A DNA stretch of 64,000 nt, taken from Patescibacteria group bacterium. Lineage in GTDB: Bacteria > Patescibacteriota > Patescibacteriia > JAXHNJ01. Positions within the stretch are counted from its first letter, which is position 1. Every line of letters begins with the position of its first letter. A program made the translations under genes and the position numbers. Location of the stretch: the NCBI GenBank assembly GCA_034520665.1, contig JAXHNJ010000002.1:480660-544659 (forward strand), read 5' to 3'. The notes beneath the pieces are model-generated. The model worked only from the letters and a program-made list of their open reading frames with translations, was not told where the DNA came from and did not search any database. Below are positions 1 through 64,000 of this stretch, piece after piece.

Positions 1-337
1 ATTTTATTTGTCCATCCTCTTTGTAAACTTCATTTTGTATTAAAACAGGAGTATAATCACCTTCAGAAATTTCAAAAGGATTACCTTCAGGGGCTAGAGT
101 AGAATAAGTATAGAACTTAAATCCGCTGGCAAAGGCCGGATTAAGATGATAATAAACGCCCAGCAAAATCACGGCAAAACCAATAAAAGCAAAAAAACCA
201 GCCATAATCATAGTTACTTTTTTTACTAATGAGCCTTTTATTTTAGTGAGATACCAAATAATTACTCCGGCGACTATTAATAAAACCGGAAAAATAACCA
301 GCCAGGTGATTAAATTTGTGCCAAGATGTGATTCCAT
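1..337 (-). CDS. hypothetical membrane protein, N-terminal part only (C-terminus beyond window start)
   Basis: Minus-strand ATG at 335-337 opens frame MESHLGTNLITWLVIFPVLLIVAGVIIWYLTK... that runs off the window edge. Hydrophobic helices. Absent from the ORF track because truncated. Confidence 0.45.
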   Translation of the reverse strand, partial: MESHLGTNLITWLVIFPVLLIVAGVIIWYLTKIKGSLVKKVTMIMAGFFAFIGFAVILLGVYYHLNPAFASGFKFYTYSTLAPEGNPFEISEGDYTPVLIQNEVYKEDGQIK

Positions 338-522
338 ACGTTTTTTATTTAATTTTTAGTATTATCTATTATAGTATATCAAAAAATCTTTAAAAAAAGT
401 AGAGATACTTTTTAAATTATTTTTTCTATAAAATTTTATTTTTTTTGAAAAACATAAAATATTTTTCCAGCGAACATGATTTTTCTATGGGAGACGACCT
501 CCGCAGTGTCCCGATAAAATCA

Positions 523-598
523 GGTGGACCCAACAGGAGTCGAACCTGCGACCTCCGCAGTGCAAATGCGGCGCTCTAGCCAACTGAGCTATGGGCCC
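523..598 (-). tRNA. tRNA-Ala (anticodon TGC)
   Basis: Cloverleaf GGGCCCA/TGGGTCC acceptor stem with the G3:U70 Ala identity pair. Anticodon loop TTTGCAC. T-loop TTCGACT. Discriminator A then CC (terminal A not encoded). Confidence 0.9.
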
Positions 599-631
599 AC
601 CTGATTTTATCGCGGATCCACGATGCGCAAT

Positions 632-898
632 TTATTTTTTAATTAATTTTTCAATAGCTTTTCGCTTTTTCCAAGATTTTATTTGTTTTTCTCGTTTTCT
701 TGCCTTTGATAAATATTTAAATGTTTCAGTATAAACTATTTTCCATGGAATATATCTTTTTGTAGATTTTACCTTACCTTTGTTATGCTGGTTTAATCTT
801 TTTGTTAAGTCTTCACAACTGCCAATATAATAAGAATTATTAATAGTTGATTTTAATATATATAAATAATACATTACATAATATTTATTTGTGCGCAT
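632..898 (-). CDS. GIY-YIG nuclease family protein (88 aa)
   Basis: N-terminal motif YVMYYLYILKS...YYIGSCEDL...R..QHN matches the GIY-YIG core. Start codon lies 5 nt after a duplicated tRNA-Ala 5-prime half. Stop lies 12 nt before the leader of the intact tRNA-Ala. Confidence 0.8.
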   Translation of the reverse strand: MRTNKYYVMYYLYILKSTINNSYYIGSCEDLTKRLNQHNKGKVKSTKRYIPWKIVYTETFKYLSKARKREKQIKSWKKRKAIEKLIKK

Positions 899-903
899 CG
901 GGA

Positions 904-959
904 CAAATGCGGCGCTCTAGCCAACTGAGCTATGGGCCCACCTGATTTTATCGCGGATC
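904..959 (-). repeat. direct repeat: 21-bp tRNA-Ala leader plus tRNA-Ala positions 1-35 (copy of 563-620)
   Basis: 56/56 identity to 563-618. The copy ends inside the anticodon loop (..GCATTTG then diverges). It forms the 5-prime UTR of the GIY-YIG ORF. Confidence 0.9.
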
Positions 960-985
960 TTTTAAATTATTGGATTATTGAAGAA

Positions 986-1076
986 CAAATGCGGTGCTTT
1001 ACCAAAATGAGTCCCGACCTTTTAGGTCGTGGATCCTCGACTCGCGCCTAAGGCGGAGTCGGGACTAAGGAGCCCA
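986..1076 (-). repeat. degenerate tRNA-Ala 5-prime copy interrupted by a 53-nt IR-bounded mini-element (1012-1064)
   Basis: Minus-strand reading GGGCTCCTTAG-[TCCCG...GGATCCTCGAC...CGGGA]-CTCATTTTGGTAAAGCACCGCATTTG resembles tRNA-Ala 1-35 with an insertion between positions 10 and 11. Element has terminal inverted repeats TCCCGAC/GTCGGGA. Confidence 0.7.
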
Positions 1077-1083
1077 TATTATT

Positions 1084-1326
1084 TTATCCTAAGGCACTAA
1101 TATTGAATATTTTTCCTAAAAGTCCTTGTAAAATACCAGTTAGAATTAAGAAAGTTCCAATAATAACAATTAAACCAAGTATTTTAATTAACATTCTAGT
1201 ACCACCTTCAGCTGATAAATGCTCTTCAGCCCAGGGAATACGACCGGTCCAGTTGAGAAACCACTCGGTTTTAATTAACATAAGAGAGCCGATGATTAAG
1301 GCAATAATGCCGACAAAATATTTCAT
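1084..1326 (-). CDS. small hypothetical membrane protein (80 aa)
   Basis: ORF track. Two predicted hydrophobic helices. No recognisable family. Confidence 0.5.
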   Translation of the reverse strand: MKYFVGIIALIIGSLMLIKTEWFLNWTGRIPWAEEHLSAEGGTRMLIKILGLIVIIGTFLILTGILQGLLGKIFNISALG

Positions 1327-1390
1327 ATTTTAAAGTTAATTTATTAGTCGTTATTTACCAAAGTTAAGAATGATACTCTGGCGGATGAAA

Positions 1391-1467
1391 TGGTGGGCGA
1401 CTGAGGACTCGAACCTCAGACCTTCTCGGTGTAAACGAGACGCTCTAGCCAACTGAGCTAGTCGCCC
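1391..1467 (-). tRNA. tRNA-Val (anticodon TAC)
   Basis: GGGCGAC acceptor stem, anticodon loop TTTACAC, T-loop TTCGAGT, CCA encoded. Confidence 0.9.
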
Positions 1468-1471
1468 TTTA

Positions 1472-1555
1472 TGCGGACGGTGGGACTTGAACCCACACGG
1501 CCCAAAGGACCCTAGGCCCTCAACCTAGTGCGTATACCAATTCCGCCACGTCCGC
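1472..1555 (-). tRNA. tRNA-Leu (anticodon GAG), long variable arm
   Basis: GCGGACG acceptor stem, anticodon loop TTGAGGG, 14-nt variable arm, T-loop TTCAAGT, discriminator A, no CCA. Confidence 0.85.
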
Positions 1556-1825
1556 TCAATTAAAAGTATTTTTAAGCATAGCCCTTAAGGAAGATTTGCC
1601 TTTACTAGTTTTAAAATATCTTTCTCTTTTTTTAGCGTCTATTTTATTATTAAAAACTTCGTAAAAAATAAGTTTTAGGGGTAAATAACTTTTTGTAAAT
1701 GGGCTTTTTCCTTGTTTATGCTCTTTAATCCTTCTACTAATATTAGTTGTAAAGCCGGTGTATAATTTCTTATTTGAGAGTAATAGGATATAAACATAAT
1801 ACATAAATTGTTCGTTATATACCAT
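1556..1825 (-). CDS. GIY-YIG nuclease family protein (89 aa)
   Basis: Motif MYYVYILLLSNKKLYTGFTTNISRRIKEH. The stop codon abuts nucleotide +1 of tRNA-Leu with 0 bp gap. Confidence 0.8.
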   Translation of the reverse strand: MVYNEQFMYYVYILLLSNKKLYTGFTTNISRRIKEHKQGKSPFTKSYLPLKLIFYEVFNNKIDAKKRERYFKTSKGKSSLRAMLKNTFN

Positions 1826-1896
1826 TCTGTACCACTAAAGGGTACAGGATTAGCCGCGAACCCTTTAGTGGTTCACGGCAGTTCCACCACGTTTGC
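1826..1896 (-). repeat. leader of GIY-YIG ORF: degenerate tRNA-Leu 5-prime fragment plus 11-bp-stem hairpin
   Basis: Minus strand GCAAACGTGGTGGAACTG resembles tRNA-Leu GCGGACGTGGCGGAATTG. It is followed by inverted repeat CCACTAAAGGG...CCCTTTAGTGG enclosing a T-loop-like GGTTCGCGGCTAATCC. Confidence 0.6.
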
Positions 1897-1917
1897 TTAT
1901 TTTAAAATGATATATTA

Positions 1918-2286
1918 CTAAGCTGGTTTTTTAGGTTGAAGATTTTCTTTAATTTTAATTTTTTCTTTAAGCTTTTTGGCTCTTCTATTCCGAAGATAAT
2001 AACCTTTTGATTTTCTGATGTTAAATTTTTTGACTATTTCAATTTTTTCAATAGTCGGCGAATAAATAGGAAATATTTTTTCGACCCCCACGCCTTCTGA
2101 TATTTTTCTAACCGTAATAGTTTTAGTTTGTCCGCGTCCTTTAATTTTTAACACGATACCTTCAAAAATTTGAATTCTTTCTTTATCTCCTTCTTTAATT
2201 TTTTGGTGAATACGCACCTTATAGCCAGCTTTTAAATTTTTGGCTTTATTTTTTTTTGATTCTTTTTTTTCTTTTGCTTCGGTCAT
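1918..2286 (-). CDS. rplS: 50S ribosomal protein L19 with Lys-rich N- and C-terminal extensions
   Basis: Core YKVRIHQKIKEGDKERIQIFEGIVLKIKGRG is typical of L19. Confidence 0.9.
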   Translation of the reverse strand: MTEAKEKKESKKNKAKNLKAGYKVRIHQKIKEGDKERIQIFEGIVLKIKGRGQTKTITVRKISEGVGVEKIFPIYSPTIEKIEIVKKFNIRKSKGYYLRNRRAKKLKEKIKIKENLQPKKPA

Positions 2287-2343
2287 ATTTTTAATTTTAT
2301 TAATAAAAAGGTGTATGAATTATAAGTGGAAAAAGTCTAAAAG

Positions 2344-3255
2344 TCAAGACTTTAAATTGTTGAGTGGGTTTTGAAAATTTTGAGGGGGTTTAACCTCATA
2401 CTCTTGCCATTTGTTATTTAAATTATAAAAGCCGATTTTTTGAGCATGTAACATAAGTCTTGGCCAAGATTGATTATCAAATTTTTTTATATTATATTTT
2501 TTATCACCAATAACTGGATGGCCCAAAGCTTTAAAGTGAACTCTGATTTGATTAGTTCTTCCAGTGAGTGTATTTATTTTTATTAAGGAATATTTTTTTA
2601 TTTTCTCTATTAATTTATATCTAGTGATAGCTTTCCTCCCTTTTTTATTTTTTGGTTTAGAAACTATTATTCCTTTTTTTGAACGAGCGATGGGAAAATT
2701 TATCTCTCCTTCATATTTTTCTAAAAGTCCGTGAACCAGCGCCAAATATTCTTTTTTTATCTGGTGGTCTTTAAATTGATTTTTTAAATTTTCAAACATG
2801 GCTTGATTTTTAGCCACGATCATAATTCCGGAAACATTTTTATCTAGACGATGAACAATACCTGGTCTTAGATTATCTTCTCCTACTTTTTTAATGGTTG
2901 AATTATAATTAATTAGTCGGCCAGCCAAAGTATCTTTTTCACTTTTTAAAGTGGGGTGAACCAACAAACCAACCGGTTTATTTATAATTAAGTAATTTTT
3001 TTCTTCTTTGAAAAGTGGCAGCTTTTTTTCTGATAATTTTAATTCTGGCTCGGGTGGTCTTTTGTAATCAATTTTAATAATATCATCTTTTTTTAAAAAA
3101 TAATGAACAGAAATTAGCTTCTTATTAACTTTTACTCGGCCCTGTTTAATCAATTTTTGAATATAAGAGCGCGAGCAATTTGGGAATTCTTGAGCTAAAA
3201 ATTTATCCAGTCTTTCTTTTTCTGCTTTCTGATTTACTTTTATTTTTTTTAGCAT
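2344..3255 (-). CDS. rluD: RluA-family 23S rRNA pseudouridine synthase with N-terminal S4 domain
   Basis: HRLDKNVSGIMIVAKNQ catalytic motif. S4-like N-terminus LDKFLAQEF. Confidence 0.8.
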   Translation of the reverse strand: MLKKIKVNQKAEKERLDKFLAQEFPNCSRSYIQKLIKQGRVKVNKKLISVHYFLKKDDIIKIDYKRPPEPELKLSEKKLPLFKEEKNYLIINKPVGLLVHPTLKSEKDTLAGRLINYNSTIKKVGEDNLRPGIVHRLDKNVSGIMIVAKNQAMFENLKNQFKDHQIKKEYLALVHGLLEKYEGEINFPIARSKKGIIVSKPKNKKGRKAITRYKLIEKIKKYSLIKINTLTGRTNQIRVHFKALGHPVIGDKKYNIKKFDNQSWPRLMLHAQKIGFYNLNNKWQEYEVKPPQNFQNPLNNLKS

Positions 3256-4735
3256 AAAGATAATTTTTTAAAAATTCGAGAGCTTGCTTCTTATTTTTAA
3301 TTTGTGAATTAAGTTGCTGTTCTCTGGCTATGGATAAAAGTTCGCCAATTAAAGGACCTCTTTTTATATTAAGATTTTTTATAATATCATGCCCGTTTAT
3401 CAAAGGTTTGGGTAGTGCTTTTCTTTTTTTGTCCATATTCTTCATTTCCTTAATCCGTTTAAGCATTTTTTCTAAACTTTTTGTATTTGCTTTACCCTTA
3501 GCTGGTAAGCTGCCCAATGTATCAGCCAGTATAATTTTCAATAATTTTTCTCCCGGTACTCTAGGGTTAAAAAATATTTTTTCTACTGTGCTAGCTCTTA
3601 AATTATAAGGGTCATCAACAATAAGAAGCATATGTCTTTTTACCAACCAGATAATATTTTCTTTTTTCACTTTACCCGTACTTTCCAGCTTCAATCTATC
3701 AATAATATCACTGGTCATTTCTGCTCCAATAGTATCATGAGCGTCAAAACGAATTCGATTAGTGCCATCTTTTTTGGGAGTCCTGATAGTTTTAGCTTTA
3801 CCGATATCATGAAAAATAATAGCTAATATTACTTCCGGGTCTTTAGTTCTTCCGGGCATTATTTTTTTATAAAGAGGTGAATTTAATTTTTCTAGAGCTA
3901 AGCGGGTATGCACAAAAACATCTCCTTCAGAATGGTATCTAACAGGTTGCGGTACACCTTTTAGATTTTCAATTTCCGGAATTAAGTGCTTAAAAATATT
4001 CATCTCATCAAAAATATCAAAAGCTCTTAAAGGATTAGCTTCAAAAGTATTAAGCAGTTCTTTAGCCATAACTTCCCGAGCCAAGCTTTTACTTTTTAAT
4101 TTCAGTGAGAAATTTTTGATGGCCTTGGCTGTTTTTTCTTCCAGTTCAAAGCTAAGCTGGCAGCAAAAGCGCAAAGCCCTTAAGATTCTAGTATAATCTT
4201 CTTTAAATCTTTTTTCAGCCTGGCCGACAGCCCGGATTTGTTTACTAGCCAAATCAGATAAGCCATTAAATTTATCAATTAATTTTTTATTTTTTATATC
4301 ATAAGCCAAGGCATTGATAGTAAAATCTCTTCTTTTTAAGTCTTTTTCAATGGGTAGCCGAGCCTTTGACTGAACTTTAAAATCCCGATAACCTCCGGTC
4401 ATTTTTAAGGAATGTTCTGTTCTTGGCAAAGCTATATCAATAGCTTCAATTTTTGAATTTTTAGGGACAAACTTAAAAACACCAAAAGATTTACCAACCA
4501 GGTTTACTTTACCCGATTTTTTTAAAAAGTTTTCTAATTTTTTAGCTGATAAATTACGAACCACAAAATCAAAATCTTTAGTTTTTCTTTTCAATATTAT
4601 ATCACGGACAGCACCACCGACTAGGTAGATTTCAGCCTGGGAGAATTTTTTTAATACTTTGTTAATAAATGATAAAGCCGGCTCTGTTTTAAGAGCCTTT
4701 TGGAATATTTTGATATTTATATCTTTCTTCTTCAT
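3203..4735 (-). CDS. cca: CCA-adding tRNA nucleotidyltransferase / polyA polymerase family with C-terminal HD domain
   Basis: GGAVRD..DFDFVV nucleotidyltransferase head motif. HDIGK HD motif. The true stop may be earlier than the overlap with rluD suggests. Confidence 0.8.
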   Translation of the reverse strand: MKKKDINIKIFQKALKTEPALSFINKVLKKFSQAEIYLVGGAVRDIILKRKTKDFDFVVRNLSAKKLENFLKKSGKVNLVGKSFGVFKFVPKNSKIEAIDIALPRTEHSLKMTGGYRDFKVQSKARLPIEKDLKRRDFTINALAYDIKNKKLIDKFNGLSDLASKQIRAVGQAEKRFKEDYTRILRALRFCCQLSFELEEKTAKAIKNFSLKLKSKSLAREVMAKELLNTFEANPLRAFDIFDEMNIFKHLIPEIENLKGVPQPVRYHSEGDVFVHTRLALEKLNSPLYKKIMPGRTKDPEVILAIIFHDIGKAKTIRTPKKDGTNRIRFDAHDTIGAEMTSDIIDRLKLESTGKVKKENIIWLVKRHMLLIVDDPYNLRASTVEKIFFNPRVPGEKLLKIILADTLGSLPAKGKANTKSLEKMLKRIKEMKNMDKKRKALPKPLINGHDIIKNLNIKRGPLIGELLSIAREQQLNSQIKNKKQALEFLKNYLYAKKNKSKSESRKRKTG

Positions 4736-4780
4736 TAGTTATAATTTTACCATAAATAAAAAAATCTTGAAAAAGATTAA

Positions 4781-4857
4781 TGGTGGGCGGTAGAAGAGTT
4801 GAACTTCTGACCTCTTGCGTGTCGAGCAAGCGCTCTAACCAACTGAGCTAACCGCCC
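4781..4857 (-). tRNA. tRNA-Val (anticodon GAC) with C at position 33
   Basis: GGGCGGT acceptor stem, anticodon stem CTTGC/GCAAG, loop TCGACAC, CCA encoded. C33 instead of the near-universal U33. Confidence 0.8.
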
Positions 4858-4914
4858 ATAGACATAAAAAGTTTAACGAAAATATTAATATTAGTCAACT
4901 TTAATAAAAAAAAG

Positions 4915-4938
4915 AGCCCGCTCTATTTAAGAGCGGGC
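4915..4938 (-). terminator. intrinsic terminator hairpin (GAGCCCGCTCT...AGAGCGGGC) with flanking A/T runs
   Basis: 9-bp GC stem flanked by AAAAAAAA on plus and T-run on minus. Overlaps the stop of the small Zn-ribbon ORF. Confidence 0.6.
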
Positions 4939-5120
4939 AATGCTTTAGCAAAATACGCTTCCTTTATGAAAACACATGTGGGCTGGAGAGCTGAATTTAG
5001 CCGGACTAATTTTTTCTTCATATCCACAATTACAAGTAGCTAGGTAATAAAAACCTAGCATTTCTTTATCTGAAGGCTGGTATTTTATTTCCATTTGACA
5101 TTTACATTCTGGACATTTCA
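4935..5120 (-). CDS. small zinc-ribbon protein (58 aa, CxxC...CxC)
   Basis: Minus-strand ORF MKCPECKCQMEIKYQPSDKEMLGFYYLATCNCGYEEKISPAKFSSPAHMCFHKGSVFC preceded by AAGGAGGT at 8 nt spacing. Below the ORF-track size cutoff. Confidence 0.55.
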
Positions 5121-5291
5121 TATTTAACCTCCTTTTTACTATTAAAGAGCAAAAAATTTAAAAACTGACTATTTAGCTAGCCAGTTTTTATTTATCATTC
5201 TTAAAAGAATAAACAAAAATCAGCTAGCTAAAGCTAGATTTTTGCCACCAATTATTTTTTAAGATTATTTGATGCATAAGTTTAAAATTTA

Positions 5292-5312
5292 GGGAGATCA
5301 AAAAGATCTCCC
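5292..5312. terminator. perfect 8-bp palindrome GGGAGATC-AAAAA-GATCTCCC followed by T-run
   Basis: Hairpin plus TTTTT on the plus strand. Sits 10 nt downstream of minus-strand Zn-ribbon ORF 5322-5471. Confidence 0.55.
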
Positions 5313-5321
5313 CTTTTTAAT

Positions 5322-5471
5322 TTAATCTTTTTGCCCACAAAGAGGACAAACAAGTTCATAAGGAGGTTCGCCACAACTTGGGATTAATCCCTCTTTTTTC
5401 AGCCTGATTTCTAAAGGAATACCATGTTTAGGGCAAACTTCTTTTTTTCTTTTCACTGCTTGGCTAGTCAT
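5322..5471 (-). CDS. small zinc-ribbon protein (49 aa, CPxH...C...CPLC)
   Basis: Minus-strand ORF MTSQAVKRKKEVCPKHGIPLEIRLKKEGLIPSCGEPPYELVCPLCGQKD preceded by AAGGAGGT at 5 nt spacing. Confidence 0.55.
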   Translation of the reverse strand: MTSQAVKRKKEVCPKHGIPLEIRLKKEGLIPSCGEPPYELVCPLCGQKD

Positions 5472-5496
5472 CTCAAACCTCCTTGTTTAAGGTACA

Positions 5497-5731
5497 AAAA
5501 AAAGCTGATCCTTTTTGGAATCAGTCTCTTATTTTAAGCTAATTTATACTAATTTTTAAGCTATTATATCAAAAAAAGACTGATCCGAATCAGTAAAATA
5601 CCAAAAATAAGCAAAAAATTGGTGGCTATTATCGGCTGAATTGTGGTCGCGCTGAGCGCGATGATCAATCTTTTTCATAAACTTATTAACAGTTTATATT
5701 ATAGATAAATACTTGTCAAATTTTATAATGT
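5497..5731 (-). promoter_or_regulatory. structured leader upstream of Zn-ribbon ORF: promoter-like TTGACA-15-TATAAA, 39-codon mini-ORF with aromatic run, two intrinsic terminator hairpins
   Basis: Minus strand: TTGACA at 5719-5714. Mini-ORF ATG 5678 reads MKKIDHRAQRDHNSADNSHQFFAYFWYFTDSDQSFFDIIA. Hairpin ACTGAT-TCGG-ATCAGT plus T7 at 5594-5571. Then GATATAAT. Second hairpin CTGATTCC-AAAAA-GGATCAG plus T8 at 5524-5497, just before the SD of the 5471 ORF. Confidence 0.4.
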
Positions 5732-5775
5732 AGACAGAATATATTATTAGTTTTTAAATATTTATTATTTCTTGG

Positions 5776-5902
5776 CGTTCACACGCCCCCCGCCTTCTTC
5801 TTCAATGTAACTCAATAATTAAGAGGGTAAACTTCGCCCCTACCTCCTAATAGCTTATCTGCCGTAGTCCACTAGGATGCAGGCAGGAAGGCGTAGTGCG
5901 CC
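5776..5902. ncRNA. GC-rich candidate structured RNA (unassigned)
   Basis: About 55% GC island in roughly 30% GC surroundings. No ORF. Contains CAGGCAGGAAGGCG and GGCG-TTCACA-CGCC hairpins. Could not be matched to SRP, tmRNA or RNase P RNA by eye. Confidence 0.25.
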
Positions 5903-6072
5903 CGACCCCTCCACATTTTATCTCTCCGCTAAACTAAGCGTTTAGTTATTATTTTTAAATGATTGTTTTTCAATGCGCCTGGTCTCCCTGCGGGAGACGA
6001 CCCCCATTTTACCGGTCCGCTAAACTAAAGGTTTAGTCATTATTTTTAAGTGATTGTTTTTCAATGCGCCTG
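5903..6072 (-). repeat. two tandem 85-90 bp units, each a degenerate 3-prime fragment of tRNA-Ile(UAU) plus about 50 bp trailer
   Basis: Unit 1 (5903-5982) lacks the T-arm. Unit 2 (5983-6072) has the T-arm replaced by GTCTCCC-TGC-GGGAGAC. Both end in GCGCCTGG (the tRNA acceptor 3-prime strand) with conserved trailer CCGCTAAACTAA.GGTTTAGT.ATTATTTTTAA.TGATTGTTTTTCAATGCGCC. Confidence 0.8.
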
Positions 6073-6137
6073 GATGGACTTGAACCATCGACCCCCACTT
6101 TATAAGAGTGGTGCTCTAACCACTGAGCTACAGGCGC
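6065..6137 (-). tRNA. tRNA-Ile (anticodon TAT)
   Basis: GCGCCTG acceptor stem, anticodon stem CCACT/AGTGG, loop CTTATAA, T-loop TTCAAGT, discriminator A, no CCA. Confidence 0.8.
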
Positions 6138-6295
6138 GAGATATTATTTACTTATTAATTTATTAATATAATTTCTCTTCTTTCTTGATTTGAAGTATTT
6201 TTCTCTTTTTATGGATTTTATAAAAAATATAAACAAAAAAACTAAACCAAGTCAAAAATTAGTTTAGCAGAGATTTTTCCTAAAATCAAATTAGT

Positions 6296-7240
6296 TTACT
6301 CTGATATTTCTTTAGGTTTTTTTCTTTGGAAGATTCTCAGTATTTTTGATAAACCCTCGCCTTTAGAAATCGATTCAAAAAGATAAGTCCAAACGCTGAA
6401 GCGGAAAGTAGCAATTAAAGAGCCAACAAAAATTATAATAGCCATGAAAATAGCGTAGCCCCAAGCAGTAAAAGGCAGGCTTAAAAAGGTGAGAACAGAA
6501 ACTATAACAAAAGTAATAACAAAATTTATCACATAAAGCAGTATGGCATTTTCTAAAGTAATGAGCCAGTTTTTACGAAAGAGATGAAAACTTGTTTTAA
6601 TAGAAGCTTTAATTTTTTCTCCGTTTAAAATCACATTAATAGTGGCGTATCTGACCAAAAATGAGATAAAAATATTTAAGGGTATAAGAATAATAAAAGC
6701 AAATACACTTAAGGTGGTGAGAGTACCTGTGCTTCCGGAATTAACGTAAGAAATAGCCAAAGGAATGCCAATAACTAAGAGTAATCCGTAGATTATAGCT
6801 TTGGCAATAAGATTTATAATTAATATAGGCCAGAATTTTTTTGTGCCGATAAAAAATCCGTCTAAAAAAGCGACACTCTTTTTCTTTTTAAAACGATGAG
6901 CCGCACTGATTATAGCTACTTGTGAAATAGTTATTAAATAAACCGCAGCCGCAGCAATAATTATACCAACTAGTACAACCAAAATAGAAGAAAAAACATT
7001 TTTAGTAAAAAAAGTGTTTAAATTTTCCGAAACTATCGAAAAAACACCCTCATTTAAAGTGTTACGCAGATTTTTGATAACTCTTTCTAAATTAGTTACT
7101 GTATCAATATTTCTGATAATAATATCATACTCTTCTCCATTAGCGGTTAAAGAGGCAAAAATACCAAAAAACCAAAGAAACTTCAGCTTTTTAGTTGTTG
7201 TCCAGGCTTTTTTTATTATTTCACGGTAAAAAATTTTCAT
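6296..7240 (-). CDS. polytopic membrane protein, unknown function
   Basis: ORF track. Six or more hydrophobic segments. No recognised motif. Confidence 0.55.
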   Translation of the reverse strand: MKIFYREIIKKAWTTTKKLKFLWFFGIFASLTANGEEYDIIIRNIDTVTNLERVIKNLRNTLNEGVFSIVSENLNTFFTKNVFSSILVVLVGIIIAAAAVYLITISQVAIISAAHRFKKKKSVAFLDGFFIGTKKFWPILIINLIAKAIIYGLLLVIGIPLAISYVNSGSTGTLTTLSVFAFIILIPLNIFISFLVRYATINVILNGEKIKASIKTSFHLFRKNWLITLENAILLYVINFVITFVIVSVLTFLSLPFTAWGYAIFMAIIIFVGSLIATFRFSVWTYLFESISKGEGLSKILRIFQRKKPKEISE

Positions 7241-7281
7241 CTAATTTTCCCTCCGATTATTATGCTGTTATTATACAATAG

Positions 7282-9135
7282 TTATTTTTTTGAAGCAAGT
7301 TCCTTTTTTCTTTTTTTATCTTTGAAAAAAAATTCAAATTTTTTCTTTTCGATAGTTTCTTTTTCTAATAATTCCTTTACAATTTTATTAAGAGTCTTTT
7401 TTTCTTTACTTATAATTTTCCTGGCCTTTTTATAAGCCTCAGCAATAATTTTTGAAACTTCATTATCTATTTTTTCAGCAATTTTTTCTGAATAATCCTT
7501 TTGGTCGTGAATTTCTTTGCCTAAAAAAACCAATTCGTCTTTTTTACCAAAAGTGCGGGGCCCTAAGGCTTCACTCATACCAAATTGAGTGACTAATTTT
7601 TTGGCTAATTCAGTAGCTTTTTTTAAGTCATTACTGGCCCCGGTAGTAATTTCGTTAAAAGTTTCTTTTTCGCAGGTAAAACCAGCTAAAAGGACAGTAA
7701 TATCTTCAATAAATTCAGAACGACTGTGTAAATTTTTATCCTCTAGAGGTAGTTTTAAAGTATAGCCAGCAGCTCGGCCTCTGGAAATGATCGAAATTTT
7801 GTGAACGGGATCTGTATTTGGCAATAAATGGGCCACTAAAGCATGGCCAGCTTCGTGATAAGCAGTAATTTTTTTCTCTTTTTTAGACAAAATACGGCTT
7901 TTTCTTTCTGGCCCAAGCATTACCTTTTCAATGGATTCAAGACAATCTTCCATACTTATCTTTTTCTTATTTTTTTTAGCCGCTAAAATAGCAGATTCGT
8001 TTAAGAGATTAGCTAAATCAGCTCCGGAAAAACCAGGGGTCCTTTGGGCAATTTTTTTAAAGTCAACACTATCATCAAAGGGTTTTTTCTTAATGTGTAC
8101 TTTAAGAATAGCTTCACGACCTTTAATATCCGGCATATCAATAATTACCCGTCGATCAAAGCGACCCGGACGCAAAAGAGCTGGATCCAAAACATCAGGT
8201 CTATTGGTAGCCGCAATAACAATAACATTATCACCGGTTTCAAAACCGTCCATTTCTACTAAAATTTGATTTAAGGTTTGTTCTCTTTCATCATGTGATC
8301 CACCTAAGCCAGCTCCTCTTTGGCGGCCAACAGCGTCCATTTCGTCAATAAATATTATACAAGGAGAGTTTTTTTTGGCTTTTTTAAAAAGGTCTCGCAC
8401 TCTTGAGGCTCCGACGCCAACAAACATTTCTACAAATTCAGAACCTGATATATTAAAGAAAGGCACATTAGCTTCACCGGCTACCGCTTTAGCTAAAAGA
8501 GTTTTACCCGTGCCGGGTGGCCCGACAATAAGCATACCCTTGGGAATACTAGCTCCAATAGTTAAAAACTTTTTGGGATGTTTCAAAAAATCAACGATTT
8601 CTTCCAATTCATCCTTAGCTTCTTTGACGCCAGCTACATCCTTGAAAGTAGTTTTCTTTTTTTTATTTTTTAAATTTGCTTCGCGAGCAGTGCTTTTGCC
8701 AAAAGAAAGGGCTCTGTTATTGCCACCCTGTACTTTACGCATAGTAAACCAAATAAAGCCAACAATAAGCAAAAAAGGCAGTAAAAAAGGCAATAAAGTA
8801 GCCAGCCAAAAAGAGAGACCAGATTCATCTTTAATAGTCAATTTTATTTTTTCAAGCTTAGATTGTTCAACACCGAAATTTTGCATTAGTTCTGAAAATG
8901 ATTCAGTAGTTTCTTTTTGACTAGTATATTTTTTATCTTCCATAGTAGTAATTTCCAATTTGTTGCCACCGCTAACTACTATTTCTTTAACTCTCTCATT
9001 TTTTATTATTTCAACTAACTTTGAAATATCTATTTTTTCAGACTGGTCAAGACCTGGATTAAAAAGACTTAAGACAGCAGCAAAGGCCAGGAAAATAAAG
9101 ATAAATATTATTATTTTTTTACCAATGTCTTTCAT
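7282..9135 (-). CDS. ftsH: ATP-dependent zinc metalloprotease FtsH
   Basis: N-terminal TM anchor, Walker [12 protein letters not shown] region, HEAGHAL zinc-binding motif. Confidence 0.95.
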
Positions 9136-9196
9136 TTATTTTATTTATTACTTAATTTATTATAAATTTTTAAACTAGCTTAAGCAAGTCTTTTAT

Positions 9197-10450
9197 TTAT
9201 TTTATTTTTTTACTTTTTTCTTTCTTTGTCCTAGAGGATGATTTGCTTTTAGTGGATTTTTTTTCATCCTTTTTTCTTTTACTTTCTGTTTTTTCTTCTT
9301 TTTTCTCTTCCTCTTTTTTAGAAACCTTCTTTTTCTTCTGGTTTTTTTTCTTTGGTTTATCGCCAGCTGCTTTAAGAGAAAGACCGAGCCGGTGATTTTC
9401 CGGTTCAATAGAAAGTATTTTTAATTTATATTCTTCATTTTCTTTAACTACTTCAGAAGGATGGTTGATTTTCTTTTCTGATAATTCAGAAATATGAACT
9501 AATCCATGAATATCCTTATCTAGCTCGATAAAAGCGCCAAAAGGATTTATTTTTAATACTTTACCTTTAACAATATCACCAACTTTGTATTTTTCGACCA
9601 CTTCTTTCCAGGGGTCTTCTTCTAATTTTTTTATAGAAAGAGATATTTTTGTATCTTCAATACTAATAATTTTTGCTTTAATTTTATCGCTCACCTCAAA
9701 TTTATTTCTTGGATTTTCTATTCTTTGCCAGGCTAGTTCTGATATATGAATTAAGCCTTCTAAACCATCGCCGAATTCTATAAATATACCAAAGTCAACT
9801 ACGCCAGTTATTTTACCCTCTATTATATCGCCGACATTGTATTTTGATATTACTTTTTTTCTCTCTTTTTTCCAGGCTGCTTTTTCTGATAAAATGAGTT
9901 TGCTTTCTGATTCGTCAACATCAATAATTTTAGCTTTGATTTTTTGGCCGACAAACTCTTTTAGCTTATTTAATATTTTATTTTTATCACCGCCTTCAAC
10001 TCTTGGGTAGTGTTCAGGTATAAGTTGTGAAACAGGCATAAATCCCTCTATTTTTCCTACTTTAACCATTAAGCCGCCACGATTAGCGTCGGTAATGCTG
10101 GTATCAATTATTTCTTCTTTTTCCATCATTTTTTGAAGATTATTCCAAGCTTTTTGATGCCCAGCTGCCCGGAATGATAGCTCTATTTCCCCGTTTTCAT
10201 TTTCTAATTCAAGTACAGTGGCTTGTACTTTATCTCCGGACTTAACATCAGAAAATTCTCCTGATTCATCAATAATTTCTTTACCTCGAACCACTCCAGT
10301 AGCAATACCGTCAATATCTAAATAAACAGCGCCCCGGGAAATATATATTACCTTGGCTTTTATTAAATCACCAACCTTAGGTAGGATGGGTTGGTCTTCT
10401 TTTTGTAAAAGCTTCTCCATTTTAGAAGCTTTTTGGCTAGTGTCAGTCAT
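9197..10450 (-). CDS. rpsA: ribosomal protein S1-like protein (four S1 domains) with Lys-rich C-terminal tail
   Basis: Repeated S1 OB-fold signatures (GxVxxIxxFGAFI, HISE), about 70 aa each. Confidence 0.8.
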   Translation of the reverse strand: MTDTSQKASKMEKLLQKEDQPILPKVGDLIKAKVIYISRGAVYLDIDGIATGVVRGKEIIDESGEFSDVKSGDKVQATVLELENENGEIELSFRAAGHQKAWNNLQKMMEKEEIIDTSITDANRGGLMVKVGKIEGFMPVSQLIPEHYPRVEGGDKNKILNKLKEFVGQKIKAKIIDVDESESKLILSEKAAWKKERKKVISKYNVGDIIEGKITGVVDFGIFIEFGDGLEGLIHISELAWQRIENPRNKFEVSDKIKAKIISIEDTKISLSIKKLEEDPWKEVVEKYKVGDIVKGKVLKINPFGAFIELDKDIHGLVHISELSEKKINHPSEVVKENEEYKLKILSIEPENHRLGLSLKAAGDKPKKKNQKKKKVSKKEEEKKEEKTESKRKKDEKKSTKSKSSSRTKKEKSKKIK

Positions 10451-10572
10451 ATTTGTTTTTTTTAACCAATCTCTGAAAGAGAGTTTAGTCCCTGTTTGTC
10501 CTTTATTAAAAAACAGGGTTATTTATTACTTAAGAGGACAAGTATAAGCATTATAAGGGAATATGCTATTTT

Positions 10573-10604
10573 TGACAAGGCTTATTAAGCTTATGTAAAA
10601 AAAA
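10573..10604 (+). promoter_or_regulatory. sigma70-like promoter (TTGACA ... extended -10 TGATATAAT)
   Basis: TTGACA at 10573-10578 and TGATATAAT at 10596-10604, upstream of ORF 10647. Confidence 0.45.
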
Positions 10605-10646
10605 TGATATAATAAAGGCAGGCAATAATATAATAAACTTAAATTT

Positions 10647-11423
10647 ATGGCTCAACGAATTAACATATCAAGAGCTAAAAAACATCTCTCGGGTCTGGTT
10701 ACCCGTGGGGGGCGAGGTATTGGTGATAAAAGATTTGGACAAATATTAAAATCAAATAAAAATATTAAGTCTAATCCAACTTTAAGAAAAGCAGCTGATG
10801 AAATCGCCCGAAATAAAAGTAAAAAATCTACGGTTAGCCGAAATACTTTTAAACGTTTAAGTAAGGCTATTGTTAAACACGGAAGAGAGGGATTTGAGGG
10901 CTCAGGAGTGAAAAGAGCGAGCTTATCAAAAAAAGGCCGTGAAGTAACTAAAGCACATAAATCATTTATTAAAAAAGTGGTTAATGAACAAAAAGAAGCA
11001 GAAAAACCACAAGGGCCGACTCCGCAAGAACTGGAAAAACAGAAAAAAAGAGAACAAGCTTTAAAAAACCTTAATATTTATCGCCAGCGTAAGGAAATTG
11101 AAAAAGAACAGGGGAGATTTAATCCCCGAAAAAGCGGACAAAGTTCAAATGAAGAAAAACAAGAAGAAAATAAAGAAAATACTATAGACCAGCCCTCTAG
11201 CGTTCCTCTTTCTTCTGGCGGCATACCACAGCCAAATGAAATTTCTACTGAAAATAGAGAATATTTTTCACCCGACACAAACGATGAAAATTTAGGAAAT
11301 ACAGATAAAAAATCCGATAAAATAAGTTCTTTAGAAGAAAAAAGGAAGAGCTTTTCGGATAGTGATGATGATTCAGATGAGAATCTGGAAGAACCACCAG
11401 ATGAAGGGCTTTTTGCTGCTTAA
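10647..11423 (+). CDS. hypothetical charged low-complexity protein with acidic C-terminus
   Basis: ORF track. K/R-rich N-half, D/E/S-rich C-half. No recognised domain. Confidence 0.5.
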   Translation: MAQRINISRAKKHLSGLVTRGGRGIGDKRFGQILKSNKNIKSNPTLRKAADEIARNKSKKSTVSRNTFKRLSKAIVKHGREGFEGSGVKRASLSKKGREVTKAHKSFIKKVVNEQKEAEKPQGPTPQELEKQKKREQALKNLNIYRQRKEIEKEQGRFNPRKSGQSSNEEKQEENKENTIDQPSSVPLSSGGIPQPNEISTENREYFSPDTNDENLGNTDKKSDKISSLEEKRKSFSDSDDDSDENLEEPPDEGLFAA

Positions 11424-11534
11424 TATTAAGCTAATATTAGTTTAATAATCAACTATGAAAATAGGGAATAAAAAGCTTTACTTTTCCCCTATATTTTGCT
11501 AAAATCAAGGGAGAAATCCTTATTTTTTTATATT

Positions 11535-12167
11535 ATGAAAATAAAATGGTATGGTCTTTCTTGCTTTAATGTGAAGACCAAAAAAGCAAATATTTTAATT
11601 GATCCCTTTAATTCAAAGGTGGGACTTAAACCGCCTCGTCTTAAAGTAGATTTACTTTTAATTAGCCGGGATGACAAGGAGCATAATAATAAAAAGTCAG
11701 CTACAGGTAAGCCTTATGTTATTGATTCTCCAGGAGAATATGAATTACACAATGTTTTCGTTTTTGGTATTAGAGGCTTTACAGATGAAAAGAAAAAAAG
11801 TAAGCAACCTTTGACTATGTTTTTAATTCAAAGTGAAGGAATAACTATTGGACATTTATCCAATATAAATTGTGTACCTTCAGAAAAATATCTTGAACGT
11901 CTGGAAAATGTGGATATTTTATTTGTACCGGTAGGAGGAAAAAATACTTTAGAAGCGGAGCAGGCTACTAAAATTATTTCAGAAATAGAGCCCAGAATTG
12001 TAGTGCCAATGTATTACAAAACACCAAAATTAAAAGTTGATCTAGAAAGTGCTGATAAATTTGTTCGTGAAATGGGATTAAAAGAAAGAGAAGTTATTGA
12101 CAGCTTAAATATTAAGAAAAAAGATTTACCTCAGGAAGAAACAAAAGTATTTTTACTAAAACCTTAA
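11535..12167 (+). CDS. MBL-fold metal-dependent hydrolase (UPF0173-like)
   Basis: MKIKWYGLSCFNV start with AGGGAGA SD upstream. Track ORF begins 11496, but the Met at 11535 has the RBS. Confidence 0.65.
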   Translation: MKIKWYGLSCFNVKTKKANILIDPFNSKVGLKPPRLKVDLLLISRDDKEHNNKKSATGKPYVIDSPGEYELHNVFVFGIRGFTDEKKKSKQPLTMFLIQSEGITIGHLSNINCVPSEKYLERLENVDILFVPVGGKNTLEAEQATKIISEIEPRIVVPMYYKTPKLKVDLESADKFVREMGLKEREVIDSLNIKKKDLPQEETKVFLLKP

Positions 12168-12179
12168 TATTTAAATGAA

Positions 12180-12566
12180 ATGCCTGAGAAAAAATCAGAA
12201 AAATTGAAAGTTAGAGTAACTAAAGACAAAAAAAAGAAAAAACCTAAAAAAAGTTTTATACCGCAAAAGAAAAAGAAAAAATCTAGAGAAAGTAATAATC
12301 AGAAGAACGAAAAAAAGAAGTTGATGATTATTGTTGGTGTGATAATGTTAGTAATATTTATTGTTTGGCTTTCTTTTTTAGGGACTAGCTTAGAAAGAGT
12401 AGAAAATCGAGGAAGATCTTTTTTTAGTAATGTCTTGAGTGGCTTAAAAAATGACTTTTCAGATATAAAAAAAGAATTCAATAATGCTAAGGATGATATT
12501 TCCGGGGCTTTGGATAAAACAAAAGAAGAGCAATTAGAAAATAATATTTTTCCAGAAACTAAATAA
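12180..12566 (+). CDS. hypothetical membrane-anchored protein with Lys-rich N-terminus
   Basis: ORF track. One TM helix. Confidence 0.4.
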
Positions 12567-12570
12567 AATT

Positions 12571-15135
12571 ATGCCAAGAAAAAAAAGCAAGAAAAAGTCC
12601 GCAAAAAATAAACCAGGCGGCCAAAAGAAAAAAACTAGTAAAAAAAATACTCAAAATAAGAAAAAGAAAAAAAGCCTCCCAGAAGAAAAGATTAATCAAA
12701 TCGGTAAATTAAAAGAACAGTCAATTGTTGAAGAGATGCAGACTTGTTATTTAGATTATGCTATGTCGGTTATTGTAGCCAGGGCCTTGCCAGATGTACG
12801 CGACGGTTTAAAACCGGTTCACCGCCGTATTTTATACGCTATGTGGAAAATCGGTTTACACGCTGGAGCAAAGTTTAGAAAATCAGCCACTGTGGTCGGT
12901 GAAGTTTTAGGTAAATATCATCCTCATGGTGATGTGGCTGTTTATGATACTTTAGTGCGTCTGGCCCAGCCTTTTTCTATGAGATATCCTTTGGTAAACG
13001 GCCAGGGTAATTTTGGTTCAATTGACGGAGATAATGCGGCTGCTATGCGTTATACAGAGTCAAAACTGCAGAAGATAGCGGGAAAAATGTTGGTTGACAT
13101 TGAAAAAGAAACAGTGGATTTTGTCCCTAATTATGACGGTACTCATAAAGAACCGGTAGTTTTACCGGCTAAGCTGCCTAATTTTTTATTAAATGGCACT
13201 ATTGGTATCGCCGTGGGTATGGCTACTAATGTACCACCGCATAATTTAACAGAAATAATTAATGCTACTATTCATCTTATTGAAAAGCCAAAAGCAGATG
13301 TAGAAGACTTAATGGAATTTGTTAAAGGACCGGATTTTCCCACTGGCGGTATTATTTATAACTTTGAAGATATTAAACAGACCTATGCGACTGGTAAGGG
13401 CGGAATTGTAGTCAGAGCCAAGGCTGAAATTGTTGAGGATAAAATAAATAAATTTAAAATAATAGTAACAGAAATCCCCTACCAAGTTAATAAATCTACT
13501 TTGTTGGAAAAAATAGCTGATTTAGTTAAGGACAAAAAGCTAGGGGGTATTAGCGATTTGCGTGATGAATCTGATAAAGACGGCATCCGTATTGTAATAG
13601 AGTTGAAAAAAGATGCTTATCCCAAAAAGGTTTTGAACCAACTTTTTAAACAAACTCAGCTTCAAACTAAGTTCCATGTTAATATGTTAGCCTTAGTTGA
13701 TCGGATACAACCGAGAGTGCTGAGCCTGAAAATGGTTTTAGAAGAGTATATTAAACATCGCCGAGAAATAGTAAAAAGACGAACTGAATATGAATTAAAG
13801 CAGGCCAAGGCACGAGCTCATATTTTAGAAGGTTTAAAAATTTGTCTGGCTAAAATTGACGCTGTTATTAAATTAATTAAAAAATCAAAAGACAAAGAAA
13901 AAGCGGCCAAAGCTCTGATTAAAAAGTATAAACTAACTGAAATTCAAGCTAATGCTATTTTAGAAATGAAACTGCAGCAATTATCCGGACTGGAAAGAAA
14001 AAAGATTCTGGACGAATTAAAAGAAAAGAAAAAATTAATTAAAGACTTAAAAGGTATTCTAACTTCCAAAAATAAAAAAATGAATATCATTAAGAAAGAA
14101 TTGGAAGAAGTTAAGGAAAAATATGGTGATGAGAGAAAAACTAAGGTTGTCTCCAGTGCTATTGATAAATTTAGCCAGGAAGATCTTATTCCTAAAGAAG
14201 CTATCATGGTTATGGCTACTCGTGACGGGTATATTAAAAGAATTGCTCCCACTTCTTTTAAAAAACAGAGCCGGGGCGGCAAAGGAGTAATTGGTTTGAC
14301 TACCAAAGAAAAGGATACAGTTTCAACATTTTTTTCCACTAATACTCACGCTGACCTCCTCTTCTTTACCAGTAAAGGAAAGGTTTTTCAGCTCAAAGCT
14401 TATGACTTACCAGTAGCCTCTCGCCAAGCTAAAGGTCAATCTATAGTTAATTTTTTACAACTAGATTCAACTGAAAAAGTATCATCTATTTTACCCTTGG
14501 ATGAATTACAAGGTTATAAATATTTAATGATGGCTACAAGAAAAGGAGTAATTAAAAAAGTTAATATTGAATCCTTTGCTAAAATACGACGTTCTGGTCT
14601 TATTGCTATTCGATTGAAAGAAAAAGACCAACTAGAGTGGGTCAAGCCTTCAACTGGCAAAGATGAAATAATTTTGGCCAGTGAAAAAGGCCAAGCTATA
14701 AGATTTAAAGAAAAAGATGTGCGTGCCATGGGCCGTTCAGCGGCTGGTGTTAGAGCTATTAAATTAAAAGAAGAAGATGAAGTTTCCGGCATGGATATGA
14801 TTAATCAAAAAAGTAAAGTTACTGATTTGCAGTTGATTACAGTTATGGGTAAGGGTTATGGCAAGCGTACTAATTTAAGCAGTTATAAAGTGCAAAGACG
14901 AGGTGGAGTGGGTATAAAAACATCTAAGGTAAGTGATAAAACCGGTAAAATTATTGCTGCTTTTATAGTTGATAAAAATTTGGAAAAAGAAGATTTGATT
15001 ATAGTCTCTGAAAAAGGGCAGGTTATTCGCCTGGCTTTAAAAGAAGTGCCAGCACTTAACCGAGCCACCCAAGGGGTTAAGTTAATGCGTTTTTCAGACC
15101 AAAGCGACCGGGTGGCTTCAGTTACTTTTATTTAA
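12571..15135 (+). CDS. gyrA: DNA gyrase subunit A with Lys-rich N-terminal extension
   Basis: [17 protein letters not shown], catalytic Tyr region, GyrA-box-like QSRGGKG in the C-terminal beta-pinwheel. Confidence 0.92.
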
Positions 15136-15152
15136 TAAATAATTATAATAAT

Positions 15153-15377
15153 ATGTCTGTTCCGAAAAAAAGAAAATCAAAAAGTTCAGTTAGAAAAAAA
15201 AGAAGCCACCAGGCTTTAAAAAGCAAACAATTAATAGTTTGCTCACACTGTAATAAAAAGATTATGCCTCACCAAATTTGTCCTTACTGTGGCTATTATA
15301 AAGGCAAAGAGGTCATCAATATAAAGCTAAAAAAAGAAAGAAAAGAAAAAAGGAAGAAAAAAAGAGAATCTAAATAA
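15153..15377 (+). CDS. rpmF: 50S ribosomal protein L32 with Lys-rich C-terminal extension
   Basis: MSVPKKRKSKSSVRKKRSH and CxxC..CxxC zinc ribbon. Confidence 0.85.
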   Translation: MSVPKKRKSKSSVRKKRSHQALKSKQLIVCSHCNKKIMPHQICPYCGYYKGKEVINIKLKKERKEKRKKKRESK

Positions 15378-15393
15378 TTAATTATTTAGTTTT

Positions 15394-16593
15394 TTGAAAA
15401 ATTTATTGAAAGTTAATCAAAAAATACTCTATTTTTTACTTTTTTTTCTGACTTTGGCATTTTTACTGATAAATTTAGATAATTTTGCTGGTATTGATTA
15501 TAGTTACTGGTCCAAGCAGATATTTGGTTATTATAAGCAAATAAAGACCGGTCAGATTTTTCCTGCTTTTTTTCTTTCTCATCCGGCGGCTACAGTTTTA
15601 CATATTGGTAGTTTCTCAATTTTTATCCAGTCATGGTTCAAAAATGTAAAATTAGATCAAATATATCTGGCTATTAAAATTCCCTTTGTATTAATAGTCA
15701 GTTTTTTTATCCCCTTAATTTACTATTTATTAAAAAAAATAAATTTTTCTAAAAAAGTTAGTTTCTTAACTGCTTTATTAATTTCTCTGAATACTTTGAT
15801 TTGGCGTAGTAATCCGGCTGATATTCTTTTTGGTATTTTTTCAACTACCTCTATTTTAATTTTTATAATTTATCTTAAAGAAAAGAAGAATTCTTTTTTA
15901 TATTTATCGGCTTTTTTATGTGGTCTAAGTATTCTCAGTAGATTTAGTGGAGTTTTGATTTTACCGGTAATACTTTTTTTAATTATAGTTTTTAAGCATA
16001 GATATGACGTCAATTATAGAAATATTTTTAAAAAATTATTAATTTATATTCTAATAATTTTAATTATATTTTTAATTTTTTGGCCTAATTTATGGTTTTC
16101 GGGTATTGATCCCTTAATTAATAAGTGGCAGGGCAATCAAAATGCTCTGATAATCCAAACAAACCATACTAACAGCAAAGCTATCAATATTATAAATAAT
16201 TTCTGCGACACAATTGAAGCTTTGCCAGGCCTGGAACTTATTTTTTCTTCTTTATTTTTATTATTTTCTATAAACTTTTTTCTAAAAAAGAAAAGAACTG
16301 TCCAGGAATTTTTAAGCATAATTTTATTTATAATAGTTATATTTTTCTTTACGGCTGCTTTATTTATAAAACCAAAAATTTGGTCTATTCGTTATTCAAT
16401 ACCGGCTTTAATAATTCTTGATATTATTGTTAGTTATACAATATTTAGGGGCTATAAATGGTTAAAACAAAAAATGTCAAAAAAGATAGTAATTATTCCT
16501 TATATTTTAATAATTATTATTTTATATATTTTTTCTAACCTGGAAACTTTTATTCAATTCAAAGTATTTAGGTTTTTGTTGAAAATCTTTTAA
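15394..16593 (+). CDS. polytopic membrane protein, GT-C-like glycosyltransferase fold suspected
   Basis: At least ten TM segments. Resembles ArnT/PMT-like topology only loosely. Confidence 0.45.
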   Translation: MKNLLKVNQKILYFLLFFLTLAFLLINLDNFAGIDYSYWSKQIFGYYKQIKTGQIFPAFFLSHPAATVLHIGSFSIFIQSWFKNVKLDQIYLAIKIPFVLIVSFFIPLIYYLLKKINFSKKVSFLTALLISLNTLIWRSNPADILFGIFSTTSILIFIIYLKEKKNSFLYLSAFLCGLSILSRFSGVLILPVILFLIIVFKHRYDVNYRNIFKKLLIYILIILIIFLIFWPNLWFSGIDPLINKWQGNQNALIIQTNHTNSKAINIINNFCDTIEALPGLELIFSSLFLLFSINFFLKKKRTVQEFLSIILFIIVIFFFTAALFIKPKIWSIRYSIPALIILDIIVSYTIFRGYKWLKQKMSKKIVIIPYILIIIILYIFSNLETFIQFKVFRFLLKIF

Positions 16594-16631
16594 AAATATT
16601 GTATTCTTTAAGTACTAAATAATATTTATTT

Positions 16632-17072
16632 ATGTCCAATCGACACTTATCCAGAACTATTGCCTTACAGACTTTATATGAATGGGATTTTAATGAAAAA
16701 GATGAGAAAAATTTACTGAAAAATTTAAAAACAAATGCCCATGAATTTGCGCCTGATTTTAATGATAAAGGTTTTTCTCAGTCAATAGTTAGGGAAGTAA
16801 TCAAAAAATCAGAGGAGATTGATAAGATTATTGAAAAATACGCTCCGGACTGGCCTATAGACCAAATAACCATAGTTGACCGGAATGTCTTGCGTATGGG
16901 TATTTATGAACTTAAATACAATCCTGAAATTCCGCCTAAAGTGGCTATAAATGAAGCTATTGAACTGGCCAAGGGTTTTGGTGGCCAATCCTCAGGCAAG
17001 TTTGTTAATGGGGTTTTAGGGGCTGTTTTTAGAGATATGAATAAAAGCCAAGACAGTAAAAATAAAAAATAG
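16632..17072 (+). CDS. nusB: transcription antitermination factor NusB
   Basis: [20 protein letters not shown] and conserved Arg-rich helix. Confidence 0.85.
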
Positions 17073-17765
17073 ATGAGAAATTTTGCCAAGCTTGAAAAAA
17101 AAATAGATTATAGATTTAAAAATAAAGAGCTTCTTAAACAGGCTCTTGTTCACCGCTCTTATCTTAATGAAAATCCAGACTTTCCTCTACCTCATAATGA
17201 ACGTCTGGAATTTTTAGGTGATGCGGTTATTGAATTAGTGGTCACTGTTTTTTTATTTAAAAATTATCCCAATCCTGAGGGAGATTTAACCAACTTTAGA
17301 GCTAGTTTAGTTAATACCAAAATGCTGGCCCAGAGAGCTCGGGAGCTTGATCTGGAAAAATATCTTTATTTAAGTAAGGGTGAAGCCAAAGACAAAAATC
17401 AAAAAGCCCGTCAGAGTATTTTAGCCAATACTTTTGAATCAATGGTCGGAGCTATTTATCTCGATCAGGGGTTTAAAAAGGCTAATAAATTTATTACCGA
17501 AAATTTATTACAAGAATTTCCTAATATCTTAAAGGAAAGATTATATATTGATGCTAAGAGCCGATTACAAGAAATTGTTCAGGATAAGGTGGGAGTGACC
17601 CCGGAATATAAAGTTTTAAAGGAATGGGGTCCGGATCATAGCCGAAAATTTAATATTGGCGTGTTTTTTGGTAAGGAATTAGTAGCTGAAGGAGTGGGCA
17701 GCTCGAAACAGGAGGGCCAGATGAAAGCCGCTGAAAAAGCTTTAATTAAAAAAGGATGGCAATAA
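17073..17765 (+). CDS. rnc: ribonuclease III
   Basis: ERLEFLGDAVIEL signature plus C-terminal dsRBD. Confidence 0.93.
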   Translation: MRNFAKLEKKIDYRFKNKELLKQALVHRSYLNENPDFPLPHNERLEFLGDAVIELVVTVFLFKNYPNPEGDLTNFRASLVNTKMLAQRARELDLEKYLYLSKGEAKDKNQKARQSILANTFESMVGAIYLDQGFKKANKFITENLLQEFPNILKERLYIDAKSRLQEIVQDKVGVTPEYKVLKEWGPDHSRKFNIGVFFGKELVAEGVGSSKQEGQMKAAEKALIKKGWQ

Positions 17766-17769
17766 GGAT

Positions 17770-18261
17770 ATGGACTATGGCCTGATCATAGTAACTATTA
17801 TTTGTTTGGCTATTATGCTGGCCGGTCTGATCAGTATAATTTTTCCCTTTTTACCGAGTATTCCTTTTATCTGGCTCGGTATTTTTTTATACGCTGTTGC
17901 TACTCATTTTGCTAAAGTAGACGAAAAATTTATTCTTATTATCACTATTATGCTTTTGGCAGTGATATTAATGGATTATATGACCGAGTTTTGGGGCCTG
18001 AAAAAATGGCGCTTTAGTTTTTGGGCTGTTTTCGGCGCGATTTTAGGGGGTATTATTGGTTCCTTTTTTAATCTAGTTTTAGGCTTGCTTCTAGGAGCCT
18101 TAGTCGGGGCTTTAATCGCTGAAGTACTTTCTGGCCAAGATATAACCTTTGCTATTAAAACCAAAAAATATACTATTATTTGTTATGTGGCTGGCACTAT
18201 TATTAAATTAGCCGTCGGGGTTTCTATGATTGGCATGTTTATTTATAAACTTATTCAATAG
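17770..18261 (+). CDS. DUF456-like small membrane protein
   Basis: Four TM helices, Gly-rich segments. Confidence 0.55.
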   Translation: MDYGLIIVTIICLAIMLAGLISIIFPFLPSIPFIWLGIFLYAVATHFAKVDEKFILIITIMLLAVILMDYMTEFWGLKKWRFSFWAVFGAILGGIIGSFFNLVLGLLLGALVGALIAEVLSGQDITFAIKTKKYTIICYVAGTIIKLAVGVSMIGMFIYKLIQ

Positions 18262-18285
18262 TTTATAATTTTTACCAAAAAGAAA

Positions 18286-18309
18286 CCCCCATTTTAATAA
18301 AAAAGGGGG
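18286..18309. terminator. bidirectional terminator-like hairpin CCCCC...GGGGG between convergent genes
   Basis: AAACCCCC-loop-GGGGGT flanked by A/T runs. Confidence 0.4.
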
Positions 18310-18312
18310 TGT

Positions 18313-18528
18313 TTAGGTTATTAATATTTTATTAATTTTTTCTTTGAGGAGCTTCTCTATTCTCTGGCCAAAATTATTAAAAAGAATTAAACAGCCAGCC
18401 AAAATTTCCTTATCGGAATACCCCCTTTTTCTTAGTATTTGCTCACATTCAACCATAGGAATATCAGGTCGGTTTTCAGCCAGGCAACGAAGTTGATGGT
18501 AAACTTCTTCAGCACGGTTAATATTCAT
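18313..18528 (-). CDS. hypothetical protein (71 aa)
   Basis: GGAGGT RBS 7 nt upstream. Own TTGACA-17-TAATAT promoter. Confidence 0.5.
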   Translation of the reverse strand: MNINRAEEVYHQLRCLAENRPDIPMVECEQILRKRGYSDKEILAGCLILFNNFGQRIEKLLKEKINKILIT

Positions 18529-18563
18529 TAATTACCTCCATTTTAAAAAAAGAACAACAAGGT

Positions 18564-18614
18564 ATATTAGTTTTTTAAATATTATTTGTCAAGTTTGTTA
18601 TTTCCTGATAAGAT
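18564..18614. promoter_or_regulatory. divergent promoter pair sharing a palindromic -35 (TTGTCAAG)
   Basis: Plus: TTGTCA 18586-18591, 17 bp, TAAGAT 18609-18614. Minus: TTGACA (RC of 18587-18592), 17 bp, TAATAT (RC of 18564-18569). Confidence 0.5.
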
Positions 18615-18653
18615 TACACACTTTGTACATTACATAAAAAAGAGGTGAAAATC

Positions 18654-18851
18654 ATGAAATCTAAATTCAAAGAAAGGGTTAGTATTTGGAAAATTCTAAT
18701 CTGGGCTCGTTGGTTAGTTTTTAAAGAGACAGTTAAATACTGGTTTCGCTGGCTTAAAAGGAGGTTGTCTAGAAAGATTTGGACTTGGCAGTTAAAAGGT
18801 AAATTCAAAAAATCGGATAAAGATGACTACACTCATTATATTATTCGGTAG
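18654..18851 (+). CDS. small Trp-rich cationic protein (65 aa, 8 Trp), first gene of pyrF-pyrE transcription unit
   Basis: AAGAGGTG SD 9 nt upstream of ATG 18654. Sequence MKSKFKERVSIWKILIWARWLVFKETVKYWFRWLKRRLSRKIWTWQLKG. Confidence 0.45.
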   Translation: MKSKFKERVSIWKILIWARWLVFKETVKYWFRWLKRRLSRKIWTWQLKGKFKKSDKDDYTHYIIR

Positions 18852-18860
18852 AAAGGAAAA

Positions 18861-19565
18861 ATGAAAATGAATGAAGGAAGAATTATTTTGGCTTTAGATA
18901 ACAAGAACAGGGATGAAATAATGGATCTCGTTGAGAAATTAAAAAGCGTTGTCTATGGCTTTAAGTTTAACGATGCTCTGGATAAGGAGGCAAAAAAAGT
19001 AATAGGCTTTGTTCGGGAAAATGCTCCTGATTGTATTATTATGGCTGATCCTAAACTTCACGATATTCCGAATACAGTGGGTAACAGAGCGGCTAATTTT
19101 GAAGAAATGGGAGTAAACTGGCTGACAGTTCATGCTTCAGGTGGGATAAAGATGATGGAAAAAGCAGTTGAACGGGCGCCCACCGTTCGCATTTTAGGCG
19201 TTACCATTCTTACCTCGCTTTCCAATCAGGACTGTAATTTAACTTATGGTCTGCCAGCCATGGAAAAAGTTATTCAGTTTGCTCGCTGGTCTAAATCAGC
19301 CGGCTGTAGTGGAATAGTCTGTTCGGCAAAAGAATTGCTTTTTCTCGGAAAATATGATGATGAGTTTGATGACTTGATGAAAGTAGTTCCTGGTATCCGG
19401 CCAAAAGGGTATGGCCAGTCAGATGATCAAAAAAGAAAAATGACGCCTGGTGAAGCTATTAAAACCGGAGCTGACTATCTAGTTATTGGCCGGCCAATAA
19501 CTACCGCCGATGATCCGGTTGAAGCGGCTGAAAGAATTAACCGAGAAATTAAAGAAGCCCTGTAA
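18861..19565 (+). CDS. pyrF: orotidine 5-prime-phosphate decarboxylase
   Basis: ILALD motif, DPKLHDIPNT motif, IGRPI C-terminal motif. Confidence 0.85.
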   Translation: MKMNEGRIILALDNKNRDEIMDLVEKLKSVVYGFKFNDALDKEAKKVIGFVRENAPDCIIMADPKLHDIPNTVGNRAANFEEMGVNWLTVHASGGIKMMEKAVERAPTVRILGVTILTSLSNQDCNLTYGLPAMEKVIQFARWSKSAGCSGIVCSAKELLFLGKYDDEFDDLMKVVPGIRPKGYGQSDDQKRKMTPGEAIKTGADYLVIGRPITTADDPVEAAERINREIKEAL

Positions 19566-19598
19566 GTTATGCTGAAAGCTAAAAAGAGGTGAAAAGAT

Positions 19599-20342
19599 AT
19601 GTCAGATTTATCTTCAAAAGAAGTCTTGAAAATTTTTCAGGAATGCCAAGCACTGATAAATAATACTCATGTAGTATTAACCCGTAAACCCCATCCAGAA
19701 AAACCTGATAAATTAGCCTGGTTTCATTCTTCAGAGTATGTCAATAAAGACGCTTTATTTACCAATCCCCATGCTTTGATGAAATTATGCAAAGCCATTG
19801 CTGATTATTGGTGGGGGGAAGATGTAGAAGTTATAGCTTCTCCGGCCATAGGCGCTGTTTCTTTGGCTCTTCTTACAGCTTATTGGTATCGGCCTAATGA
19901 AACTATAGCGAAAGTAGGGCCGGTAATTCCAGTTTATGCGGAAAAAGAAGGGGATGTCTTTGTTTTCAAACGTGGCTTTGATAAATTTATTCCGGATAAA
20001 AGAGTGTTAGTGGTTGAAGATATTGCTTCTTCTGGTGGTTCAGCCAAGAGAGTAGTGGAAGCGGTTAGAAAACTAGGAGGAGAAGTTTTAGGTGTTAGTC
20101 TGCTTTGGAACCGCGGTAATATTACCGCTGAAGATCTTGGAGTGCCTCAACTTCATTCTCTTATTCAATCCAAAATACATATGTATTTAGCGGAGAAAGA
20201 TAATCAGTGCTCTCTTTGTCAGAAAAGAATTCCTATTAATAAGGAGGTCGGCAAGTGGCGGGAATTCTTAGAAGAGAAAGCCGAGGGGAATACCGATTTT
20301 GCTACTTGGTGTATCTCCCAACTGGATCAAGCTCTTTTTTGA
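19599..20342 (+). CDS. pyrE: phosphoribosyltransferase, probably orotate phosphoribosyltransferase
   Basis: PRPP-binding motif VLVVEDIASSGGS. Adjacent to pyrF. AAGAGGTGAAAAG SD. Confidence 0.65.
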   Translation: MSDLSSKEVLKIFQECQALINNTHVVLTRKPHPEKPDKLAWFHSSEYVNKDALFTNPHALMKLCKAIADYWWGEDVEVIASPAIGAVSLALLTAYWYRPNETIAKVGPVIPVYAEKEGDVFVFKRGFDKFIPDKRVLVVEDIASSGGSAKRVVEAVRKLGGEVLGVSLLWNRGNITAEDLGVPQLHSLIQSKIHMYLAEKDNQCSLCQKRIPINKEVGKWREFLEEKAEGNTDFATWCISQLDQALF

Positions 20343-20350
20343 TTCTTATA

Positions 20351-20377
20351 ACCCCTCAATCACGAGGGGTTTTTTTA
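20351..20377 (+). terminator. intrinsic terminator ACCCCTC-AATCAC-GAGGGGT plus T7
   Basis: 7-bp GC stem followed by TTTTTTT immediately after the pyrE stop. Confidence 0.8.
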
Positions 20378-20424
20378 TTGTGAAAAAAGTCAATAAATTG
20401 TAAACTAATATAAAAGAAGTCTTT

Positions 20425-21138
20425 ATGAGCCAAGATTATAATAGTTACACTTATAATGATCCCAATCCCATAAAAAGGCATTTACATCGCCAGCGTTTTG
20501 ATTATGCTTTAAAATTATTGAATTTAAATAAAAGAAAAAATATTCTGGATTATGGCTGTGGTGATGGTCATTTTTTGTATTTATCATATAAAAACTATCC
20601 TGATAATTACTATTTTGGCTATGAACCTTATCCAGGCATGTATCAGCAAGCAGAAAAAAAATTAGTTAGCACGCCAGTTAAAATTTATTCAGATTTAAAT
20701 GATTTAAAAGAAAAAAAATATGATAAAATAACTTGTTTAGAAACGGCTGAACATCTGGATAAAAAAGATTTAGACATACTTTTTAATAATATTATTTTAT
20801 TACTAAAAGAAAAGGGTCAGGTAATTATTTCAGTTCCCATAGAAACCGGTCTGCCGGCTCTTTTTAAAAATTTATATCGTTTTTTAAAAAATAAAAAATA
20901 TGAAGGGTTAAATTTTATAAATTTTATTAAATCAATATTGGGTTTGATTATTAAAAGAAAAAAAATCGAAATATCGCCGGGAATTGAATATTATTTTTCC
21001 CATATTGGCTTTAATCATCGAAAATTCGAGAATTTATTAAAAAAATATTTTAAAATAACTAAGAAAAAATATTTACCCTGTAATTTTTTTAAAGGATTAT
21101 TAAATAATACCGTCTATTTTCTTGTTCAGAAAAAATAA
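20425..21138 (+). CDS. class I SAM-dependent methyltransferase
   Basis: Motif I LDYGCGDGHF. Confidence 0.75.
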   Translation: MSQDYNSYTYNDPNPIKRHLHRQRFDYALKLLNLNKRKNILDYGCGDGHFLYLSYKNYPDNYYFGYEPYPGMYQQAEKKLVSTPVKIYSDLNDLKEKKYDKITCLETAEHLDKKDLDILFNNIILLLKEKGQVIISVPIETGLPALFKNLYRFLKNKKYEGLNFINFIKSILGLIIKRKKIEISPGIEYYFSHIGFNHRKFENLLKKYFKITKKKYLPCNFFKGLLNNTVYFLVQKK

Positions 21139-21211
21139 TTTAATTTATTATTTACATCAGGTCTAAAAATATGTATAATAAAGGTGGATTTAAGCCATTT
21201 TTTTATATTAA

Positions 21212-21781
21212 ATGAATAAAAAAGGATTTACTTTAATAGAACTTTTAGTAGTTATTGCCATTATTGGTGTTCTTTCTTCAATTGGACTGGTAGCTTTAAA
21301 CGGAGCTCGGGAAAAGGCTCGGGATGCTAAAAGAAAGAATGATTTAACCCAATACAGAAATGCTTTAATGATGTATATAAATAATGAAACTATGAAGTAC
21401 CCTCCTTTGCCTTCAGGTACTGATGACAGTACTAATGTTTGTATTAATGATAAAGGGAATAAATTTAATTTTGATGGCAGTAACTTTGATTCTGACACAA
21501 ATGATAGTATTTTTGTAGAAAACGGTGAAATAATTTCTGAATATTTAGCTATTCCTCTTTTGCCACCAGAGTCAAGTGATAATAGTACGGGAGCCGCTTA
21601 TTACTGTTATGACACTAATGGTGATTCTGATAGTGAAGATTGTAATAATTTTATATTATATACTCAACTGGAAAGCGGCGAGGGTCAATGGTATTGGATA
21701 GACGGAGAAGCTAATGTCGGCACTTCAAGTGCCCCACATACTTTATCTAATTGCACTCATGGGTCAGACTGCGAGTGGTAA
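21212..21781 (+). CDS. type IV pilin / pseudopilin-like protein with prepilin N-terminal methylation motif
   Basis: [21 protein letters not shown] class III signal peptide, Cys-rich C-terminus. Confidence 0.8.
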
Positions 21782-21795
21782 GATTTTAAGTTAAT

Positions 21796-24441
21796 ATGTA
21801 TTTAAAAAAAATAGAAATTCAGGGCTTTAAGTCATTTGCCCGCAAATCAACCTTAGAATTCAACCCTGGTATTACCTGTGTGGTTGGACCCAATGGTTCT
21901 GGCAAATCAAACGTGGCTGACGCGGTGCGCTGGGTGATGGGTGAGCAGAGTATGAAAGCTTTGCGCAGTAAAAAGTCAGAAGATATTATTTTTGCCGGTT
22001 CAGATAAGAAAACTCAGCTAGGCAGTGCTGAAGTTTCTTTGTATATCGATAATCAGGACGGAGCCATGCCCATTGATTATTCCGAAGTAGTTATTACTCG
22101 TCGGGTTTATCGCAATGGCGAGGGGGTATATTTTATTAATAAAAATTCAGTCCGCCTGCAGGATATACAAATGCTCTTGGCCCGTTCAAATTTTGGCCAG
22201 CGCACTTATTCAGTGATTGCCCAGGGCATGATTGACTCTTTTATTATGGCTTCGCCTAAAGAACGCAAGGAACTTTTTGATGAAGCCGCCGGGGTCAGGC
22301 AATACCAAATGAAAAGGGACCAGTCTGTTTTAAAACTGGAGAGAACCAAGGAAAATTTAGGGCAAGTTGAAGTTCTTTTGCAGGAAATTGCTCCTCGTTT
22401 GCGCTCACTTACTCGCCAGGTTAAGCGCTGGGAAAGACGGGAAGAAGTGGAAAAAAAATTGAGAGAAAAGCAAACTCACTATTATTCTTACATTTATCAG
22501 GATATTTATCAAAAACATCAAGATTCATTTCAGGAGTTTAAGAAATTCGAAGAAAAAAGAAATATGATTCAAAAAGAAATTGATAATCTTCAAAAAAACC
22601 TGGAAGATATGGAAAAAGAAAGTTCTCGTGGCGAAATATTTAGTCAGTTACAAAAGAAACATCAGGAATTTTTAGACATAAAAAACAGTCTTTTGCAGGA
22701 GAAGGTAGTATTAGAGGGTCGAATGCAAGCAGACCAGGTAGCTAATGGCCAGAGTGATTTAACTTATATTAATAACAAAAAAAAGAGCTTAGAACACAAA
22801 CTTCAAGAAATTAATAAAAGCACAGAAAATTTAAAAAATGAAATAAATAATAAAGAAAAAGAATTATCAGACAAAACTGAAAAACAAAAAGATATATTAG
22901 ATGAATACGAAAAAATTGAAAACCAGCTGGAAATAACCCGGCAAAAATTAGAAACAAAAGAACCTTTAGAATTCGAGGAAATAAAAAAAGAAGTAGGCCA
23001 GCTTTATACCCTTCAAGATGAGTTTATCGAAAAAATATCACAGGTAAAAGAAGTGAATGAAATAAAACTTATAAAAAAAGAAGCTAATAAGATTAAAGAT
23101 AGGTTAGCTGTTTTCTTAGATAAGGTAAAATCTTCAGCTTCAACTTCACCCAAAGAAATTTTTTCTCTGCAGAAAAATTTAAAAGAAATTATTGAAAAAC
23201 GAGACTACTCAGTTAACACCATAAATGAAGTAAAAACGGATCTTAGCTTAAAAACAGAAAGACTTGAGTATTTTTTGGAAAATAAAAATAATATTGAACA
23301 AGAATTAGAACAGATAAAACGGCAAATAGAAAGAGCGTCTACTGGTTCAAAACAGGAAGTTGAAAGTAAGCTAAAAAAACAAAAAGAGGAACTAGAAAAC
23401 AAGATAGAAAAGACAGAAAAGGAATTAGAAGAAACACAAAATAGAATAGAAAGCTTTAATGAAGAAGAACAAGTCAAAAAAGAGAGTCTTTTTTCTATTC
23501 AAAAACAATTTCGTCAGACCCAAGATAAACTTAATCTGATTAATAATAAAATTAATAATATAAAAGTTAAACTGGCTAAACTGGAAACAAAAAAAGAAGA
23601 TTTAGAGCATGAGGTTAAAGAGGAAATGCCAGAAAAATTTTGGTCAGAAATATTTAAAGAAAAAGAAGAGAGGCCTGAGCCTTTAAATAAAGAAGAGGTT
23701 TCAAATGAAATACTAAAATTAAAACACAAGATTGACTTAATCGGTGGTATTGATGAAAATACTAGAAAAGAGTATGAAGAAACCAAAGAAAGGCATGATT
23801 TTCTTTCGGAACAATCAGAGGACTTAAATAAAAGTATTAGAGATTTGGAAAAAGTTATTGAGAATCTAGATAAAACAATTGAGACTAAATTTAATAAATC
23901 ATTTAAGAAAATAGACAAGCAATTTTCTAAATATTTTAAAATGTTATTTAATGGTGGCCAGGCCAGACTAAAATTAGTTCGCGAAGAAGAAAAAACAGAA
24001 AAAAATGACGAGGAGAATGAAGAAGAAAAAGAAGAGGCAGAAGAAAATAAAACTACTAAAAAATTTATTGCCGGTGTTGAAATAAAAGCTACTCCGCCCG
24101 GGAAAAAATTAAAAAATATAAATATGCTTTCCGGAGGGGAAAGAGCTCTTTCCTCTATAGCTTTGGTCTGTGCTATTTTAGCTAATAATCCCTCTCCTTT
24201 TGTAGTTTTAGACGAAGTAGACGCTGCTTTAGATGAAGCTAATTCCCTAAAATTTTCCAGTATATTAGAAGAATTAAGTCAAAAAAGTCAGTTTATTGTT
24301 ATAACCCATAACCGCACTACTATGGAAAAAGCACAAATCTTATATGGAGTAACTATGGGTGAGGATAGTATTTCTAAAGTTATTTCAGTTAAAATGGATG
24401 AAGCAGAAGAAGTAATAAAACAACACGGCAATCGTCAGTAG
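21796..24441 (+). CDS. smc: SMC-family chromosome segregation ATPase (short, 881 aa)
   Basis: N-terminal Walker A GPNGSGKSN, long coiled coil, C-terminal LSGGE signature and VLDEVDAALD Walker B/D-loop. Confidence 0.8.
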   Translation: MYLKKIEIQGFKSFARKSTLEFNPGITCVVGPNGSGKSNVADAVRWVMGEQSMKALRSKKSEDIIFAGSDKKTQLGSAEVSLYIDNQDGAMPIDYSEVVITRRVYRNGEGVYFINKNSVRLQDIQMLLARSNFGQRTYSVIAQGMIDSFIMASPKERKELFDEAAGVRQYQMKRDQSVLKLERTKENLGQVEVLLQEIAPRLRSLTRQVKRWERREEVEKKLREKQTHYYSYIYQDIYQKHQDSFQEFKKFEEKRNMIQKEIDNLQKNLEDMEKESSRGEIFSQLQKKHQEFLDIKNSLLQEKVVLEGRMQADQVANGQSDLTYINNKKKSLEHKLQEINKSTENLKNEINNKEKELSDKTEKQKDILDEYEKIENQLEITRQKLETKEPLEFEEIKKEVGQLYTLQDEFIEKISQVKEVNEIKLIKKEANKIKDRLAVFLDKVKSSASTSPKEIFSLQKNLKEIIEKRDYSVNTINEVKTDLSLKTERLEYFLENKNNIEQELEQIKRQIERASTGSKQEVESKLKKQKEELENKIEKTEKELEETQNRIESFNEEEQVKKESLFSIQKQFRQTQDKLNLINNKINNIKVKLAKLETKKEDLEHEVKEEMPEKFWSEIFKEKEERPEPLNKEEVSNEILKLKHKIDLIGGIDENTRKEYEETKERHDFLSEQSEDLNKSIRDLEKVIENLDKTIETKFNKSFKKIDKQFSKYFKMLFNGGQARLKLVREEEKTEKNDEENEEEKEEAEENKTTKKFIAGVEIKATPPGKKLKNINMLSGGERALSSIALVCAILANNPSPFVVLDEVDAALDEANSLKFSSILEELSQKSQFIVITHNRTTMEKAQILYGVTMGEDSISKVISVKMDEAEEVIKQHGNRQ

Positions 24442-24501
24442 ACTTGACAAGATTAAATATTTCAGTTAATATCTATTTAAATAATTAATTAATTTTATAG
24501 A

Positions 24502-25005
24502 ATGTTAGTTATTCGTTTATCACGTCGAGGCAAGAAAAAACAGCCGATTTTTCGGTTTATTATTTCAGAAAAAACTAAAGATACTCAAGCCGATTATCTG
24601 GAAGCTTTAGGTTTTTATAATCCTCATTCTAAAGAAATAAAGCTTAAGGAAGAAAGAATCAAATATTGGATAGATAAAGGAGCCACTCTTTCAGACAGTG
24701 TCAATAATCTTTTGATTAAAGAAGGAGTTATTAAAGGAAAAAAAAGAGTCAAGGGAACTCGAAAGAAAAAAGAAATAAAATCTGAATCTGATTCTGCTAA
24801 AGCAACACCTGATAAAGATGATAAAGCGAAATCCTCTAGTCCTGATAATAAAGAAAAAACTGAGCAAGAAGATAAAGAAAAAGAAAAATCAAAGGAAGCA
24901 AAAGAGGAAGAAAAAAAGAAAGAAAAAAAACCAGAAGAAAAAGAAGGCAACAAAGAAAAGAATAAAGAAGATAAATCAGGCCAAGAAGAAAAAAAAGATA
25001 GATAA
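24502..25005 (+). CDS. rpsP: 30S ribosomal protein S16 with 85-aa Lys/Glu-rich C-terminal tail
   Basis: MLVIRLSRRGKKKQPIFRFIISEKTKDTQADYLEALGFYNP. Confidence 0.9.
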   Translation: MLVIRLSRRGKKKQPIFRFIISEKTKDTQADYLEALGFYNPHSKEIKLKEERIKYWIDKGATLSDSVNNLLIKEGVIKGKKRVKGTRKKKEIKSESDSAKATPDKDDKAKSSSPDNKEKTEQEDKEKEKSKEAKEEEKKKEKKPEEKEGNKEKNKEDKSGQEEKKDR

Positions 25006-25139
25006 AATTTTCAGGCTTGACAGAAAAAATAGTATTATTTACATTAAAGATATAGTTTAACAGGTCCAGGACTGGATTTATTCAAAAATGAAGAAAGGTC
25101 GACAGTACTGGCATAACCAAAAAGGAATGAAAAAGAATC

Positions 25140-25454
25140 ATGGCACAAGAAAAAGATCAAGAATTTGTTGAATACGTCGTCAAGGCTCTCGTTGATAACC
25201 CTAAAGATGTTAAAACCGAGAGAACTGTCGACGAAATGGGTGTTTTAATCACCCTGCACGTTAATCAGGAAGATTTAGGTCAGGTTATTGGTCGTCAGGG
25301 CCAAACTGCCAAATCTATCCGAACACTTTTGCGTGTAGTGGGAGCTAAAAATCAAGCTCGGGTCAATCTAAAAATTCATGAACCCGAAGGCAATCGTAAA
25401 AGCTCTCGCCGATCTTCAGCTGACACTTCAGCTGTTGATGACTTAAAACTGTAA
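25140..25454 (+). CDS. KH-domain RNA-binding protein (YlqC/UPF0109 family)
   Basis: GxxG KH motif VIGRQGQTAKSIRTL. Conserved position between rpsP and trmD. Confidence 0.8.
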   Translation: MAQEKDQEFVEYVVKALVDNPKDVKTERTVDEMGVLITLHVNQEDLGQVIGRQGQTAKSIRTLLRVVGAKNQARVNLKIHEPEGNRKSSRRSSADTSAVDDLKL

Positions 25455-25472
25455 AGTTACAAATAAAAAGAC

Positions 25473-25518
25473 AAAAACCGTGATTCATGTTAAAATATGA
25501 TTGCGGTTTTTGTTTTTT
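25473..25518 (+). terminator. terminator-like hairpin plus T-run after KH gene
   Basis: CAAAAACCG...CGGTTTTTG stem followed by TTTTTT. Confidence 0.5.
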
Positions 25519-25548
25519 ATACTTATTTTTTTTCTGTATTAAATAAAT

Positions 25549-26196
25549 ATGCGTTTTGATATTCTAACAATTTTTCCGGGTCTTTTTAAATCATTTTTAA
25601 AAGAAAGTCTTATAGCTAAGGCTATTAAAAATGATAAAATATCTCTGAATATACATAATATCAGAGATTTTTCTCGGGATAAACATAATACTGTAGATGA
25701 TAAGCCTTACGGTGGAGGCCCGGGTATGGTTTTAATGGTTGAGCCGATTTATAAATGTTTAAAATCTATTAAAAGATTAAAAGAGAGTAAGACAATAATA
25801 CTAACTCCTAAAGGCAGAAATTATAAGCAAAAAACAGCTTTTAAATACAGTCAATTAGACCAATTAATACTAATTTGTGGCCGTTATGAAGGCTTTGATG
25901 AGAGAATAAAAGAATTTGTTGATGGAGAACTTTCTATTGGAAATTATATAACCATGGGTGGAGAAATTCCTTCCATGGTTATTGTTGAATCAGTAGCCAG
26001 ATTAATTCCCGGTGTTTTGGGGGATAAAGAGTCAGTAATTGAAGAAAGTTTTGCCCAGAAAAAAGATTACTTAGAATATCCCCAATACACTCGACCGGCT
26101 GAATACAAAGGCTTAAAAGTACCGAAAATTCTACTTAGTGGGGATCATAAAAAAATTAGAATATGGCGCCAGAATAACTCAAGAACAAAAAAATGA
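25549..26196 (+). CDS. trmD: tRNA (guanine37-N1)-methyltransferase
   Basis: MRFDILTIFPGLF N-terminus. SPOUT knot motifs. Confidence 0.9.
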   Translation: MRFDILTIFPGLFKSFLKESLIAKAIKNDKISLNIHNIRDFSRDKHNTVDDKPYGGGPGMVLMVEPIYKCLKSIKRLKESKTIILTPKGRNYKQKTAFKYSQLDQLILICGRYEGFDERIKEFVDGELSIGNYITMGGEIPSMVIVESVARLIPGVLGDKESVIEESFAQKKDYLEYPQYTRPAEYKGLKVPKILLSGDHKKIRIWRQNNSRTKK

Positions 26197-27455
26197 AAAT
26201 ACCAACTAGTTTTTCTAATATATTAAAAAACAGAAATTTTTTGAAACTTTGGGTTTCTCAAATTTTTTCTATGTCAGCTACTAATATGCTGACTTTTTTG
26301 TTAGCTATAAGAATATACCAATTAACCGGCAATAATTTTATAGTTAGTGTCTATGTAGCTTTAATGAGTATTCCGCCGGTTTTATTCTCTATTATTGCTG
26401 GTGCTTTTGCTGATAATAACAATAGAAAAAAAATACTAACTACTTCGAATATTTTAAGGATGAGTATTTTAGTAATTTTTCTTTTTGTTAATGAAAATCC
26501 ATATATTCTTATGGTTTTAGCTTTTTTTGTCAGTACTATATCGCAATTCTTTGGACCAGCCCAAAGCGCTAGCATTCCTAATCTGGTTAGCCGCAAACAG
26601 CTTTTTCTGGCTAATTCCATGTTTATGTTTACCACCTATACAGCCTTTTTAATCGGATATTCCCTGGCTGGCCCCCTACTTTTTTATTTAAATGATCGGC
26701 CTGTATTTATAATTTTATTAATAATGTATTCGATAGCTATGATCGCTAATATTTTTCTGCCAAATTTAAAACATCACTTAAAAATAGGAGAAAAAACTAT
26801 TGAATACAGTAATGCTCTTAAAAAATTATTTCATGACATATTAGTGGGTTGGAAAGCTATTAAAAATAATAAACCAGTACTTTATTCTATTCTACAAATG
26901 ACTATTGTTCTAGCGGCTGAAAGAGGAGTGATCGCTTTATTGCCAGCTTTAGCTGATCGATTTTTTAAATATAGCACTGATGAAATGAGCTATTACTTAT
27001 TAATCCCGGTTGGTTTAGGGGCCTTTATTGGGGCTATTTTGATTAATAAAGTAAAAAAATATCTTCCCAAACGTAAAATAATTTACTGGTCATTAATTGT
27101 TGATGGTTTTGTTTTACTAGCCATTCCTTTTTATTATGTAGTTTTGCCTTGGGGAAAAGTTTGGCTAAAAATGGCTACCTCTTTAATGGCATTTGCTTCA
27201 GGTATGGCCGATGTTTTTATTGTCATAACTGCTCAAACATTAATTCATGAAACTTCAGCTGATGAAAACCGTGGGCGTATTTTTGGCAACTTAATGGCCT
27301 TTGTTAATATTGTCAGTTTACCTTTGATTCTAATTGTCGGATATTTAGCTAATATTTTTGTACCGACTGAAATTATCGGTGTTATGGGGGTGGTAGTCAC
27401 TGTTTTTGGCCTTATCAGCCGCTTTTTTTATAAAAGAAGCCTAGTAAAAGTCTAA
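26193..27455 (+). CDS. MFS transporter
   Basis: Twelve TM segments. 4-bp overlap with trmD. Confidence 0.7.
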   Translation: MKIPTSFSNILKNRNFLKLWVSQIFSMSATNMLTFLLAIRIYQLTGNNFIVSVYVALMSIPPVLFSIIAGAFADNNNRKKILTTSNILRMSILVIFLFVNENPYILMVLAFFVSTISQFFGPAQSASIPNLVSRKQLFLANSMFMFTTYTAFLIGYSLAGPLLFYLNDRPVFIILLIMYSIAMIANIFLPNLKHHLKIGEKTIEYSNALKKLFHDILVGWKAIKNNKPVLYSILQMTIVLAAERGVIALLPALADRFFKYSTDEMSYYLLIPVGLGAFIGAILINKVKKYLPKRKIIYWSLIVDGFVLLAIPFYYVVLPWGKVWLKMATSLMAFASGMADVFIVITAQTLIHETSADENRGRIFGNLMAFVNIVSLPLILIVGYLANIFVPTEIIGVMGVVVTVFGLISRFFYKRSLVKV

Positions 27456-27471
27456 GGTCTATAAAAAGCAC

Positions 27472-27500
27472 TTGACAAGATATCCTGACTAGTTTATTAT
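27472..27500 (+). promoter_or_regulatory. candidate rRNA promoter TTGACA-17-TATTAT
   Basis: Consensus -35 at 27472-27477, exact 17-bp spacer, TATTAT at 27495-27500, about 380 bp upstream of 16S. Confidence 0.5.
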
Positions 27501-27882
27501 ATATACACTAGTTTAAATAGGTCGAAATTAGACTAAAATTAAATAAAAAGGAACAAAAAATTCATCAAATTTAACCAAGTACATTTAAACAAATAGGAGA
27601 AAAAACAGTGATCTCTAAGTTGTATTTGGAGCTCTCTGTTTTTTCTTCAAATTTTAAAAGGAAAAAAAGAACTTTGACAACTAAAATGTGACAGAAAAAT
27701 GGGTTTTTTGAAATTCCTTTTTAGGAAAAGTAAGTGGTGGAAATTAAGAGGATAAGATTAGGATCAAATATAATCTTAAATATAGATTTTTTTTGATGCA
27801 TCTTGTTTTAGCCTTTCAATTTCCACCACTTGCCAACAAAAAAATATTTTTTTCGAGGATTTATTTTAAAATCCTCAATCCA

Positions 27883-29459
<1,577 letters not shown>

Positions 29460-29552
29460 TAGGGAGTAAAATTATTGGGCTTAAAAACCCAAAATTAAGT
29501 CGGACCCATTATATTCTGTCACTTTTTAGTTGTTAAAGGTATAAAATCACGG

Positions 29553-29579
29553 CCGGACTTGAAAAATCCGGTCTTTTTT
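29553..29579 (+). terminator. hairpin CCGGA-cttgaaaaa-TCCGG plus T6 downstream of 16S
   Basis: Stem-loop followed by TCTTTTTT. Confidence 0.5.
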
Positions 29580-29679
29580 GGTAAATTATATTATATTATT
29601 AGCTAAAAATAGACGGCTATTTCCGATGTTTTGACAAAGTCAAATATCGTAACTCAACACTTATTAACAATCAAAAATT

Positions 29680-29881
29680 TTTTAAAAGTAAATAATAATA
29701 TAATAAAATTTTGGGCGGCTAGTCCCGTTCCGTCGCTTGGCGACAGAACGCGGATCCTCGACCCATAGGGTCGGGACTCAGCTCTTGTAAAACCAAATAT
29801 CTTTTTAAAAGTAAATAATAATATAATAAAATTTTGGGCGGCTAGCTAAGCTGGTTAGAGCGTCTCACTGACCCGCCTGCC
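29680..29881 (+). repeat. two direct units: 43-bp tRNA-Ile leader plus tRNA-Ile 5-prime fragment
   Basis: TTTAAAAGTAAATAATAATATAATAAAATTTTGGGCGGCTAG at 29680-29722 and 29803-29845. Unit 1 carries a 54-nt insertion after position 10. Unit 2 carries tRNA positions 1-36 and then CCCGCCTGCC. Confidence 0.85.
29723..29776 (+). mobile_element. 54-nt mini-element with terminal inverted repeats TCCCG/CGGGA and core GGATCCTCGAC, inserted at position 10/11 of a tRNA-Ile pseudo-copy
   Basis: Second copy at 1012-1064 in opposite orientation relative to its host tRNA-Ala pseudo-copy. Same insertion point TAG^CTCAG. Confidence 0.55.
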
Positions 29882-29950
29882 AAAGTACGAAACCTTATAA
29901 ATTCTTGTTCTTATTTATATAATTACATAGCATTATTTTCCTTTGATGGT

Positions 29951-30027
29951 GGGCGGCTAGCTCAGCTGGTTAGAGCGTCTCACTGATAATGAGGAGGTCG
30001 AAGGTTCGAGTCCTTCGCCGCCCACCA
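29951..30027 (+). tRNA. tRNA-Ile (anticodon GAT)
   Basis: GGGCGGC acceptor stem, anticodon loop CTGATAA, T-loop TTCGAGT, CCA encoded. Confidence 0.92.
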
Positions 30028-30065
30028 TCAGTTGATAATTAAAAAATACTTAGTACGGCGGGTAG

Positions 30066-30107
30066 ATAATGAGGAGGTCGTCTCCAGAAGGGAGACCGTG
30101 CCACCAA
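30066..30107 (+). repeat. tRNA-Ile(GAU) 3-prime fragment copy with T-arm replaced by GTCTCC-AGAA-GGGAGAC hairpin
   Basis: GATAATGAGGAGGTCG-hairpin-CCGTGCCACCA. Confidence 0.75.
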
Positions 30108-30306
30108 GTCGTTTCCGAGTAACCTGGCTCACCAATATTTTAAAAATATCGCAAAGGACATTACATATTTATTTTCCCAGTTGCCGAGACCTAAAAAAGC
30201 CGAGATAGCTCCCCGTCATTCCACGGGGTAAGCAGTGGTAGACCTGCCCGCAATGCCGAGCAAATATAAAGTATATTAAAATATAAAGATAGAGTCTGTC
30301 TCTGGG

Positions 30307-30381
30307 GCCTGGGTAGCTCAGTGGTAGAGCGAAGGACTGAAAATCCTTGCGTCACCAGTTCGATTCTGGTCCCAGGCACCA
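30307..30381 (+). tRNA. tRNA-Phe (anticodon GAA)
   Basis: GCCTGGG acceptor stem, anticodon loop CTGAAAA, T-loop TTCGATT, CCA encoded. Leader TCTGTCTCTGG pairs with trailer CCAGAGGCAGA. Confidence 0.92.
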
Positions 30382-30413
30382 GAGGCAGATTATATTGTTA
30401 ATTGTTTAAGCGT

Positions 30414-30510
30414 TGCTTGGCGGGTGGAGCGAAGGACTGAAAATTTTACCCCGCCCTTGAGTGAAAACGAATAGTGCGAGGCCTTGCGTCACCAGTTCTG
30501 CGACTTTGGC
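30414..30510 (+). pseudogene. degenerate tRNA-Phe copy with 37-nt insertion in the anticodon loop and truncated D-arm
   Basis: GGAGCGAAGGACTGAAAAT + [TTTACCCCGCCCTTGAGTGAAAACGAATAGTGCGAGG] + CCTTGCGTCACCAGTTC, then diverges. Confidence 0.7.
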
Positions 30511-30525
30511 TGAGGTTAGTTTAGT

Positions 30526-30573
30526 CCCGGATGTAGCTCAGTCGGCTAGAGCGCTTGCTTTGGCCCGCCTGCC
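30526..30573 (+). repeat. orphan tRNA 5-prime half (ends in anticodon loop TTTGG) joined to CCCGCCTGCC
   Basis: CCCGGATGTAGCTCAGTCGGCTAGAGCGCTTGCTTTGG then CCCGCCTGCC. The same 10-mer follows the tRNA-Ile 5-prime half at 29872-29881. Confidence 0.7.
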
Positions 30574-30581
30574 TTGACTGA

Positions 30582-30655
30582 CGGGGTATAGCGAAGTTGG
30601 CTATCGCGCCTGCTTTGGGAGCAGGAGATCGTCGGTTCAAGTCCGACTACCCCGA
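30582..30655 (+). tRNA. tRNA-Pro (anticodon TGG)
   Basis: C1:G72 acceptor stem CGGGGTA/TACCCCG, anticodon loop TTTGGGA, T-loop TTCAAGT, discriminator A, no CCA. Confidence 0.85.
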
Positions 30656-30666
30656 TAGCTAAGGCA

Positions 30667-30760
30667 GTCGGGCGGGGAGCAGGAAATCGCGAGTTTGAGT
30701 CTCACATTCCCGACTTAGAGAGAAAAGGTTGTCTCCCAAAGGGAGACGGCCACGACCAAG
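30667..30760 (+). repeat. D-armless tRNA-Pro-like 3-prime fragment followed by GTCTCCC-AAA-GGGAGAC hairpin
   Basis: GTCGGGCGGGGAGCAGGAAATCGCGAGTTTGAGTCTCACATTCCCGAC, then AGGTTGTCTCCCAAAGGGAGAC at 30727-30747. Confidence 0.6.
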
Positions 30761-30790
30761 CGGGTATAGTATAGTGGATTATTATACTAC
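30760..30790 (+). repeat. partial tRNA-Gly(UCC) 5-prime copy (positions 1-30)
   Basis: GCGGGTATAGTATAGTGGATTATTATACTAC versus the gene GCGGGCGTCGTATAGTGGCTATTATGCTAC. Confidence 0.7.
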
Positions 30791-30811
30791 TAAATATTTC
30801 TTAACGAGTAA

Positions 30812-30883
30812 GCGGGCGTCGTATAGTGGCTATTATGCTACCCTTCCAAGGTAGAAACGCCGGTTCGATTCCGGTCGCCCGCT
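30812..30883 (+). tRNA. tRNA-Gly (anticodon TCC)
   Basis: GCGGGCG acceptor stem, anticodon loop CTTCCAA, T-loop TTCGATT, discriminator U, no CCA. Flanked by 13/14 inverted repeat TTCTTAACGAGTAA / TTATTCGTTAAGAA. Confidence 0.88.
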
Positions 30884-30951
30884 TATTCGTTAAGAAGCCA
30901 ATAAATAAATTTGTAGATATTAAGAAAAGGTTCTGCGCCCAAGGTGCATTT

Positions 30952-30982
30952 GTCTCTGACGGAGACTCCGGTCGCCCGCTCC
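30952..30982 (+). repeat. GTCTC-TGAC-GGAGAC hairpin fused to copy of tRNA-Gly 3-prime end (TCCGGTCGCCCGCT)
   Basis: Same architecture as the Ile-UAU and Ile-GAU fragment copies. Confidence 0.7.
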
Positions 30983-31043
30983 AAATTTTATTTAGAAGTA
31001 GGCTATTAAATACTAACTTTAATAAAGTATATTAAAAATTAAA

Positions 31044-31132
31044 GCCGGGATGGCGGAATTGGTATACGCGCTGGACTTAAAATCCAGTGGTGCTCATACA
31101 CCTTGTGGGTTCGAGTCCCACTCCCGGCACCA
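31044..31132 (+). tRNA. tRNA-Leu (anticodon TAA), long variable arm
   Basis: GCCGGGA acceptor stem, anticodon loop CTTAAAA, 16-nt variable arm, T-loop TTCGAGT, CCA encoded. Confidence 0.9.
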
Positions 31133-31241
31133 TTTCTTCGCTCCTCTAGAACTTCGGAGGGTAAACGGCTAACTTGTTCTACGTAGTCTTGGCCCAGTAA
31201 GATTACCGGCATCAAATAATTTTAAAAAATAAAATATAAAA

Positions 31242-31460
31242 ATGAAAAAAATAATAAAAGGTATTTTATTTTCTAGCCTTTTTTTTCTTATTCTACCCAA
31301 AGTTAGTTTAGCTTATTTAGACGCTGGCTCTGGTAGTTATGTAATTCAGATAGTAATTGCTATTTTGGCCGGTGGCGCTTTTGCTATAAAAATATTTTTT
31401 CGTCAGATAAAAAGATTTTTTACTAAAGTTTTTTCTCGGAAGGATAAAAATGATAAATAA
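31242..31460 (+). CDS. small secreted/membrane protein (72 aa)
   Basis: Signal-peptide-like N-terminus and a second hydrophobic helix. Confidence 0.4.
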   Translation: MKKIIKGILFSSLFFLILPKVSLAYLDAGSGSYVIQIVIAILAGGAFAIKIFFRQIKRFFTKVFSRKDKNDK

Positions 31461-32835
31461 GGAAAATAAAATAAAAATAGCCACTAGTTCATTTCGTGAC
31501 CCTAGTGGTTTTGTTTTTTTTGAGGATAAAAAAGTTTATCGTCAAGTAAATCAGTCATATAAAAATATTTATGACTCTATCAAAGAATCGGGGTTATATG
31601 AAGAGTTAATAAAAGAAAATTTATTAATAAATTTTCAAGAAGTTGATGGACCAGTAGCTGAAAAATCACCAGTTTATAAAATTCTTAAAGTAAACAAAGT
31701 TCCCTTTATTTCCTATCCTTATGAATGGTGCTTTAGCCAATTAAAAGAAGCCGCTTTATTAACCTTAAAAATACAAAAAAAAGCTTTAAAGCAGGGTTTT
31801 TCTTTAAAGGATGCTAGCGCTTACAATATCCAGTTTTATCAAGGGAGGCCCATTTTTATTGATATTCTGTCTTTTGAAAAATATGAAGAAAAACCCTGGA
31901 TAGCCTACAGACAATTTTGTCAGCACTTTCTAGCTCCTCTTTCTTTAATGTCTTTAAAAGATCATCGGCTAAATTTTTTAACCAAGGAATTTATTGATGG
32001 TATTCCTTTAGATTTGGCTAGTTCAATTTTACCCAAAAAAAGTTACTTTAAATTTTTACTATTAAGTCATATTCACTTTCATGCTCGTGGCCAAAAATAT
32101 TATGCTGACAAAGAAATTAAAAATCAGCAGAGGAAAATGAGTAAAAAATCATTAATGAACCTATTAAAGAGTTTAGAATCAGCGGTTACTTCGTTAAATT
32201 GGAAGAATCAAGATACGGAATGGGCTGCTTATTATAAGAATACTAATTATACAAAAAAAGCCTTTGACCATAAGAAAGAAATTGTAAAAGAATTTATTAA
32301 AAAAATAAACCCAAAAAATATCTGGGATTTAGGCGCTAATAACGGTATTTTTAGTTTATTGGCTTCGAAAAATAATGTCTATACAATAGCTATTGATAAT
32401 GACGCAGCCGCCATTGAAAGTGCTTATAATTATATAAAAAAGAAAAATATTAACAATATTTTGCCCTTAGTTATTGATTTAACTAATCCTAGCAGCAGTA
32501 TCGGCTGGCAAAACAAAGAAAGACAAACTTTGATCGAAAGGGGGCCATCTGATTTAATTATGGCTTTAGCTTTAGTTCATCACTTAGCTATATCTAACAA
32601 TACTCCTTTTATTATGATAGCCCAATTTTTTAGTTCTATGGGGAAAAATTTAATTGTGGAATTTGTGCCGAAAAAAGACACAAAAGTCAAAAAATTATTA
32701 AGTACTAGAAAAGATATTTTTTCTGAATATAATCAAGATAAATTTGAAGAATCTTTTAAAAAATATTTTTCTATTATACAAAAAGATAAAGTGAAAGAAT
32801 CGGAAAGAATACTTTATTTAATGAAAAGAATATGA
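31450..32835 (+). CDS. hypothetical protein with C-terminal class I SAM-dependent methyltransferase domain
   Basis: DLGANNGIFSLLA motif I and later acidic motif II. N-terminal 250 aa unassigned. Confidence 0.55.
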   Translation: MINKENKIKIATSSFRDPSGFVFFEDKKVYRQVNQSYKNIYDSIKESGLYEELIKENLLINFQEVDGPVAEKSPVYKILKVNKVPFISYPYEWCFSQLKEAALLTLKIQKKALKQGFSLKDASAYNIQFYQGRPIFIDILSFEKYEEKPWIAYRQFCQHFLAPLSLMSLKDHRLNFLTKEFIDGIPLDLASSILPKKSYFKFLLLSHIHFHARGQKYYADKEIKNQQRKMSKKSLMNLLKSLESAVTSLNWKNQDTEWAAYYKNTNYTKKAFDHKKEIVKEFIKKINPKNIWDLGANNGIFSLLASKNNVYTIAIDNDAAAIESAYNYIKKKNINNILPLVIDLTNPSSSIGWQNKERQTLIERGPSDLIMALALVHHLAISNNTPFIMIAQFFSSMGKNLIVEFVPKKDTKVKKLLSTRKDIFSEYNQDKFEESFKKYFSIIQKDKVKESERILYLMKRI

Positions 32836-34379
32836 ATTTAAAGAAAATAATCCCCTGGCATACAATTCTGTTTTCTTTTTACCCAGTTATTTACTTATAT
32901 GAAAGAAATATACAGGAGACTTTTTTAAGAGAAATTATTTTTTTACCATTAGTAGTTATGATATTAGCTTTAATATTCTTTTTTATTATAAACTTTATAA
33001 TTGAAAATATATATAAAAGTGGTTTAATTGTTACGGTTTTATTATTTTTTACTTTTTCTTATGGTCCTTTATATTATACTGGTTTTAAAAATATATTTAA
33101 TAAAAGCATCTTTTTAATTATATGGCTATTTTTTATGTTATTGGTAATAGGCTTGATTTTTTGTATAAAAAAAGATTTTATTAAAATAAATAAAATAATA
33201 AATTTTTCCGTAATAATTTTGCTTTTGATTAGTCTGAGTAATATATTTATTTATAATATAAAGAATCAAAATATAGGGCATGCATTGGTATCAAATAAAG
33301 ATTTTGAAAAGTTTGAAATAGATAATAGGGAATTGCCAGATATTTATTATTTAATTTTTGATCGCTATGGGCGAGATGATGTTTTAGAAGATTATTTTAA
33401 TTTTGATAATAATTATTTTACTACTACTCTTGAAAAAAGAGGCTTTTATATAGCCGATAAAAGTCATTCAAATTATTTAAAAACAGCCCATTCTCTTAAC
33501 TCTTCTCTAAATATGAAATATCTTAATGAAATGGCTAAGAAAGTTAGCAAAGAAAAAAGTGATTGGATGCCTCTTTATTTAAGCTTACGGGGTGAATCAG
33601 AAGTTTCAAAAAGATTGAAAAATAATAATTATTATTATATACATTCTGGATCCTGGTGGGGGGCTACTGCCATTAATGAAACAGCTGATAAAAATATAAA
33701 TAACCTAAAAAAAGGCCCAATTTTTTTTGCCAGACAGCTTTATGATATGACTATTTTTTCTACCTTAAATAAAAAATTAAGCATCAAATTTCCTTTTTTA
33801 AACCGTTTTGATTTTTATTATAAAAACACTTTAGAACAGTTTAATAACCTTAACAAAATCCCTAATATCAAACAACCGACTTATTCATTTTTTCATTTTC
33901 TTCTTCCTCATGACCCTTATGTTTTTGATGAAAAAGGAAATTATGTTTCAAAAGATGAATCATCAAAAAATTCTGAAAGAGAAAATTATATTAAACAATT
34001 AAAATTTACTAATAGTCAGATATTGAAATTTATAGAAAAGGCTCTTTCAAAAGAAGGTCAAAAGCCAATAATAATTTTACAAGCTGATGAAGGCCCTTAT
34101 CCTGAAAGATGGTGGCCTGAAGATTCATATAAAAAAATGAGTTGGGAAACAGCTAGTAATAAAGAATTTAAAGTAAAAAATAGTATATTAAATGCTTATT
34201 ATTTACCCAATGTTGACACTAGCGATTTATATCCGGAAATTACTCCGGTTAATACCTTTCGTTATATTTTTAATAAATATTTTAATACGGATTATGAATA
34301 TTTACCTGATAAATTATACTCCCATACTGATTGGTATCATCCTTATGATTTTTTTGAAATAACAGAAAGAATAAAGTAA
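32832..34379 (+). CDS. membrane-anchored sulfatase/LTA-synthase-like (alkaline phosphatase superfamily) enzyme
   Basis: Five N-terminal TM helices. Extracytoplasmic domain with FHFLLPHDPY motif typical of the sulfatase / phosphoglycerol transferase family. Confidence 0.55.
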   Translation: MNLKKIIPWHTILFSFYPVIYLYERNIQETFLREIIFLPLVVMILALIFFFIINFIIENIYKSGLIVTVLLFFTFSYGPLYYTGFKNIFNKSIFLIIWLFFMLLVIGLIFCIKKDFIKINKIINFSVIILLLISLSNIFIYNIKNQNIGHALVSNKDFEKFEIDNRELPDIYYLIFDRYGRDDVLEDYFNFDNNYFTTTLEKRGFYIADKSHSNYLKTAHSLNSSLNMKYLNEMAKKVSKEKSDWMPLYLSLRGESEVSKRLKNNNYYYIHSGSWWGATAINETADKNINNLKKGPIFFARQLYDMTIFSTLNKKLSIKFPFLNRFDFYYKNTLEQFNNLNKIPNIKQPTYSFFHFLLPHDPYVFDEKGNYVSKDESSKNSERENYIKQLKFTNSQILKFIEKALSKEGQKPIIILQADEGPYPERWWPEDSYKKMSWETASNKEFKVKNSILNAYYLPNVDTSDLYPEITPVNTFRYIFNKYFNTDYEYLPDKLYSHTDWYHPYDFFEITERIK

Positions 34380-34447
34380 AATAGCGGATATATTAGAGAC
34401 AAAATTAGATTGTATTATTCATCTAAATGTTAATAATTAATAAATTT

Positions 34448-34879
34448 TTACCAGCCAAGAGAAATTAAAATTGCAGCTAAGGGAAATAAAATCCAGTAAA
34501 AGGTAGGTAAGCCCAAAAACCAGCTTTGATGCCACCAAAGCTTTTTATTTTTTTTATTAAAGTTTTTTAAACCAAAATGAGGATTAAAAATAAACCAGAG
34601 AAAATCCTCCAAACTCCAAACAAAAATCCAGGAGCCAATAATCAATAATTCTTTTTCTAAACTCCAGCTTGTAAAAAATAAAGGAAAATGAATTAATAAA
34701 AAGGTAAAACTAAGAAAATAAATATGGTAGCCAGTAATCGGTTTTAAACCGATTTTTTGCTTTAATTTAAAAGTTGGTAGTTTTTTAGCCCAGCCGTACT
34801 GGCCCTCAATTTGAATTTCCAGCAGAGCCAAAATAAAAGCACAAATGATAAGATAGAATAAATATAATGGTAGTTTCAT
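34448..34879 (-). CDS. small polytopic membrane protein
   Basis: ORF track. Four hydrophobic segments. Trp-rich. Confidence 0.45.
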   Translation of the reverse strand: MKLPLYLFYLIICAFILALLEIQIEGQYGWAKKLPTFKLKQKIGLKPITGYHIYFLSFTFLLIHFPLFFTSWSLEKELLIIGSWIFVWSLEDFLWFIFNPHFGLKNFNKKNKKLWWHQSWFLGLPTFYWILFPLAAILISLGW

Positions 34880-34898
34880 AATTTATATTTTAATTTTT

Positions 34899-35558
34899 TT
34901 ATAAGTTATTATCCACTAACTTAGCTTTAACGGCTTTTAACAGACTAAAATGAGATTCTACGGTTTTAATAATTTCGAAACCTTTATTTTGTAATATTTC
35001 TTCCAAGTTTGTCATTTTAATTTGGTTGACATGAGTATTATTCCAAACTTTACCTCTTCCCAATTTTGTCCAAAAAAACCAAATTATTTCAAAAAGAAGA
35101 TTTTCGTTCGGTACTAATATAATTAATTCTCCTTCCTTTTTTAAACATCTTTGCATTTCGCCAATTACTTTTTTTGGATTAATAACGTGTTCAATAACCT
35201 CAAAACAAGTAATAAAATCAAAAAAATTATTTTTATAAGGGAGATTATGGCAGTCAGCCACTTGGGTTTTAAAATGAGGATATTTCTTTTTAGCATATTC
35301 TATACTTGGCTTTGATATATCAACGCCGTAAGCTTCTACATTTCCCATTTTTTTCGCCACTTTTTCCATAAAGAGACAGCCATTACAGCCGACATCTAAG
35401 TAACGTTTTCCCTTAAAATTTTTCGGTATCATGTCTAATATTAATTTAAATCTTTTATTGTGCCACCAGCGTTGATACCGATTCTTTTTTATACTTTTTT
35501 CATAGTAGTGAGGCGGAACTTCTGAATGTATTTTATCAATTTTATTTCTACTAATCAT
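34899..35558 (-). CDS. class I SAM-dependent methyltransferase
   Basis: LDVGCNGCLFMEKVAKKMG motif I. UbiE/COQ5-like. Confidence 0.78.
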   Translation of the reverse strand: MISRNKIDKIHSEVPPHYYEKSIKKNRYQRWWHNKRFKLILDMIPKNFKGKRYLDVGCNGCLFMEKVAKKMGNVEAYGVDISKPSIEYAKKKYPHFKTQVADCHNLPYKNNFFDFITCFEVIEHVINPKKVIGEMQRCLKKEGELIILVPNENLLFEIIWFFWTKLGRGKVWNNTHVNQIKMTNLEEILQNKGFEIIKTVESHFSLLKAVKAKLVDNNL

Positions 35559-35584
35559 TTTTTATTATTTTATTTGGTAATAAA

Positions 35585-36877
35585 TTAAAATTTAGTTATA
35601 TATTTTTTTGTTGTAACTTTATTTTCTCCAAAAGTCCAAGCTAACACTAAAAGTAAACTAAATAATCCGATAAAACTATCATTAAAAAAACGAGAAAAAA
35701 CAAAGAAAGTAAAGGTAAATAAAGTATAAAACAAAGTAATATTTTTTACAGTATTATTACATTTTAATTTTTTTATAAGCCATAAAAATAAAGGCAAGCT
35801 AATAAGTATTTGTAAAATATAAGTTATAGAAAAACCGTGCATTGATTTAATTATACCCGACTTAACTAAAATTCCTCCCCAACCAACACCAGAAGCAGGA
35901 AAGCTAGTTTTTAATCCACCAATACCAAATAAGAAAACATCTTTGATAAAATTAGAGGCAGACCAAAATAAAAATGGACTAATAAAAATAATAAAAACAA
36001 TTAATCCAGGTAGTAGTTTTTTAAAGGAATATTTTATTCTGGGCCAATTTTTTTTATTTTTAGGTATGTAATAAAAATGGAAAAAATAGAATAAGGTTAA
36101 AAACCAGGCATATTGTTTAGAAGCACAAGCTAAACCAAGGAAAATAATAGACCAAAAATCTTTATTTTTATTAAGAAAAAATAATGAAATTAAAATTAGA
36201 AAAAAAGTAAATATATCATTTTGCCCGTGAATAAGACTAATTAAAAAATAAGGATTTAAGGCGGCAATTAATATAATACTAAGCTTTTTTTCCTTATTTT
36301 TGGGAATTAAATATAATAAAATTAAACTTAAAAAATAAAAAATAATCAATATTATTAAAGAATCAGCAAAACCGAAGTAATGATAAGTAATTATTTGAAC
36401 AAAAGTATTGGATAATAAAAAGAATGGCAGATAAACATAATGCATAAATTCACCTTCATATCTTTTACTATATTTATTAGAATATATATGACCAAAAGGA
36501 GTAGAGGAAAAATTAACGGCATAGGGATTTTTGCCTCTGATAAGAAGATTGGAGGCATTTAAAGTTTTGGCGCCACTGTCATTCAAATTATATTCTGGAT
36601 AGGTTTCTTGTCTAAGTTGAATTCTTGGTAGAGTTGCTGTTAGTAAAATGGTTAATATAGTTATAGAAATTATTATTAATTTTGTATAATGATATGATTT
36701 ATTTTTGGATTTTTTAATATCAAAGATAATCAAAAAAATAAGGCCGATAAAAGTCATAAGATAAAAAACAGAATTATCAAAAAGTACTTTTCCCCCACTA
36801 ATATAAGTATTGACATATCTTACAACAAAAGGCGCTAGTATAGCGTAGAGAACAGTGCTTAGTGAAATTTTTTTCAT
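35585..36877 (-). CDS. polytopic membrane protein, GT-C-like glycosyltransferase suspected
   Basis: At least eleven TM helices. Periplasmic loop after TM1. Confidence 0.45.
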   Translation of the reverse strand: MKKISLSTVLYAILAPFVVRYVNTYISGGKVLFDNSVFYLMTFIGLIFLIIFDIKKSKNKSYHYTKLIIISITILTILLTATLPRIQLRQETYPEYNLNDSGAKTLNASNLLIRGKNPYAVNFSSTPFGHIYSNKYSKRYEGEFMHYVYLPFFLLSNTFVQIITYHYFGFADSLIILIIFYFLSLILLYLIPKNKEKKLSIILIAALNPYFLISLIHGQNDIFTFFLILISLFFLNKNKDFWSIIFLGLACASKQYAWFLTLFYFFHFYYIPKNKKNWPRIKYSFKKLLPGLIVFIIFISPFLFWSASNFIKDVFLFGIGGLKTSFPASGVGWGGILVKSGIIKSMHGFSITYILQILISLPLFLWLIKKLKCNNTVKNITLFYTLFTFTFFVFSRFFNDSFIGLFSLLLVLAWTFGENKVTTKKYITKF

Positions 36878-36947
36878 ATACTAATTTTACCACAAAAAAA
36901 GAAAGCCTTAAATATCAGCCTTCTTTTTTAATATAATTTTGATTTAA

Positions 36948-37442
36948 TTACAATATTTCCATTTTCAAAATTTTTACGCCCCAGTTTTTAGCTTCCTGCT
37001 TGGAGGGCATCCAGATGTCAGCAATGTATTTACCTTTGTAAGAAGCCATGCGATCGGTAACTGTAAAAATTTTATCACCATAAGCCTCCGGGAATCTGAC
37101 CTTAGTGCCAAAAGGGAGATAATTGTAAGCTAGAGTCCCGTCTTCGACTCTCTGACCGGAAGCAGTGATAAAAGGATCGCCAGAACATTCATCCGGACTG
37201 GAAGAATAAGCGGTGATGGTTAGGTGAATCTGACTTCTGGCCGGTCTGTTTTTAACTTTTGGCAAACCTGGCATTTTTTGAATTTGCTCAAAAGTAGCGT
37301 AATTTTGGTATTGATCTTTGGTTAAAAAGTTATTTTCAATTACTTGTTTAGCTGAAGTTTGGGGAATACCTAAATTTATCAAACTTAAAATGGAGATAAA
37401 AGTAATAATATTTTGTTTAGAAAAGACCTTTCTGGTCTTCAT
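36948..37442 (-). CDS. secreted 3D-domain protein (MltA/YabE-like cell-wall binding)
   Basis: Signal peptide. ITAYSSSPDECSGDPFITASG...YIADIW 3D-domain signature. Confidence 0.7.
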   Translation of the reverse strand: MKTRKVFSKQNIITFISILSLINLGIPQTSAKQVIENNFLTKDQYQNYATFEQIQKMPGLPKVKNRPARSQIHLTITAYSSSPDECSGDPFITASGQRVEDGTLAYNYLPFGTKVRFPEAYGDKIFTVTDRMASYKGKYIADIWMPSKQEAKNWGVKILKMEIL

Positions 37443-37559
37443 AAGTTTTATAAATTAATGATAATCTATTAAAAAACTGCTAATATTAGCTAAATAAAGC
37501 AGTTTTCACTTGATAGATTACCTTAGCATAATGACAATCTTTGTCAAGGGGATATTTTG

Positions 37560-37584
37560 TGTAAAAAAACCCTGTTTCAAAAAA
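37560..37584 (-). terminator. intrinsic terminator CCCTGTTTCA-AAAAA-TGAAACAGGG
   Basis: 10-bp perfect stem. T-run on minus strand (A7 on plus at 37552-37558). Confidence 0.65.
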
Positions 37585-37740
37585 TGAAACAGGGAATAAG
37601 AACTCTACTTAAGAGTAATATACATTTTGTCAGAGTATCCGTCCCACTTAATTAACACAAGAATATTTACCCCCTCATCATAATAGCGAGTGAAAGAGTC
37701 TTCACCGTGATGACCAAGATTTAAGGTGTTGCCCCTTCTT

Positions 37741-37977
37741 TTATTTACTTGTATTTACTTGTGAATCATTTATAATGAAACGAAAAGAGCCTCCGCTAGA
37801 ATTGGAATTTTTTGCTGTCATAGTATGAGTATTCCAGTCCCAAGTAAATTTTACACCCTCATATTCAAAATGAATTTTGCCTTCAGAATCAGGCTCAAAA
37901 ACATTCTTTGAGCAAGAAATGAAAATAAAAAGAATTAATATAGTTACGATGACTGGATAAAACCTCTTCATTTTCAA
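37741..37977 (-). CDS. small lipoprotein-like protein (78 aa)
   Basis: Signal peptide ending ISCSKN lipobox-like. Confidence 0.4.
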   Translation of the reverse strand: MKMKRFYPVIVTILILFIFISCSKNVFEPDSEGKIHFEYEGVKFTWDWNTHTMTAKNSNSSGGSFRFIINDSQVNTSK

Positions 37978-38338
37978 TCACCTCTTTTGTAAAAAAGATT
38001 AAAAAGAACAATAAATTACTTATTTGGGAAGCACTTAAATTTATCAGATAATTATTTTTTTGTCAAGGGAAAAAATAAAAAACCTCTCTTTGAAAGTAAA
38101 GAAAGGCTAATTAAAGGGTAAATAATGGATTACTCTTTTTAATTATTTCATTTTTAAGACGTCACTATCTATTAGCCTTAAAGCTTATTAAAAAAGTTAA
38201 ATTCTGTCAATTTTAAAAATAACCCAAATAAAACCAGGTTATTTTGTTTGAAGCGGCAGATATTTATTGGGAAGACGACCCTTTTTTCCGCCGGCCGGAG
38301 CCGCTATGATATGTATTTATTGCGCTAATATTATATTT

Positions 38339-38415
38339 TGGAGCGAGAGAGGGGACTCGAACCCCCGACCTTCTCCTTGGCAAGGAGATGTTCTAGCCAA
38401 CTGAACTACTCTCGC
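38339..38415 (-). tRNA. tRNA-Gly (anticodon GCC)
   Basis: GCGAGAG acceptor stem, anticodon loop TTGCCAA, T-loop TTCGAGT, discriminator U, CCA encoded. Confidence 0.9.
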
Positions 38416-38634
38416 ATATTTATTAATACTGTAATATTTATTATAAACGGCGGCGGGCCGGTTGGCAAGGAATATATTTTTAACAACTGTCAGCCAGAGG
38501 CCGATCCGCTTTGTCTGCCACAGGCAGGCTTTGGTGGAGACTACTGCCGTAAAAATCTAAGTCTACGGGTGGGACCTCCCGCTCCTTGATTTATTATTTC
38601 GCAAGGAATGGCGGGATCTCGCCATTAAGACAGG

Positions 38635-38657
38635 AGAACCGGCGAATAGAGGTTTTG
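38635..38657 (-). repeat. partial duplicate of tRNA-Cys 3-prime half (GAACCGGCGAATAGAGGTTTTG)
   Basis: 22/22 identity to 38711-38732. Copy begins immediately 3-prime of the anticodon. Confidence 0.8.
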
Positions 38658-38687
38658 TCCCGATTTCTCCAAAATTTTGAAGTTAAG

Positions 38688-38762
<75 letters not shown>

Positions 38763-39066
38763 ATGGCTTCAAAATTTTGTTGAGAAATCGAGGATCCTCG
38801 CAAAAGTACTAGTATATAAAATATTTATTTCATCATTGCGGGACAGACCCCCGCCTAGACTTTACTCCGTCAAATGACGGAGATTTGCTTGCCCCACGAA
38901 GCTTAAAAGCGAAGTGGGGGCTTATGTGGCCGTGAAAATTATAACTGGCGGAGCCGACTCTGTTGCCTAACGGAATGGCCGCGAAAAAATTGGTGGAGAC
39001 TATTTTATATAGAAGACATAAATAACTTTTTAAATATTAACAAATTTTGATTATTTTTTCAAGAGT

Positions 39067-40449
39067 TTATTTATCGATTTGCCAAAGCCAGGTATTATTG
39101 TATTTTTTAATAATTTTGTAATTATTTTCTATATATTGGTCAATAATATTTTTTTGGTAATTAAATCTCTCCCCAATTTTATAATTAGTAATAATATAAC
39201 TTGGTTTTTCATTTATTAATATATTATAATTTTTATCTAAAAAAAACTGATTACCCTGAATTGTTTCTATAACATTTGTATAATAGGGATTATATTTTTT
39301 TAATTCAAAATATAAACCTGGCAAAAAAGGATGAGCAAATATTGATTCCTTTTTAACTGTATTTTTTATATCCTTAATCATATTTTTGGTATAATTACTT
39401 GTCTCAAGACGTTCAGTAAATTTAAGAAAAAGAGAGGCATAGATTATAAAAATAATTAATATAACAAAAACACTCAGTAGTTTTTTTGAAAAATATTTAC
39501 GAAAAACATTATACTTTTCTCTTATTAGAAGTGCCGACAAAATTATCAGAGGGAAAGAATTAAGGAGTAGATGATAAATATCTGGAAGATTTAAAATTGA
39601 TATAAATAGAGCAAGCTGGAGCCCGAAAAGCCAGCAATATTTGTCTTTTAGTCTATCATTTTTTTTATATAGTATAAGAAGCCCCAACCAAATAATTATA
39701 AACAGAAGAATAAAAGTATAGCTTATTTTATTCACATCATGATAAATACGAACTATCCGTAGAAGTGCTGTAAAAACAAAAATTCCCCACGTCATCAAAC
39801 CAATAGCAAAAATTAGCAGTATTCCGCTTAATGAATAAATAATATGTTTTAAAGAAATTTTATTTTTTTTATATAAATATACTAAAAATATTCCAAGCCA
39901 GATAATAAGAGCTATACCTTTATTTTGAAGAAAGTAAAATGTTAAAGCGCTCAAAATACCAGAGAGAAAAATATATAATACCTTTTTTTCCGAAAGGTAT
40001 TTAAAAAGAAAGTAGGTGAGAATAATAGTAAGAAAAAGACTGTAAGTATTATGATTAATTAGAGGATAGGAAAGGCTAGTTATAATAAAAAAAACAAAAG
40101 TAGCAATCAAGCCGGCTGTTTTATAAGGACTTAAAATAAGAAAAATTTTGTATATTAACCAGGTACTAAGAACAAGACATAAAAATGAAAATATTTTGAC
40201 TATTAAATAAGAAGCTCCGAATAAACTAAAAATTCCATAAATTAGATAAAAAGATCCCGGGCTTATATATTCAAAAAAATCATGATAAAGCATCCGGCCA
40301 TTATAAATATTCCAAGCTCCATTTAAGGCAATTCCCTCGTCGGAACTTAAACCATACCAAAAATGTAACAAAAAAGCAGATATTAAAAATAAAGATAAGA
40401 CTAAACTTACCCGGCTTATTTTTTTATTATTTATAATTTTATTTATCAA
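39067..40449 (-). CDS. polytopic membrane protein, GT-C-like glycosyltransferase suspected
   Basis: At least twelve TM helices. Similar architecture to 15394-16593 and 35585-36877. Confidence 0.45.
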   Translation of the reverse strand: MINKIINNKKISRVSLVLSLFLISAFLLHFWYGLSSDEGIALNGAWNIYNGRMLYHDFFEYISPGSFYLIYGIFSLFGASYLIVKIFSFLCLVLSTWLIYKIFLILSPYKTAGLIATFVFFIITSLSYPLINHNTYSLFLTIILTYFLFKYLSEKKVLYIFLSGILSALTFYFLQNKGIALIIWLGIFLVYLYKKNKISLKHIIYSLSGILLIFAIGLMTWGIFVFTALLRIVRIYHDVNKISYTFILLFIIIWLGLLILYKKNDRLKDKYCWLFGLQLALFISILNLPDIYHLLLNSFPLIILSALLIREKYNVFRKYFSKKLLSVFVILIIFIIYASLFLKFTERLETSNYTKNMIKDIKNTVKKESIFAHPFLPGLYFELKKYNPYYTNVIETIQGNQFFLDKNYNILINEKPSYIITNYKIGERFNYQKNIIDQYIENNYKIIKKYNNTWLWQIDK

Positions 40450-40807
40450 GATAATTAAGTAAAATTTCTTTATTTTTTTTAATATCTTTTTTAACTTGTT
40501 GATAAAGTTTTCTTTTAGAATAAAATTTTATTAAAGGCCTTATTTTTTTAATAATTTTCACTTTTATTTTTTGTCCATAGATATCAGGGCAATTTTTTAG
40601 AAAAAAAACTTCTAGTTTTGAACAATTATTTTTGTCTAGAGCACCAAAAATTAGTATGGCCGGGTATTTTTCTTTTTTCAAAAAAGCAAAGCAAGCATAA
40701 ACTCCCGGCTCAATATTTTTAGCTAAATTAGGGTTAAGATTAGCCGTGGGAAAGCCTTGTTTTTTACCTTGTCCGTCGCCTTTAATAACCGGCCCCTGAA
40801 TAATCAT
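40439..40807 (-). CDS. ribF: riboflavin kinase (monofunctional flavokinase domain)
   Basis: GDGQGKKQGFPTANL motif and conserved C-terminal E..H..DF region. Confidence 0.78.
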   Translation of the reverse strand: MIIQGPVIKGDGQGKKQGFPTANLNPNLAKNIEPGVYACFAFLKKEKYPAILIFGALDKNNCSKLEVFFLKNCPDIYGQKIKVKIIKKIRPLIKFYSKRKLYQQVKKDIKKNKEILLNYLDK

Positions 40808-41568
40808 TTTATGAATTTCATAAATTTCTGGTGAATAACTCCGTTAGAACAAATCATATCTTTTGATTTTAAGTTCCAGTCTTTGCCATTAAAATCTGTA
40901 GCTTGGCCGCCGGCTTCTCTGACTAGCAAAATTCCGGGCGCAATATCCCAAGCCTTACCTCCAGGAATGACAAAGCCTTCGGCTCGGCCAGAAGCCACCC
41001 AAGCGGTTTCAATACCCCCGGCTCCTAGTTGCCTGATATCTAAAGCTTTCATTTTTAGTTTAGAATAAATTTTTAAGGCTTTTTTAACCTGTTTTTTCTG
41101 ATAACCATGACAAAAATAAAAGATTGATTTGTTAACGGCTCTTTTCTGACTGACCTGAATTTTTTTATTGTTTAAATAAGCACCTTGACCTTTTTCAGCC
41201 CAGTATAATTCTTTCATATAGGGAGCATAAATAACTCCTAAAATAACTTCATTTTTATAAGTTAAAGCAATAGCCGTGCAAAATAAGGGATTACCCATTA
41301 AATAATTATGAGTGCCATCCAAGGGATCAATAACCCAGGTGTAATCGGATTTTTTATGAGTTTGGCCTGATTCCTCGCCTAAAATATTATGATCCGGAAA
41401 TTTTTCAGTAATAATTTTCTTAATAATTTTTTCCGCTTTTTCATCCACTTTAGTAGCCAGGCCACTAAAACCGCCTTTGTTTTTTATATCCTTACTTTTT
41501 ACCTGGTGAAAATTTTTTAAAATGTATTGACCGGCCTTTTTAGCGGCCTTTAGGGCTGTTTTTTTCAT
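40804..41568 (-). CDS. suhB: inositol monophosphatase family protein
   Basis: WVIDPLDGT and GxxDxxxxxxG motifs. Confidence 0.82.
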   Translation of the reverse strand: MKKTALKAAKKAGQYILKNFHQVKSKDIKNKGGFSGLATKVDEKAEKIIKKIITEKFPDHNILGEESGQTHKKSDYTWVIDPLDGTHNYLMGNPLFCTAIALTYKNEVILGVIYAPYMKELYWAEKGQGAYLNNKKIQVSQKRAVNKSIFYFCHGYQKKQVKKALKIYSKLKMKALDIRQLGAGGIETAWVASGRAEGFVIPGGKAWDIAPGILLVREAGGQATDFNGKDWNLKSKDMICSNGVIHQKFMKFIK

Positions 41569-42059
41569 AAAGTAATATCTTTAAATTTATTAGTCATATT
41601 TTCCAGGTCAAAAATAGCGAAAGAGGGATATTGGAACATACCGCCGGCGGTGCCAGGGTTCAAAAGATAAGTATCACCATTTTTTTCAAAAGATTTAGCG
41701 TGATTATGACCAAAGCAAACTAAATCATATTTGTGACTACTAGCTAATTCCTTAGCTTTGTCCGAGAAATGGATCATAGCTATTTTTTTACCATTTAGTT
41801 CAAATTCAGCCAAATCCCCGTAATGATTAACTTTATCAGATTTATCAGCCAATTCTTTTTCAGTTTCTTGGTCAGCTACGTTGCCATAAACCATATAAAT
41901 TTTTCCTTCAAATTCCTCTATCATTTTTTTTAACATAGAAGGGGCGGCTAGGTCACCACAGAAAAAAATAGTTTTAATCTCTCCTTCTTTTAAATTTTTA
42001 TTAATAATTTGCCAGCTTTTATAATTATCATGTAAATCTGACAAAATAGCGATTTTCAT
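41565..42059 (-). CDS. YfcE-like metallophosphoesterase
   Basis: MKIAILSDLHDN, GDL, GNxD and GHxH motifs of the calcineurin-like superfamily. Confidence 0.78.
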   Translation of the reverse strand: MKIAILSDLHDNYKSWQIINKNLKEGEIKTIFFCGDLAAPSMLKKMIEEFEGKIYMVYGNVADQETEKELADKSDKVNHYGDLAEFELNGKKIAMIHFSDKAKELASSHKYDLVCFGHNHAKSFEKNGDTYLLNPGTAGGMFQYPSFAIFDLENMTNKFKDITL

Positions 42060-42063
42060 AATA

Positions 42064-42504
42064 TTAAATTTCCTTTTTATACCAGATTTTATCTAGTTTC
42101 TGGTATTTTAATCGGTTATATAATTTAATCGCTTTAGGGCGGTAGTCTTCAGTGTATAAAACTAATGTTTTTACTTTTTTCTTTTTGGCAATTTTTTTAA
42201 TTTCCTTCATCATTTTGTCAGCCAGGCCCTGTCCTCGGTAGTCTTTGTCAATAACTACATCATCAATCAGGCCCATTTTGTCTTTAAGCCAAAATTCGGG
42301 GATAATACGCAGAGTTACATGGCCGATAAGTTTATTATTTTTTTCTAGAACTAATTCATAGTCATAATTAGCCTTAATAATTTTATGCCAGGCTTTTTTT
42401 AGTTTTTTCATATTTTTTGGCACTATTTTTCCGGGACTCCAAAGCTGCTCATACAAACGCATGATTTCAGAGAAGTCCGATTTTTTGGCCGGTCGGAATT
42501 TCAT
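42064..42504 (-). CDS. GNAT family N-acetyltransferase
   Basis: RGQGLADKMM acetyl-CoA binding motif. Confidence 0.78.
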   Translation of the reverse strand: MKFRPAKKSDFSEIMRLYEQLWSPGKIVPKNMKKLKKAWHKIIKANYDYELVLEKNNKLIGHVTLRIIPEFWLKDKMGLIDDVVIDKDYRGQGLADKMMKEIKKIAKKKKVKTLVLYTEDYRPKAIKLYNRLKYQKLDKIWYKKEI

Positions 42505-42887
42505 AGGTTTATTATAGAATATTTAATTATATTGGGCTAATTTGTTTTAAATATTTATCTTATCAATCTGAAATTAATCTATCATTATCCTAGTAATAAT
42601 TTCGGTAACTGGAATATTTATAATTTTCTGGGTTTTTAACTAAATTAGCTCGGACAGGATTATGATGAATCTAATCTAATTTTTGTTTTAAAAAATTTAT
42701 AGAAAAAATATTTTTTATCCAGCCTTGACTCGGCCAGAGTTTATGAGTTTATTTTTTGGTATTAACCGTAAACGTTTTTAATAACTTTTGAGAAATTCGA
42801 AACTATCTTTTTTTGGTTTTGAGGAAGTTGGATTTCTTAATTATATTTTTAAATTTTATTTCGAGAAGATCCAACCGGATAGAGCCA

Positions 42888-43178
42888 CGCGGATCAGGAG
42901 ATCCGCGCTTTTCGGGTAATTTTAAGGGTTTCCTTGGCAGTTTGTTTTATACTAGGTAGATGAGGGCCATGACCCTCATCTAGGCCTGGTTTACTAATTA
43001 ATAATTCTATGTAAATAATCAGGCATAATTTAGATAGCAGAGATAAATCTTTTGCTTTCGCGAAAACAAATATTCCTATCCGCGTAGCTGGAGATTTATC
43101 TCCAGGAGTTAGAATAATTCGGGTAGAGGCGAGCCCTTGCTCGCCTCTAAAATAAGGCCAAAGCGAGGGCTTTGGCCG
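42888..43178. repeat. cluster of five different perfect GC-rich hairpins in an 815-bp non-coding gap
   Basis: 42888-42907 CGCGGATC-AGGA-GATCCGCG. 42957-42982 TAGATGAGGG-CCATGA-CCCTCATCTA. 43088-43105 CTGGAGAT-TT-ATCTCCAG. 43124-43149 TAGAGGCGAGC-CCTT-GCTCGCCTCTA. 43156-43177 GGCCAAAGC-GAGG-GCTTTGGCC (this one plus T-runs acts as a terminator). Confidence 0.7.
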
Positions 43179-43319
43179 ACCCTTTTTATTATAAATACTA
43201 AAATAATTTTCAAAAAGCTAAATTCTCTAAAATTATTAATCTATCTTCATTACAGAATTATTTAAATAATAATTACGATAACCTGAATATTTATAATCTT
43301 TGAGGTTTTCAAAAACATT

Positions 43320-44086
43320 TTATATCTCAATCTGCATCAAATCTTTGGCTAAAACAATTGGGCCTTTATAGGTTTTCTGGGCTTGTTTTTTAAGATCGTA
43401 TTTTTCACATTCCGGATAAAAATGTGTTAAAACTAATTTTTTTACTTTTGCTTTGGAAGCAATTTTGCCAGCTTGGGAAGGAGTTAAATGGCTTTTAACT
43501 TTATTTTGATTGGGCATGCTACTTTCAATTAATAGTAAGTCCGTATTTTTTGAAATTTCCAATAGGCTTTTCGGATAGTCAAAACATATATCTCCGGCGT
43601 AAACCATTGATTTTCCTTTATATTCAATACGATAAGCGACGGCGTAAGGAGAAAAAGTATGGCCTTGTTTCCAGGTATAGACTGATTTTACTTGGAAATT
43701 CTTCGCTTTGTAGGTTAAATTATGCATTTCTTTAATCTTTAACTTAAAACAAAAGTACTCCGTATATTTAGGAAAAAATGCCTCCCCATTTTTTTGATAA
43801 ATCCTTTTATTTTTTTAGGACCGAGTAAAACAATTTCACGATTGGTTTGTCTGACCCACCAATTCCAAAAAAGAGCCGGTAGATCGGCCACATGATCGAC
43901 ATGTGTGTGGGTAATTAAAATATAATTTATTTTTGTGTCATCATAGCCGGCATCTATAATATGCTCTTTGGTCCCGGAGCCAGCGTCCATTAAGATTAAA
44001 TCTCGGCCAATCTCCAGGAGATAACCGGGTTCATTTCTTTTGGTTGAAGGATCAGTTGTGCCCGATCCTAGAATGGTTAGTTTCAT
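43320..44086 (-). pseudogene. MBL-fold metallo-hydrolase (RNase Z-like) split into two ORFs by a frameshift near 43728-43740
   Basis: ORF 43739-44086 carries THTHVDHV (HxHxDH). ORF 43320-43727 carries the C-terminal half. Frames differ by 2 nt with an 11-nt gap. Confidence 0.6.
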
Positions 44087-44668
44087 TTAATAATATTCTT
44101 TAAATAATTTGATAAATTCTTGGTTATATTTTTTTAGTTTTTTTCTTATTTTTTGGCCGGTTTTTGTAAAAAATTTAGGCTTAAAATTTTTCAAATAATC
44201 AAGAAGTTTGTTGATAGCTTTTTCATGAGGGTATCCCTTTATTAATAAATCGCCATATTCTCGTATTATACCCACCGGACCATAACACTGCAGTTTACCA
44301 GCATCAAAAATAATTTTACCCTCTAAAGTTTTAATTTTATGGCTGTTTCTAGTATCGTGATATCTAATGGCTTCTCCGATTTTATAAATTACCTCTTTGT
44401 CTAGTCCAATTTTATTTAATAATTTATTGGCTATTTTCCGGCTATTTTCTCCGTGAGGCTGACTTCTTTTTTTTGGCGCTAAGTCATGAACCAGCCCAGC
44501 CACATAGCAGATATTCTTATCAGCTCCTTCTTTTTGAGCTATTTTTTTGGCTAATTCAGCGGTTTTCAAGGCATGATTATAATGATGAAAGGGGTCATTA
44601 TTTTTGTTATATATTTTAATAACTTCTTTTCTTATTTTTTCGATTTCTTTTTGTGAAAGCCTAGCCAT
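44087..44668 (-). CDS. HD-domain phosphohydrolase
   Basis: HHYNH...HDL HD motif. Confidence 0.72.
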   Translation of the reverse strand: MARLSQKEIEKIRKEVIKIYNKNNDPFHHYNHALKTAELAKKIAQKEGADKNICYVAGLVHDLAPKKRSQPHGENSRKIANKLLNKIGLDKEVIYKIGEAIRYHDTRNSHKIKTLEGKIIFDAGKLQCYGPVGIIREYGDLLIKGYPHEKAINKLLDYLKNFKPKFFTKTGQKIRKKLKKYNQEFIKLFKEYY

Positions 44669-44683
44669 AGATTTATTAGATTT

Positions 44684-47221
44684 TTAATTTTTAACATATT
44701 TTATCACTATTTTTGTGATACCTAAAGCGCTAAAATATCCGAAAACAGCACCGATTAAAATTACTAACCATTCATATAAGCCTAAAGCAGTGACATGAAA
44801 AAAACTATTCAAAGGTGAATAAATGATTATTATTTGCAGTAAAAATGAGAATACCAGAGCTAGTAAGAGCCATTTATTAGATAACCAATTTAATTTTTCC
44901 CTATATCTAATGCTGGCAATTCTAATAAATTCGTAAATAATAAAGCCAGTGAATAGAGCCGTTCTGGCTACCTCAAGTCCTCGGGGTAGAAGTATAAAAA
45001 AGGTAGCGAATAATATTATCATTTTTTTTAGGCCGATAGAGCCGATTAACCAAGCTAGAGTTTTATTAATAATTGATTCGTGGGCTTTTCGGGGCTTCTC
45101 TTTCATAATATCTGGTCGGGCCGGATCGACAGCCAAAGCCAAAGCGGGCAAACCGTCTGTTAAAAGATTAATCCAAAGAATTTGCACTGGCAAAAGAACC
45201 GGCTCCTTGGTAGTAATAAATAAAGTAGCTAGAAGAATAACCCCAACTTCAGCTAAATTACAAACAAGAAGATAATTAATAGCTTTTCTAATATTATCAA
45301 ATATTTTCCGACCTTCTTTTATAGCCGTGACAATAGTTTTAAAATTATCATCGAGCAAAATCATGTCACTGGTTTCTTTAGCAATTTCCGTGCCATTAAT
45401 GCCCATAGCAATGCCAACATGAGCTTGCTTTAGAGCCAGAGAGTCATTAACTCCGTCTCCTGTCATGGCCACCCGATTATCTTTTTCCAGTATTTTTAAA
45501 ATACGCATTTTGTGAAAAGGGTTTATCCGGGCAAAAATATTAATTCCTTGATCTAATTTTTTTTGCAAAATATTCTTATCCATTTTTTCCAGTTCATGAC
45601 CCTCAATTAAGCCTTGGCTAGTCAAACCAATCTTATCGGCAATAGCTACGGCTGTATTTGGATTATCACCAGTTACCATGATTACTCTAATGCCGGCTGT
45701 TTTACATTTTTTCAAAACGGATTTTATTTCCGGATGGGGCGGATCTTCCATAGCCTGAAGACCCAGCCAAATTAATTCTGATTCCAGCTTATTTTTTGGG
45801 TCTTTGGTTTTTTTATAAGCAAAGCCTAAAACCCTCAAGGCCTGATTAGCAAATTCTTTATTACGGGCTAAAATTTCTTGCTTAATCTCTTTTTTTAGAG
45901 GAATTATTTTGCCATTTTTATAATATTTTTTACATTTTTTAATTAAAATTTCTGGCGCTCCTTTAGTATAGACTGTATAGTCTGGATTATTTAAATTTTT
46001 AACCACCACACTCATCATTTTTCTATCAGCAGTAAAGGGAATTTCGTTTATTCTTTTATTTTTTTCTAGTATCTTGGCCGTATCAACTATTTTATCAGCG
46101 GCTCGATAAAGAGCTACTTCAGTTTCATCGCCAATATATTTTTTTTCTTTTGACTTATTTTTTTGTTTTTTTGTATCATTGCATAAAACCCCGCAGACCA
46201 ACATTGGTTTTAATGGTTTAATATCGTTTACATTTAATTTATCGGCTTTGTAAATTTTACTAGCCATAAAAAGATCAGTAACCGTCATTTCATTTTTAGT
46301 AATAGTACCGGTTTTGTCAGTACAGATAATATTAACTGAACCAATTGATTCGGCTACCCCCAGTTTTCTTATTAAAGCCTTCTTTTTAACCATTAGTTTA
46401 GCGCCAAAAGCCAGAGTCAAAACAACAATAGCTGGCAAACCTTCAGGGATAGAAGCTACGGCTAAAGAAATGGCGGTTAAAACTGAGATATATAAGGAGT
46501 ATTTAAAAAGGCTGATTAAAAAAATTATAACCGTAATAACGCCAACTAGCCAGAATATTTTTTTACTGAATTTTGAAATTTCTTTTTCAAAAAGAGTTTT
46601 GTTCTTTTTTATATCTTGCAGTTTATCGGCAATTTTACCAATTTTTGTGCTCATACCAGTATTTATAATACGAGCCTTAGCTCGACCGATATAAACAAAA
46701 GTATTCATATATATTTTTTCTTCCCCTTTTTTACTTACGGCCCTGGATTCCCCGGTTAAACTGGACTCGTCAACTTTTAAATTATGAGATTCAATAATTT
46801 TGGCATCAGCCGGAATAATATCTCCCGATTCTAGAAAAATAATATCATTTTGTGCTAACTTGGTACTTGGTATTTCCTTTATTTTACCGTCTCTTAATAC
46901 TTTAGCCTTGGGAGTAGCCATTTTTTGCAAGGCTTCAATTGATTTTTCAGCCTTATACTCCTGAAAAAAACCAGAGATACCGGAAATAAGTACAATAATT
47001 AAAATAAGAACGGCATCAATAATATTGGGGTCAGTATTAGGTAAAAAACCGATAACTAGAGAAATAACAGCGGCGATAATTAAAATTATTATCAAAGGTG
47101 AAGTAAATTGAGATAATAAAATTTTGAACGGGCTCTCTTGCTTTTTCTTTTTAATTTGATTAAGCCCGTCTTTTTTAAGAATTTTTGCTGCTTGTTTGGT
47201 TGATAAACCTTTATACGGCAT
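44684..47221 (-). CDS. P-type cation-transporting ATPase (type IIA-like, Ca2+/Mg2+)
   Basis: DKTGTIT phosphorylation motif, TGDN, GDGVNDSLAL, ten TM segments. Confidence 0.9.
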   Translation of the reverse strand: MPYKGLSTKQAAKILKKDGLNQIKKKKQESPFKILLSQFTSPLIIILIIAAVISLVIGFLPNTDPNIIDAVLILIIVLISGISGFFQEYKAEKSIEALQKMATPKAKVLRDGKIKEIPSTKLAQNDIIFLESGDIIPADAKIIESHNLKVDESSLTGESRAVSKKGEEKIYMNTFVYIGRAKARIINTGMSTKIGKIADKLQDIKKNKTLFEKEISKFSKKIFWLVGVITVIIFLISLFKYSLYISVLTAISLAVASIPEGLPAIVVLTLAFGAKLMVKKKALIRKLGVAESIGSVNIICTDKTGTITKNEMTVTDLFMASKIYKADKLNVNDIKPLKPMLVCGVLCNDTKKQKNKSKEKKYIGDETEVALYRAADKIVDTAKILEKNKRINEIPFTADRKMMSVVVKNLNNPDYTVYTKGAPEILIKKCKKYYKNGKIIPLKKEIKQEILARNKEFANQALRVLGFAYKKTKDPKNKLESELIWLGLQAMEDPPHPEIKSVLKKCKTAGIRVIMVTGDNPNTAVAIADKIGLTSQGLIEGHELEKMDKNILQKKLDQGINIFARINPFHKMRILKILEKDNRVAMTGDGVNDSLALKQAHVGIAMGINGTEIAKETSDMILLDDNFKTIVTAIKEGRKIFDNIRKAINYLLVCNLAEVGVILLATLFITTKEPVLLPVQILWINLLTDGLPALALAVDPARPDIMKEKPRKAHESIINKTLAWLIGSIGLKKMIILFATFFILLPRGLEVARTALFTGFIIYEFIRIASIRYREKLNWLSNKWLLLALVFSFLLQIIIIYSPLNSFFHVTALGLYEWLVILIGAVFGYFSALGITKIVIKYVKN

Positions 47222-48377
47222 TTTTTTTAACTTTCCATTTTACTAATAAATTAGAAAATAAAATTGGTACAAGAAATTTAAAAACTATACTTGAGGCAAT
47301 AATTATGGAAAATAAATCACTTTTTATTAACCCATTATCAAATAAGATTTTTATTATAATAATACTGGTACTAAATCTTACAGAAAGACCAATACCAAGT
47401 AGAATAGATTTTTTTGTACCTAATGTATTTTTAGCAATAAGATAACTAGCTAAAAGTTTTCCTGTTTTTGCCACACTGACGACCAAAAGAATTAATAAAG
47501 GATATTTTATAAGATATCCCATATCCATCTCTACTCCTACTGACAAGAAAAATATTGGAGCAAAAAAACCATAACATAATGATTTAATTTCGCTTTCTAT
47601 TTTAAGTAATTTTTCTTTTGGAAGGAAATTTTTAAGAATAACTCCTGCTAATAAAGCAGTAATTATTTCAATTTGAATATATTTTCCAATTCCAATAAAA
47701 AGAAAAAAAATAGATAAAGTTAGGAGAAAAAGATTTTCTATAGATAGGTGAGTAAATTTTTGTATTTTTATTTTTAATCTTTTTATAATGAAAATTATAA
47801 TAAATAAAAAGGAAAAGGAAATAGTAATTGAAAATATATTTATTTGATGATTGCCAGTTGAGCCAGTTAAAAAAATTACAATAATAAGAAGAATAAATTC
47901 TATTATATCGTCTAGTGTGCCAATGCCAATAATACTTTGTCCTAATTTAGTATTTATTATTTTAAATTCATCTAAAATAGGAATTAATATTGCTTCGCCA
48001 ACTGTAGCAAAAGATAAAGCCACTAAAAATGCTATAAACCAACTATAACCAAAAACAAAATGAATAAGTAAAGAACCCATAACCCCTTCTAAAAAAATAA
48101 TAAAAAAAGTAGCTCTAAAGATAAAACTACCTATTTTTTTCAATTTTTTTAAATTTATTTCAAAACCGATAATAAAAAGTAAAAAATACATTCCGAGTTG
48201 AGACATAAATTCAAATGTCTCAGAAGAAGTAATAGATTTAAAAGGATTATATATAGCTAGTAATGTTCCAAGTAATAAAGAAGCAAAAATCCAAGGAACT
48301 CTAATTTTTTCAATTTGCTTGCCAATTACAAAAGTGAGAAGAAATAAGGCACCTAAAAATATAAAAATATTAATCAT
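47211..48377 (-). CDS. monovalent cation:proton antiporter (CPA family)
   Basis: Twelve or more TM helices. Na+/H+ exchanger-like. Confidence 0.65.
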   Translation of the reverse strand: MINIFIFLGALFLLTFVIGKQIEKIRVPWIFASLLLGTLLAIYNPFKSITSSETFEFMSQLGMYFLLFIIGFEINLKKLKKIGSFIFRATFFIIFLEGVMGSLLIHFVFGYSWFIAFLVALSFATVGEAILIPILDEFKIINTKLGQSIIGIGTLDDIIEFILLIIVIFLTGSTGNHQINIFSITISFSFLFIIIFIIKRLKIKIQKFTHLSIENLFLLTLSIFFLFIGIGKYIQIEIITALLAGVILKNFLPKEKLLKIESEIKSLCYGFFAPIFFLSVGVEMDMGYLIKYPLLILLVVSVAKTGKLLASYLIAKNTLGTKKSILLGIGLSVRFSTSIIIIKILFDNGLIKSDLFSIIIASSIVFKFLVPILFSNLLVKWKVKKNAV

Positions 48378-48469
48378 AAATATAATAGTTTATTTAAGTT
48401 TACAAAAAAATAAAAGAAATATTATAAATACATCTTTATTATAGCAAAAATAGTACAATTATTAAATTA

Positions 48470-49099
48470 TTTTTTGTATTTTTTTTTGAATTAATTTCTC
48501 TAATTGATTTATTTGAGGCTTAAGAGGCCTAGCTGTGTTAATGGTGTATAAAAATATTATTTTTTTGAGATTTTTTAAGTATAAATGTTTTCCTTGATGA
48601 TAGATATATTTATTAGAAATATATTCTTTGTTTATAGTTTTAAAATCAGTATTTTTATTTTTAAATCTTTTTAATATTATTTTTTCCGGACAAAAAATAT
48701 TCAGCCAAATTAAATGAGCTCTAAATTTACGAGCTATTTGTTTATGTTTCTTAATATCAGATAAAGTCTGATTGCCGGCATCTATAAGAAGGCTATATTT
48801 TTCTTTAAGTAATCTTTCTGAAGATTTGTATAGAATTTTTTTTATGGCTTTATTAAAATTCTTTTTTTATAAAGATTGATAAAAATTTGACGAATAGCGT
48901 CTGAACGAAGAATAACCAAAGGAAGTTTTTCAGCTATTCTTTTAGCGGTTGTGCTTTTACCAGCACCTACTTTGCCAAATAAACAAATATAAATTGGACT
49001 TTTTAATTTTTTTTTCGGAATTTTTAAAGAATCAAAAAACTGCTGATAAATTTTTTTCTCATCAGCAGTAAAATCCGTATTAAAGATTTTTTTTGTCAT
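48470..49099 (-). pseudogene. P-loop NTPase / predicted kinase interrupted by frameshift in a T8-9 homopolymer (48831-48841)
   Basis: ORF 48842-49099 has GKVGAGKST Walker A. The downstream frame 48470-48841 continues with LIDAGNQT and a kinase-like C-terminus and has no start of its own. Confidence 0.55.
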
Positions 49100-49102
49100 A
49101 AT

Positions 49103-50383
49103 TTATTTAACTAAACTTTTCAAAAACTTCATAGTTTTTTTGGAAGTGAGGAAATTCTTGAGGTACATTTTGTATTGAGGACTATCAAGCTGTTTAATAA
49201 TTTCCTGATTGTCTTGGTATTGTTTTTTAGCTTTTTTAACTTCTTCTTCCACTTCTTTATCACTAGCTTCAATATTTTCTTTTTGCGCAATGTGTTGCAT
49301 AACCAGAGCAGTTTTTATTCTCTGCTTGGCTTGTGGTCTTAATTCTTTTTTCAAGTCTTCTTGACTTTTTTTAATACTTTTTAAGTAATCATCAAATTTA
49401 AGTCCTTGCCGGGCGATATTTTGTTCCATTTCTTTAAGCATTTTATCCAGCTCTGAGTTGATTAATAATTCAGGTATCTCGGCAAATTTTGAATTTTTAA
49501 TAATATCTTTGAAAATTTTAGACTCAAACTTTCTTTCTTCTCGTAATTTTTTTTCTTTTTTTAGATTTTCTTCAATATTTTTTTGCAGTTGGGCAAAATT
49601 TTTAAATTTGCCTAAGGTCTTAGCAAATTCGTCATTTAATTCCGGTAATTCAATTTTATAAACTGCCAGCATTTTAACTTTAAACTCGGCTTCTTTGCCG
49701 GCTAGATCTTTTTTATGATAATCTTTGGGGAATTTTAGTTTAAACTCTTTGACTTTATTTTTAGTTAAGCCAATTAAGTTCTCTTCAAAACCAGGAATAA
49801 AACTGCCTTGGCCGATAACTAAAGGATGTTTTTTGGAAGAGCCGCCTTCAATCGGTACTTTATCGACAAAAACATCAAAGTTAACTTCGACTTTATCTCC
49901 TTTCTTAGCTGACCGGTCTACGGAGATTTCTTGGCCTCGCATTTGTTGGAGTTTTTTTAGAGCTTCATCAATTTCCTTTTTTTCTAGTTTTACTTCTTCT
50001 TTTTTTGCTTTTACGTTTTTGTAATCACCTAGAGTTATATCGGGCAAAAGAGCTACTTTAGCTTTATAAACCAAAGGGTTGCCCGGAGCTAGTTTTTCAA
50101 TTTCAATTTTTGGCTGACCTAAAGTTTTTAAATTATGATCAAGCACGGCTTTAGGAAAAGTTTTTTTAACAATATCTTCCACGGCTTCCTGATATATTTG
50201 GGCTTCACCGACTTGTTTTTTAACCAGGTCATAAGGAGCCTTGCCTGGCCTGAAACCGGATATTTTCATACCCTTAGACATACGGGCGGCCGCATTAGTT
50301 AAAAATGGTTTAAGTTCGTAATTTGAGACTTCAATGGTTAATTCAGCCTCTGATTGAGGTAATTTTTTAACATCAACTTTCAT
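49103..50383 (-). CDS. tig: trigger factor
   Basis: N-terminal ribosome-binding domain, FKBP-type PPIase domain (GFRPGKAP), C-terminal arm. Confidence 0.88.
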   Translation of the reverse strand: MKVDVKKLPQSEAELTIEVSNYELKPFLTNAAARMSKGMKISGFRPGKAPYDLVKKQVGEAQIYQEAVEDIVKKTFPKAVLDHNLKTLGQPKIEIEKLAPGNPLVYKAKVALLPDITLGDYKNVKAKKEEVKLEKKEIDEALKKLQQMRGQEISVDRSAKKGDKVEVNFDVFVDKVPIEGGSSKKHPLVIGQGSFIPGFEENLIGLTKNKVKEFKLKFPKDYHKKDLAGKEAEFKVKMLAVYKIELPELNDEFAKTLGKFKNFAQLQKNIEENLKKEKKLREERKFESKIFKDIIKNSKFAEIPELLINSELDKMLKEMEQNIARQGLKFDDYLKSIKKSQEDLKKELRPQAKQRIKTALVMQHIAQKENIEASDKEVEEEVKKAKKQYQDNQEIIKQLDSPQYKMYLKNFLTSKKTMKFLKSLVK

Positions 50384-50442
50384 AAAAATAATTTACTTTA
50401 ATTTTTAATAACGTTTTCTTATTTTAACTTATTTTTTGTTAT

Positions 50443-50475
50443 TTGACAAGAATTAATGATATGTTAAGGTTTTAA
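50443..50475 (+). promoter_or_regulatory. candidate promoter TTGACA ... TAAGGT for small RHH gene
   Basis: TTGACA at 50443-50448. AT-rich -10 region about 17 bp downstream. Confidence 0.4.
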
Positions 50476-50536
50476 AAGGCGCTCATTAATTAAAAGTTTT
50501 ATTTATAAGCTAAAATAAAACAAAAGGAGGTTCATC

Positions 50537-50725
50537 ATGTCCTTAGTGACGCTGAATATTCGTGTTCCCAGCGAACAGGCTGATAATGTTAAAGAGCTGA
50601 TTGAAGAACTAGAAAAAATCTGGTATCGTTCAGGTACTTTTGATGGACAAAAGGTAGCGGTTTTAATAAGAAGAATCAGAGAAGATAGCCAAAAAGACAA
50701 AATTTACATTATGTCTGATGAGTAA
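50537..50725 (+). CDS. small ribbon-helix-helix (CopG/Arc-like) DNA-binding protein (62 aa)
   Basis: AAAAGGAGGT SD 6 nt upstream. N-terminal beta-strand VTLNIRVPSE followed by two helices. Confidence 0.5.
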   Translation: MSLVTLNIRVPSEQADNVKELIEELEKIWYRSGTFDGQKVAVLIRRIREDSQKDKIYIMSDE

Positions 50726-50753
50726 ATGTCTGAGTAATTTTTTACAAAACAAA

Positions 50754-50783
50754 GGGAGCTTGCCCGGTCAAACTCCCTTTTTT
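50754..50783 (+). terminator. intrinsic terminator GGGAG...CTCCC plus T6
   Basis: AAAGGGAGCTTGCCCGGTCAAACTCCCTTTTTT. Confidence 0.7.
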
Positions 50784-50944
50784 ATTTTTAAAATTGGATC
50801 AGGAGATTATCTTTTTTATATCTTAAGAAAGAGTATTATTTAATCAATCTAATTTTTCAAAAATAAAGTAAGCGCAGACCCTTAGATCTGCGCTTCTCGC
50901 GGTTGAAATAAACTAAATTATCTAATCCTTAGTTTTTACAAATT

Positions 50945-52411
50945 TTAATCTTTTGGCCGATTATCAATAATTCTTTTTTCTTTGAGTTCTGATTCCATGC
51001 CAGTACGGTGAAGGATTTTTTTCATATCTTCTTTGATAATTTTCGGCGTTACCCCGACTTCATAACTGAATTTCTTTTTAAGTTGTTTTTCAAAAACTTC
51101 CCAATTATCTATTTTTTTCTTAGGACAAATATAAATAATCATTTCGTCAACTTCAAAAGGGTCATTATCTTTTTTCTTGATTTCCACCTGCCATTCGTCA
51201 ATCCCTTGATAACCGGATAAAAGCGGATAAATATTATTAAGGTTAATTAATTCTCCTTTAACTTTGGTTAGCTTAAACTCTTTCATCTGACTGGAACGCT
51301 GAATATCCGGAAAAATTTGCGGTACAGTCAAACCACAGTGTGGGCAAGGGTCATAGCTAATTCCCTTAACCATATCTCCAGTGCGATAGCGGGCTACTAT
51401 TGAACCGCGCCAGCCCAGTAAGGTTAAAACCAGTTCACCAGGTTGGCCTTCTTTGACTCTTTGACCGTCTTTGTCCACTACTTCAAAAAATTCCAAATCC
51501 GGATAGGTATGATAGCCAGTGGTTTCAGAGCACTGAATCCAGGCTGTTTTGCCCTCAGTCATAGCGTAAGTAGCGTATATCTGCGGCATTTTAGCCCCCA
51601 TTTTTTCTAAGAGTTCGCGAGTTTTGTCCCTTAAACCTTGACCAATTCTTTCACCGCCGGTAATGACATATTTAACCGAAGAAAAATCCCGATTTTGCTT
51701 AGTCGCTTCACGTAATATATGATAGCCATAACCCGGAATGTAAAGAATTAAGGAAGCTTTCATTTTTTCAATGGCATCAATAATTTTTTGAGTGCCTAGT
51801 ATTTTACCGCCACCAGTATGCAAGGACGTCATACCGAGTTTAGCTAAAGCGTAATGAGCGATCCAAAAAGCCAGATGTGGAGAAAAGGGGAAGGCGTTAA
51901 TAGCAATTTGATCTCGCGGCACTTTAATGACATTTAACATTCTTTCACCTGATTCTTTCATAATCTCCAAATCATAAGCTGAGTAAAGAAAAGGAGTGGC
52001 TAAAGCACTGCGACCAGTAGTAAAATGTATGTGAATCGGTTTATATTGCCACTCTAATTCTCTTTTTACGTCTTCACGTCTTATTTTTTTATAAATCATT
52101 TTCAGTATTTCAGACTTAGGAGCGTATTTTTTGATTAATTTTTCATCTGGTTGTAAAATAAAGTTTTTATAGCGGGCTGGATCGTTTTTTGACGGAGCCA
52201 AATCTTCCTTTGAAGAAAGAGGAATCTTTTGCAGATCTTCTGTATTTTTAATATCTGAAAATTTCAGATTATTTTTTTTAAAAAGATTACGGTAATAGGG
52301 GGAATAAGGCAGCTGGTGGCGCATAAAATATTCTACTTTTTTATCCTGCATTTTTTTTATTTCTTTTTTTGGCATGTGGGAAATTTTTTCCCAGTTTTCA
52401 TAGATTTTCAT
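50945..52411 (-). CDS. adenylate-forming enzyme of the PaaK / F390-synthetase / GH3-like superfamily (tentative)
   Basis: Size and degenerate HFTTGRSA P-loop-like motif. Followed by terminator hairpin 50871-50893. Confidence 0.5.
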   Translation of the reverse strand: MKIYENWEKISHMPKKEIKKMQDKKVEYFMRHQLPYSPYYRNLFKKNNLKFSDIKNTEDLQKIPLSSKEDLAPSKNDPARYKNFILQPDEKLIKKYAPKSEILKMIYKKIRREDVKRELEWQYKPIHIHFTTGRSALATPFLYSAYDLEIMKESGERMLNVIKVPRDQIAINAFPFSPHLAFWIAHYALAKLGMTSLHTGGGKILGTQKIIDAIEKMKASLILYIPGYGYHILREATKQNRDFSSVKYVITGGERIGQGLRDKTRELLEKMGAKMPQIYATYAMTEGKTAWIQCSETTGYHTYPDLEFFEVVDKDGQRVKEGQPGELVLTLLGWRGSIVARYRTGDMVKGISYDPCPHCGLTVPQIFPDIQRSSQMKEFKLTKVKGELINLNNIYPLLSGYQGIDEWQVEIKKKDNDPFEVDEMIIYICPKKKIDNWEVFEKQLKKKFSYEVGVTPKIIKEDMKKILHRTGMESELKEKRIIDNRPKD

Positions 52412-52432
52412 AGATTTTAAATTAATAGATTA

Positions 52433-53044
52433 TTAAAAAGAATAAGTTTTCTGACAGAGAGGAGAAATTTTTTGCATTACCTCATCAGTTAATTTATGAA
52501 AAGTTTTTTTATTAAGGTCTTGGCCGTAGTATTTTTTAAAGGTTATGGCTTCTCCGATATTTATAGTCACCTGATTATTGCTGGTCAGCATTTTTTTTAC
52601 TGAACGCATAAATGTTTTTTCCATGGGTCCCTTAATACCAATGGGTATAATAGGAATTTGGGCTTTTATAGCCATTCGCACACTACCGGTTTTTCCCCGA
52701 AGCAGATATTTTTTATAATTTCTTTTGCCTTCAATAAAATTACAGATAGTTTTACCTCTTTTTAAATATTTAACGGCAGTCTCAATACTTTGTAATTTAT
52801 TTTTTGGGTCAATTGGTAGAGTAGCTTTAGTCCACCAGTAATTCTTAGTTTTAGAAAGAAAGTAAATTAAATGTTTATTTATCATATAAAAACCAAAACA
52901 AACATAAAAACCATCTAAAAAATCAATATGATTGGAAGCAATTATATAAGGTCCCTTTTGAGGAATATTTTCTATACCATTAATAGAGTTAAATTTATTC
53001 CTAAAAATTGGTAAAAGCATTTTTCTAATTATCACATAAATCAT
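52433..53044 (-). CDS. lysophospholipid acyltransferase (PlsC family)
   Basis: IIASNHIDFLDG HX4D motif. Confidence 0.72.
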   Translation of the reverse strand: MIYVIIRKMLLPIFRNKFNSINGIENIPQKGPYIIASNHIDFLDGFYVCFGFYMINKHLIYFLSKTKNYWWTKATLPIDPKNKLQSIETAVKYLKRGKTICNFIEGKRNYKKYLLRGKTGSVRMAIKAQIPIIPIGIKGPMEKTFMRSVKKMLTSNNQVTINIGEAITFKKYYGQDLNKKTFHKLTDEVMQKISPLCQKTYSF

Positions 53045-53047
53045 ACA

Positions 53048-53689
53048 TTAATAAGGATAGCTTTTTCGGCAAAGTTTGCCAATAGCAAGCATTATTTTTT
53101 TAGTTAAATTATTAAGAGTATTTTTATCAATTTTTTTATCATAATACTTTGAAAAGTAGATTGCTTGGCCGATATGTATCTCTAGTTTTCTGCCGGGAAA
53201 AAGAAAATTTTTAATTAATTGAAAAACTTTTTTACCTTTGGGCATAATCAGACCAATAGGAATAACGGGTACCTTAGTTTTTAAAGCTAGTCTAACAGCC
53301 CCAGTTTTACCTTTTAAAAGTTTGTTAGGATTATAATTGCGTTTGGCTTCGGGAAAAATAACTAAAATTTTATTGTTACGCAAACACTTGATACAAGTAT
53401 TAATTATCTTTTTTTTATTATTTTTATCTATATAAAGCATCCCCAGATATTTATGACCAAACTGGCCGTAAGTTTTTTTCAATTCTTGTTTACTGATAGA
53501 ATAGATAAATCTTTTTGTATAGGAAACAATAACAGCATGCATAAAAATAGCGTCAAGAAAACTTTGATGATTGGAGACAATAATAAAAGCACCGCCTGAA
53601 GGTAAATTTTTTAAACCAGTAACTGTTTTTATTTTACCTTTTATTAAGTAAACAGCTATTTTAATAAACCAGGGAATTTTTTGAGACAT
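53048..53689 (-). CDS. plsC: 1-acyl-sn-glycerol-3-phosphate acyltransferase (PlsC family)
   Basis: [14 protein letters not shown]4D motif. PEAKR motif III-like FPEAKRN. Confidence 0.78.
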
Positions 53690-53771
53690 ATTTTTATTAT
53701 ATAGCAGCCAGAGCCTTAAGGCTCTGGCTGCATAAATATCTAATTTATTTATTATCTAATTCTAGCATTTT

Positions 53772-55745
53772 TTACATGAACAAGGGGGCTAAGACTAAGG
53801 AAACCACAGCCATCAGCTTAATAAGAATATTCATAGAAGGACCAGAAGTATCTTTGAAGGGGTCACCAACTGTATCACCGACTACAGCTGCTTTGTGAGC
53901 CCTTGAACCTTTACCGCCAAGGTGCCCTTCTTCAATGTATTTTTTAGCGTTATCCCAGGCACCGCCGCCATTAGACATCATCAGAGCCAGAAAAACACCG
54001 ACCAGAGTAGCTCCGGCCAAAAGACCGCCTAAAGCCTCTTTACCCAGTAATAATCCAATGACAATCGGACTGCTAATGGCAATTAAGCCAGGTACAATCA
54101 TTTCTTTTATAGAGCCTTTAACGGCAATAGCTACACATTTATCTGAATCAGCTTTAGCTTTGCCTTCCATCAAGCCGACAATTTCTTTAAACTGTCTTCG
54201 AACTTCCTTAACCATTTTAAAAGCCGTACGTCCAACAGCCGTCATAGTTAAAGAAGCAATTAGAAAGGGCAATATGCCACCAATAAATAAACCAGCCACT
54301 ACTTCGGCTTTGGTTAAATCAATAGAATCTAGATTAACAGCTGTAGTATAAGCTGAGAATAAAGCCAGAGCCGTTAAAGCAGCTGAGCCAATAGCAAAAC
54401 CTTTACCCATAGCAGCCGTGGTGTTACCGAGGGAATCAAGTTCATCAGTAATTTTTCTTGTCTCTTTGCCTAAGCCAGCCATTTCACTAATACCACCGGC
54501 GTTATCAGCAATTGGGCCGTAAGCATCAACCGACATAGTCACGCCAATAGTAGCCAGCATACTCACAGCTGACATAGCAATGCCATAGAGACCAGAGAGT
54601 TTAAAAGCGGCAAAAATAGCAATAGCGATGATTAAAACGGGCAGAGCCGTACTTTCCATAGCCACAGCTAAACCAGTAATAATATTAGTAGCCGCGCCAG
54701 TTTCTGATGATTTAGCAATTTTTCTAATTGGACTTGATGAAGTATAAAACTCGGTTAAAAGGCCGATAATAATACCGACACCAGTGCCCAAAACAACCGT
54801 CCAAAATACGCCCATAGGTAAGCCTAATTTACTAACTATAAAATAAGTAGAACCGAGTAGTAATATAGCGGCTACATAAAAAACATATCTAAGTACGGCC
54901 TGAGGATTAAGCTTACTAAAAAATTTAACTGAAAAGACACCGAGAATGGAGGCAATTAATCCGGCAAAAACAATCCATAAAGGCAGAGCCATATAGGCCG
55001 CTCGACTAACTGCGTAAGCGGCTCCGGTAGCACCGATGGCCACAGCGGCAATAACTGAGCCAACATAAGATTCAAATAAATCAGCTCCCATTCCAGCGAC
55101 ATCACCGACATTATCACCGACATTATCGGCAATGACGGCTGGATTACGGGGATCATCTTCAGGAATACCGGCTTCTAATTTACCGACTAAATCAGCGCCG
55201 ACATCAGCTGACTTGGTATAAATACCACCGCCGACACGGGCAAACAAAGCAATTGAAGAAGCACCCATAGCAAAGCCAGACAAAACCGTATGGTCAACAT
55301 CATGAAAAAAGTAATAAAAAACACCCAGACCAATTAAGCCCAAAGAAGCAATCGAAAGCCCCATAACTGAACCGCCGATAAATGCTATATTCAAAGCTTG
55401 AGCTCGGCCCTGTTTATTGGCCGCATTAGCGGTTCTGACATTAGCGTGGGTAGCGGCTGACATACCAAAATAGCCGGCTAACATAGAAGAAAGCCCGCCA
55501 ACCAGGTAAGCCATAGCTGAATTAAAACTAATTTGCCAGGCTAACAAGGCAAAAACAACTACGATAAAGATAATAATTACCTTGTATTCTTTTTTTAGAA
55601 AGACCATAGCGCCGTTGTGGATTCTTTTTTCCAGATCTTGCATCTGATCAGAGCCTGGATCTTTTTTCTTGACGCTAAAGTAAAGACCAATAGCCGTGAT
55701 AAAACCGACTAAGCCTAAGATGAGAGAATAAATACCTACATTCAT
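53772..55745 (-). CDS. hppA: membrane-bound proton-translocating pyrophosphatase
   Basis: [17 protein letters not shown] and [20 protein letters not shown] signatures. Sixteen TM helices. Confidence 0.9.
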
Positions 55746-55779
55746 AGTTTTTAGTTAATTATTTATTAATTGATTAATT

Positions 55780-57369
55780 TTATTTTTCTTCTTTTTTCTT
55801 ACTTTCTTCAGATTTATTTTCTTCCTTATCTTTATCTTCTTTATCATTTTCTTTTTTTTCTGAATCCTTTTTTTCATCAGTATTATTTTCTTGAGATTCT
55901 ACTTTTTTATCTTCAGACTCTTTTTCTTCCTTGTCTTGGTCTTTCTTTTTAGCCTCTCCAGTTTTATCTGATTTTTTCTCTGTATTTTCTTTATTTTCTT
56001 CCTTATCTTTATCTTCTTTATCATTTTCTTTTTTTTCTGAATCCTTTTTTTCATCAGTATTATTTTCTTGAGATTCTTCTTTTCCGCCTTTGGCAAATTT
56101 TTCTTCCTTATCCTTATCTTCAACTTTTTCTTTGCTTTCGGAAACAATATCTATTTTCCATCCCGTCAGACGAGCAGCTAGACGAACATTCTGGCCGGCT
56201 TTGCCAATAGCTAAAGAAAGCTGATCTTCTTTAACTTCCGCCACGGTTGTTTTTTCTTCTTTATTTAAAGTTATTTTTAATATTTTAGCCGGCGAAAGAG
56301 CGTTGGCAATGTATTCTATTGGGTCATCTGAATATTCCACAATATCAATCTTTTCACCACCAAGCTCAGAAATAATAGTTTGCACCCGGGAACCTCTTTG
56401 TCCGACACAAGAACCAACTGGATCAATATTTTCCTGATTAGATTTAACAGAAATTTTACTTCTAGAGCCAGCTTCACGGCTGACTGACATTATTTCTACA
56501 GTACCACTGCTGATTTCCGGTACTTCCATAGTAAATAAACGTTTGACCATACCGGGGTGGGCCCGTGAAATGACTATTTCTGGTCCCTTGGTAGTTTGAT
56601 TAACAGAAACTACAAAGACTTTGATACGCATACCCGGGCGGTAATTTTCTCCGGGAATTTGCTCACTTGGGGGAATGATACCGGTAGTTTGGCCTAAGTC
56701 AACCAAGATAAGTCTTCTTTCTTGTCGTTGGACAATCCCGCTAATTATTTCGCCTTCCTTACCCTTAAATTCTTTGTAAAGGTTTTCTCTTTCAGCCTCT
56801 CTTAGGCGTTGAATAATAACTTGTTTAGCCGTTTGAGCGGCCATGCGGCCGTAAGAAGCTGGCGGAAACAATTCAGTTTTTATTTCGTCACCTTCCTTGA
56901 TCTCTTTTTTATCTTTTTTAGCTTCTGATAAAGTGATATGTTTTTTAGGATCAAATTTTTCGAAGTCGTCTTTTTCAGCTTCTTTATCCGACGGTGTTTT
57001 TTTACCCGCGGTAGATTTATCGGAAGCGGATTCTCCCTCCTCTTTTTTATTAGAAGTGGACTTTTCTTTATTCTTTTTATCAGTTTTTTCTTGATCAGTT
57101 TCGTTATTTTCAGCTTCTTTTTCTTTTTTCTCTTTCCAGGCCATAGTTTTTTCATACATTTCATCAGAGACTACTGTTTTAACGTCAAAAACCCGGGCTG
57201 AAGTTGTTTTTGGGTCAAAATCTACTTTTATATTTTGGTTTTTTTCACCAAAATCTTTGCGGTAAGCCACTGCTAAAGCAGCCTCGATGGTTTCTAAGAC
57301 TGACTCATAAGATATATTTTTTTCCTCGCAAATTTGTTTTATTGCTTGTTCTATCGGGTTTTTTGCCAT
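55780..57369 (-). CDS. nusA: transcription termination/antitermination factor NusA with long acidic/Lys-rich repetitive C-terminal tail
   Basis: N-terminal domain, S1 domain, two KH domains (IGKAGQNVRLAARLTGWKIDI). Confidence 0.9.
   Translation of the reverse strand: MAKNPIEQAIKQICEEKNISYESVLETIEAALAVAYRKDFGEKNQNIKVDFDPKTTSARVFDVKTVVSDEMYEKTMAWKEKKEKEAENNETDQEKTDKKNKEKSTSNKKEEGESASDKSTAGKKTPSDKEAEKDDFEKFDPKKHITLSEAKKDKKEIKEGDEIKTELFPPASYGRMAAQTAKQVIIQRLREAERENLYKEFKGKEGEIISGIVQRQERRLILVDLGQTTGIIPPSEQIPGENYRPGMRIKVFVVSVNQTTKGPEIVISRAHPGMVKRLFTMEVPEISSGTVEIMSVSREAGSRSKISVKSNQENIDPVGSCVGQRGSRVQTIISELGGEKIDIVEYSDDPIEYIANALSPAKILKITLNKEEKTTVAEVKEDQLSLAIGKAGQNVRLAARLTGWKIDIVSESKEKVEDKDKEEKFAKGGKEESQENNTDEKKDSEKKENDKEDKDKEENKENTEKKSDKTGEAKKKDQDKEEKESEDKKVESQENNTDEKKDSEKKENDKEDKDKEENKSEESKKKEEK
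55816..56078. repeat. about 85-bp perfect direct repeat (2 copies, 178-bp period) inside nusA 3-prime region
   Basis: 55816-55900 is identical to 55994-56078. Encodes duplicated peptide ESQENNTDEKKDSEKKENDKEDKDKEENK. Confidence 0.85.
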
Positions 57370-57459
57370 TTTTATAAAAATTTAATTTTTTAAAAAAAAT
57401 AGACTAGTTATAACACTAGTCTTATGTCAAGAGTATAATAAAAATAAAAATAATGCAAG

Positions 57460-57822
57460 TTAAATTTCTTTAAGATGATTTATTTTAGCTTTATTTTTTT
57501 TATTATTAAGCGTAATAGCCAGGACTTCCACTCGCCATTTTTTATCGTTTAAGTTATTTTCTATGATGTATTTTTCAATAGTATTTTTAAAATTTTCCAA
57601 CTTTTTATCATTAATTGATTCTTCAGGCCGACCAAAAGAATAATTAGTTCTGGTTTTTACTTCGACAAAGACATACCATTCATCTTTTTGGCAGATAATA
57701 TCAATTTCTCCATGGCGGCTGTGATAATTTGTTTCTATTATTTGATAATTATTTTTTTCCAAATAATTTTTTGCCAACTTCTCTCCTTTTTCTCCAATTT
57801 CTTTTTGATAATTTTTTTTCAT
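57460..57822 (-). CDS. YraN/UPF0102 family predicted endonuclease
   Basis: GEIDIICQKDEWYVFVEVKTR PD-(D/E)xK-like core. Typical neighbour of rnhB. Confidence 0.72.
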   Translation of the reverse strand: MKKNYQKEIGEKGEKLAKNYLEKNNYQIIETNYHSRHGEIDIICQKDEWYVFVEVKTRTNYSFGRPEESINDKKLENFKNTIEKYIIENNLNDKKWRVEVLAITLNNKKNKAKINHLKEI

Positions 57823-57865
57823 AAAAAAAGACTTAAATTATAAAAAAATTAAGCCACCATTTTTT

Positions 57866-58432
57866 TTAAGCTGTTTTAGTCATAATCAAACCCCAGTGAT
57901 AAGGCCCAGCCTTAAAATCTTCCATCGGCGCTAAATTAACTTCTGAAGCCAGCTGAATAACTTGGGGTTTTTCAATTATTTCTTTTTTCTGAGGTCCAAA
58001 CATAAGCTTGCTTGAGGAAGACCACTCAACAATTAAAATGCGCCCTTCTTTTTTTATCATACGGGTGCATTCTTTTAGTATTTCTTTTTGTTTTTCTGAC
58101 TGATGAAGCACATTAACTAAAATACCTCGATCCAATGATTCGTCTTTAATTTTTTTGGTAGCTCCGTAGATTTCTAGATCAGACCAAATACAGCGGACAA
58201 AACTGCTATAGCCACGCATTTTTACGTTTCTCCAGACAGCTGATAAATTAGGCTTAAAAATATCAACAGCAAAGACCTGTCCTTGATCCCCAACCATTTC
58301 AGCGGTCTGAATAGTAAAATAACCCGAACCACCGCACCCAAAATCCCCCACTTTCATACCAGGTTTAACTTCTAGTTTCTCAAGCAGGGAAACGGGGTCT
58401 AAATAGCTTTTTCCTGAAGGCATTTTATCCAT
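57866..58432 (-). CDS. class I SAM-dependent methyltransferase
   Basis: VGDFGCGGSGYFT motif I. Confidence 0.75.
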   Translation of the reverse strand: MDKMPSGKSYLDPVSLLEKLEVKPGMKVGDFGCGGSGYFTIQTAEMVGDQGQVFAVDIFKPNLSAVWRNVKMRGYSSFVRCIWSDLEIYGATKKIKDESLDRGILVNVLHQSEKQKEILKECTRMIKKEGRILIVEWSSSSKLMFGPQKKEIIEKPQVIQLASEVNLAPMEDFKAGPYHWGLIMTKTA

Positions 58433-58444
58433 ATTTGTATTATA

Positions 58445-59053
58445 TCACTTATAGAAAATATTGAAAGGTTTAAATGATTTTCTGTGGATACTTGAAGGGC
58501 CATACTTTTTTAAAGCTTGTAGATGTTTTTTTGTGCCATAACCCATATTGTTTATAAAATCGTAATTATTATATTTTTGGTGATACCCGGTCATAATTCT
58601 GTCTCTTTCTACTTTTGCTAAAATTGAAGCAGCCGCAATAGAAAAAATCTTTTCGTCCCCTTTAATTATTGATTTATTTGGTATTTTAATATTTATTTTA
58701 AAATAATCAATTAAAAGAAAATCTGGTTTCTTTTTTAAAGATCTAACGGCTTTTATAATAACTTTTTCATTAGCTTTTTGAAGACCTAATTTATCTATTT
58801 GCCTAGCTGAAATTTTTTCTATGGAAAAAGCATAAGCTTTTTCGGTTATTTTTTTATAGAGCAATTCTCTTTGTTTTGCCGATAATTTTTTTGAATCGTT
58901 AATACCTTTAATTCTTACGCCTTTTTTAAAAATAACCGCGGCTGCCACTATTGGTCCGGCTAAGGGGCCTCGGCCGGCTTCATCTACTCCGGCGATATAT
59001 TTAAAACCTTTTTTAAAAAGTCTATTTTCTTGTTTTTGGTTTGGTTTGTTCAT
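58445..59053 (-). CDS. rnhB: ribonuclease HII
   Basis: GVDEAGRGPLAGPIVAAAV catalytic motif. Confidence 0.9.
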   Translation of the reverse strand: MNKPNQKQENRLFKKGFKYIAGVDEAGRGPLAGPIVAAAVIFKKGVRIKGINDSKKLSAKQRELLYKKITEKAYAFSIEKISARQIDKLGLQKANEKVIIKAVRSLKKKPDFLLIDYFKINIKIPNKSIIKGDEKIFSIAAASILAKVERDRIMTGYHQKYNNYDFINNMGYGTKKHLQALKKYGPSSIHRKSFKPFNIFYK

Positions 59054-59084
59054 TAATTTTATTATAACTTATATTTTAGGTAAA

Positions 59085-59274
59085 TAAAAAACGGGGCTCA
59101 CTCTGACGGATCAGAGGTATTGCCCCACGAAAGGTACTCCCTAGTTTTACTAGGGCGGATGAGCGAATCGGAAGATCATGGGTCCTCCATTTGGCTCGGG
59201 CGAGCGTCGCCAGAAAGTGCTTATCCGGCGACAAAGTACCCTAAAATATTAGCAAGGGGGTTATTATTTGTCAA
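59085..59274 (-). ncRNA. candidate small RNA (about 150 nt) with own promoter and intrinsic terminator
   Basis: Minus strand: TTGACA (RC of 59269-59274), 17 bp, TAATAT (RC of 59246-59251). About 55% GC body with at least five hairpins. Terminator GGGGC...[CTCTGA-TCCG-TCAGAG]...GCCCC plus T6 at 59125-59085. No ORF. Confidence 0.5.
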
Positions 59275-60529
59275 GAGATTTTTTAATCTTTTTTAGAGCT
59301 AAAATATAACTGGCTGTTTTCAAATCAGTCTGATATTTTTTTGATAAAGTCAAAACTTCTTGAGCCGCTTTAGTTATTTTATCTTTTAATTTTTTATTGA
59401 TTTTTTCTTTTGGCCAGTATTTATCAGAGAGGTTTTGTTGCCATTCAAAATAAGAAACGATTACGCCGCCGGCGTTAGCTAGGATATCCGGAATAACTAT
59501 GATATTTTTTTTCTTTAATATTTCTAAAGCTTCAGTGGTAATGGCACCGTTAGCCATTTCCAGAATTATTTTTGCTTTTATTTTGTGAGCGTTATCTTTG
59601 GTAATGGCTTTTTCCAAAGCGGCCGGGATGAGAATATTACAGGGTTGTTCTAAAATTTTATTATTTTCAAAGTGTTCGTGTTTTTCTTCGTCATGGTCAC
59701 AGACACTGCCTTTTTGATAAATACCATCAACCAAGCCTTCTTTCTTTTTAAACTCCCAGATATGTTGAGGGGTAAAACCTTCTTGAGAAAAAATCTCAGC
59801 CTTAGAATCAGAAAGACCAGTAATTTTAAAACCCTGGTTATAAAGTATTTCGGAAATAATATGACCAACATTGCCAAAGCCCTGAACAATAGTTTTTAAG
59901 CCTTTTTTGTTTATATTTAAATTATTTAATATTTCCTCCAGTACAAAAACTCCGCCCAAGGCCGTCGCTTCCTCGCGCCCTTGGCTGCCGCCCATAGCCA
60001 AGGGTTTGCCGGTAGTAACGGCTAAAGCTTTTTTATCATCTTTAATAATTTTAGCGTATTCACTAACAATCCAAGACATGACCGTAGCGTTAGTGTAAAC
60101 ATCAGGAGCCAGAATATCTTTTTGTGGGCCGATATATTTGGCTATAGCCTGGGTGTATTTTCGGGTTAGTTTTTCTAATTCTTCAAGGCTTAATTTCCGT
60201 GGATCAACTTTTATACCTCCCTTACCGCCGCCATAAGGTAAGTCAGTAACAGCGCATTTTAAGCTCATCCAAAAAGATAAACTAACTACTTCGTCTTGGG
60301 TAACACCTGGATGATATCTTAAGCCGCCTTTGTAAGGGCCTCGTATATTATTATATTGAGAGCGAAAAGCTAAAAAAGTCTTTTCTCCTTTTGATGTTTT
60401 TAATTTTAAGTCAGCTTCAATAACTCGATCAGGTTTTTTTAAAATTTTATATACTTTTTCTAAACTAGCCATCTTAGCCGCTTTTTTGAGCTCTTCTAAG
60501 CTATCAGAGAGAATAGTATTATTTTTCAT
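59264..60529 (-). CDS. gdhA: Glu/Leu/Phe/Val-family amino acid dehydrogenase (glutamate dehydrogenase-like)
   Basis: LPYGGGKGGIKVDP catalytic Lys motif. C-terminal Rossmann GFGNVG. Confidence 0.88.
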   Translation of the reverse strand: MKNNTILSDSLEELKKAAKMASLEKVYKILKKPDRVIEADLKLKTSKGEKTFLAFRSQYNNIRGPYKGGLRYHPGVTQDEVVSLSFWMSLKCAVTDLPYGGGKGGIKVDPRKLSLEELEKLTRKYTQAIAKYIGPQKDILAPDVYTNATVMSWIVSEYAKIIKDDKKALAVTTGKPLAMGGSQGREEATALGGVFVLEEILNNLNINKKGLKTIVQGFGNVGHIISEILYNQGFKITGLSDSKAEIFSQEGFTPQHIWEFKKKEGLVDGIYQKGSVCDHDEEKHEHFENNKILEQPCNILIPAALEKAITKDNAHKIKAKIILEMANGAITTEALEILKKKNIIVIPDILANAGGVIVSYFEWQQNLSDKYWPKEKINKKLKDKITKAAQEVLTLSKKYQTDLKTASYILALKKIKKSLDK

Positions 60530-61712
60530 TTTTATATTTTTTTAAAGCAATTTTCAATATTTGCATCGCTTCTTTTAAAATTTTGGCTTGGTAGACAAAA
60601 GCCAAACGCACCTCATTTTTTCCTTGATCAGGCGAAGCATAAAACCCGCAGGCCGGAGCCAGAAGCAGAGTTTTATTTTTATATTCAAAGTTTGTTAAAA
60701 GCCACTGGCAGAATTTTTCTGAATTATCAACTGGTAAACCAATGATAATATAAAAAGATCCTTCAGGAAAACGATAAGTTAAATTAGGTATTTTTTTAAG
60801 TTCTTCTTTAACTGTTTCTCTTCTTTTTTTATATTCAAGTATTAAATTATTAATGTATTCTTTTGAGTTTTTTAAGAGAGGAATAAAAATCTCCTGTTCT
60901 ATAGTCGGTGAGGAAAGTCGGGCTTGGGCGAACTTAGTTACGTTTTCAATTATTTTTTTATTATAGCTAGCTAAACAGCCAAGTCGGGCCCCGCAGGCGT
61001 TAAATCTCTTGGAAACACTATCAGCTAAAATAATATTTTTTTTAATATTTTTAAAATTAAAAAGACTGTAAAATTTAGAATCACCAAAAACAAATTCTCG
61101 ATAAACTTCGTCATTAATAATAAAAAGATCATACTTTTCTGCCAGTAAAGCTAAAATATTTAATTCTTCTTTAGTGTAAACAGTACCGGTGGGATTATTA
61201 GGATTAGTAATGATGATACCTTTAGTTTTTTTATTTATTCTTTTTTCTATTTCTTCTCTTGGAGGCAGATGAAAACCCTTCTCAATTTTTAAAGTTATAG
61301 GATTTAATTTAACATCAATCAAAGAAGCAAAACCGTTGTAATTAGTATAAAAAGGTTCAAAAACAATTATCTCCTCGCCAGCATCGGCAATAGCAGCCAT
61401 GGCAAAAATAATAGCTTCGGAACCGCCGGTAGTAACAACAATCTCATCATTTTTAAAATCAAGTCCTGAATCTATTAAATATTTCTGCCAGGCCTTAATC
61501 ACCTGAGGTAGGCCTTGAGAAGGAGCATAACAAATTACCTCTCTTTTATAATTTTTTATTTCTTGGCGCACTATTTTTGGTAATTCAATATCAGGCTGGC
61601 CAATATTTAGTTTTATTACCTCTCGCCCTTTTTTTTCGGTCTGGTTAGCCAGAGGATAGAGTTTACGAATAGGCGAGGCTTGAATATTTAAACCTCTTTT
61701 TGAAAGTTTCAT
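60519..61712 (-). CDS. class I/II PLP-dependent aminotransferase
   Basis: SVSKRFNACGARLG PLP-Lys motif. Fold type I. Confidence 0.82.
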   Translation of the reverse strand: MKLSKRGLNIQASPIRKLYPLANQTEKKGREVIKLNIGQPDIELPKIVRQEIKNYKREVICYAPSQGLPQVIKAWQKYLIDSGLDFKNDEIVVTTGGSEAIIFAMAAIADAGEEIIVFEPFYTNYNGFASLIDVKLNPITLKIEKGFHLPPREEIEKRINKKTKGIIITNPNNPTGTVYTKEELNILALLAEKYDLFIINDEVYREFVFGDSKFYSLFNFKNIKKNIILADSVSKRFNACGARLGCLASYNKKIIENVTKFAQARLSSPTIEQEIFIPLLKNSKEYINNLILEYKKRRETVKEELKKIPNLTYRFPEGSFYIIIGLPVDNSEKFCQWLLTNFEYKNKTLLLAPACGFYASPDQGKNEVRLAFVYQAKILKEAMQILKIALKKYKNEK

Positions 61713-62665
61713 GAATTCCCCTTTCTTTTTCCCCAGTCAATAAAACCGCCTTTAGCTAAACCTTTTTGTTGGAGATATTTATGAGCTGACAGAGCGGCTT
61801 TAGCTCCCTGGCCGGCTGAAATAACTATTTGTTTATAAGAGGTATTAGTGACATCACCAGCCGCAAAAATTCCTTCTTCACTGGTGCGACAGTCTTGGTC
61901 AATAACAATTTGATTTTTTTTATCTAGTTTGACTATATCTTTAATAAAATCAGCCTTAACCTCAAAACCAATTTCTATAAAAACCCCTTCTACTTCTATT
62001 TCTTTTTCCTTATTTTCTTGATTAATAATTAGTTTATTAACGCTGTCATTGCCTTTAATTTCTTTAGCTTGGGCCTTATAAATTACTTCAATTTTTTTAT
62101 TATCCAAAACTTGTTTGGCTAGTACGTTTTCACCCCGAAATTTATCACGCCGGTGTATTAAGTATACTTTTGGAGAATTTTTAGCTAAAAGTAAGGCAGC
62201 TTCTAAAGCTGAATTACCGCCGCCAATAACTGACACAATTTTTTCTTTATAAAGCGGAGCGTCACAGGTAGCACAGTAAACTACGCCTTTACCCATATAT
62301 TTATCTTCACCGGGTACATTTAAATGGCGATGTGAAAGCCCAAAAGCTAAAATAACAGCATGTCCCTGATAGGATTCATGGCTGCTGGTTTTAAGATTAA
62401 ATTTTTCTTTATCCTTTTTAATTTTTTTTACTTCAGCTATTTTTATCTCGGCTCCAAACTTTTTAGCTTGATTCATAAAGTTAAGCATCAGATTCGGTCC
62501 TTCAATTTTATTGATACCAGGATAATTTTCGACAATATGAGTAGTGGCTGTTTGGCCGCCAATATCTTGGGAAAGAACCAGTGGGTTAAGACTGCGCCGG
62601 GAAGCATAAAGAGCGGCGGTTAAACCAGCTGAACCAGCGCCAACAATAATTACGTCATAGATCAT
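61709..62665 (-). CDS. trxB: thioredoxin reductase
   Basis: GAGSAG FAD motif. CATCDA redox-active disulfide. NADPH GGGNSA motif. Confidence 0.9.
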   Translation of the reverse strand: MIYDVIIVGAGSAGLTAALYASRRSLNPLVLSQDIGGQTATTHIVENYPGINKIEGPNLMLNFMNQAKKFGAEIKIAEVKKIKKDKEKFNLKTSSHESYQGHAVILAFGLSHRHLNVPGEDKYMGKGVVYCATCDAPLYKEKIVSVIGGGNSALEAALLLAKNSPKVYLIHRRDKFRGENVLAKQVLDNKKIEVIYKAQAKEIKGNDSVNKLIINQENKEKEIEVEGVFIEIGFEVKADFIKDIVKLDKKNQIVIDQDCRTSEEGIFAAGDVTNTSYKQIVISAGQGAKAALSAHKYLQQKGLAKGGFIDWGKRKGNS

Positions 62666-62680
62666 AATCTTTATATGAGT

Positions 62681-63004
62681 TTAGATATATTTATTTAGCT
62701 GTTCAATTAAATTTTCTTTTTGCTGAAGACCAACTCCTTGCCAGACTGCTTCACCTTCTTTGAAAATAATTAAAGTAGGAATACTTTTAATTTGGAATTT
62801 TTCTGCTATTTTTGGATTTTTATCAATTTCTATTTTGGTAATTTTGGCTTTGTCTTTTATTTCTTCAGCCATTTCTTCTAAAATCGGACCCTGCATTTTA
62901 CAGGGACCACACCACTGGGCCCAAAAATCAACTAGGACTGGCTTATCTTTTTCTTTTAAAACCTCCTCTTCAAAATTTTGATCGTTTAATTCGATTTCTG
63001 ACAT
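62681..63004 (-). CDS. trxA: thioredoxin
   Basis: WAQWCGPCKM active site. Confidence 0.92.
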   Translation of the reverse strand: MSEIELNDQNFEEEVLKEKDKPVLVDFWAQWCGPCKMQGPILEEMAEEIKDKAKITKIEIDKNPKIAEKFQIKSIPTLIIFKEGEAVWQGVGLQQKENLIEQLNKYI

Positions 63005-63023
63005 AATAAAATCTCCTTTATTA

Positions 63024-63281
63024 TTATTTTATCTTAAATAAATGACTAGTGATTTTTTCAAGATTATTCAGCTTTTTATGGCAATTGCTTTTTTTACCAG
63101 TAAAACAACTAGAAGTTTCATCCTGCAAAATAGTTAAACAAATTTTTTCAATAGAAGAACGGGCGGCTAAAAGCTGTTGAAGTATTTCCTGGCAGTCTCT
63201 TTTATTTTTAACCATTTTTTCTATGCCTTGAATTTGCCCTGAAGTCCGGTGCAATCTTGAAATAATTGGTTGCTGTTTCAT
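63024..63281 (-). CDS. CsoR/RcnR/CstR-family (DUF156) sensing transcriptional repressor
   Basis: RLHRTSGQIQGIEKMVKNKRDCQEILQQLLAARSSIEKI matches the four-helix-bundle family signature. Conserved Cys30 and Cys59 spaced as in CstR. Confidence 0.78.
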   Translation of the reverse strand: MKQQPIISRLHRTSGQIQGIEKMVKNKRDCQEILQQLLAARSSIEKICLTILQDETSSCFTGKKSNCHKKLNNLEKITSHLFKIK

Positions 63282-63325
63282 AATTTTAACTTATTTTTAT
63301 TAATAAATAAAGAATTAATTATTAA

Positions 63326-63378
63326 TATACTAGGGGGGAGTATATTAAAATAATAATAAAATTTAAATAATTAGTCAA
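63326..63378 (-). promoter_or_regulatory. promoter TTGACT-17-TATTAT with overlapping G-tract operator TACT-A-GGGGGG-AGTA
   Basis: -35 is the RC of 63373-63378, -10 the RC of 63350-63355. Palindrome AATATACTAGGGGGGAGTATATT at 63324-63346 resembles RcnR/CsoR type-1 operators (TACT-G6-N-AGTA). Confidence 0.6.
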
Positions 63379-63497
63379 GTAATAGAAATAATTGTGAATA
63401 AAGGTTGTAAGTAGGACTGGTTTTGAAAAAATATAATTAGCATTTTTATAATTTTAGTTTAATAAAAAAGACTCCACTATTTTGGTGAAGTCTTTTT

Positions 63498-63574
63498 TGG
63501 TGGACCCAACAGGAATCGAACCTGCGACCTCCTCCATGCCATGGAGGCGCTCTAGCCAACTGAGCTATGGGCCC
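63498..63574 (-). tRNA. tRNA-Ala (anticodon GGC)
   Basis: Same body as tRNA-Ala(UGC) with G3:U70. Anticodon stem CCTCC/GGAGG, loop ATGGCAT, CCA encoded. Terminator hairpin 63468-63497 follows on the minus strand. Confidence 0.9.
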
Positions 63575-63595
63575 AAATATTAATTATTTACCGTG

Positions 63596-63797
63596 AGCCT
63601 ATTCTAGCCTCAGCCAAAGGCTCATCCGTTCTTTAGTGGAGATCCGCCTCGGGCGGAAACTGAGCTATTGACTCAAAGATAGAAACGGGCCGTCTAGCTC
63701 TCGTTTTGCCAAGAAAGAAACGGATTCTCAAAGTTTAAGTTGAACTTTATTTCGCCCCTCCTCTGAGAGGCGTAACAGAACTATTATTTATGGGCCC
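63596..63797 (-). repeat. GC-rich structured segment upstream of tRNA-Ala(GGC) containing dispersed tRNA-Ala 5-prime fragments
   Basis: Minus strand: GGGCCCATA (RC of 63789-63797), then about 120 nt, ATAGCTCAGTT, then about 85 nt, then the intact tRNA. Hairpins GTGAGCCT...AGGCTCAT and GGAGATCCGCCTCGGGCGGA. Confidence 0.5.
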
Positions 63798-63885
63798 GTC
63801 TTTATAAAATTATAGATTATTAAATAAAATAAATCAATATCAAACATACTTGGTCTGATATTGATTTATATAAATATTATCTTTT

Positions 63886-64000
63886 AAACCTCTCCAGTAT
63901 ATCTCTGGCAAATTCCTTTCCTCCAAGACCAAAAGCCAGACCACCAGCTAGAGCGATCATTACTATAAAACCCTGGAAAAGGATAGTGATTAGATTTTGA
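63886..64000 (-). CDS. hypothetical small membrane protein, C-terminal part only (N-terminus beyond window end)
   Basis: Minus frame ...IVMIALAGGLAFGLGGKEFARDILERFKR stop at 63886-63888. Preceded downstream by AT-rich hairpin 63836-63872. Confidence 0.3.

Follow-up and report, generated by a model that had tools for sequence, protein, structure and literature searches.

A minimal GIY-YIG nuclease gene and an intact tRNA nested in a split tRNA gene: a candidate selfish tRNA-gene cassette in Patescibacteria and other bacteria

How does a small nuclease gene come to lie between part of a tRNA gene and a complete copy of the same tRNA? The question arises twice near the start of the window, the 64-kb stretch of Patescibacteria DNA analysed here, where an initial annotation described two GIY-YIG open reading frames (ORFs), one at tRNA-Ala and one at tRNA-Leu, as small selfish cassettes that insert at tRNA genes and regenerate the tRNA by duplicating its 5′ half. 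All features of these two loci lie on the minus strand.

At the first locus, ARAGORN predicts an intact tRNA-Ala(tgc) at 523-598, which Rfam matches with 69.5 bits and which also appears in the predicted fold. An outer, split copy lies at 904-959 and is 100% identical (56/56) to 563-618 in the window sequence. This direct repeat comprises a 20-nt leader (GATCCGCGAT plus one arm of a stem referred to as stem B) and tRNA-Ala positions 1-35, and it ends between the anticodon bases G35 and C36, bearing out the perfect 56-bp repeat with a break in the anticodon loop that had been described. The element between the repeats measures 341 bp, and its sole coding content is the GIY-YIG gene, ORF1 (632-874; longest ORF to 898). 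Directly past the intact tRNA and its trailer, blastn-short detected a second copy of positions 36-49 (508-495; exact, 14/14), whose breakpoint is complementary to that of the 5′ partial copy; it forms part of an outer 3′ remnant (489-508) that carries TCTCCC (494-489) in place of the T arm. ORF1 and the intact tRNA are therefore nested in an older tRNA-Ala gene split at 35/36. The earlier statement that no 3′ exon follows was incomplete in this respect.

The insert has a conserved, palindromic double-hairpin frame of the form TCCCGAT-ORF-ATCGNGGATCCNCGAT-tRNA-ATCGGGA, whose motifs TCCCGAT, GGATCC and ATCGGGA are present in the window together with complementary stems around ORF1 and around the tRNA. 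The left end TCCCGAT (903-897) and the 5′ arm of stem A occupy 893-903, with CGATGCGCA at 901-893 pairing with 629-621. This 3′ arm leads into the frame centre ATCGTGGATCCGCGAT (624-609; arm and centre together 609-629), which is kept in related loci. Stem B, formed by leader 599-608 and trailer 516-522, is a stalk lengthening the acceptor stem of the inner tRNA-Ala, and the right end ATCGGGA (509-515) is conserved in related tRNA-Ala loci. In the predicted fold, the frame stems are 7 bp long with single-nucleotide bulges, and 505-632 forms a cloverleaf atop a continuous helix (-63.4 kcal/mol, z = -6.0). The window contains six GGATCC sites, four of them frame centres of this kind. The ORF had been proposed to inherit promoter and leader from the duplicated tRNA; the 20-nt leader is one hairpin arm and not a promoter, and a promoter scan gave a score no better than that of shuffled sequence. 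Clean excision by recombination between the repeats is geometrically correct as proposed, in that the layout of the 56-bp repeat would allow it. Farther along, at 986-1075, the direct-repeat family, reading of the sequence and a skeleton regular expression identified an oldest, degenerate tRNA-Ala 5′ copy (positions 1-10 at 1065-1075, positions 11-35 at 986-1011), interrupted at 10/11 by a double hairpin without cargo, or mini element (1012-1064; -32.3 kcal/mol, z = -5.1).

The second locus holds an intact tRNA-Leu(gag) at 1472-1555 (ARAGORN and Rfam), immediately 3′ of ORF2 (1556-1804; longest ORF to 1825), which encodes a predicted minimal GIY-YIG nuclease of 82 aa. As first described, ORF2 ends at nucleotide +1 of the tRNA (stop codon 1556-1558, adjoining 1555) and is preceded by a strong hairpin and a degenerate tRNA-Leu 5′ fragment: the fragment (1879-1896) covers positions 1-18 with 14 of 18 identical, and next to it the hairpin module (1828-1878), consisting of CCGTGAACC...GGTTCGCGG and CCACTAAAGGG...CCCTTTAGTGG, folds with -28.5 kcal/mol (z = -3.4). 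A third GIY-YIG gene survives as a decayed C-terminal remnant (6147-6233, minus strand) just upstream of tRNA-Ile(tat) (6065-6137), where tblastn with ORF1 residues 60-88 gave a weak match (55% identity, E = 0.027) at the expected position. The window has 13 tRNA genes, and at least nine are accompanied by similar remnants, namely tRNA fragments, nested tRNAs and small hairpins. The outer tRNA-Pro can be folded only if mismatches in the acceptor stem and the T stem are allowed. Neither these remnants nor the 36-49 segment, the double-hairpin frame and the mini elements had featured in the initial annotation.

Empty sites, for which a search of relatives had been proposed, were found for both tRNAs. 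In about 60 metagenome loci, tRNA-Leu(gag) comes right after the L19 gene and the intervening ORF is lacking, and six relatives carry a plain tRNA-Ala(tgc) without the frame. One independent metagenome contig (L150) is filled like the window: an ORF 69.5% identical to ORF2 occupies the position between L19 and tRNA-Leu, preceded by a fragment of tRNA-Leu (positions 1-11), and the hairpin module is conserved in both sequence and position. The conserved locus is thus polymorphic for presence and absence of the element, among relatives that are distant (L19 identity of 65% or less) rather than strains.

Both proteins match PF01541 well above its curated cut-off of 22.6 bits (ORF1: E = 4e-17, 62.7 bits; ORF2: E = 4e-16, 59.5 bits), confirming their assignment to the GIY-YIG family; they are 34% identical to each other, and Pfam returned only GIY-YIG and the related T5orf172. 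ORF1 is identical to an 80-aa NCBI entry, 'GIY-YIG nuclease family protein'. Homologues all start with MFY.YIL at the position of ATG 874, the start also used in the NCBI annotation, and by this comparison ATG 874 is probably the true start of ORF1 (80 aa), as 1804 probably is for ORF2. The gene would then begin 29 nt past the partial tRNA, not 5 nt as first thought. Residues Y5, Y16, G18, R26, H30 and E62 are invariant in an alignment of 30 sequences, and the catalytic set of the family (GIY Tyr, YIG Tyr/Gly, Arg, His, Glu) is intact. The AlphaFold model (pLDDT 96; E2-9, E15-20, H23-31, E44-52, H55-66, H71-79) has the GIY-YIG topology β-β-α-β-α-α, a three-stranded sheet with flanking helices. 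Foldseek searches with it ranked UPF0213 (1zg2) and Slx1 best, followed by I-TevI, and phmmer against the PDB placed 1zg2 (4e-5) and 1ywl (1e-3) ahead of I-TevI. Since these E-values are modest, sequence and model point, at the level of lineage only, to the stand-alone Slx1-like group (UPF0213/COG2827) as closer than UvrC/I-TevI. E. coli YhbQ is another stand-alone protein of this type. With 80-82 aa, the proteins consist of the catalytic domain and one basic C-terminal helix, without extra domains. When grouped at 50% identity, the family numbers at least 9,077 clusters that match at E ≤ 1e-10; a single peptide pattern search of IMG/VR viral contigs found no relative.

We investigated the context of related genes in 80 genome loci, which are the top matches of one peptide-pattern search (RExQIK[STG][WY]K[KS]), so that proportions among them may not hold for the whole family. 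A same-strand tRNA lies within 200 nt of the ORF in 67 of the 80 and an opposite-strand tRNA in none, at a background density of 0.097 tRNAs per kb; kindred ORFs beside tRNAs, a search for which the initial annotation had also proposed, are common in this set. Many loci carry a 5′ part of the tRNA upstream of the ORF and a 3′ part past the intact tRNA, and in one (L023) both outer halves are 97-100% identical to the inner tRNA, a layout shared by L002, L012, L037 and L065. Identity between outer and inner tRNA ranges from 85% to 100% across loci. All three frame motifs occur in 17 of 24 tRNA-Ala loci. The left end TCCCGAT directly follows anticodon-loop position 35 in 20 of these 24, and the right end ATCGGGA is followed by C36-A37 of the outer tRNA in 17; the left flank always ends in ..TT[T/C]G (position 35), with CA (positions 36-37) opening the right flank. 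Stem B differs in sequence from locus to locus with its complementarity kept, running for 13-17 continuous pairs into the acceptor stem. Selfish cassettes linked to tRNAs, as originally suggested, agree with this linkage, with the split copies and with the empty sites. The simple duplication of a 5′ half does not: commonly, ORF and complete tRNA were inserted together at 35/36, and both halves of the old gene remain.

Which clade a protein belongs to goes with the type of tRNA and with the type of hairpin. In protein clusters 1 and 2, 10 of 14 loci have type II hairpins (as the sole type in nine), and type I hairpins alone occur in 51 of 66 loci of the remaining clusters. The ends TCCCGA...TCGGGA occur at varied tRNA positions (10/11, 11/12, the D loop, 35/36 and 55/56) and occasionally outside a tRNA context, and there are ORF-less as well as cargo-less derivatives of the hairpins. 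In outer 3′ remnants, the T arm is precisely exchanged for an unrelated small hairpin, TCTCC..GGAGA. Outside the Patescibacteria, the ORF is bracketed by repeats of the 3′ part of the tRNA. Given that the hairpin-framed arrangement is found in dozens of unrelated bacteria, in independent assemblies from different studies, it looks like a widespread selfish tRNA-gene element. Our literature search found neither a published description of a tRNA-nested GIY-YIG cassette nor a paper reporting a context of tRNA remnants or hairpins for UPF0213-type genes.

What process would produce this arrangement? Building upon the observed architecture, its recurrence, the linkage of ORF and tRNA, the empty sites and the intact catalytic residues, we infer nuclease activity, mobility, a repair route, expression of the ORF and a role of the hairpins, and we cautiously consider it probable that a selfish, nuclease-driven cassette invades tRNA genes and brings along a replacement tRNA, with repeated invasion giving nested copies. 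The cassette would comprise a gene for an Slx1/UPF0213-type GIY-YIG protein of about 80 aa, the hairpin frame and a copy of the target tRNA that is complete and functional. For the tRNA-Ala lineage, the frame would be the two-fold symmetric unit TCCCGAT-loop 1-ATCGNGGA.TCCNCGAT-loop 2-ATCGGGA, whose loop 1 holds the ORF and whose loop 2 holds the tRNA; inserted at 35/36, the unit would split the resident tRNA-Ala gene and leave that gene to decay, its function passing to the carried copy. The nuclease would cut at or close to the anticodon loop of an intact tRNA gene, and homing-type repair would use as its template an allele whose tRNA is already split by the cassette. Because the carried tRNA would itself be a target, it could be broken in its turn, and repair templated by the split copy around it would give nested structures. 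For the window, a strand that stopped at inner-tRNA position 35 may have invaded the outer 5′ half and, before re-annealing, copied everything from the ORF hairpin through the GGATCC centre and the leader to the tRNA; such invasion and copying would account for the perfect duplication of leader and positions 1-35 alongside a single 3′ remnant. The ORF would probably be expressed by read-through from the tRNA transcription unit, and hairpins without ORF or cargo would be leftovers after gene loss. The range of outer/inner identity, the mismatches of tRNA-Pro and the pseudogene beside tRNA-Ile(tat) form a decay series that speaks for such a cassette.

The closest analogue is SegB of phages T4 and T6, which like other free-standing seg/mob genes of T4-like phages is a GIY-YIG gene situated among tRNA genes without an intron. 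According to two reports, SegB cuts within tRNA genes, its own gene and the adjacent tRNA region are preferentially inherited, and a segment of tRNA plus segB is duplicated in a nuclease- and recombination-dependent manner (PMC13096335; PMC2330249). Reverse-complemented, the SegB cleavage motif RAWTSGAAC corresponds, by our own reading, to the T-loop box of tRNAs. SegB, however, is a protein of the I-TevI/UvrC lineage whose roughly 220 aa include a DNA-binding region, whereas the genes described here encode bare catalytic domains of about 80 aa from the Slx1/UPF0213 lineage, are chromosomal in Patescibacteria and other bacteria, and sit inside the split target gene together with a whole replacement tRNA and a conserved hairpin frame. 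The linked DNA-binding domain that would give a long, SegB-like recognition site is absent from the protein of 80-82 aa, and because the catalytic domain lacks such a domain, unlike I-TevI and SegB, sequence-specific homing is not obviously possible. Further points weigh against homing. Plain homing does not need conserved termini, yet the same ends occur at different positions, which looks more like transposition or recognition of structure; instability would be expected of a cassette that carries its own target, unless the enzyme cuts seldom or under regulation; and the exchange of the T arm for TCTCC..GGAGA is outside the predictions of the cassette model.

Several known kinds of element share parts of this architecture. 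Integrating islands and prophages also target tRNA genes, keep them functional by supplying the displaced part and are bracketed by partial tRNA repeats, as is the ORF in the loci outside the Patescibacteria, but the whole element here is only about 0.35-0.45 kb and lacks a recombinase, and in Patescibacteria the 5′ half is duplicated or the whole tRNA nested, with a hairpin frame and no att core. An integrase-mediated island was accordingly rejected for the window, where the 341 bp between the repeats hold the GIY-YIG ORF and no tyrosine or serine recombinase. Group I introns, some with homing endonuclease genes, lie at 35/36 of Patescibacteria tRNA genes (Nakagawa et al. 2026; PMC13011429) and thus have the phylum and the unusual anticodon-loop site in common with the cassette. 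In the cassette, by contrast, there is no ribozyme, an intact tRNA lies inside, and the 'exons' are decaying pseudogene halves. No Rfam intron family was detected at the gathering threshold in the window or 13 related loci, nor at E ≤ 1 over positions 400-2000, in agreement with the initial annotation that this is not a group I intron; one with an endonuclease was likewise rejected, as the ribozyme core is absent and the outer halves are truncated or degenerate. The stand-alone UPF0213/COG2827 proteins (BH0048, 1zg2; EF2693, 1ywl) are the best matches in sequence and fold, and the ORF products share with this lineage a minimal domain without auxiliary domains or C-terminal Asn (PMC1564403). 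The family has been read as a vertically inherited repair or recombination nuclease (PMC1564403), whereas the cassette genes are patchy and tied to tRNA remnants and conserved hairpins.

The conserved ends are the starting point of a rival explanation, which we hold to be rather unlikely, in which the palindromic double hairpin itself is the mobile unit and ORF and tRNA are cargo in its loops. A structure-specific Slx1-like enzyme, probably a dimer, would recognise the TCCCGA/TCGGGA stems and cut at the stem base and at loops extruded from tRNA genes, with host ligation or repair finishing the insertion; mini double hairpins would be non-autonomous copies, by a logic like that of REP/RAYT or IS200/IS605 with a GIY-YIG enzyme. 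REP/RAYT 'REPtrons' and IS200/IS605 elements use HUH/Y1 enzymes, pair a small nuclease gene with flanking hairpins and have hairpin-only derivatives; their hairpins are dispersed genome-wide, and recognition of single-stranded DNA is presumed. The elements here resemble them in the small nuclease gene, the conserved hairpins and the short hairpin-only derivatives nearby, and differ in the GIY-YIG enzyme, the cargo within hairpin loops and the tRNA-gene targets; membership was rejected, as Pfam matched GIY-YIG and T5orf172 and no HUH (Y1) transposase. Such a transposon would explain why the same termini occur at several positions, in different tRNA species and in some cases outside tRNAs, why insertion points lie mostly in tRNA loops, why the frame is two-fold symmetric and why protein clade goes with hairpin type; the covarying stems that flank the cargo imply that the hairpins must form in single-stranded nucleic acid. 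The nearest solved relatives, Slx1/UPF0213, include a structure-specific nuclease of branched and stem-loop DNA, according to one report (PMC8287910). Against it, strand transfer demands more than a nuclease alone, and neither a target-site duplication nor a fixed target base was seen (the base past the right end is C, G or T). A DNA transposase of the GIY-YIG type is not known. Copy-repair is also the simpler account of the nested duplication in the window, and whereas REP and MITE families are dispersed, mini copies are scarce and almost confined to tRNA remnants.

An RNA-level system, with the insert as a protein-dependent tRNA intron or processing cassette, appears improbable to us. Here the frame RNA would be cut by the GIY-YIG protein or RNase III to free the inner tRNA and the mRNA, and the outer halves might be rejoined, as in archaeal bulge-helix-bulge introns and split or nested tRNA genes. 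Archaeal disrupted tRNA genes include multiple-intron, split and permuted forms, with intron transposition in Thermoproteales. Their inserts are short, structured and often sequence-related, lie at many non-canonical positions and are spliced at a bulge-helix-bulge (3-nt bulge, 4-bp helix, 3-nt bulge), leaving the genes functional; leader-trailer helices lengthen the acceptor stem, and the origin of the split is debated, with mobile elements as one possibility. In the cassette, the interrupted copies instead appear dead and an intact copy is supplied. Pairing of the frame ends would bring 35 and 36 together, the ORF is strictly co-oriented with the tRNA, stem covariation is compatible with RNA structure, and in some loci, L037 among them, the outer segments match the inner tRNA at 100% identity although several inserts are present; moreover, 35/36 is the site of self-splicing introns in Patescibacteria tRNA-Asn and tRNA-Asp (PMC13011429), and one family relative is fused to the tRNA methyltransferase TrmH (PMC1564403). 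Yet outer copies are usually defective (the tRNA-Ala 3′ remnant ends at 49, T arms are replaced, the tRNA-Pro acceptor is mismatched), and in-silico removal of each of 31 mini elements restored no ARAGORN-detectable tRNA. An archaeal-type, protein-spliced intron was rejected on the same excision result and on the 7-bp stems with 1-nt bulges, which are not of the 3-4-3 type. To our knowledge, the GIY-YIG enzymes characterised so far cut DNA, and splicing would be needless with an intact tRNA within the 'intron'. A nuclease serving its host by promoting tRNA-gene duplication, conversion or turnover, with fragments as by-products, is marginally less credible still; it might, for example, restore tRNA supply under attack by a tRNA-cleaving toxin, as SegB does for phage T6. 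The very large family with conserved catalytic residues and the several copies per small genome would suit this, as would the SegB-driven tRNA-gene amplification that is adaptive against Septu defence (PMC13096335). Its patchy presence at conserved loci, the decayed ORF remnants and the ORF-less derivatives argue otherwise; PADLOC gave weak, partial matches to homing-endonuclease-like models, and with a single intact tRNA kept per locus, functional genes are not amplified. That the arrangement is an assembly artefact or chance similarity among tRNA-like sequences we regard as negligible. Although the window stems from a metagenome-assembled genome and short repeats can mis-assemble, an artefactual 56-bp duplication is excluded in practice by the recurrence of the same multi-part architecture in dozens of independent assemblies, isolate and megabase-scale contigs among them; breakpoints are also exact and complementary, and hairpin z-scores range from -3.4 to -6.0.

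Returning to the selfish cassette, the element class looks widespread and apparently undescribed. It gives a concrete context to a very large and poorly understood family, annotated as 'GIY-YIG nuclease family protein' or UPF0213, for which a role in DNA repair has hitherto been assumed. With nine or more of the window's 13 tRNA genes surrounded by tRNA fragments, nested tRNAs and small hairpins, tRNA genes in such reduced genomes seem to be overwritten time and again, perhaps by copies acquired horizontally, which bears on tRNA annotation, on the phylogenetic use of tRNA loci and on tRNA gene turnover. Debate on how tRNA genes come to be interrupted or split at the anticodon loop has drawn chiefly on archaeal genomes; the present loci display the inserting element together with its nuclease and a complete decay series, and they are open to experiment. 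An 80-aa nuclease that apparently co-evolves with a defined hairpin stem of 6-7 bp is a possible compact structure- or sequence-specific tool. It is conceivable, though doubtful, that the TCCCGA...TCGGGA double hairpin and its 80-aa Slx1-like nuclease constitute an unrecognised class of mobile element that moves via structure-specific cleavage of its own and of tRNA-extruded DNA hairpins and routinely replaces host tRNA genes with imported copies. If so, the 'UPF0213/Slx1-like repair nuclease' family would largely consist of tRNA-gene parasites, and these bacteria would offer a living model for tRNA splitting at the anticodon loop. In a more radical variant, the frame may be excised at the RNA level by the protein, which, if true, would be the first protein-dependent tRNA splicing in bacteria.

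On the minus strand between 480 and 1080, the order of elements described in the initial annotation was recovered. tRNA-Ala(tgc) lies at 523-598 and tRNA-Leu(gag) at 1472-1555, and the direct repeat is perfect (563-618 = 904-959, 56/56 identical). This repeat comprises 20 nt of upstream sequence followed by tRNA-Ala positions 1-35 and breaks between the anticodon bases G35 and C36. The proposed assembly of 5' half, ORF and intact tRNA thus stands as to its order, but it overlooked a 3' part: positions 36-49 are exactly repeated at 495-508, downstream of the intact tRNA. Because the breakpoint of this remnant complements that of the 5' copy, ORF1 (the GIY-YIG gene at 632-898, minus strand) and the intact inner tRNA lie within an older, outer tRNA-Ala split at 35/36. 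The insert extends from TCCCGAT (903-897, minus strand) through a central ATCGTGGATCCGCGAT (624-609, minus strand) to ATCGGGA (515-509, minus strand), which together form the symmetric frame of a double hairpin. A 9-bp stem closes ORF1 (901-893 pairs with 629-621), and the intact tRNA has a leader that pairs with its trailer, lengthening the acceptor stem to a long stalk (fold of 505-632: -63.4 kcal/mol, z = -6.0). Farther upstream, a degenerate tRNA-Ala 5' copy (986-1011 and 1065-1075) is interrupted at position 10/11 by a 53-nt double hairpin devoid of cargo (1012-1064, z = -5.1), hereafter a mini element. An assembly artefact was rejected on the recurrence of the architecture in independent assemblies.

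Both ORFs encode GIY-YIG domains by the PF01541 profile (E 4e-17 for ORF1, 4e-16 for ORF2, the gene at 1556-1825, minus strand), and their proteins are 34% identical. The start of ORF1 had been placed 5 nt after the partial tRNA and has to be moved: its likely start is ATG 874, where the 80-aa NCBI annotation and all homologues begin. The catalytic residues (Tyr, Tyr, Gly, Arg, His and Glu) do not vary in an alignment of homologues. The predicted structure is confident (pLDDT 96), with UPF0213 BH0048 (1zg2) and Slx1 as the nearest solved structures, followed by I-TevI. The proteins belong to the stand-alone Slx1-like lineage, which was described as minimal and earlier read as a repair enzyme (PMC1564403). 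This family comprises 9,077 representatives at 50% identity (E <= 1e-10), mostly of 80-130 aa.

As initially reported, the ORF2 stop codon adjoins tRNA-Leu +1, and a degenerate tRNA-Leu 5' fragment (1879-1896, 14/18 matches to positions 1-18) is followed by a stable hairpin (z = -3.4). The likely ORF2 start is ATG 1804, in agreement with where homologues begin. The gene order L19, tRNA-Leu(gag), tRNA-Val(tac) is conserved, and about 60 metagenome loci have L19 followed by tRNA-Leu with no GIY-YIG ORF between them. The only locus in the metagenome scan with an ORF at this site (L150) encodes a protein 69.5% identical to ORF2, and upstream of the gene are tRNA-Leu positions 1-11 and the CGTGAACCACTAAAGGGTTC hairpin also seen in the ORF2 element. 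For tRNA-Ala(tgc), six relatives carry a plain gene without the frame. Empty sites therefore exist for both tRNAs, in distant relatives. No strain-level empty site emerged from the metagenome scan with L19, in which all relatives had 65% identity or less, and the protein cluster of ORF1 has a single member from a single contig; the contrast between empty and filled sites thus demonstrates uneven occurrence among lineages, not within-species polymorphism.

A profile search with ORF1 relatives across contigs of one genome per species yielded 80 loci. Within 200 nt of the ORF, 67 of these have a same-strand tRNA and none has one on the other strand; the flank background of 0.097 tRNA per kb predicts about two loci by chance. 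tRNA fragments surround the ORF in most of the 80 loci. The tRNA follows the ORF in 55 loci (Ala 23, Glu 19, Ser 5, Tyr 4, few others), mainly from Patescibacteria, and precedes it in 12, mainly from Bacteroidota, Ignavibacteria, Acidobacteriota and Chloroflexota, several on megabase contigs.

The tRNA-Ala loci share the layout of the window: outer 5' half, TCCCGAT, stem, ORF, stem, ATCGNGGATCCNCGAT, stem, intact tRNA, stem, ATCGGGA and outer 3' half, with all three frame motifs present in 17 of 24. Position 35 is invariably the last base of their left flank, and the right flank opens with C36-A37. Support for the ORF-closing stem in related loci comes from the sequences as read, not from a pair-count statistic. 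The stalk sequence differs in each tRNA-Ala locus yet remains complementary over 13-17 continuous pairs, so structure is conserved and sequence is not. Identity between outer and inner tRNAs ranges from 85% to 100%, which indicates events of different ages. tRNA-Glu loci carry a mini element at 11/12, and in L034 a single loop holds both ORF and tRNA. Tyr and Ser loci have another double hairpin (CCACCGCC..GGCGGGGT plus TCCGCC..GGCGGA) inserted in the anticodon, at 34/35 in L065 and at 35/36 in L049. Outside Patescibacteria, the order is intact tRNA, ORF and a pseudo-tRNA with a single TCCCGR-N4-7-YCGGGA hairpin in place of the anticodon arm (27-43); two loci (L066 and L077) have direct repeats of the pseudo-tRNA 3' part on both sides of the ORF. 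Overall, TCCCGR/YCGGGA density is 3.3 per kb beside ORFs versus 0.9 per kb elsewhere in the loci. Hairpin type follows the protein: type II occurs in 10 of the 14 loci of protein clusters 1 and 2 and is the sole type in nine of them, and type I alone occurs in 51 of the 66 loci of the other clusters; the clusters also track tRNA type. For some hairpins (1158-1202 in L001, 3656-3742 in L027, one mini element in L068), no tRNA sequence can be recognised directly beside them. Another mini element without recognisable tRNA context (L027, 1133-1174) is flanked by an 11-bp direct repeat, ATAGAATTTAG, which could be a target duplication or chance.

Other tRNA genes in the window carry similar remnants. 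The tRNA-Ile(gat) locus (29714-30106) lacks an ORF and is nested at three levels: a mini element nearly identical to that at 1012-1064 (29723-29776, z = -4.7) at 10/11 of an old tRNA-Ile fragment of positions 1-10; a 5' half at 29836-29871 (35/36 identical to the tRNA); and the intact tRNA (29951-30027), downstream of which lies a 3' fragment (30065-30080) with TCTCCAGAAGGGAGA (30081-30095) in place of the T arm. The older copies that enclose tRNA-Ile(gat) and tRNA-Pro use another GC-rich stem, cccgcc...ggcggg. At the tRNA-Pro locus (30528-30714), also without an ORF, an older tRNA-Pro-like gene (5' half 30528-30563, 3' half 30677-30714; stems cccgcctgcc / ggcagtcgggcggg) is interrupted in its anticodon loop by intact tRNA-Pro(tgg) (30582-30655); the older copy folds as a cloverleaf with mismatches in the acceptor and T stems. 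tRNA-Cys (locus 38636-38852) lies inside a TCCCG...GGATCC...ATCGGGA frame (38658-38843) without an ORF, with tRNA-Cys fragments on both sides (38844-38852 and 38636-38657); since its left arm TCCCGCAATGATGAAATAAATATT is similar to the beginning of the ORF1 cassette, we take this frame as probably an ORF-deleted derivative. Four of the window's six GGATCC sites mark the centre of such a frame. Flanking fragments also occur at tRNA-Phe, tRNA-Gly(tcc), tRNA-Ile(tat) and tRNA-Ala(ggc), and a decayed GIY-YIG C-terminus lies directly upstream of tRNA-Ile(tat).

The tRNA-Phe locus (30233-30498) has a D-arm fragment upstream (30233-30242) and a downstream pseudo-copy that a 37-nt insert divides into positions 21-38 (30427-30444) and 39-55 (30482-30498), which suggests several insertions at different positions. 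Downstream of tRNA-Ile(tat) (5900-6064), the tRNA 3' end and about 58 nt of trailer are tandemly repeated, with the T arm swapped for TCTCCCGCAGGGAGA (5997-5983). Upstream of tRNA-Ala(ggc) (63643-63796), tRNA-Ala fragments (GGGCCCATAA at about 63796-63787, positions 7-17 at 63668-63658) are followed by a TCCGCC-cga-GGCGGA hairpin of the Tyr and Ser type. After the 16S rRNA gene (27882-29458) come tRNA-Ile, Phe, Pro, Gly and Leu (27882-31132), unlike the usual Ile-Ala-23S order, and no 23S rRNA was detected in the window.

That the cassette is not a group I intron was borne out: Rfam searches of the window and 13 related loci at gathering thresholds, and of 400-2000 at E <= 1, yielded only tRNAs, 16S rRNA and sub-threshold noise. 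Nor do the outer tRNAs appear to be functional intron-containing genes, as ARAGORN restored no tRNA after excision of 31 mini elements and even the best outer copy, tRNA-Pro, is mismatched in two stems. An integrase island was rejected (no recombinase, element too small), as were a phage origin or vector (relatives not found in IMG/VR viral contigs with a single peptide pattern; PHROGs gave weak N-terminal homing-endonuclease matches only) and a defence system (PADLOC matches weak and partial only). The duplicated leader had been thought to supply a promoter, which was rejected: a promoter scan of the region gave 9 sites against 7.4 +/- 2.7 in shuffled sequence, and no terminators were found. 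A weak sigma-70-like match created by the junction of tRNA fragment and insert (906-878, minus strand; TTGTCC, 17 nt, TATTAT; 9/12) ends 4 nt before ATG 874; it is not evidence for a promoter, and could give a near-leaderless ORF1 transcript.

We favour, at slightly better than even confidence, a selfish element of the homing type that destroys a gene and brings along the replacement for it. If the inner tRNA broke at 35/36, strand invasion into the surrounding split copy and re-annealing would follow; this predicts a single 3' remnant and two 5' copies, of which the nearer has an identical leader, as in the window. The GIY-YIG enzyme SegB of T4/T6, which cleaves within tRNA genes and causes recombination-dependent duplication of a tRNA-plus-nuclease segment (PMC13096335), is a direct precedent. 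Plain homing leaves unexplained the same termini at different insertion positions, the mini elements and the co-evolution of hairpin and protein, which suggest that the protein recognises the hairpins. Hairpins acting as transposon-like ends seem rather unlikely and hairpins as an RNA substrate quite improbable; they could also be an autoregulatory or processing site. Nor does the favoured homing model account for a further pattern: where the T arm or T loop should be, the outer 3' remnants of several tRNA species have a small GC-rich hairpin of unrelated sequence (TCTCC..GGAGA in the window; 494-489, 30081-30095, 5997-5983, 30953-30965), seen also in L002 (3388-3407). This is too regular for random decay and, by analogy with the SegB motif, may reflect loss of a T-loop motif recognised by the nuclease.

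In the full-text literature, whose coverage is incomplete, we found no description of GIY-YIG genes nested in split tRNA genes or of the hairpin frame; a 2026 survey of tRNA introns in Patescibacteria describes group I introns inserted at 35/36 as well, not these elements (PMC13011429). The cassette extends two known kinds of element, free-standing homing endonuclease genes and elements that target tRNAs but restore that target, and there is a real chance that its mobility mechanism is new.

Follow-up and report, generated by a model that had tools for sequence, protein, structure and literature searches.

Introduction

Single-domain GIY-YIG nucleases that work on hairpin repeats were first described only in 2025. 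The Ssn family consists of ~94-aa proteins (cd10448) that bind their hairpin repeats as single-stranded DNA only and cut a few nucleotides upstream of them; SsnA is not active on RNA (Chenal et al., Nat Commun 2025, PMC11893778). The repeats, called NTS in Neisseria (CGTCATTCCCGCGMAVGCGGGAATCYRG) and SRM in general, flank the Ssn gene in most genomes, and SsnA and NTS act in the control of transforming single-stranded DNA (PMC11893778). The insertion-sequence look of this arrangement was noted, mobility was left as a hypothesis, and tRNA is absent from the text of the paper (PMC11893778).

The 64-kb stretch of patescibacterial DNA analysed here (the window) holds two short insertions in tRNA-like sequence, designated E1 and E2, which an earlier note had taken for a MITE-like or ribozyme-like mobile element with specificity for the tRNA D-stem. 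E1 and E2 are probably gene-less, non-autonomous copies of a two-hairpin DNA element, the full-size relatives of which carry an ~80-aa nuclease and often a tRNA. The tRNA link of such a hairpin/GIY-YIG system appears to be undescribed; the literature searches turned up no account of a GIY-YIG/tRNA cassette for these phyla.

Results

Two double-hairpin elements in dead tRNA fragments

E1 and E2 share the skeleton TCCCGA-hairpin-TCGNGGATCCNCGA-hairpin-TCGGGA (Table 1). The pattern TCCCG-N(5-35)-GGATCCNCGA-N(5-35)-TCGGGA has two matches in the window, which are E1 and E2, where 0.00 are expected (100 dinucleotide-preserving shuffles); the two insertions are present as the earlier note had written them. 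Each folds as two adjoining hairpins, far better than its shuffled counterparts (z = -4.3 to -5.7, either strand alike; -4.7/-5.6 for E1), and the fold that the note had proposed to examine is accordingly a strong one.

The breaks (marked ^) are exact. E1 splits a diverged tRNA-Ala-like 5' half (pieces 1075-1065 and 1011-986) that ends inside the anticodon and in which neither ARAGORN nor Rfam calls a tRNA; the insertion point is TAG^CTCA, and D-arm sequences of tRNA-Ala match the healed site. E2 interrupts a piece identical to the first 17 nt of tRNA-Ile(GAT), after nt 10 (GGGCGGCTAG/E2/CTCAGCT), and its healed junction is identical at 17/17 positions to the intact tRNA-Ile(GAT) at 29951-30027. 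At both sites the break is AG^CT, between tRNA G10 and C11, with 0 bases lost or duplicated. The healed junctions bear out the claim that both elements lie exactly between tRNA positions 10 and 11. They also trim the inverted repeats that had been given as AGTCCCG/CGGGACT: inverted repeats do bound the element, but the outer AG and CT are tRNA bases.

The two copies had also been called near-identical and opposite in orientation to their host tRNAs. Their identity is 59% (E1 plus strand against E2 plus strand) or 75% (E1 minus against E2 plus), and it is complete in the boxes only. The best alignment (42/56 identical) puts the long hairpin first and the short one second, each read along its host tRNA, and so gives E1 and E2 the same orientation. 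The element being a near-perfect dyad, the GGATCCTCGAC that both share is half of a palindromic centre and does not define orientation.

E2 lies just 3' of the first 44-nt repeat of a tandem duplication, within the first tRNA-Ile fragment; the duplication contains promoter-like sites at 29681-29709 and 29804-29832. Locus L179 is laid out like that of E2: a promoter-like region and tRNA nt 1-17 form a tandem duplication, the first copy of which holds the element.

Table 1. Elements, cargo genes and tRNA remnants located in the window
Feature	Positions	Strand	Details
E1, ORF-less double-hairpin element	1012-1064	.	53 nt; units 1012-1033 and 1034-1064
Dead tRNA-Ala-like 5' half, host of E1	986-1075	-	GGGCTCCTTAG / E1 / CTCATTTTGGTAAAGCACCGCATTTG; read on minus strand
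E2, ORF-less double-hairpin element	29723-29776	.	54 nt; units 29723-29754 and 29755-29776
Dead tRNA-Ile(GAT) 5' fragment, host of E2	29713-29783	+	nt 1-10 (29713-29722), E2, nt 11-17 (29777-29783)
Tandem duplication, promoter-like region and tRNA-Ile start	29679-29845	+	44-nt repeat at 29679-29722 and 29802-29845
Cargo element, 395 nt	509-903	-	hairpin 1, 617-903; hairpin 2, 509-616
Single-domain GIY-YIG nuclease gene, 80 aa (P0001)	632-874	-	loop of hairpin 1
Intact tRNA-Ala(TGC), replacement copy in hairpin 2 loop	523-598	-	called by ARAGORN and Rfam
Displaced tRNA-Ala(TGC) nt 1-36	904-939	-	100% match to intact copy; adjoins cargo element
Displaced tRNA-Ala(TGC) nt 37-50	495-508	-	100% match; adjoins other end of cargo element
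Remnant of earlier copy: central box and tRNA leader	940-960	-	AGATCCGCGATAAAATCAGGT
Half element with tRNA-Cys cargo	38658-38800	-	CGAGGATCCTCGA-leader-tRNA-Cys (38688-38762)-trailer-TCGGGA
Displaced tRNA-Cys nt 34-55	38636-38657	-	100% match; adjoins TCGGGA end
Second GIY-YIG ORF, 89 aa	1556-1825	-	directly followed by intact tRNA-Leu, 1472-1555

The elements are DNA hairpins

The skeleton consists of box 1 (TCCCGA), hairpin 1, the adjoining boxes 2 and 3 (TCG(N)GGA/TCC(N)CGA), hairpin 2 and box 4 (TCGGGA). Box 1 pairs with box 2 and box 3 with box 4, with one bulged base each, and the complete element is a dyad. The same skeleton is found twice more in the window (509-903 and 38658-38800), there with genes in the hairpin loops.

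Covariation was scored on 72 copies (see below for the family), reduced to the boxes and the five stem pairs beside each box. All 10 of the 10 variable stem pairs show compensatory change and 98% of the cells are paired; double-change cells number 284, against 77.5 in shuffles, and the covariation score is 0.462, against 0.086 in shuffles and at most 0.19 for slid partners. Past the boxes the stems have a median length of 5 bp (0.6 in shuffles), and the 298 hairpins hold 137 distinct stem sequences. Invariant bases all lie within the paired boxes, and no unpaired nucleotides are conserved. The same 72 copies have only ~9 G-U cells in their stems. Since a G-U pair becomes a C-A mismatch when the opposite strand is read, this scarcity argues that both DNA strands must fold, and it speaks against an RNA structure; together with the dyad it is consistent with DNA hairpins on both strands. 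The element consists of DNA hairpins; it is not an RNA or a ribozyme. An intrinsic terminator was also considered and set aside: E1 and E2 have no terminator-like site, and the profile of the 3' flanks has no T-run.

Cargo-carrying copies replace the tRNA that they interrupt

The cargo element at 903-509 (minus strand) reads TCCCGA-TGCGCA-GIY-YIG ORF (874-632)-TGCGCA-TCGTGGATCCGCGA-TAAAATCAGGT-tRNA-Ala(TGC) (598-523)-ACCTGATTTTA-TCGGGA, its tRNA being enclosed by a 14-bp leader/trailer stem. It divides a second tRNA-Ala(TGC) exactly between nt 36 and nt 37; the 5' part of that tRNA terminates in ...TTTG within the anticodon. This displaced 5' half keeps the box and leader of an earlier element (940-960); the insertion is therefore nested, and the displaced tRNA was itself formerly cargo. 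The half element at 38658-38800 has displaced a tRNA-Cys, and the break in the anticodons of tRNA-Ala and tRNA-Cys is TG^CA in both. The second GIY-YIG ORF of the window is preceded by a tRNA-Leu-like 5' fragment (1882-1896) and a different hairpin. The window's GTCGTCTCC-N4-GGGAGAC hairpin has no match in any locus fetched.

Full-size relatives were found among homologues of the nuclease fetched by protein identity. The ORF lies inside hairpin 1 in the window (617-903) and in loci L121, L254 and L256; in L121-L124 and L254 it occupies the loop of hairpin 1, hairpin 2 is short, and the surroundings are ordinary intergenic DNA. L256 has the architecture of window 509-903: it carries the ORF and a tRNA-Ala(CGC), and lies within a further tRNA-Ala(CGC), in the anticodon loop. 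When the cargo element is removed, along with a degenerate mini-copy that occupies the T-loop, ARAGORN calls a restored tRNA-Ala(CGC). Cargo and displaced tRNA have the same anticodon and only 51/73 identical bases, so the cargo is a foreign tRNA that arrived from elsewhere. In L177, two copies of a unit made of tRNA nt 1-18 and the element flank the nuclease gene. Cargo forms, then, occupy the anticodon loop of one tRNA and supply a working replacement with an identical anticodon; the halves that they displace remain as dead fragments, and it is in such fragments that E1 and E2 lie.

The nuclease and its proximity to the elements

The nuclease ORF of the cargo element measures 88 aa in full and 80 aa from the annotated start. 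Its only detectable domain is GIY-YIG (Pfam PF01541, E = 4e-17; residues 9-79 of the 88-aa ORF), and the protein has a 100% identical counterpart at NCBI, a 'GIY-YIG nuclease family protein' from a Patescibacteria MAG (698-kb contig). The catalytic residues Y5, Y16, R26, H30 and E62 are invariant in the nuclease alignment. The window protein shares 36-40% identity with single-domain GIY-YIG proteins from Spirosoma and Sinorhizobium, which have similar palindromes on their own flanks; the C-terminal NPxW tail of these homologues is absent from the CPR proteins. Among solved structures, UPF0213 proteins come closest (1zg2, E = 2.5e-5), followed, weakly, by SLX1. A homing endonuclease of the I-TevI/Seg type was rejected, since these 80-89-aa proteins consist of the catalytic domain only and have no C-terminal DNA-binding modules. 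On the nuclease, the NCBIfam model for group I intron endonucleases reaches 24 bits (cutoff 56 bits), and the match extends over the first 40 positions only.

In 1.03 Mb of DNA around copies there are 21 ORFs of the window nuclease's GIY-YIG clade, 12 of them no more than 400 bp from a strict copy (P about 2e-5, an optimistic value inasmuch as copies drawn from related organisms lack full independence). At most of the proximal loci the order is element, GIY-YIG gene, tRNA, with the ORF on the strand of the tRNA. No GIY-YIG gene lies within 400 bp of 87% of the copies listed, as is expected of non-autonomous copies.

A family in Patescibacteria and Bacteroidales

A first pattern scan covered one genome per species and was followed by a GC filter and inspection of folds; these disposed of the matches of this first, looser pattern in Actinomycetota and similar GC-rich genomes, which were mostly due to chance. 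A stricter pattern was then applied to a metagenome collection and to viral contigs. At least 148 unique strict copies were found beyond the window in the two public collections, 36-89 nt in length (median 57). Two-hairpin copies occur in Saccharibacteria, Paceibacterota, Yanofsky-, Magasanik-, Buchanan- and Tagabacteria and other Patescibacteria, and also in Bacteroidales, Rikenellaceae and some MAGs labelled Gammaproteobacteria; copies of the family are plentiful in Patescibacteria and Bacteroidales. A phage origin was discarded, there being a single match in 2.9 million viral contigs. Insertions are nested in the window (904-960) and at loci L051 and L198.

Insertion sites and the bias toward tRNA

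Insertion is mostly at (T/A)G^C(A/T), precise and without target duplication. Among the copies listed, position -1 is G in 66% and position +1 is C in 66%, with T/A-rich sequence beyond, and wherever an intact tRNA paralog permits a check the -1/+1 bases belong to the target. Comparison with paralogs establishes precise insertion for E1, E2, L029, L066, L078 and L125.

Although tRNA genes make up only 0.7% of the DNA searched, 19 of the 150 copies listed (13%) lie in tRNA-like DNA; the other 87% lie outside it. The bias is toward the D-arm: 18 of these 19 copies are at nt 10-23 and one is in a T-loop. The D-stem specificity originally proposed survives as this bias and not as a single target site, the positions used in tRNA being 10, 11, 15, 16, 18-20, 22, 23, the anticodon loop and the T-loop. 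For most tRNA-located copies an intact copy of the same tRNA is found within a few hundred bases downstream. Removing each copy in turn gave a tRNA accepted by ARAGORN in 0/150 cases. In 42% of cases the healed junction lies within a long open frame, compared with 79% for random positions in the same loci; the copies avoid coding sequence.

The D-arm bias may be a target preference. It may also reflect selection: an insertion that breaks the homology of the displaced 5' half with the new tRNA would stabilise the cassette. Copies in duplicated 5' pieces of tRNA (e.g., L177) may have been carried along passively, not inserted each time.

Discussion

Copy number, diversity of context and the comparisons with paralogs suggest that the family is mobile. 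A scheme for its movement can be put together by analogy with SsnA/NTS. The nuclease would recognise hairpins in single-stranded DNA, for example at replication forks or in heavily transcribed tRNA genes, and would nick beside the hairpins on each strand, where, because the element is a dyad, it would meet the same 5' hairpin. Copying or integration of the element would then be left to recombination or repair by the host; the tandemly duplicated 5' parts of tRNAs look like what a single crossover would yield. Solo mini-copies would be left when the cargo is lost from the loop or when two flanking copies recombine, and would persist only where they are harmless, in intergenic DNA and dead pieces of tRNA. 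E1 and E2 may owe their persistence to host tRNA pieces that were, presumably, already dead. To our knowledge, a hydrolytic GIY-YIG nuclease does not by itself join DNA, and this counts against the scheme. SsnA cuts several nucleotides upstream of its hairpin, so that a cut by the nuclease considered here need not coincide with the exact boundary of the element.

The main rival to a mobile element is that the hairpin pairs are domesticated recognition sites of a GIY-YIG single-stranded DNA nuclease, comparable to NTS, which no longer move and whose spread was ancient or passive; such sites would modulate recombination or transformation around tRNA genes. The sole studied relatives, SsnA and NTS, control transforming single-stranded DNA and are mobile only by hypothesis, and many copies lie in tandem duplications, by which they could have been carried passively. 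Domestication is nevertheless an unlikely explanation: the copies have highly diverse, unrelated flanks in different phyla, they are precisely inserted in tRNA fragments at 10 positions or more, they are nested (window 904-960, L051 and L198), and the cargo tRNA of L256 is foreign.

Paired palindromes, precise insertion without duplication and dependence on hairpins are typical of the REP/BIME and IS200/IS605 class. E1, E2 and their relatives have paired palindromic units, are precisely inserted without duplication and appear to depend on hairpins. They could thus be elements of this kind, moved by an HUH (Y1) transposase encoded elsewhere, with the GIY-YIG genes as mere neighbours, a possibility that was also raised for the Ssn repeats (PMC11893778). 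It is improbable here: GIY-YIG is the gene that is enriched beside the hairpins and enclosed by them, the cargo is placed in hairpin loops and not between a left-end and a right-end hairpin, and a casual, unsystematic look noticed no Y1 transposase beside the copies.

That E1 and E2 are structured RNAs, small ribozymes or introns removed from tRNA precursors, is a reading to which the ribozyme-like mobile RNA of the earlier note belongs, and it is now largely refuted and very improbable. The folds are strong, the setting is tRNA-like and downstream of promoter-like sites, and cargo in terminal loops recalls intron-encoded endonucleases. However, Rfam returned only tRNAs and noise, both from the entire window at gathering thresholds and from the two element regions at E<=1; the proposed search for a small ribozyme or insertion element thus gave nothing on E1 or E2. 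A small self-cleaving ribozyme is dismissed by this result and by the want of a conserved unpaired core. A tRNA intron, of group I or of the bulge-helix-bulge kind, has no Rfam match either, and the flanks of the element continue the stem as G-C without bulges. An intron would also have to interrupt a complete tRNA, whereas none of the 150 healed sites yields one and the hosts in the window are truncated fragments. With G-U pairs nearly absent and the two strands folding alike, with 87% of the copies listed outside tRNA, and with SsnA inactive on RNA, little is left to recommend an RNA. Chance palindromes or assembly artefacts, for which the short length of the elements and nothing more could be cited, are a negligible prospect in the face of 0 matches expected in shuffles, hundreds of copies among the matches listed in independent assemblies, and strong covariation.

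These comparisons leave E1 and E2 as probable derivatives of a mobile DNA element, and lead to a broader proposal, which is tentative and quite possibly correct: that the full-size forms represent an unrecognised class of selfish DNA, a double-hairpin cassette of 0.3-0.5 kb with an Ssn-like nuclease that invades the anticodon loop or D-arm of a tRNA gene and supplies a tRNA of the same anticodon. The strategy of invading an essential tRNA gene while carrying along its replacement is new with respect to the literature searched. If the proposal is true, the cassette steadily exchanges the tRNA genes of its host for horizontally acquired ones, leaving behind layered tRNA fragments and miniature copies such as E1 and E2; in Patescibacteria and Bacteroidales it would then be one of the main forces behind the turnover of tRNA genes. 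It would also give the Ssn/SRM system a biological role that it has been missing, that of a mobile element; precise insertions, nested copies, gene-less derivatives and a foreign cargo tRNA are the kind of evidence that points toward one. The cassette would account for the many tRNA fragments, and for the 'GIY-YIG nuclease family protein' genes beside tRNAs, in genomes of the candidate phyla radiation, and so aid their annotation. For single-stranded DNA tools, the loci would also be a natural source of nuclease/hairpin pairs that have a new recognition sequence.

Comparison with known systems

The MITE-like idea of the earlier note was broadly right, its RNA and single-site parts not. As in MITEs, the copies are small, ORF-less and numerous, have inverted-repeat ends, and have larger coding relatives. 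They differ from MITEs in that paralog comparisons reveal no target-site duplication, in that the hairpin is the entire element and not its termini alone, and in that no transposase is involved: the coding relatives encode GIY-YIG only, and the partner is a hydrolytic nuclease, not a DDE transposase. With REP/BIME-RAYT and IS200/IS605 elements the family shares paired palindromic units, precise insertion without duplication, dependence on hairpins and, probably, action on single-stranded DNA; it differs from them in its enzyme, which is GIY-YIG and not HUH/Y1, and in the placing of cargo in hairpin loops.

SegB of phage T4, a free-standing homing endonuclease of a tRNA gene cluster (PMC2330249), is likewise encoded by a GIY-YIG gene among tRNA genes, and cleavage followed by recombinational repair is plausibly common to both. 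SegB-type enzymes, in contrast, have a C-terminal DNA-binding domain and cut double-stranded DNA, and they come without a hairpin framework, a replacement tRNA or miniature derivatives. Integrative elements that target tRNA genes also use the anticodon loop or T-loop, leave displaced pieces as scars and maintain function through a tRNA sequence that they bear (there the attP copy). The cassettes considered here differ from them in having no integrase, in carrying a whole tRNA and not its 3' part, and in measuring only 0.3-0.5 kb.

Ssn/SRM remains to be compared. The SRM motif (HGTCWYN(0-2)YYVSBRHN(0-5)WNVSBRGN(0-2)RNCYNB) has 0 matches on either strand of the window; a few scattered matches occur in other loci. 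The genes in the loops (nuclease and tRNA), the insertion in tRNA genes with replacement tRNAs, and the strict dyad of two hairpins around a GGATCC centre set the present elements apart. So does the sequence before the stem, where G directly adjoins TCCCGA without a GTCWY spacer, and so do the hosts, Patescibacteria and Bacteroidales here, mainly Pseudomonadota there. What the two systems share is a single-domain GIY-YIG protein of ~80-95 aa, a gene flanked or enclosed by hairpin repeats, many solo copies and an insertion-sequence-like architecture. The catalytic spacing is alike (Y5, Y16 and E62 in the window nuclease, Y6, Y17 and E64 in Ssn), and so, by eye, is the foot of the hairpin, TCCCG...CGGGA followed by TC(C), where NTS has TTCCCGCG...CGCGGGAATC. 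Judged by these likenesses in sequence and architecture, the elements would belong near Ssn/SRM, the closest known system.

tRNA genes, tRNA debris and inverted repeats in the window

Besides the main family of double-hairpin elements (TCCCGA/TCGGGA boxes), the window holds a second inverted-repeat family whose boxes are unlike those of the first: CCCGCCTGCC ... GGCAG-GGGCGGG / GGCGGG. Its repeats enclose an intact tRNA-Ile and an intact tRNA-Pro gene (see table). The 5' half of a displaced tRNA of matching type lies on one side of each of these genes, and its 3' half on the other. Neither set of repeats has a GIY-YIG nuclease ORF nearby. Additional tRNA debris is found at 30427-30498 and 30760-30983; in the latter, the intact tRNA-Gly(TCC) gene is bordered by the inverted repeat TTCTTAACGAGTAA / TTATTCGTTAAGAA.

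Some displaced 3' tRNA remnants in the window are also adjoined by GC-rich tetraloop hairpins of the form GTCTCC-N4-GGGAGAC and one variant. The motif has six matches where 0.24 would be expected; it is absent from every one of the loci fetched from public assemblies around element copies or nuclease homologues.

The tRNA cluster is preceded by a bacterial 16S rRNA gene. Neither 23S nor 5S rRNA was detected across the whole 64-kb window, and the rRNA genes therefore appear to be unlinked.

Features of the window, and nested or closely spaced units in fetched loci (L-numbers)
Feature	Location	Remark
16S rRNA gene	27882-29458	tRNA cluster follows
Second-family locus, Ile, with displaced halves	29836-30080	repeats enclose intact tRNA-Ile, 29951-30027
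Displaced tRNA-Ile 5' half	29836-29871	nt 1-36
Displaced tRNA-Ile 3' part	30065-30080	nt 35-50
Second-family locus, Pro, with displaced halves	30527-30717	repeats enclose intact tRNA-Pro, 30582-30655
Displaced Pro-like halves	~30527-30565, ~30681-30717	
tRNA-Phe pieces	30427-30498	nt 21-38 and nt 39-55, 37-nt insertion between
tRNA-Gly(TCC) 5' fragment	30760-30790	one side of intact gene
tRNA-Gly(TCC) 3' fragment	30967-30980	other side of intact gene
Tetraloop hairpin	5982-5998	replaces T-arm of Ile-TAT remnant
Tetraloop hairpin	30080-30096	replaces T-arm of Ile-GAT remnant
Tetraloop hairpin	30731-30747	shortly downstream of Pro-like 3' half
Variant tetraloop hairpin	30952-30966	immediately before tRNA-Gly 3' remnant
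Nested or closely spaced units	L051 4957-5044; L119 2963-3036; L053 146-217; L198 ~780-880	

Variation among related elements

Some copies hold, in a stem or loop, a further single hairpin unit (TCCCG-loop-CGGGA) or an entire degenerate element; in other cases such units or elements lie a few bases apart within one dead tRNA fragment. The minimal unit may be a single hairpin.

One Nomurabacteria MAG carries two copies of a nuclease-bearing element (L254 and L255), each between paralogous gene pairs and with identical flanks (...gccaaaattg, element, caaaaaagatatgg...), the element apparently having been duplicated along with neighbouring genes. The L255 copy has lost its centre, fusing the ORF to hairpin 2.

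One and the same GIY-YIG/tRNA-Glu cassette is shared by six Woesebacteria-like contigs (L125-L130, ~2740-4600). Behind it, L127, L128 and L130 have a gene for a ~570-aa recombinase of the resolvase family (PF00239). In L127 and L128 conjugation-like genes lie further downstream; the L130 contig stops inside the recombinase gene. L125, L126 and L129 have neither recombinase nor conjugation-like genes after the cassette. The contigs are polymorphic for the presence or absence of an integrative element at the 3' end of tRNA-Glu.

Distant GIY-YIG homologues

Long palindromic repeats also lie on both sides of the genes for two distant single-domain GIY-YIG homologues, on Sinorhizobium meliloti pSymB (L252) and a Spirosoma plasmid (L253). 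None of these repeats exactly matches the published SRM regex either; their feet resemble those of NTS, the Neisseria hairpin repeats bound by an Ssn single-domain GIY-YIG ssDNA nuclease (Chenal et al. 2025, PMC11893778): ATCCCTGTG...CACAGGGATCC; GTCATCCCGAGG....

Follow-up and report, generated by a model that had tools for sequence, protein, structure and literature searches.

Short GC-rich hairpins in displaced tRNA gene copies of a Patescibacteria genome and their possible relation to tRNA-carrying cassettes

Dead tRNA gene copies, GC-rich palindromes and small nuclease genes were detected in a 64-kb stretch of a Patescibacteria genome (hereafter the window, meaning the whole stretch analysed); the sequence read comprises this window and about 4.8 kb, walked out via window proteins, of a genome of 698 kb. 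Nearly every readable tRNA locus here has dead copies, palindromic insertions and nuclease genes stacked around one live gene. Palindromes of 15–100 nt, GC-rich in a window of 32.6% GC, occupy D-loop, anticodon-loop and T-loop positions of the dead copies, and perfect GC-rich hairpins number just 18 across the entire window. The tRNA fragments are DNA-level remnants of older tRNA genes: displaced 5' halves are found alongside 3' halves, and leaders of 20–30 nt, promoter-like sequences and a 59-nt trailer have been duplicated together with the tRNA pieces. At the loci of tRNA-Ala(UGC), tRNA-Cys, tRNA-Ile(GAU) and tRNA-Pro (four in the window), the live tRNA sits in a cassette with hairpin ends, which interrupts an older copy at its anticodon loop, giving a nested order of outer half, cassette and outer half, and some cassettes carry a gene for an 80-aa GIY-YIG nuclease. 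The fragments, their junctions, the nested layout and the co-duplicated flanks are all directly visible in the DNA (Table 1).

Table 1. Hairpin copies, tRNA remnants and cassettes in the window, with positions counted from its first letter.
Feature	Position	Strand	Remarks
Outer 3' remnant of older tRNA-Ala(UGC), CACTGCGGAGGTCG + half hairpin TCTCCCATAG	485..508	-	truncated copy 5
Cassette E in older tRNA-Ala(UGC), between G35 and C36	509..903	-	395 nt
Outer 5' half of older tRNA-Ala(UGC), positions 1-36, + 20 nt of duplicated leader	904..959	-	36 nt at 100%
Second empty E element	1012..1064	-	after TAG, in pseudo-tRNA-Ala
Diverged tRNA-Leu(GAG) region	1556..1896	-	5' piece 1896-1879; hairpins 1878-1854 and 1846-1828
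Second GIY-YIG ORF	1556-1804	-	abuts live tRNA-Leu
Third, truncated tandem unit, TAAAATGTGGAGGGGTCG	5920-5903	-	tRNA-Ile(UAU) array
Two 91-nt tandem units, each tRNA 3' part + 59-nt trailer	5911..6073	-	
tRNA-Ile(UAU) 3' remnant (unit 2), TAAAATGGGGGTCG + hairpin + CAGGCGCA	5974..6011	-	
Hairpin copy 1, GTCTCCC-GCA-GGGAGAC	5982..5998	-	T-arm position of tRNA-Ile(UAU) 3' remnant
Earlier pseudo-copy of tRNA-Ile	29713-29782	+	
Empty 54-nt two-hairpin E element, TCCCG...GGATCC...CGGGA	29723..29776	+	after TAG, in D loop of pseudo-tRNA-Ile
Outer 5' half of older tRNA-Ile(GAU), positions 1-36	29836..29871	+	97% over 36 nt
Anticodon-loop cassette with CCCGCC...GGCGGG ends	29872..30064	+	live tRNA-Ile(GAU) 29951-30027
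Outer 3' remnant of older tRNA-Ile(GAU), GATAATGAGGAGGTCG + hairpin + CGTGCCACCA	30065..30106	+	
Hairpin copy 2, GTCTCC-AGAAG-GGAGAC	30080..30096	+	
Nested layout at tRNA-Pro: outer 5' half, CCCGCCTGCCTTGACTGA, live gene, TAGCTAAGGCAGTCGGGCGGG, outer 3' half	30526..30714	+	live gene 30582-30655
Hairpin copy 3, GTCTCCC-AAA-GGGAGAC	30731..30747	+	after AAAAGGTT
T-loop region of pseudo-tRNA-Gly(UCC): GGTTC, two-hairpin insertion, TCCGGTCGCCCGCT-CCA	30929..30983	+	
Truncated copy 6, GGTCGTCTTCC	38270..38280	-	downstream of tRNA-Gly(GCC)
Nested layout at tRNA-Cys	38636..38850	-	live gene 38688-38762; 22 nt at 100%

We found three full copies, one variant and two truncated copies of a hairpin with GTCTCC and GGAGAC arms in the 64 kb. 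The pattern GTCTCC-N{3,6}-GGAGAC has three exact matches (copies 1 to 3) against 0.00 expected in 100 shuffles of the window, and all three also fit GTCTCC-N5-GGAGAC; the arms are identical across the full copies and the loops vary (GCA, AGAAG, AAA). With up to one mismatch, GGTCGTCTYCC is matched seven times in the window against 0.33 expected: six of these matches are the sites of a preliminary description of this DNA, whose hairpin coordinates and sequences we confirm, and the seventh (1235-1245) lies within an ORF. All six sites are on the tRNA strand, 24–76 nt downstream of a tRNA 3' end. The description was right in calling the hairpin non-random, in tying it to tRNA-derived flanks and in seeing it as left behind by a process that rearranges DNA at tRNA genes. 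The hairpin stands between G49 and C65 of the T stem, and the bases flanking these insertions are often G on the left and C on the right (GGTCG and C around the hairpin; TAG and C around TCCCG..CGGGA), with A and G in the relative L210. Comparison of the window with its relatives revealed no clear target duplication at hairpin or E-element junctions, and Rfam, searched at the gathering threshold and at E up to 5, gave no match to the hairpins, the E elements or the GC-rich debris. Two copies out of six are missing the 3' arm, a 5' acceptor partner is absent from the window copies, and fold z-scores are unremarkable for copies 1, 2 and 4 (-0.2 to -1.4), with copy 3 folding at -20.6 kcal/mol (z -3.96).

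Site by site, the surroundings of the hairpin differ. The preliminary description had it precisely substituting for the T-arm, between flanks that copy the neighbouring tRNA on both sides; both statements hold fully for the Ile(UAU) and Ile(GAU) copies, whereas the substitution is overstated for 30731, for 30952 and for the Ala(UGC) and Gly(GCC) copies, and the rule for the flanks is falsified as a general one. In copy 1, 15 nt are exchanged in register with the live tRNA-Ile(UAU) gene at an offset of 91 nt; its remnant begins at the third anticodon base, it has a 59-nt non-tRNA trailer and no CCA, and the 91-nt tandem units are 89% identical outside the arm (72-nt repeat match). In copy 2, identity is 100% over the 16 nt that lead up to GGTCG, and the next 15 nt are swapped. 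Copy 3 is followed by an acceptor-like 3' end (GGCCACG-A-CCA), and its flanks have no matching or cognate tRNA within the window. Copy 4 is the right-hand hairpin of a T-loop insertion and substitutes for no T-arm: TGCGCC-CAA-GGTGCA (30934-30948), TTT and the variant GTCTC-TGACG-GAGAC (30952-30966) are followed by TCCGGT, in a pseudo-tRNA-Gly(UCC) stretch with 14 nt at 100% to the tRNA. In the same genome, a pseudo-tRNA-Arg carries a homologous insertion of 98 nt (L208 3093-3190), whose right end TCTCTGGCGGAGA matches copy 4 and whose relatives are also present in the window. Copies 2, 3 and 4 terminate in acceptor-N-CCA, and the live tRNA-Gly(UCC) gene adjacent to copy 4 encodes no CCA. Copy 5 keeps an exact left flank of 14 nt and half a hairpin, with no acceptor, and copy 6 is only weakly similar to tRNA-Gly(GCC).

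The cassette in the older tRNA-Ala(UGC), termed E, reads TCCCGATGCGCA, a GIY-YIG ORF (632-874), TGCGCATCG-T-GGATCC-G-CGATAAAATCAGGT, the live tRNA-Ala(UGC) gene (523-598) and ACCTGATTTTATCGGGA. At tRNA-Cys, an outer 5' piece ending in GGGTCTG is followed by TCCCGCAATG...GGATCC-T-CGA, the live tRNA, GAAATCGGGA and the outer 3' piece CAAAACCTCTATTCGCCGGTTC, after which comes a T-loop insertion. The outer 3' half at tRNA-Pro has a T-arm that is decayed yet unreplaced, and the outer 5' half at tRNA-Ile(GAU) keeps its own leader and promoter-like site. E elements are located after TAG or TTG, and the stems of the two empty ones differ by paired changes. The same termini recur in a size series of 395 nt (509-903), 54 nt (29723-29776) and 30 nt (L208 2868-2897), and in the window, L191 and L201 alike the left arm of the E element carries a GIY-YIG ORF. 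The two GIY-YIG ORFs of the window match PF01541 at 4e-17 (632-874) and 4e-16 (1556-1804); the proteins, of about 80 aa, consist of the catalytic domain alone and belong to a family widespread in CPR. RNase III is also encoded in the window (17073-17765). Of the genes that the preliminary description proposed to look for, the window has none: no integrase, recombinase, transposase or Cas1 domain was found among the ORFs scanned, and no reverse transcriptase (RT) gene. Group I introns (RF00028) gave no Rfam match in the window at E up to 5.

We found that the exact hairpin is genome-specific, being absent at the syntenic loci L161, L163, L164 and L209-L212, and that the architecture recurs in relatives with unrelated hairpins. 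The same T-arm substitution is directly observed in two other genomes, by a perfect hairpin CCCCGCC-GAT-GGCGGGG at L163 6902-6938 and by GAGGGTT-TTAA-AACCCTC in L161. A complete pseudo-tRNA-Val at L161 13317-13451 has hairpins at all three loop positions and folds (-82.9 kcal/mol, z -9.6) into a closed cloverleaf with a paired acceptor stem and ACCA, and a T-loop insertion is also present at L165 2197-2236. The tRNA debris varies between syntenic relatives, as expected if this DNA is mobile or decaying. Downstream of Ile(UAU), for example, L161 is clean, L163 has GIY-YIG repeats and the window has hairpin units; the window, L161 and L209 share a pseudo-Leu with hairpins that L210 and L211 lack. 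Filled and empty sites are likewise directly observed among relatives (L210 4434-4655 versus L209 4199-4273), as is the cassette family in distant CPR lineages: an element of the form TCCCGA...GIY-YIG...GGATCC...tRNA...TCGGGA, in nested layout, lies at tRNA-Ala(CGC) in a distant Parcubacteria lineage (L201-L206), and an E element with no tRNA lies at a protein-gene end in Staskawiczbacteria (L191-L200). Many relatives encode CCA in their tRNA genes. A metagenome scan by CCA-adding enzyme returned 26 loci, mostly distant. When a genome collection was scanned for RGGTYGTCTCCNNNNGGGAGAC, almost all of the at least 120 matches listed were chance matches in GC-rich coding DNA, one of them in an Acidobacteria gene; the match in the low-GC CPR locus L061 has no tRNA nearby, and that in L078 is a GC-rich chance match.

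With confidence a little better than even, we suggest that the GC-rich palindromic insertions in dead tRNA copies form a lineage-specific family, which arises through cassette turnover and has the hairpin as its smallest member. On this account, tRNA genes in this Patescibacteria clade would be repeatedly overwritten by short cassettes with inverted-repeat ends (TCCCGA...TCGGGA with an internal GGATCC, CCCGCC...GGCGGG, or TCTCC...GGAGA), each bringing an intact copy of the same tRNA between a complementary leader and trailer, often with a gene for a GIY-YIG nuclease of about 80 aa in another arm. Landing would occur in a loop of the resident gene, mostly the anticodon loop at 35/36-37/38 and also the D or T loop, and the split gene would leave its 5' and 3' fragments around the new one; the new tRNA copy would supply the function, so no splicing would be needed. 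Cassettes and related elements would then shrink by internal deletion to their closing stems (about 400, 54, 30 and 15-17 nt), and GTCTCC(C)-N3-5-(G)GGAGAC would be the stub at the T-arm base of displaced 3' halves. Insertion itself, we infer, is driven by the GIY-YIG nuclease, for whose homing the tRNA halves would provide the homology arms; the leader-trailer stems may be cut by the RNase III that the window encodes, and the stubs probably come from deletion rather than from direct hairpin-for-hairpin replacement.

Several observations bear on how far this account reaches. Among the GTCTCC hairpin copies read, none has cargo or intact T-stem halves on both sides, and the shrunken-cassette origin of copies 1–3 is therefore extrapolated from copy 4 and from the other families. 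That copies 1 and 2 swap exactly 15 nt for another 15 nt in register is not predicted by insertion plus random deletion; it counts against an origin by deletion and hints at a length constraint, of structure or function, or at hairpin-for-hairpin exchange. Non-uniform insertion junctions, with G and C frequent and A and G in L210, also count against the cassette account, and because the exact hairpin is found in no relative, we infer its mobility from its multiplicity within one genome. More tentatively, we raise the possibility of an undescribed selfish class of gene-replacing elements, hairpin-ended and mobilised by a minimal GIY-YIG nuclease, that would home into tRNA loops with their own tRNA copy, using the old promoter, and the tRNA halves as homology arms; the T-arm hairpins may then be stubs or deliberate plugs that disable the displaced halves.

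The hairpin-substituted 3' pieces could instead be a functional RNA module kept for roles in tRNA polycistrons, where they might serve RNase III or RNase P/Z as a landmark, protect 3' ends as a stem or provide a form of tRNA punctuation around the nuclease mRNA, and where a stable hairpin of 15–17 nt would mimic the T-arm in length. We regard this as unlikely. It would suit an architecture that is common to three genomes with unrelated hairpin sequences, so that structure and not sequence is shared, as well as the in-register swaps of copies 1 and 2, the co-orientation of every copy with a tRNA at most 76 nt upstream, the closed cloverleaf of the pseudo-tRNA-Val in L161, the old promoters kept upstream of 5' pieces and the RNase III gene. 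GC-rich palindromes flanking Neurospora mitochondrial tRNA genes offer a parallel, and they have reportedly been proposed as processing signals. The modules are not conserved at orthologous sites such as the region downstream of Ile(UAU), however, and the loss of the 3' arm in two of six copies, the unremarkable fold z-scores of copies 1, 2 and 4 and the lack of an Rfam match all argue against a module; nor can a minihelix form from the window copies, as they have no 5' acceptor partner. The preliminary description itself had favoured a recombinase core site or a retro-type copying mechanism. Integrative elements that target tRNA genes classically leave tRNA 3' fragments that start in the anticodon loop and lie beside an intact tRNA; such fragments, together with the serial units at Ile(UAU) and the perfect palindrome, would fit a site-specific recombinase core flanked by attL/attR-type scars in tRNA genes. 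This is very improbable, given that the spacer is 3–5 nt where tyrosine-recombinase cores need 6–8 bp and that no recombinase gene is present among the window ORFs. The 5' halves are displaced too, which integration with 3' replacement does not produce; the repeats lie 50–90 nt apart and the units measure 50–400 nt, unlike the ends of a kb-sized element; the hairpin deletes the T-arm that such integrases use; and it is the architecture, not the hairpin sequence, that is conserved in relatives. A scan of viral contigs gave 39 chance matches and no attP-like site.

Retro-copying, in which cDNA of tRNA 3' ends is made by an RT whose stalling at the modified T loop leads to a template switch onto the hairpin, would account for the acceptor-N-CCA ends of copies 2, 3 and 4, for a CCA in copy 4 that the adjacent live gene does not encode and for a break point at the T-arm. 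It is already contradicted by the co-duplicated flanks, namely the non-tRNA trailer of copy 1, which has no CCA, and the leaders and promoter-like sites on the 5' pieces, and we give it hardly any credence: the window encodes no RT, group II introns are reported absent from Patescibacteria (PMC13011429), stalling and switching would not yield the same hairpin every time, and older gene versions that encoded CCA, as many relatives do, explain the CCA. A generic intrinsic terminator, which the preliminary description had set against its own reading, is next to negligible, and so is a chance palindrome. The hairpin is a GC-rich stem-loop downstream of tRNA genes, and a T-rich tract follows copy 3 on the opposite strand, but chance predicts no copies, tRNA-derived sequence surrounds the hairpin, and on the tRNA strand copies 1–3 lack a T-run and receive no terminator call. 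In the copy-4 insertion only the first, non-GTCTC hairpin is so called, and real terminators of the window, such as that after tRNA-Ala(GGC), look different.

Several narrower candidates were tried and rejected. The arms vary too much for a synthetic Type IIS site, despite the presence of CGTCTC and GAGACC, and they are unrelated to their flanks, as P-nucleotide or snap-back palindromes would not be. A permuted or tandem tRNA junction with acceptor GGGAGAC was suggested by 'AGTCTCCACCA', which belongs to the family of the ~98-nt element. A minihelix fails on the missing 5' acceptor partner, and quasi-palindrome correction of the T-arm fits the L161 and L165 cases alone, not GTCTCCC.

The insertions described here have two closest analogues, namely GC-rich palindromes in AT-rich mitochondrial genomes and, in CPR rRNA genes, GIY-YIG insertions of a non-intron type. 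Rickettsia RPEs and bacterial REPs are further mobile palindromic elements of a similar kind. AT-rich mitochondrial genomes host mobile GC-rich hairpin elements, and Neurospora tRNA genes are flanked by GC-rich palindromes (PMC4478555, PMC2800124); yeast mitochondrial GC clusters have an AG target site (PMC4478555), compared with TAG or TTG ahead of the E elements here. Like the yeast clusters, the Allomyces double-hairpin elements, the sponge RHEs and the Neurospora palindromes, the elements in the window are short, multi-copy, GC-rich perfect hairpins in a small AT-rich genome, with conserved stems and variable loops in single, double and multiple hairpin forms, inserted in structured-RNA genes and beside tRNA genes and varying in presence between relatives. 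Unlike them, they belong to a free-standing bacterial genome and lie at loop or arm positions of dead tRNA copies, with the T-arm replaced almost nucleotide for nucleotide in two to five cases, and the associated cassettes bear a whole replacement tRNA gene.

Every GIY-YIG protein encoded within CPR rRNA genes comes from an insertion that belongs to neither the group I nor the group II introns, and the tops or bases of stem-loops hold short insertions (PMC11270868). The likeness lies in the shared phylum, in GIY-YIG ORFs within insertions of neither intron group, and in short ORF-less inserts at the top or base of a stem-loop with a closing helix. RNase III-processed 23S rRNA intervening sequences resemble the elements in this last respect as well as through the RNase III of the window and the 23S_rRNA_IVP gene at the equivalent site in L209. 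What sets the present elements apart is their host, a tRNA gene: since a tRNA in fragments is non-functional, the element supplies an intact copy of its own and the interrupted gene is given up. Comparable insertions in tRNA genes are not described in the literature searched.

Fungal mitochondrial homing-endonuclease genes (HEGs) may carry a replacement 3' end of the host gene. In phage T4, the tRNA cluster contains the free-standing GIY-YIG gene product SegB (PMC2330249). As in both of these, a GIY-YIG gene here lies beside or inside tRNA genes, a displaced fragment is left downstream as a pseudogene and flanking host sequence is usable as homology arms; by contrast, the nuclease of about 80 aa is a catalytic domain alone, its cleavage and homing are putative, and a complete gene copy with hairpin-forming ends is nested in the old gene. 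Patescibacteria tRNA genes also contain group I introns at position 35/36, with HNH-type HEGs (PMC13011429). Phylum and preferred anticodon-loop site are the same, but RF00028 gave no signal here, the nuclease is GIY-YIG and not HNH, the junctions follow G where a group I 5' exon ends in U, and the outer genes miss parts of the T-arm or acceptor and are not restorable by splicing. Attachment-site remnants resemble the present loci in that tRNA 3' fragments from the anticodon or T loop adjoin an intact tRNA, sometimes serially; they differ in that the window has no integrase, the 5' halves are displaced, the units measure tens of nt and not kb, and the T-arm is removed. Archaeal tRNA genes may hold several introns at non-canonical positions, and the hairpin-like inserts at D-, anticodon- and T-loop positions of the L161 pseudo-tRNA-Val are reminiscent of these. 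Excising the latter restores no tRNA, however, as neither the T-arm nor a complete D-arm is there, and we know of no splicing endonuclease in bacteria.

No part of a bacterial genome is usually considered more static than its tRNA genes, in contrast to what we found here, where the palindromes form a bacterial counterpart to those of mitochondria. If the cassette account is true, carrying a spare copy would join self-splicing and RNase III excision as a third strategy by which mobile elements persist within essential RNA genes. If the cassettes do replace genes, tRNA genes would be continually turned over by a mobile element that makes itself indispensable. The debris can also mislead tRNA annotation and integration-site prediction in CPR genomes, and it breaks assemblies. 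Logan contigs terminate at these debris loci.

Three exact copies of GTCTCC-N5-GGAGAC were found in the window (5982-5998, 30080-30096 and 30731-30747) against none expected in 100 shuffles, and GGTCGTCTYCC with one mismatch allowed gave seven matches against 0.33 expected, six of them the sites of the preliminary description. The sequences and coordinates quoted there were correct on re-reading the window, and the hairpin is real and far from chance. All six sites lie 24-76 nt 3' of a tRNA gene on the same strand. In a scan of the genome collection for the motif, nearly all matches listed were due to chance. The accompanying claim, that the hairpin precisely replaces the T-arm in a sequence copying the neighbouring tRNA on both sides, applied in full to two copies and in part to the rest. 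At tRNA-Ile(UAU), the 3' part of the live gene and its 59-nt trailer recur 91 nt on at 89% identity, with exactly 15 inner T-arm nucleotides (ATGGTTCAAGTCCAT) swapped for TCTCCCGCAGGGAGA and the length unchanged. At tRNA-Ile(GAU), 16 nt through GGTCG equal the gene, the next 15 nt are swapped, and a diverged acceptor strand and ACCA follow. The tRNA-Ala(UGC) site has an exact 14-nt copy as its left flank, then half a hairpin only; acceptor-like GGCCACG-A-CCA follows the copy at 30731, for which the window has no cognate tRNA; and the Gly(GCC) copy is only a weak match to its tRNA.

The copy at 30952 does not stand in for a T-arm: a T-loop insertion between GGTTC and TCCGGT-acceptor-CCA consists of two hairpins, and this copy is the one on the right. 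A pseudo-tRNA-Arg of the same genome, 5 kb past the window on contig L208, carries a 98-nt insertion at the matching T-loop position, with a common start (TGCGCC-TAA-GGCGCA in L208) and end (TCTCTGGCGGAG). Since the GTCTCC...GGAGAC arms recur in the terminal hairpin of these T-loop insertions, the 15-17-nt hairpin is most likely the minimal member, or stub, of a palindromic-insertion family, lying within displaced tRNA 3' halves. The exact 15-for-15 swap at the T-stem base in the two Ile copies is not well explained by this reading, and suggests either a length constraint or the exchange of hairpins as units.

The tRNA remnants are not lone 3' pieces, as 5' halves are also present around live genes. 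At tRNA-Ala(UGC), the order of parts indicates that an older tRNA-Ala has been split between G35 and C36 by a cassette with inverted-repeat ends, which brings the gene in current use; identical nesting occurs in three more places in the window (tRNA-Cys, tRNA-Ile(GAU) and tRNA-Pro). A second GIY-YIG gene abuts tRNA-Leu(GAG); before this nuclease gene come a diverged 5' piece of tRNA-Leu and two hairpins. Promoter-like sites (29681-29709 and 29804-29832) were duplicated along with pseudo-tRNA-Ile 5' copies, so the live tRNA-Ile may be read from promoters of displaced genes. The displaced halves are best explained as the product of cassette insertion with gene replacement, in which the GIY-YIG nuclease would drive insertion and the tRNA halves would act as homology arms. 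Complementary leaders and trailers flank several live tRNAs; their pairing would lengthen the acceptor stem to a long helix resembling a processing stem, which RNase III (gene 17073-17765) could cut.

Coordinates of nested tRNA cassettes, nuclease genes and palindromic insertions (positions in the window unless a locus is named)
Feature	Position	Strand	Description
tRNA-Ala(UGC) part 1	959-904	-	20-nt leader + tRNA positions 1-36
tRNA-Ala(UGC) part 2		-	TCCCGATGCGCA
tRNA-Ala(UGC) part 3	632-874	-	80-aa GIY-YIG ORF, PF01541, 4e-17
tRNA-Ala(UGC) part 4		-	TGCGCATCG-T-GGATCC-G-CGATAAAATCAGGT
tRNA-Ala(UGC) part 5	523-598	-	live tRNA
tRNA-Ala(UGC) part 6		-	ACCTGATTTTATCGGGA
tRNA-Ala(UGC) part 7		-	tRNA positions 37-50 + half hairpin
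tRNA-Cys nesting (cassette)	38658-38843	-	ends TCCCG...GGATCC...CGGGA as at Ala(UGC)
tRNA-Ile(GAU) nesting	29836-29871 (outer 5' half), 30065-30106 (hairpin-bearing outer 3' half)	+	ends CCCGCC...GGCGGG
tRNA-Pro nesting		+	outer 3' half retains decayed T-arm
Tiny GIY-YIG genes, window	632-874, 1556-1804	-	
Tiny GIY-YIG genes, L163	1035-1274, 1390-1629, 7056-7310		relative
Tiny GIY-YIG gene, L165	about 2257-2500		relative
E elements, window	509-903, 38658-38843	-	
Empty E element	29723-29776	+	54 nt
Empty E element	1064-1012	-	54 nt
E element, L201	3978-4361		distant Parcubacteria
E element, L191	3979-4288		Staskawiczbacteria
E element, L164	238-298		relative
E element, L208	2868-2897		30 nt, single hairpin
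~98-nt family, L208	3093-3190		
~98-nt family, window	63612-63642, about 38490-38545, 30499-30520		
Live tRNAs with complementary leader/trailer	523-598, 30307-30381, 30582-30655, 30811-30884, 38688-38762		11-19 nt flanking each

The E element, conserved and structured, runs from TCCCGA through stem 1, whose loop may hold the GIY-YIG ORF, GGATCC and stem 2, whose loop may hold a whole tRNA gene, to TCGGGA; it has no match in Rfam, and its insertion point is mostly between G and C. Empty two-hairpin forms follow TAG at the D-loop position of two more pseudo-tRNAs, their stems differing by paired changes, and the L208 version occupies the same D-loop position of a pseudo-tRNA-Arg. The full TCCCGA...GIY-YIG...GGATCC...tRNA...TCGGGA arrangement interrupts tRNA-Ala(CGC) at 35/36 in a distant lineage of Parcubacteria (L201-L206), and in Staskawiczbacteria (L191-L200) an E element without tRNA is inserted where a protein gene ends; the element is therefore widespread in CPR, not a local accident. 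Throughout the clade, dead tRNA copies have GC-rich palindromes of 15 to ~100 nt in the positions of loops or arms; those of one genome fall into a few families by end sequence, with a size series in each. The GC-rich ~98-nt family carries the motifs TTTGGCTGAG and GTCTCCACC at T-loop or D-loop positions of pseudo-tRNAs in both orientations, with further relatives in debris at tRNA-Ala(GGC), Cys and Phe. GIY-YIG genes of ~80 aa, catalytic domain only, adjoin tRNA genes or fragments in five of six distinct locus types; those of L163 form 355-nt tandem units, each repeating the last 13 nt of tRNA-Ile(UAU). Short-read contigs of the same organism (Logan SRR26473340; L001, L207, L208) stop exactly at tRNA-debris loci, so these repeats break assemblies.

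At syntenic loci (CCA enzyme 63-68% identical), tRNA order is kept and debris is not; the relatives share the architecture with different sequences, and the GTCTCC hairpin was in none of the syntenic relatives examined. Locus L163 has GGAGGTCG / CCCCGCC-GAT-GGCGGGG / TTGGGTCCACCA 3' of tRNA-Ala(UGC) (6902-6938). A complete pseudo-tRNA-Val in L161 (13317-13451), with paired acceptor stem and ACCA, bears a perfect hairpin at each of the D loop, anticodon loop and T-arm (fold -82.9 kcal/mol, z -9.6) and adjoins a decayed GIY-YIG ORF. In L165, the GIY-YIG gene is surrounded by pseudo-tRNA-Lys copies whose anticodon and T loops contain hairpins, and in L164 the E element precedes a tRNA-Val 3' half with intact T-arm. 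One site was seen both empty and filled: tRNA-Val(TAC) is uninterrupted in L209, whereas in L210 a hairpin-ended cassette with a different tRNA-Val(TAC) lies between the matching 3' half (39 nt, 1 mismatch) and a 5' half. The window, L161 and L209 have the pseudo-Leu and its two hairpins, and L210 and L211 do not; the gene beside them is GIY-YIG in the window, 23S_rRNA_IVP in L209 and nothing in L161. The L209 gene (PF05635, 3486-3866) lies between the L19 gene and pseudo-Leu/tRNA-Leu.

Because structure and not sequence recurs across genomes, the most serious rival is a functional RNA module, acting as a processing or stability signal, but orthologous sites do not retain the modules, truncation affects two copies and fold z-scores are mostly ordinary. 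The preliminary description had instead proposed a recombinase core site or retro-type, template-switch copying. The former is contradicted by the 3-5-nt spacer, the small units, the displacement of 5' halves too and a window that encodes no recombinase. The trailers, leaders and promoters copied along with the tRNA parts contradict retro-copying, as does the lack of a reverse transcriptase in the window, and the additional CCA of the 30952 copy fits an older, CCA-encoding gene version, as in many relatives. Read along the tRNA strand, the hairpins are not terminators either.

The searchable literature yielded no account of tRNA remnants with a substituted hairpin or of GIY-YIG cassettes that carry a tRNA. 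Group I introns of Patescibacteria tRNA genes (PMC13011429) have their site in common with the cassettes but are a different kind of element, and no group I intron signal was detected in the window. Insertion sequences of CPR rRNA genes are also close: every GIY-YIG protein there sits within an insertion that is not an intron of group I or group II, and short insertions occur at stem-loop tops or bases (PMC11270868). The hairpins match in kind the mobile, GC-rich palindromes that AT-rich mitochondrial genomes carry (PMC4478555, PMC2800124), among them ones with an AG target in yeast (PMC4478555) and ones on either side of Neurospora tRNA genes. The displacement of gene fragments matches that seen with homing-endonuclease genes of the free-standing type, of which T4 segB, located in a tRNA cluster, is an example (PMC2330249). 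The hairpins thus look like a variant, in tRNA remnants, of a known kind, mobile GC-rich palindromes; the larger system suggested behind them, self-replacing tRNA cassettes, stands a real chance of being new.

The sequence covered amounts to ~69 kb of the 698-kb source genome. The window (GC 32.6%) contains 13 tRNA genes and one 16S rRNA gene, the remainder being housekeeping genes. In the region 27882-31132, the 16S rRNA gene comes first and tRNA-Ile, Phe, Pro, Gly and Leu come next, before protein genes; the window has no 23S gene, so the rRNA genes appear unlinked. A tRNA-Ile with UAU anticodon, unusual in bacteria, lies at 6065-6137 (-) and is kept at the syntenic position in L161, L163, L166, L169, L171 and L172. 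Two neighbouring ORFs (43320-43727 and 43739-44086, -) each match half a metallo-beta-lactamase fold and may represent one gene, split or frameshifted. The glutamate dehydrogenase and RNase HII genes are separated by a non-coding, GC-rich structured region without Rfam match (59087-59243). The 800-nt non-coding stretch at 42505-43320, likewise without a match in an Rfam search, has several perfect GC-rich hairpins (42888-42907, 42957-42982, 43124-43149, 43156-43177), one of which, with AAAAAGGGTCG directly before it, is like the truncated Gly(GCC) copy. GC-rich, apparently structured segments at 5780-5910 (-) and 63700-63800 (-) adjoin tRNA debris and have in common a GGAGG(TA)GGGGCGAA-like motif.
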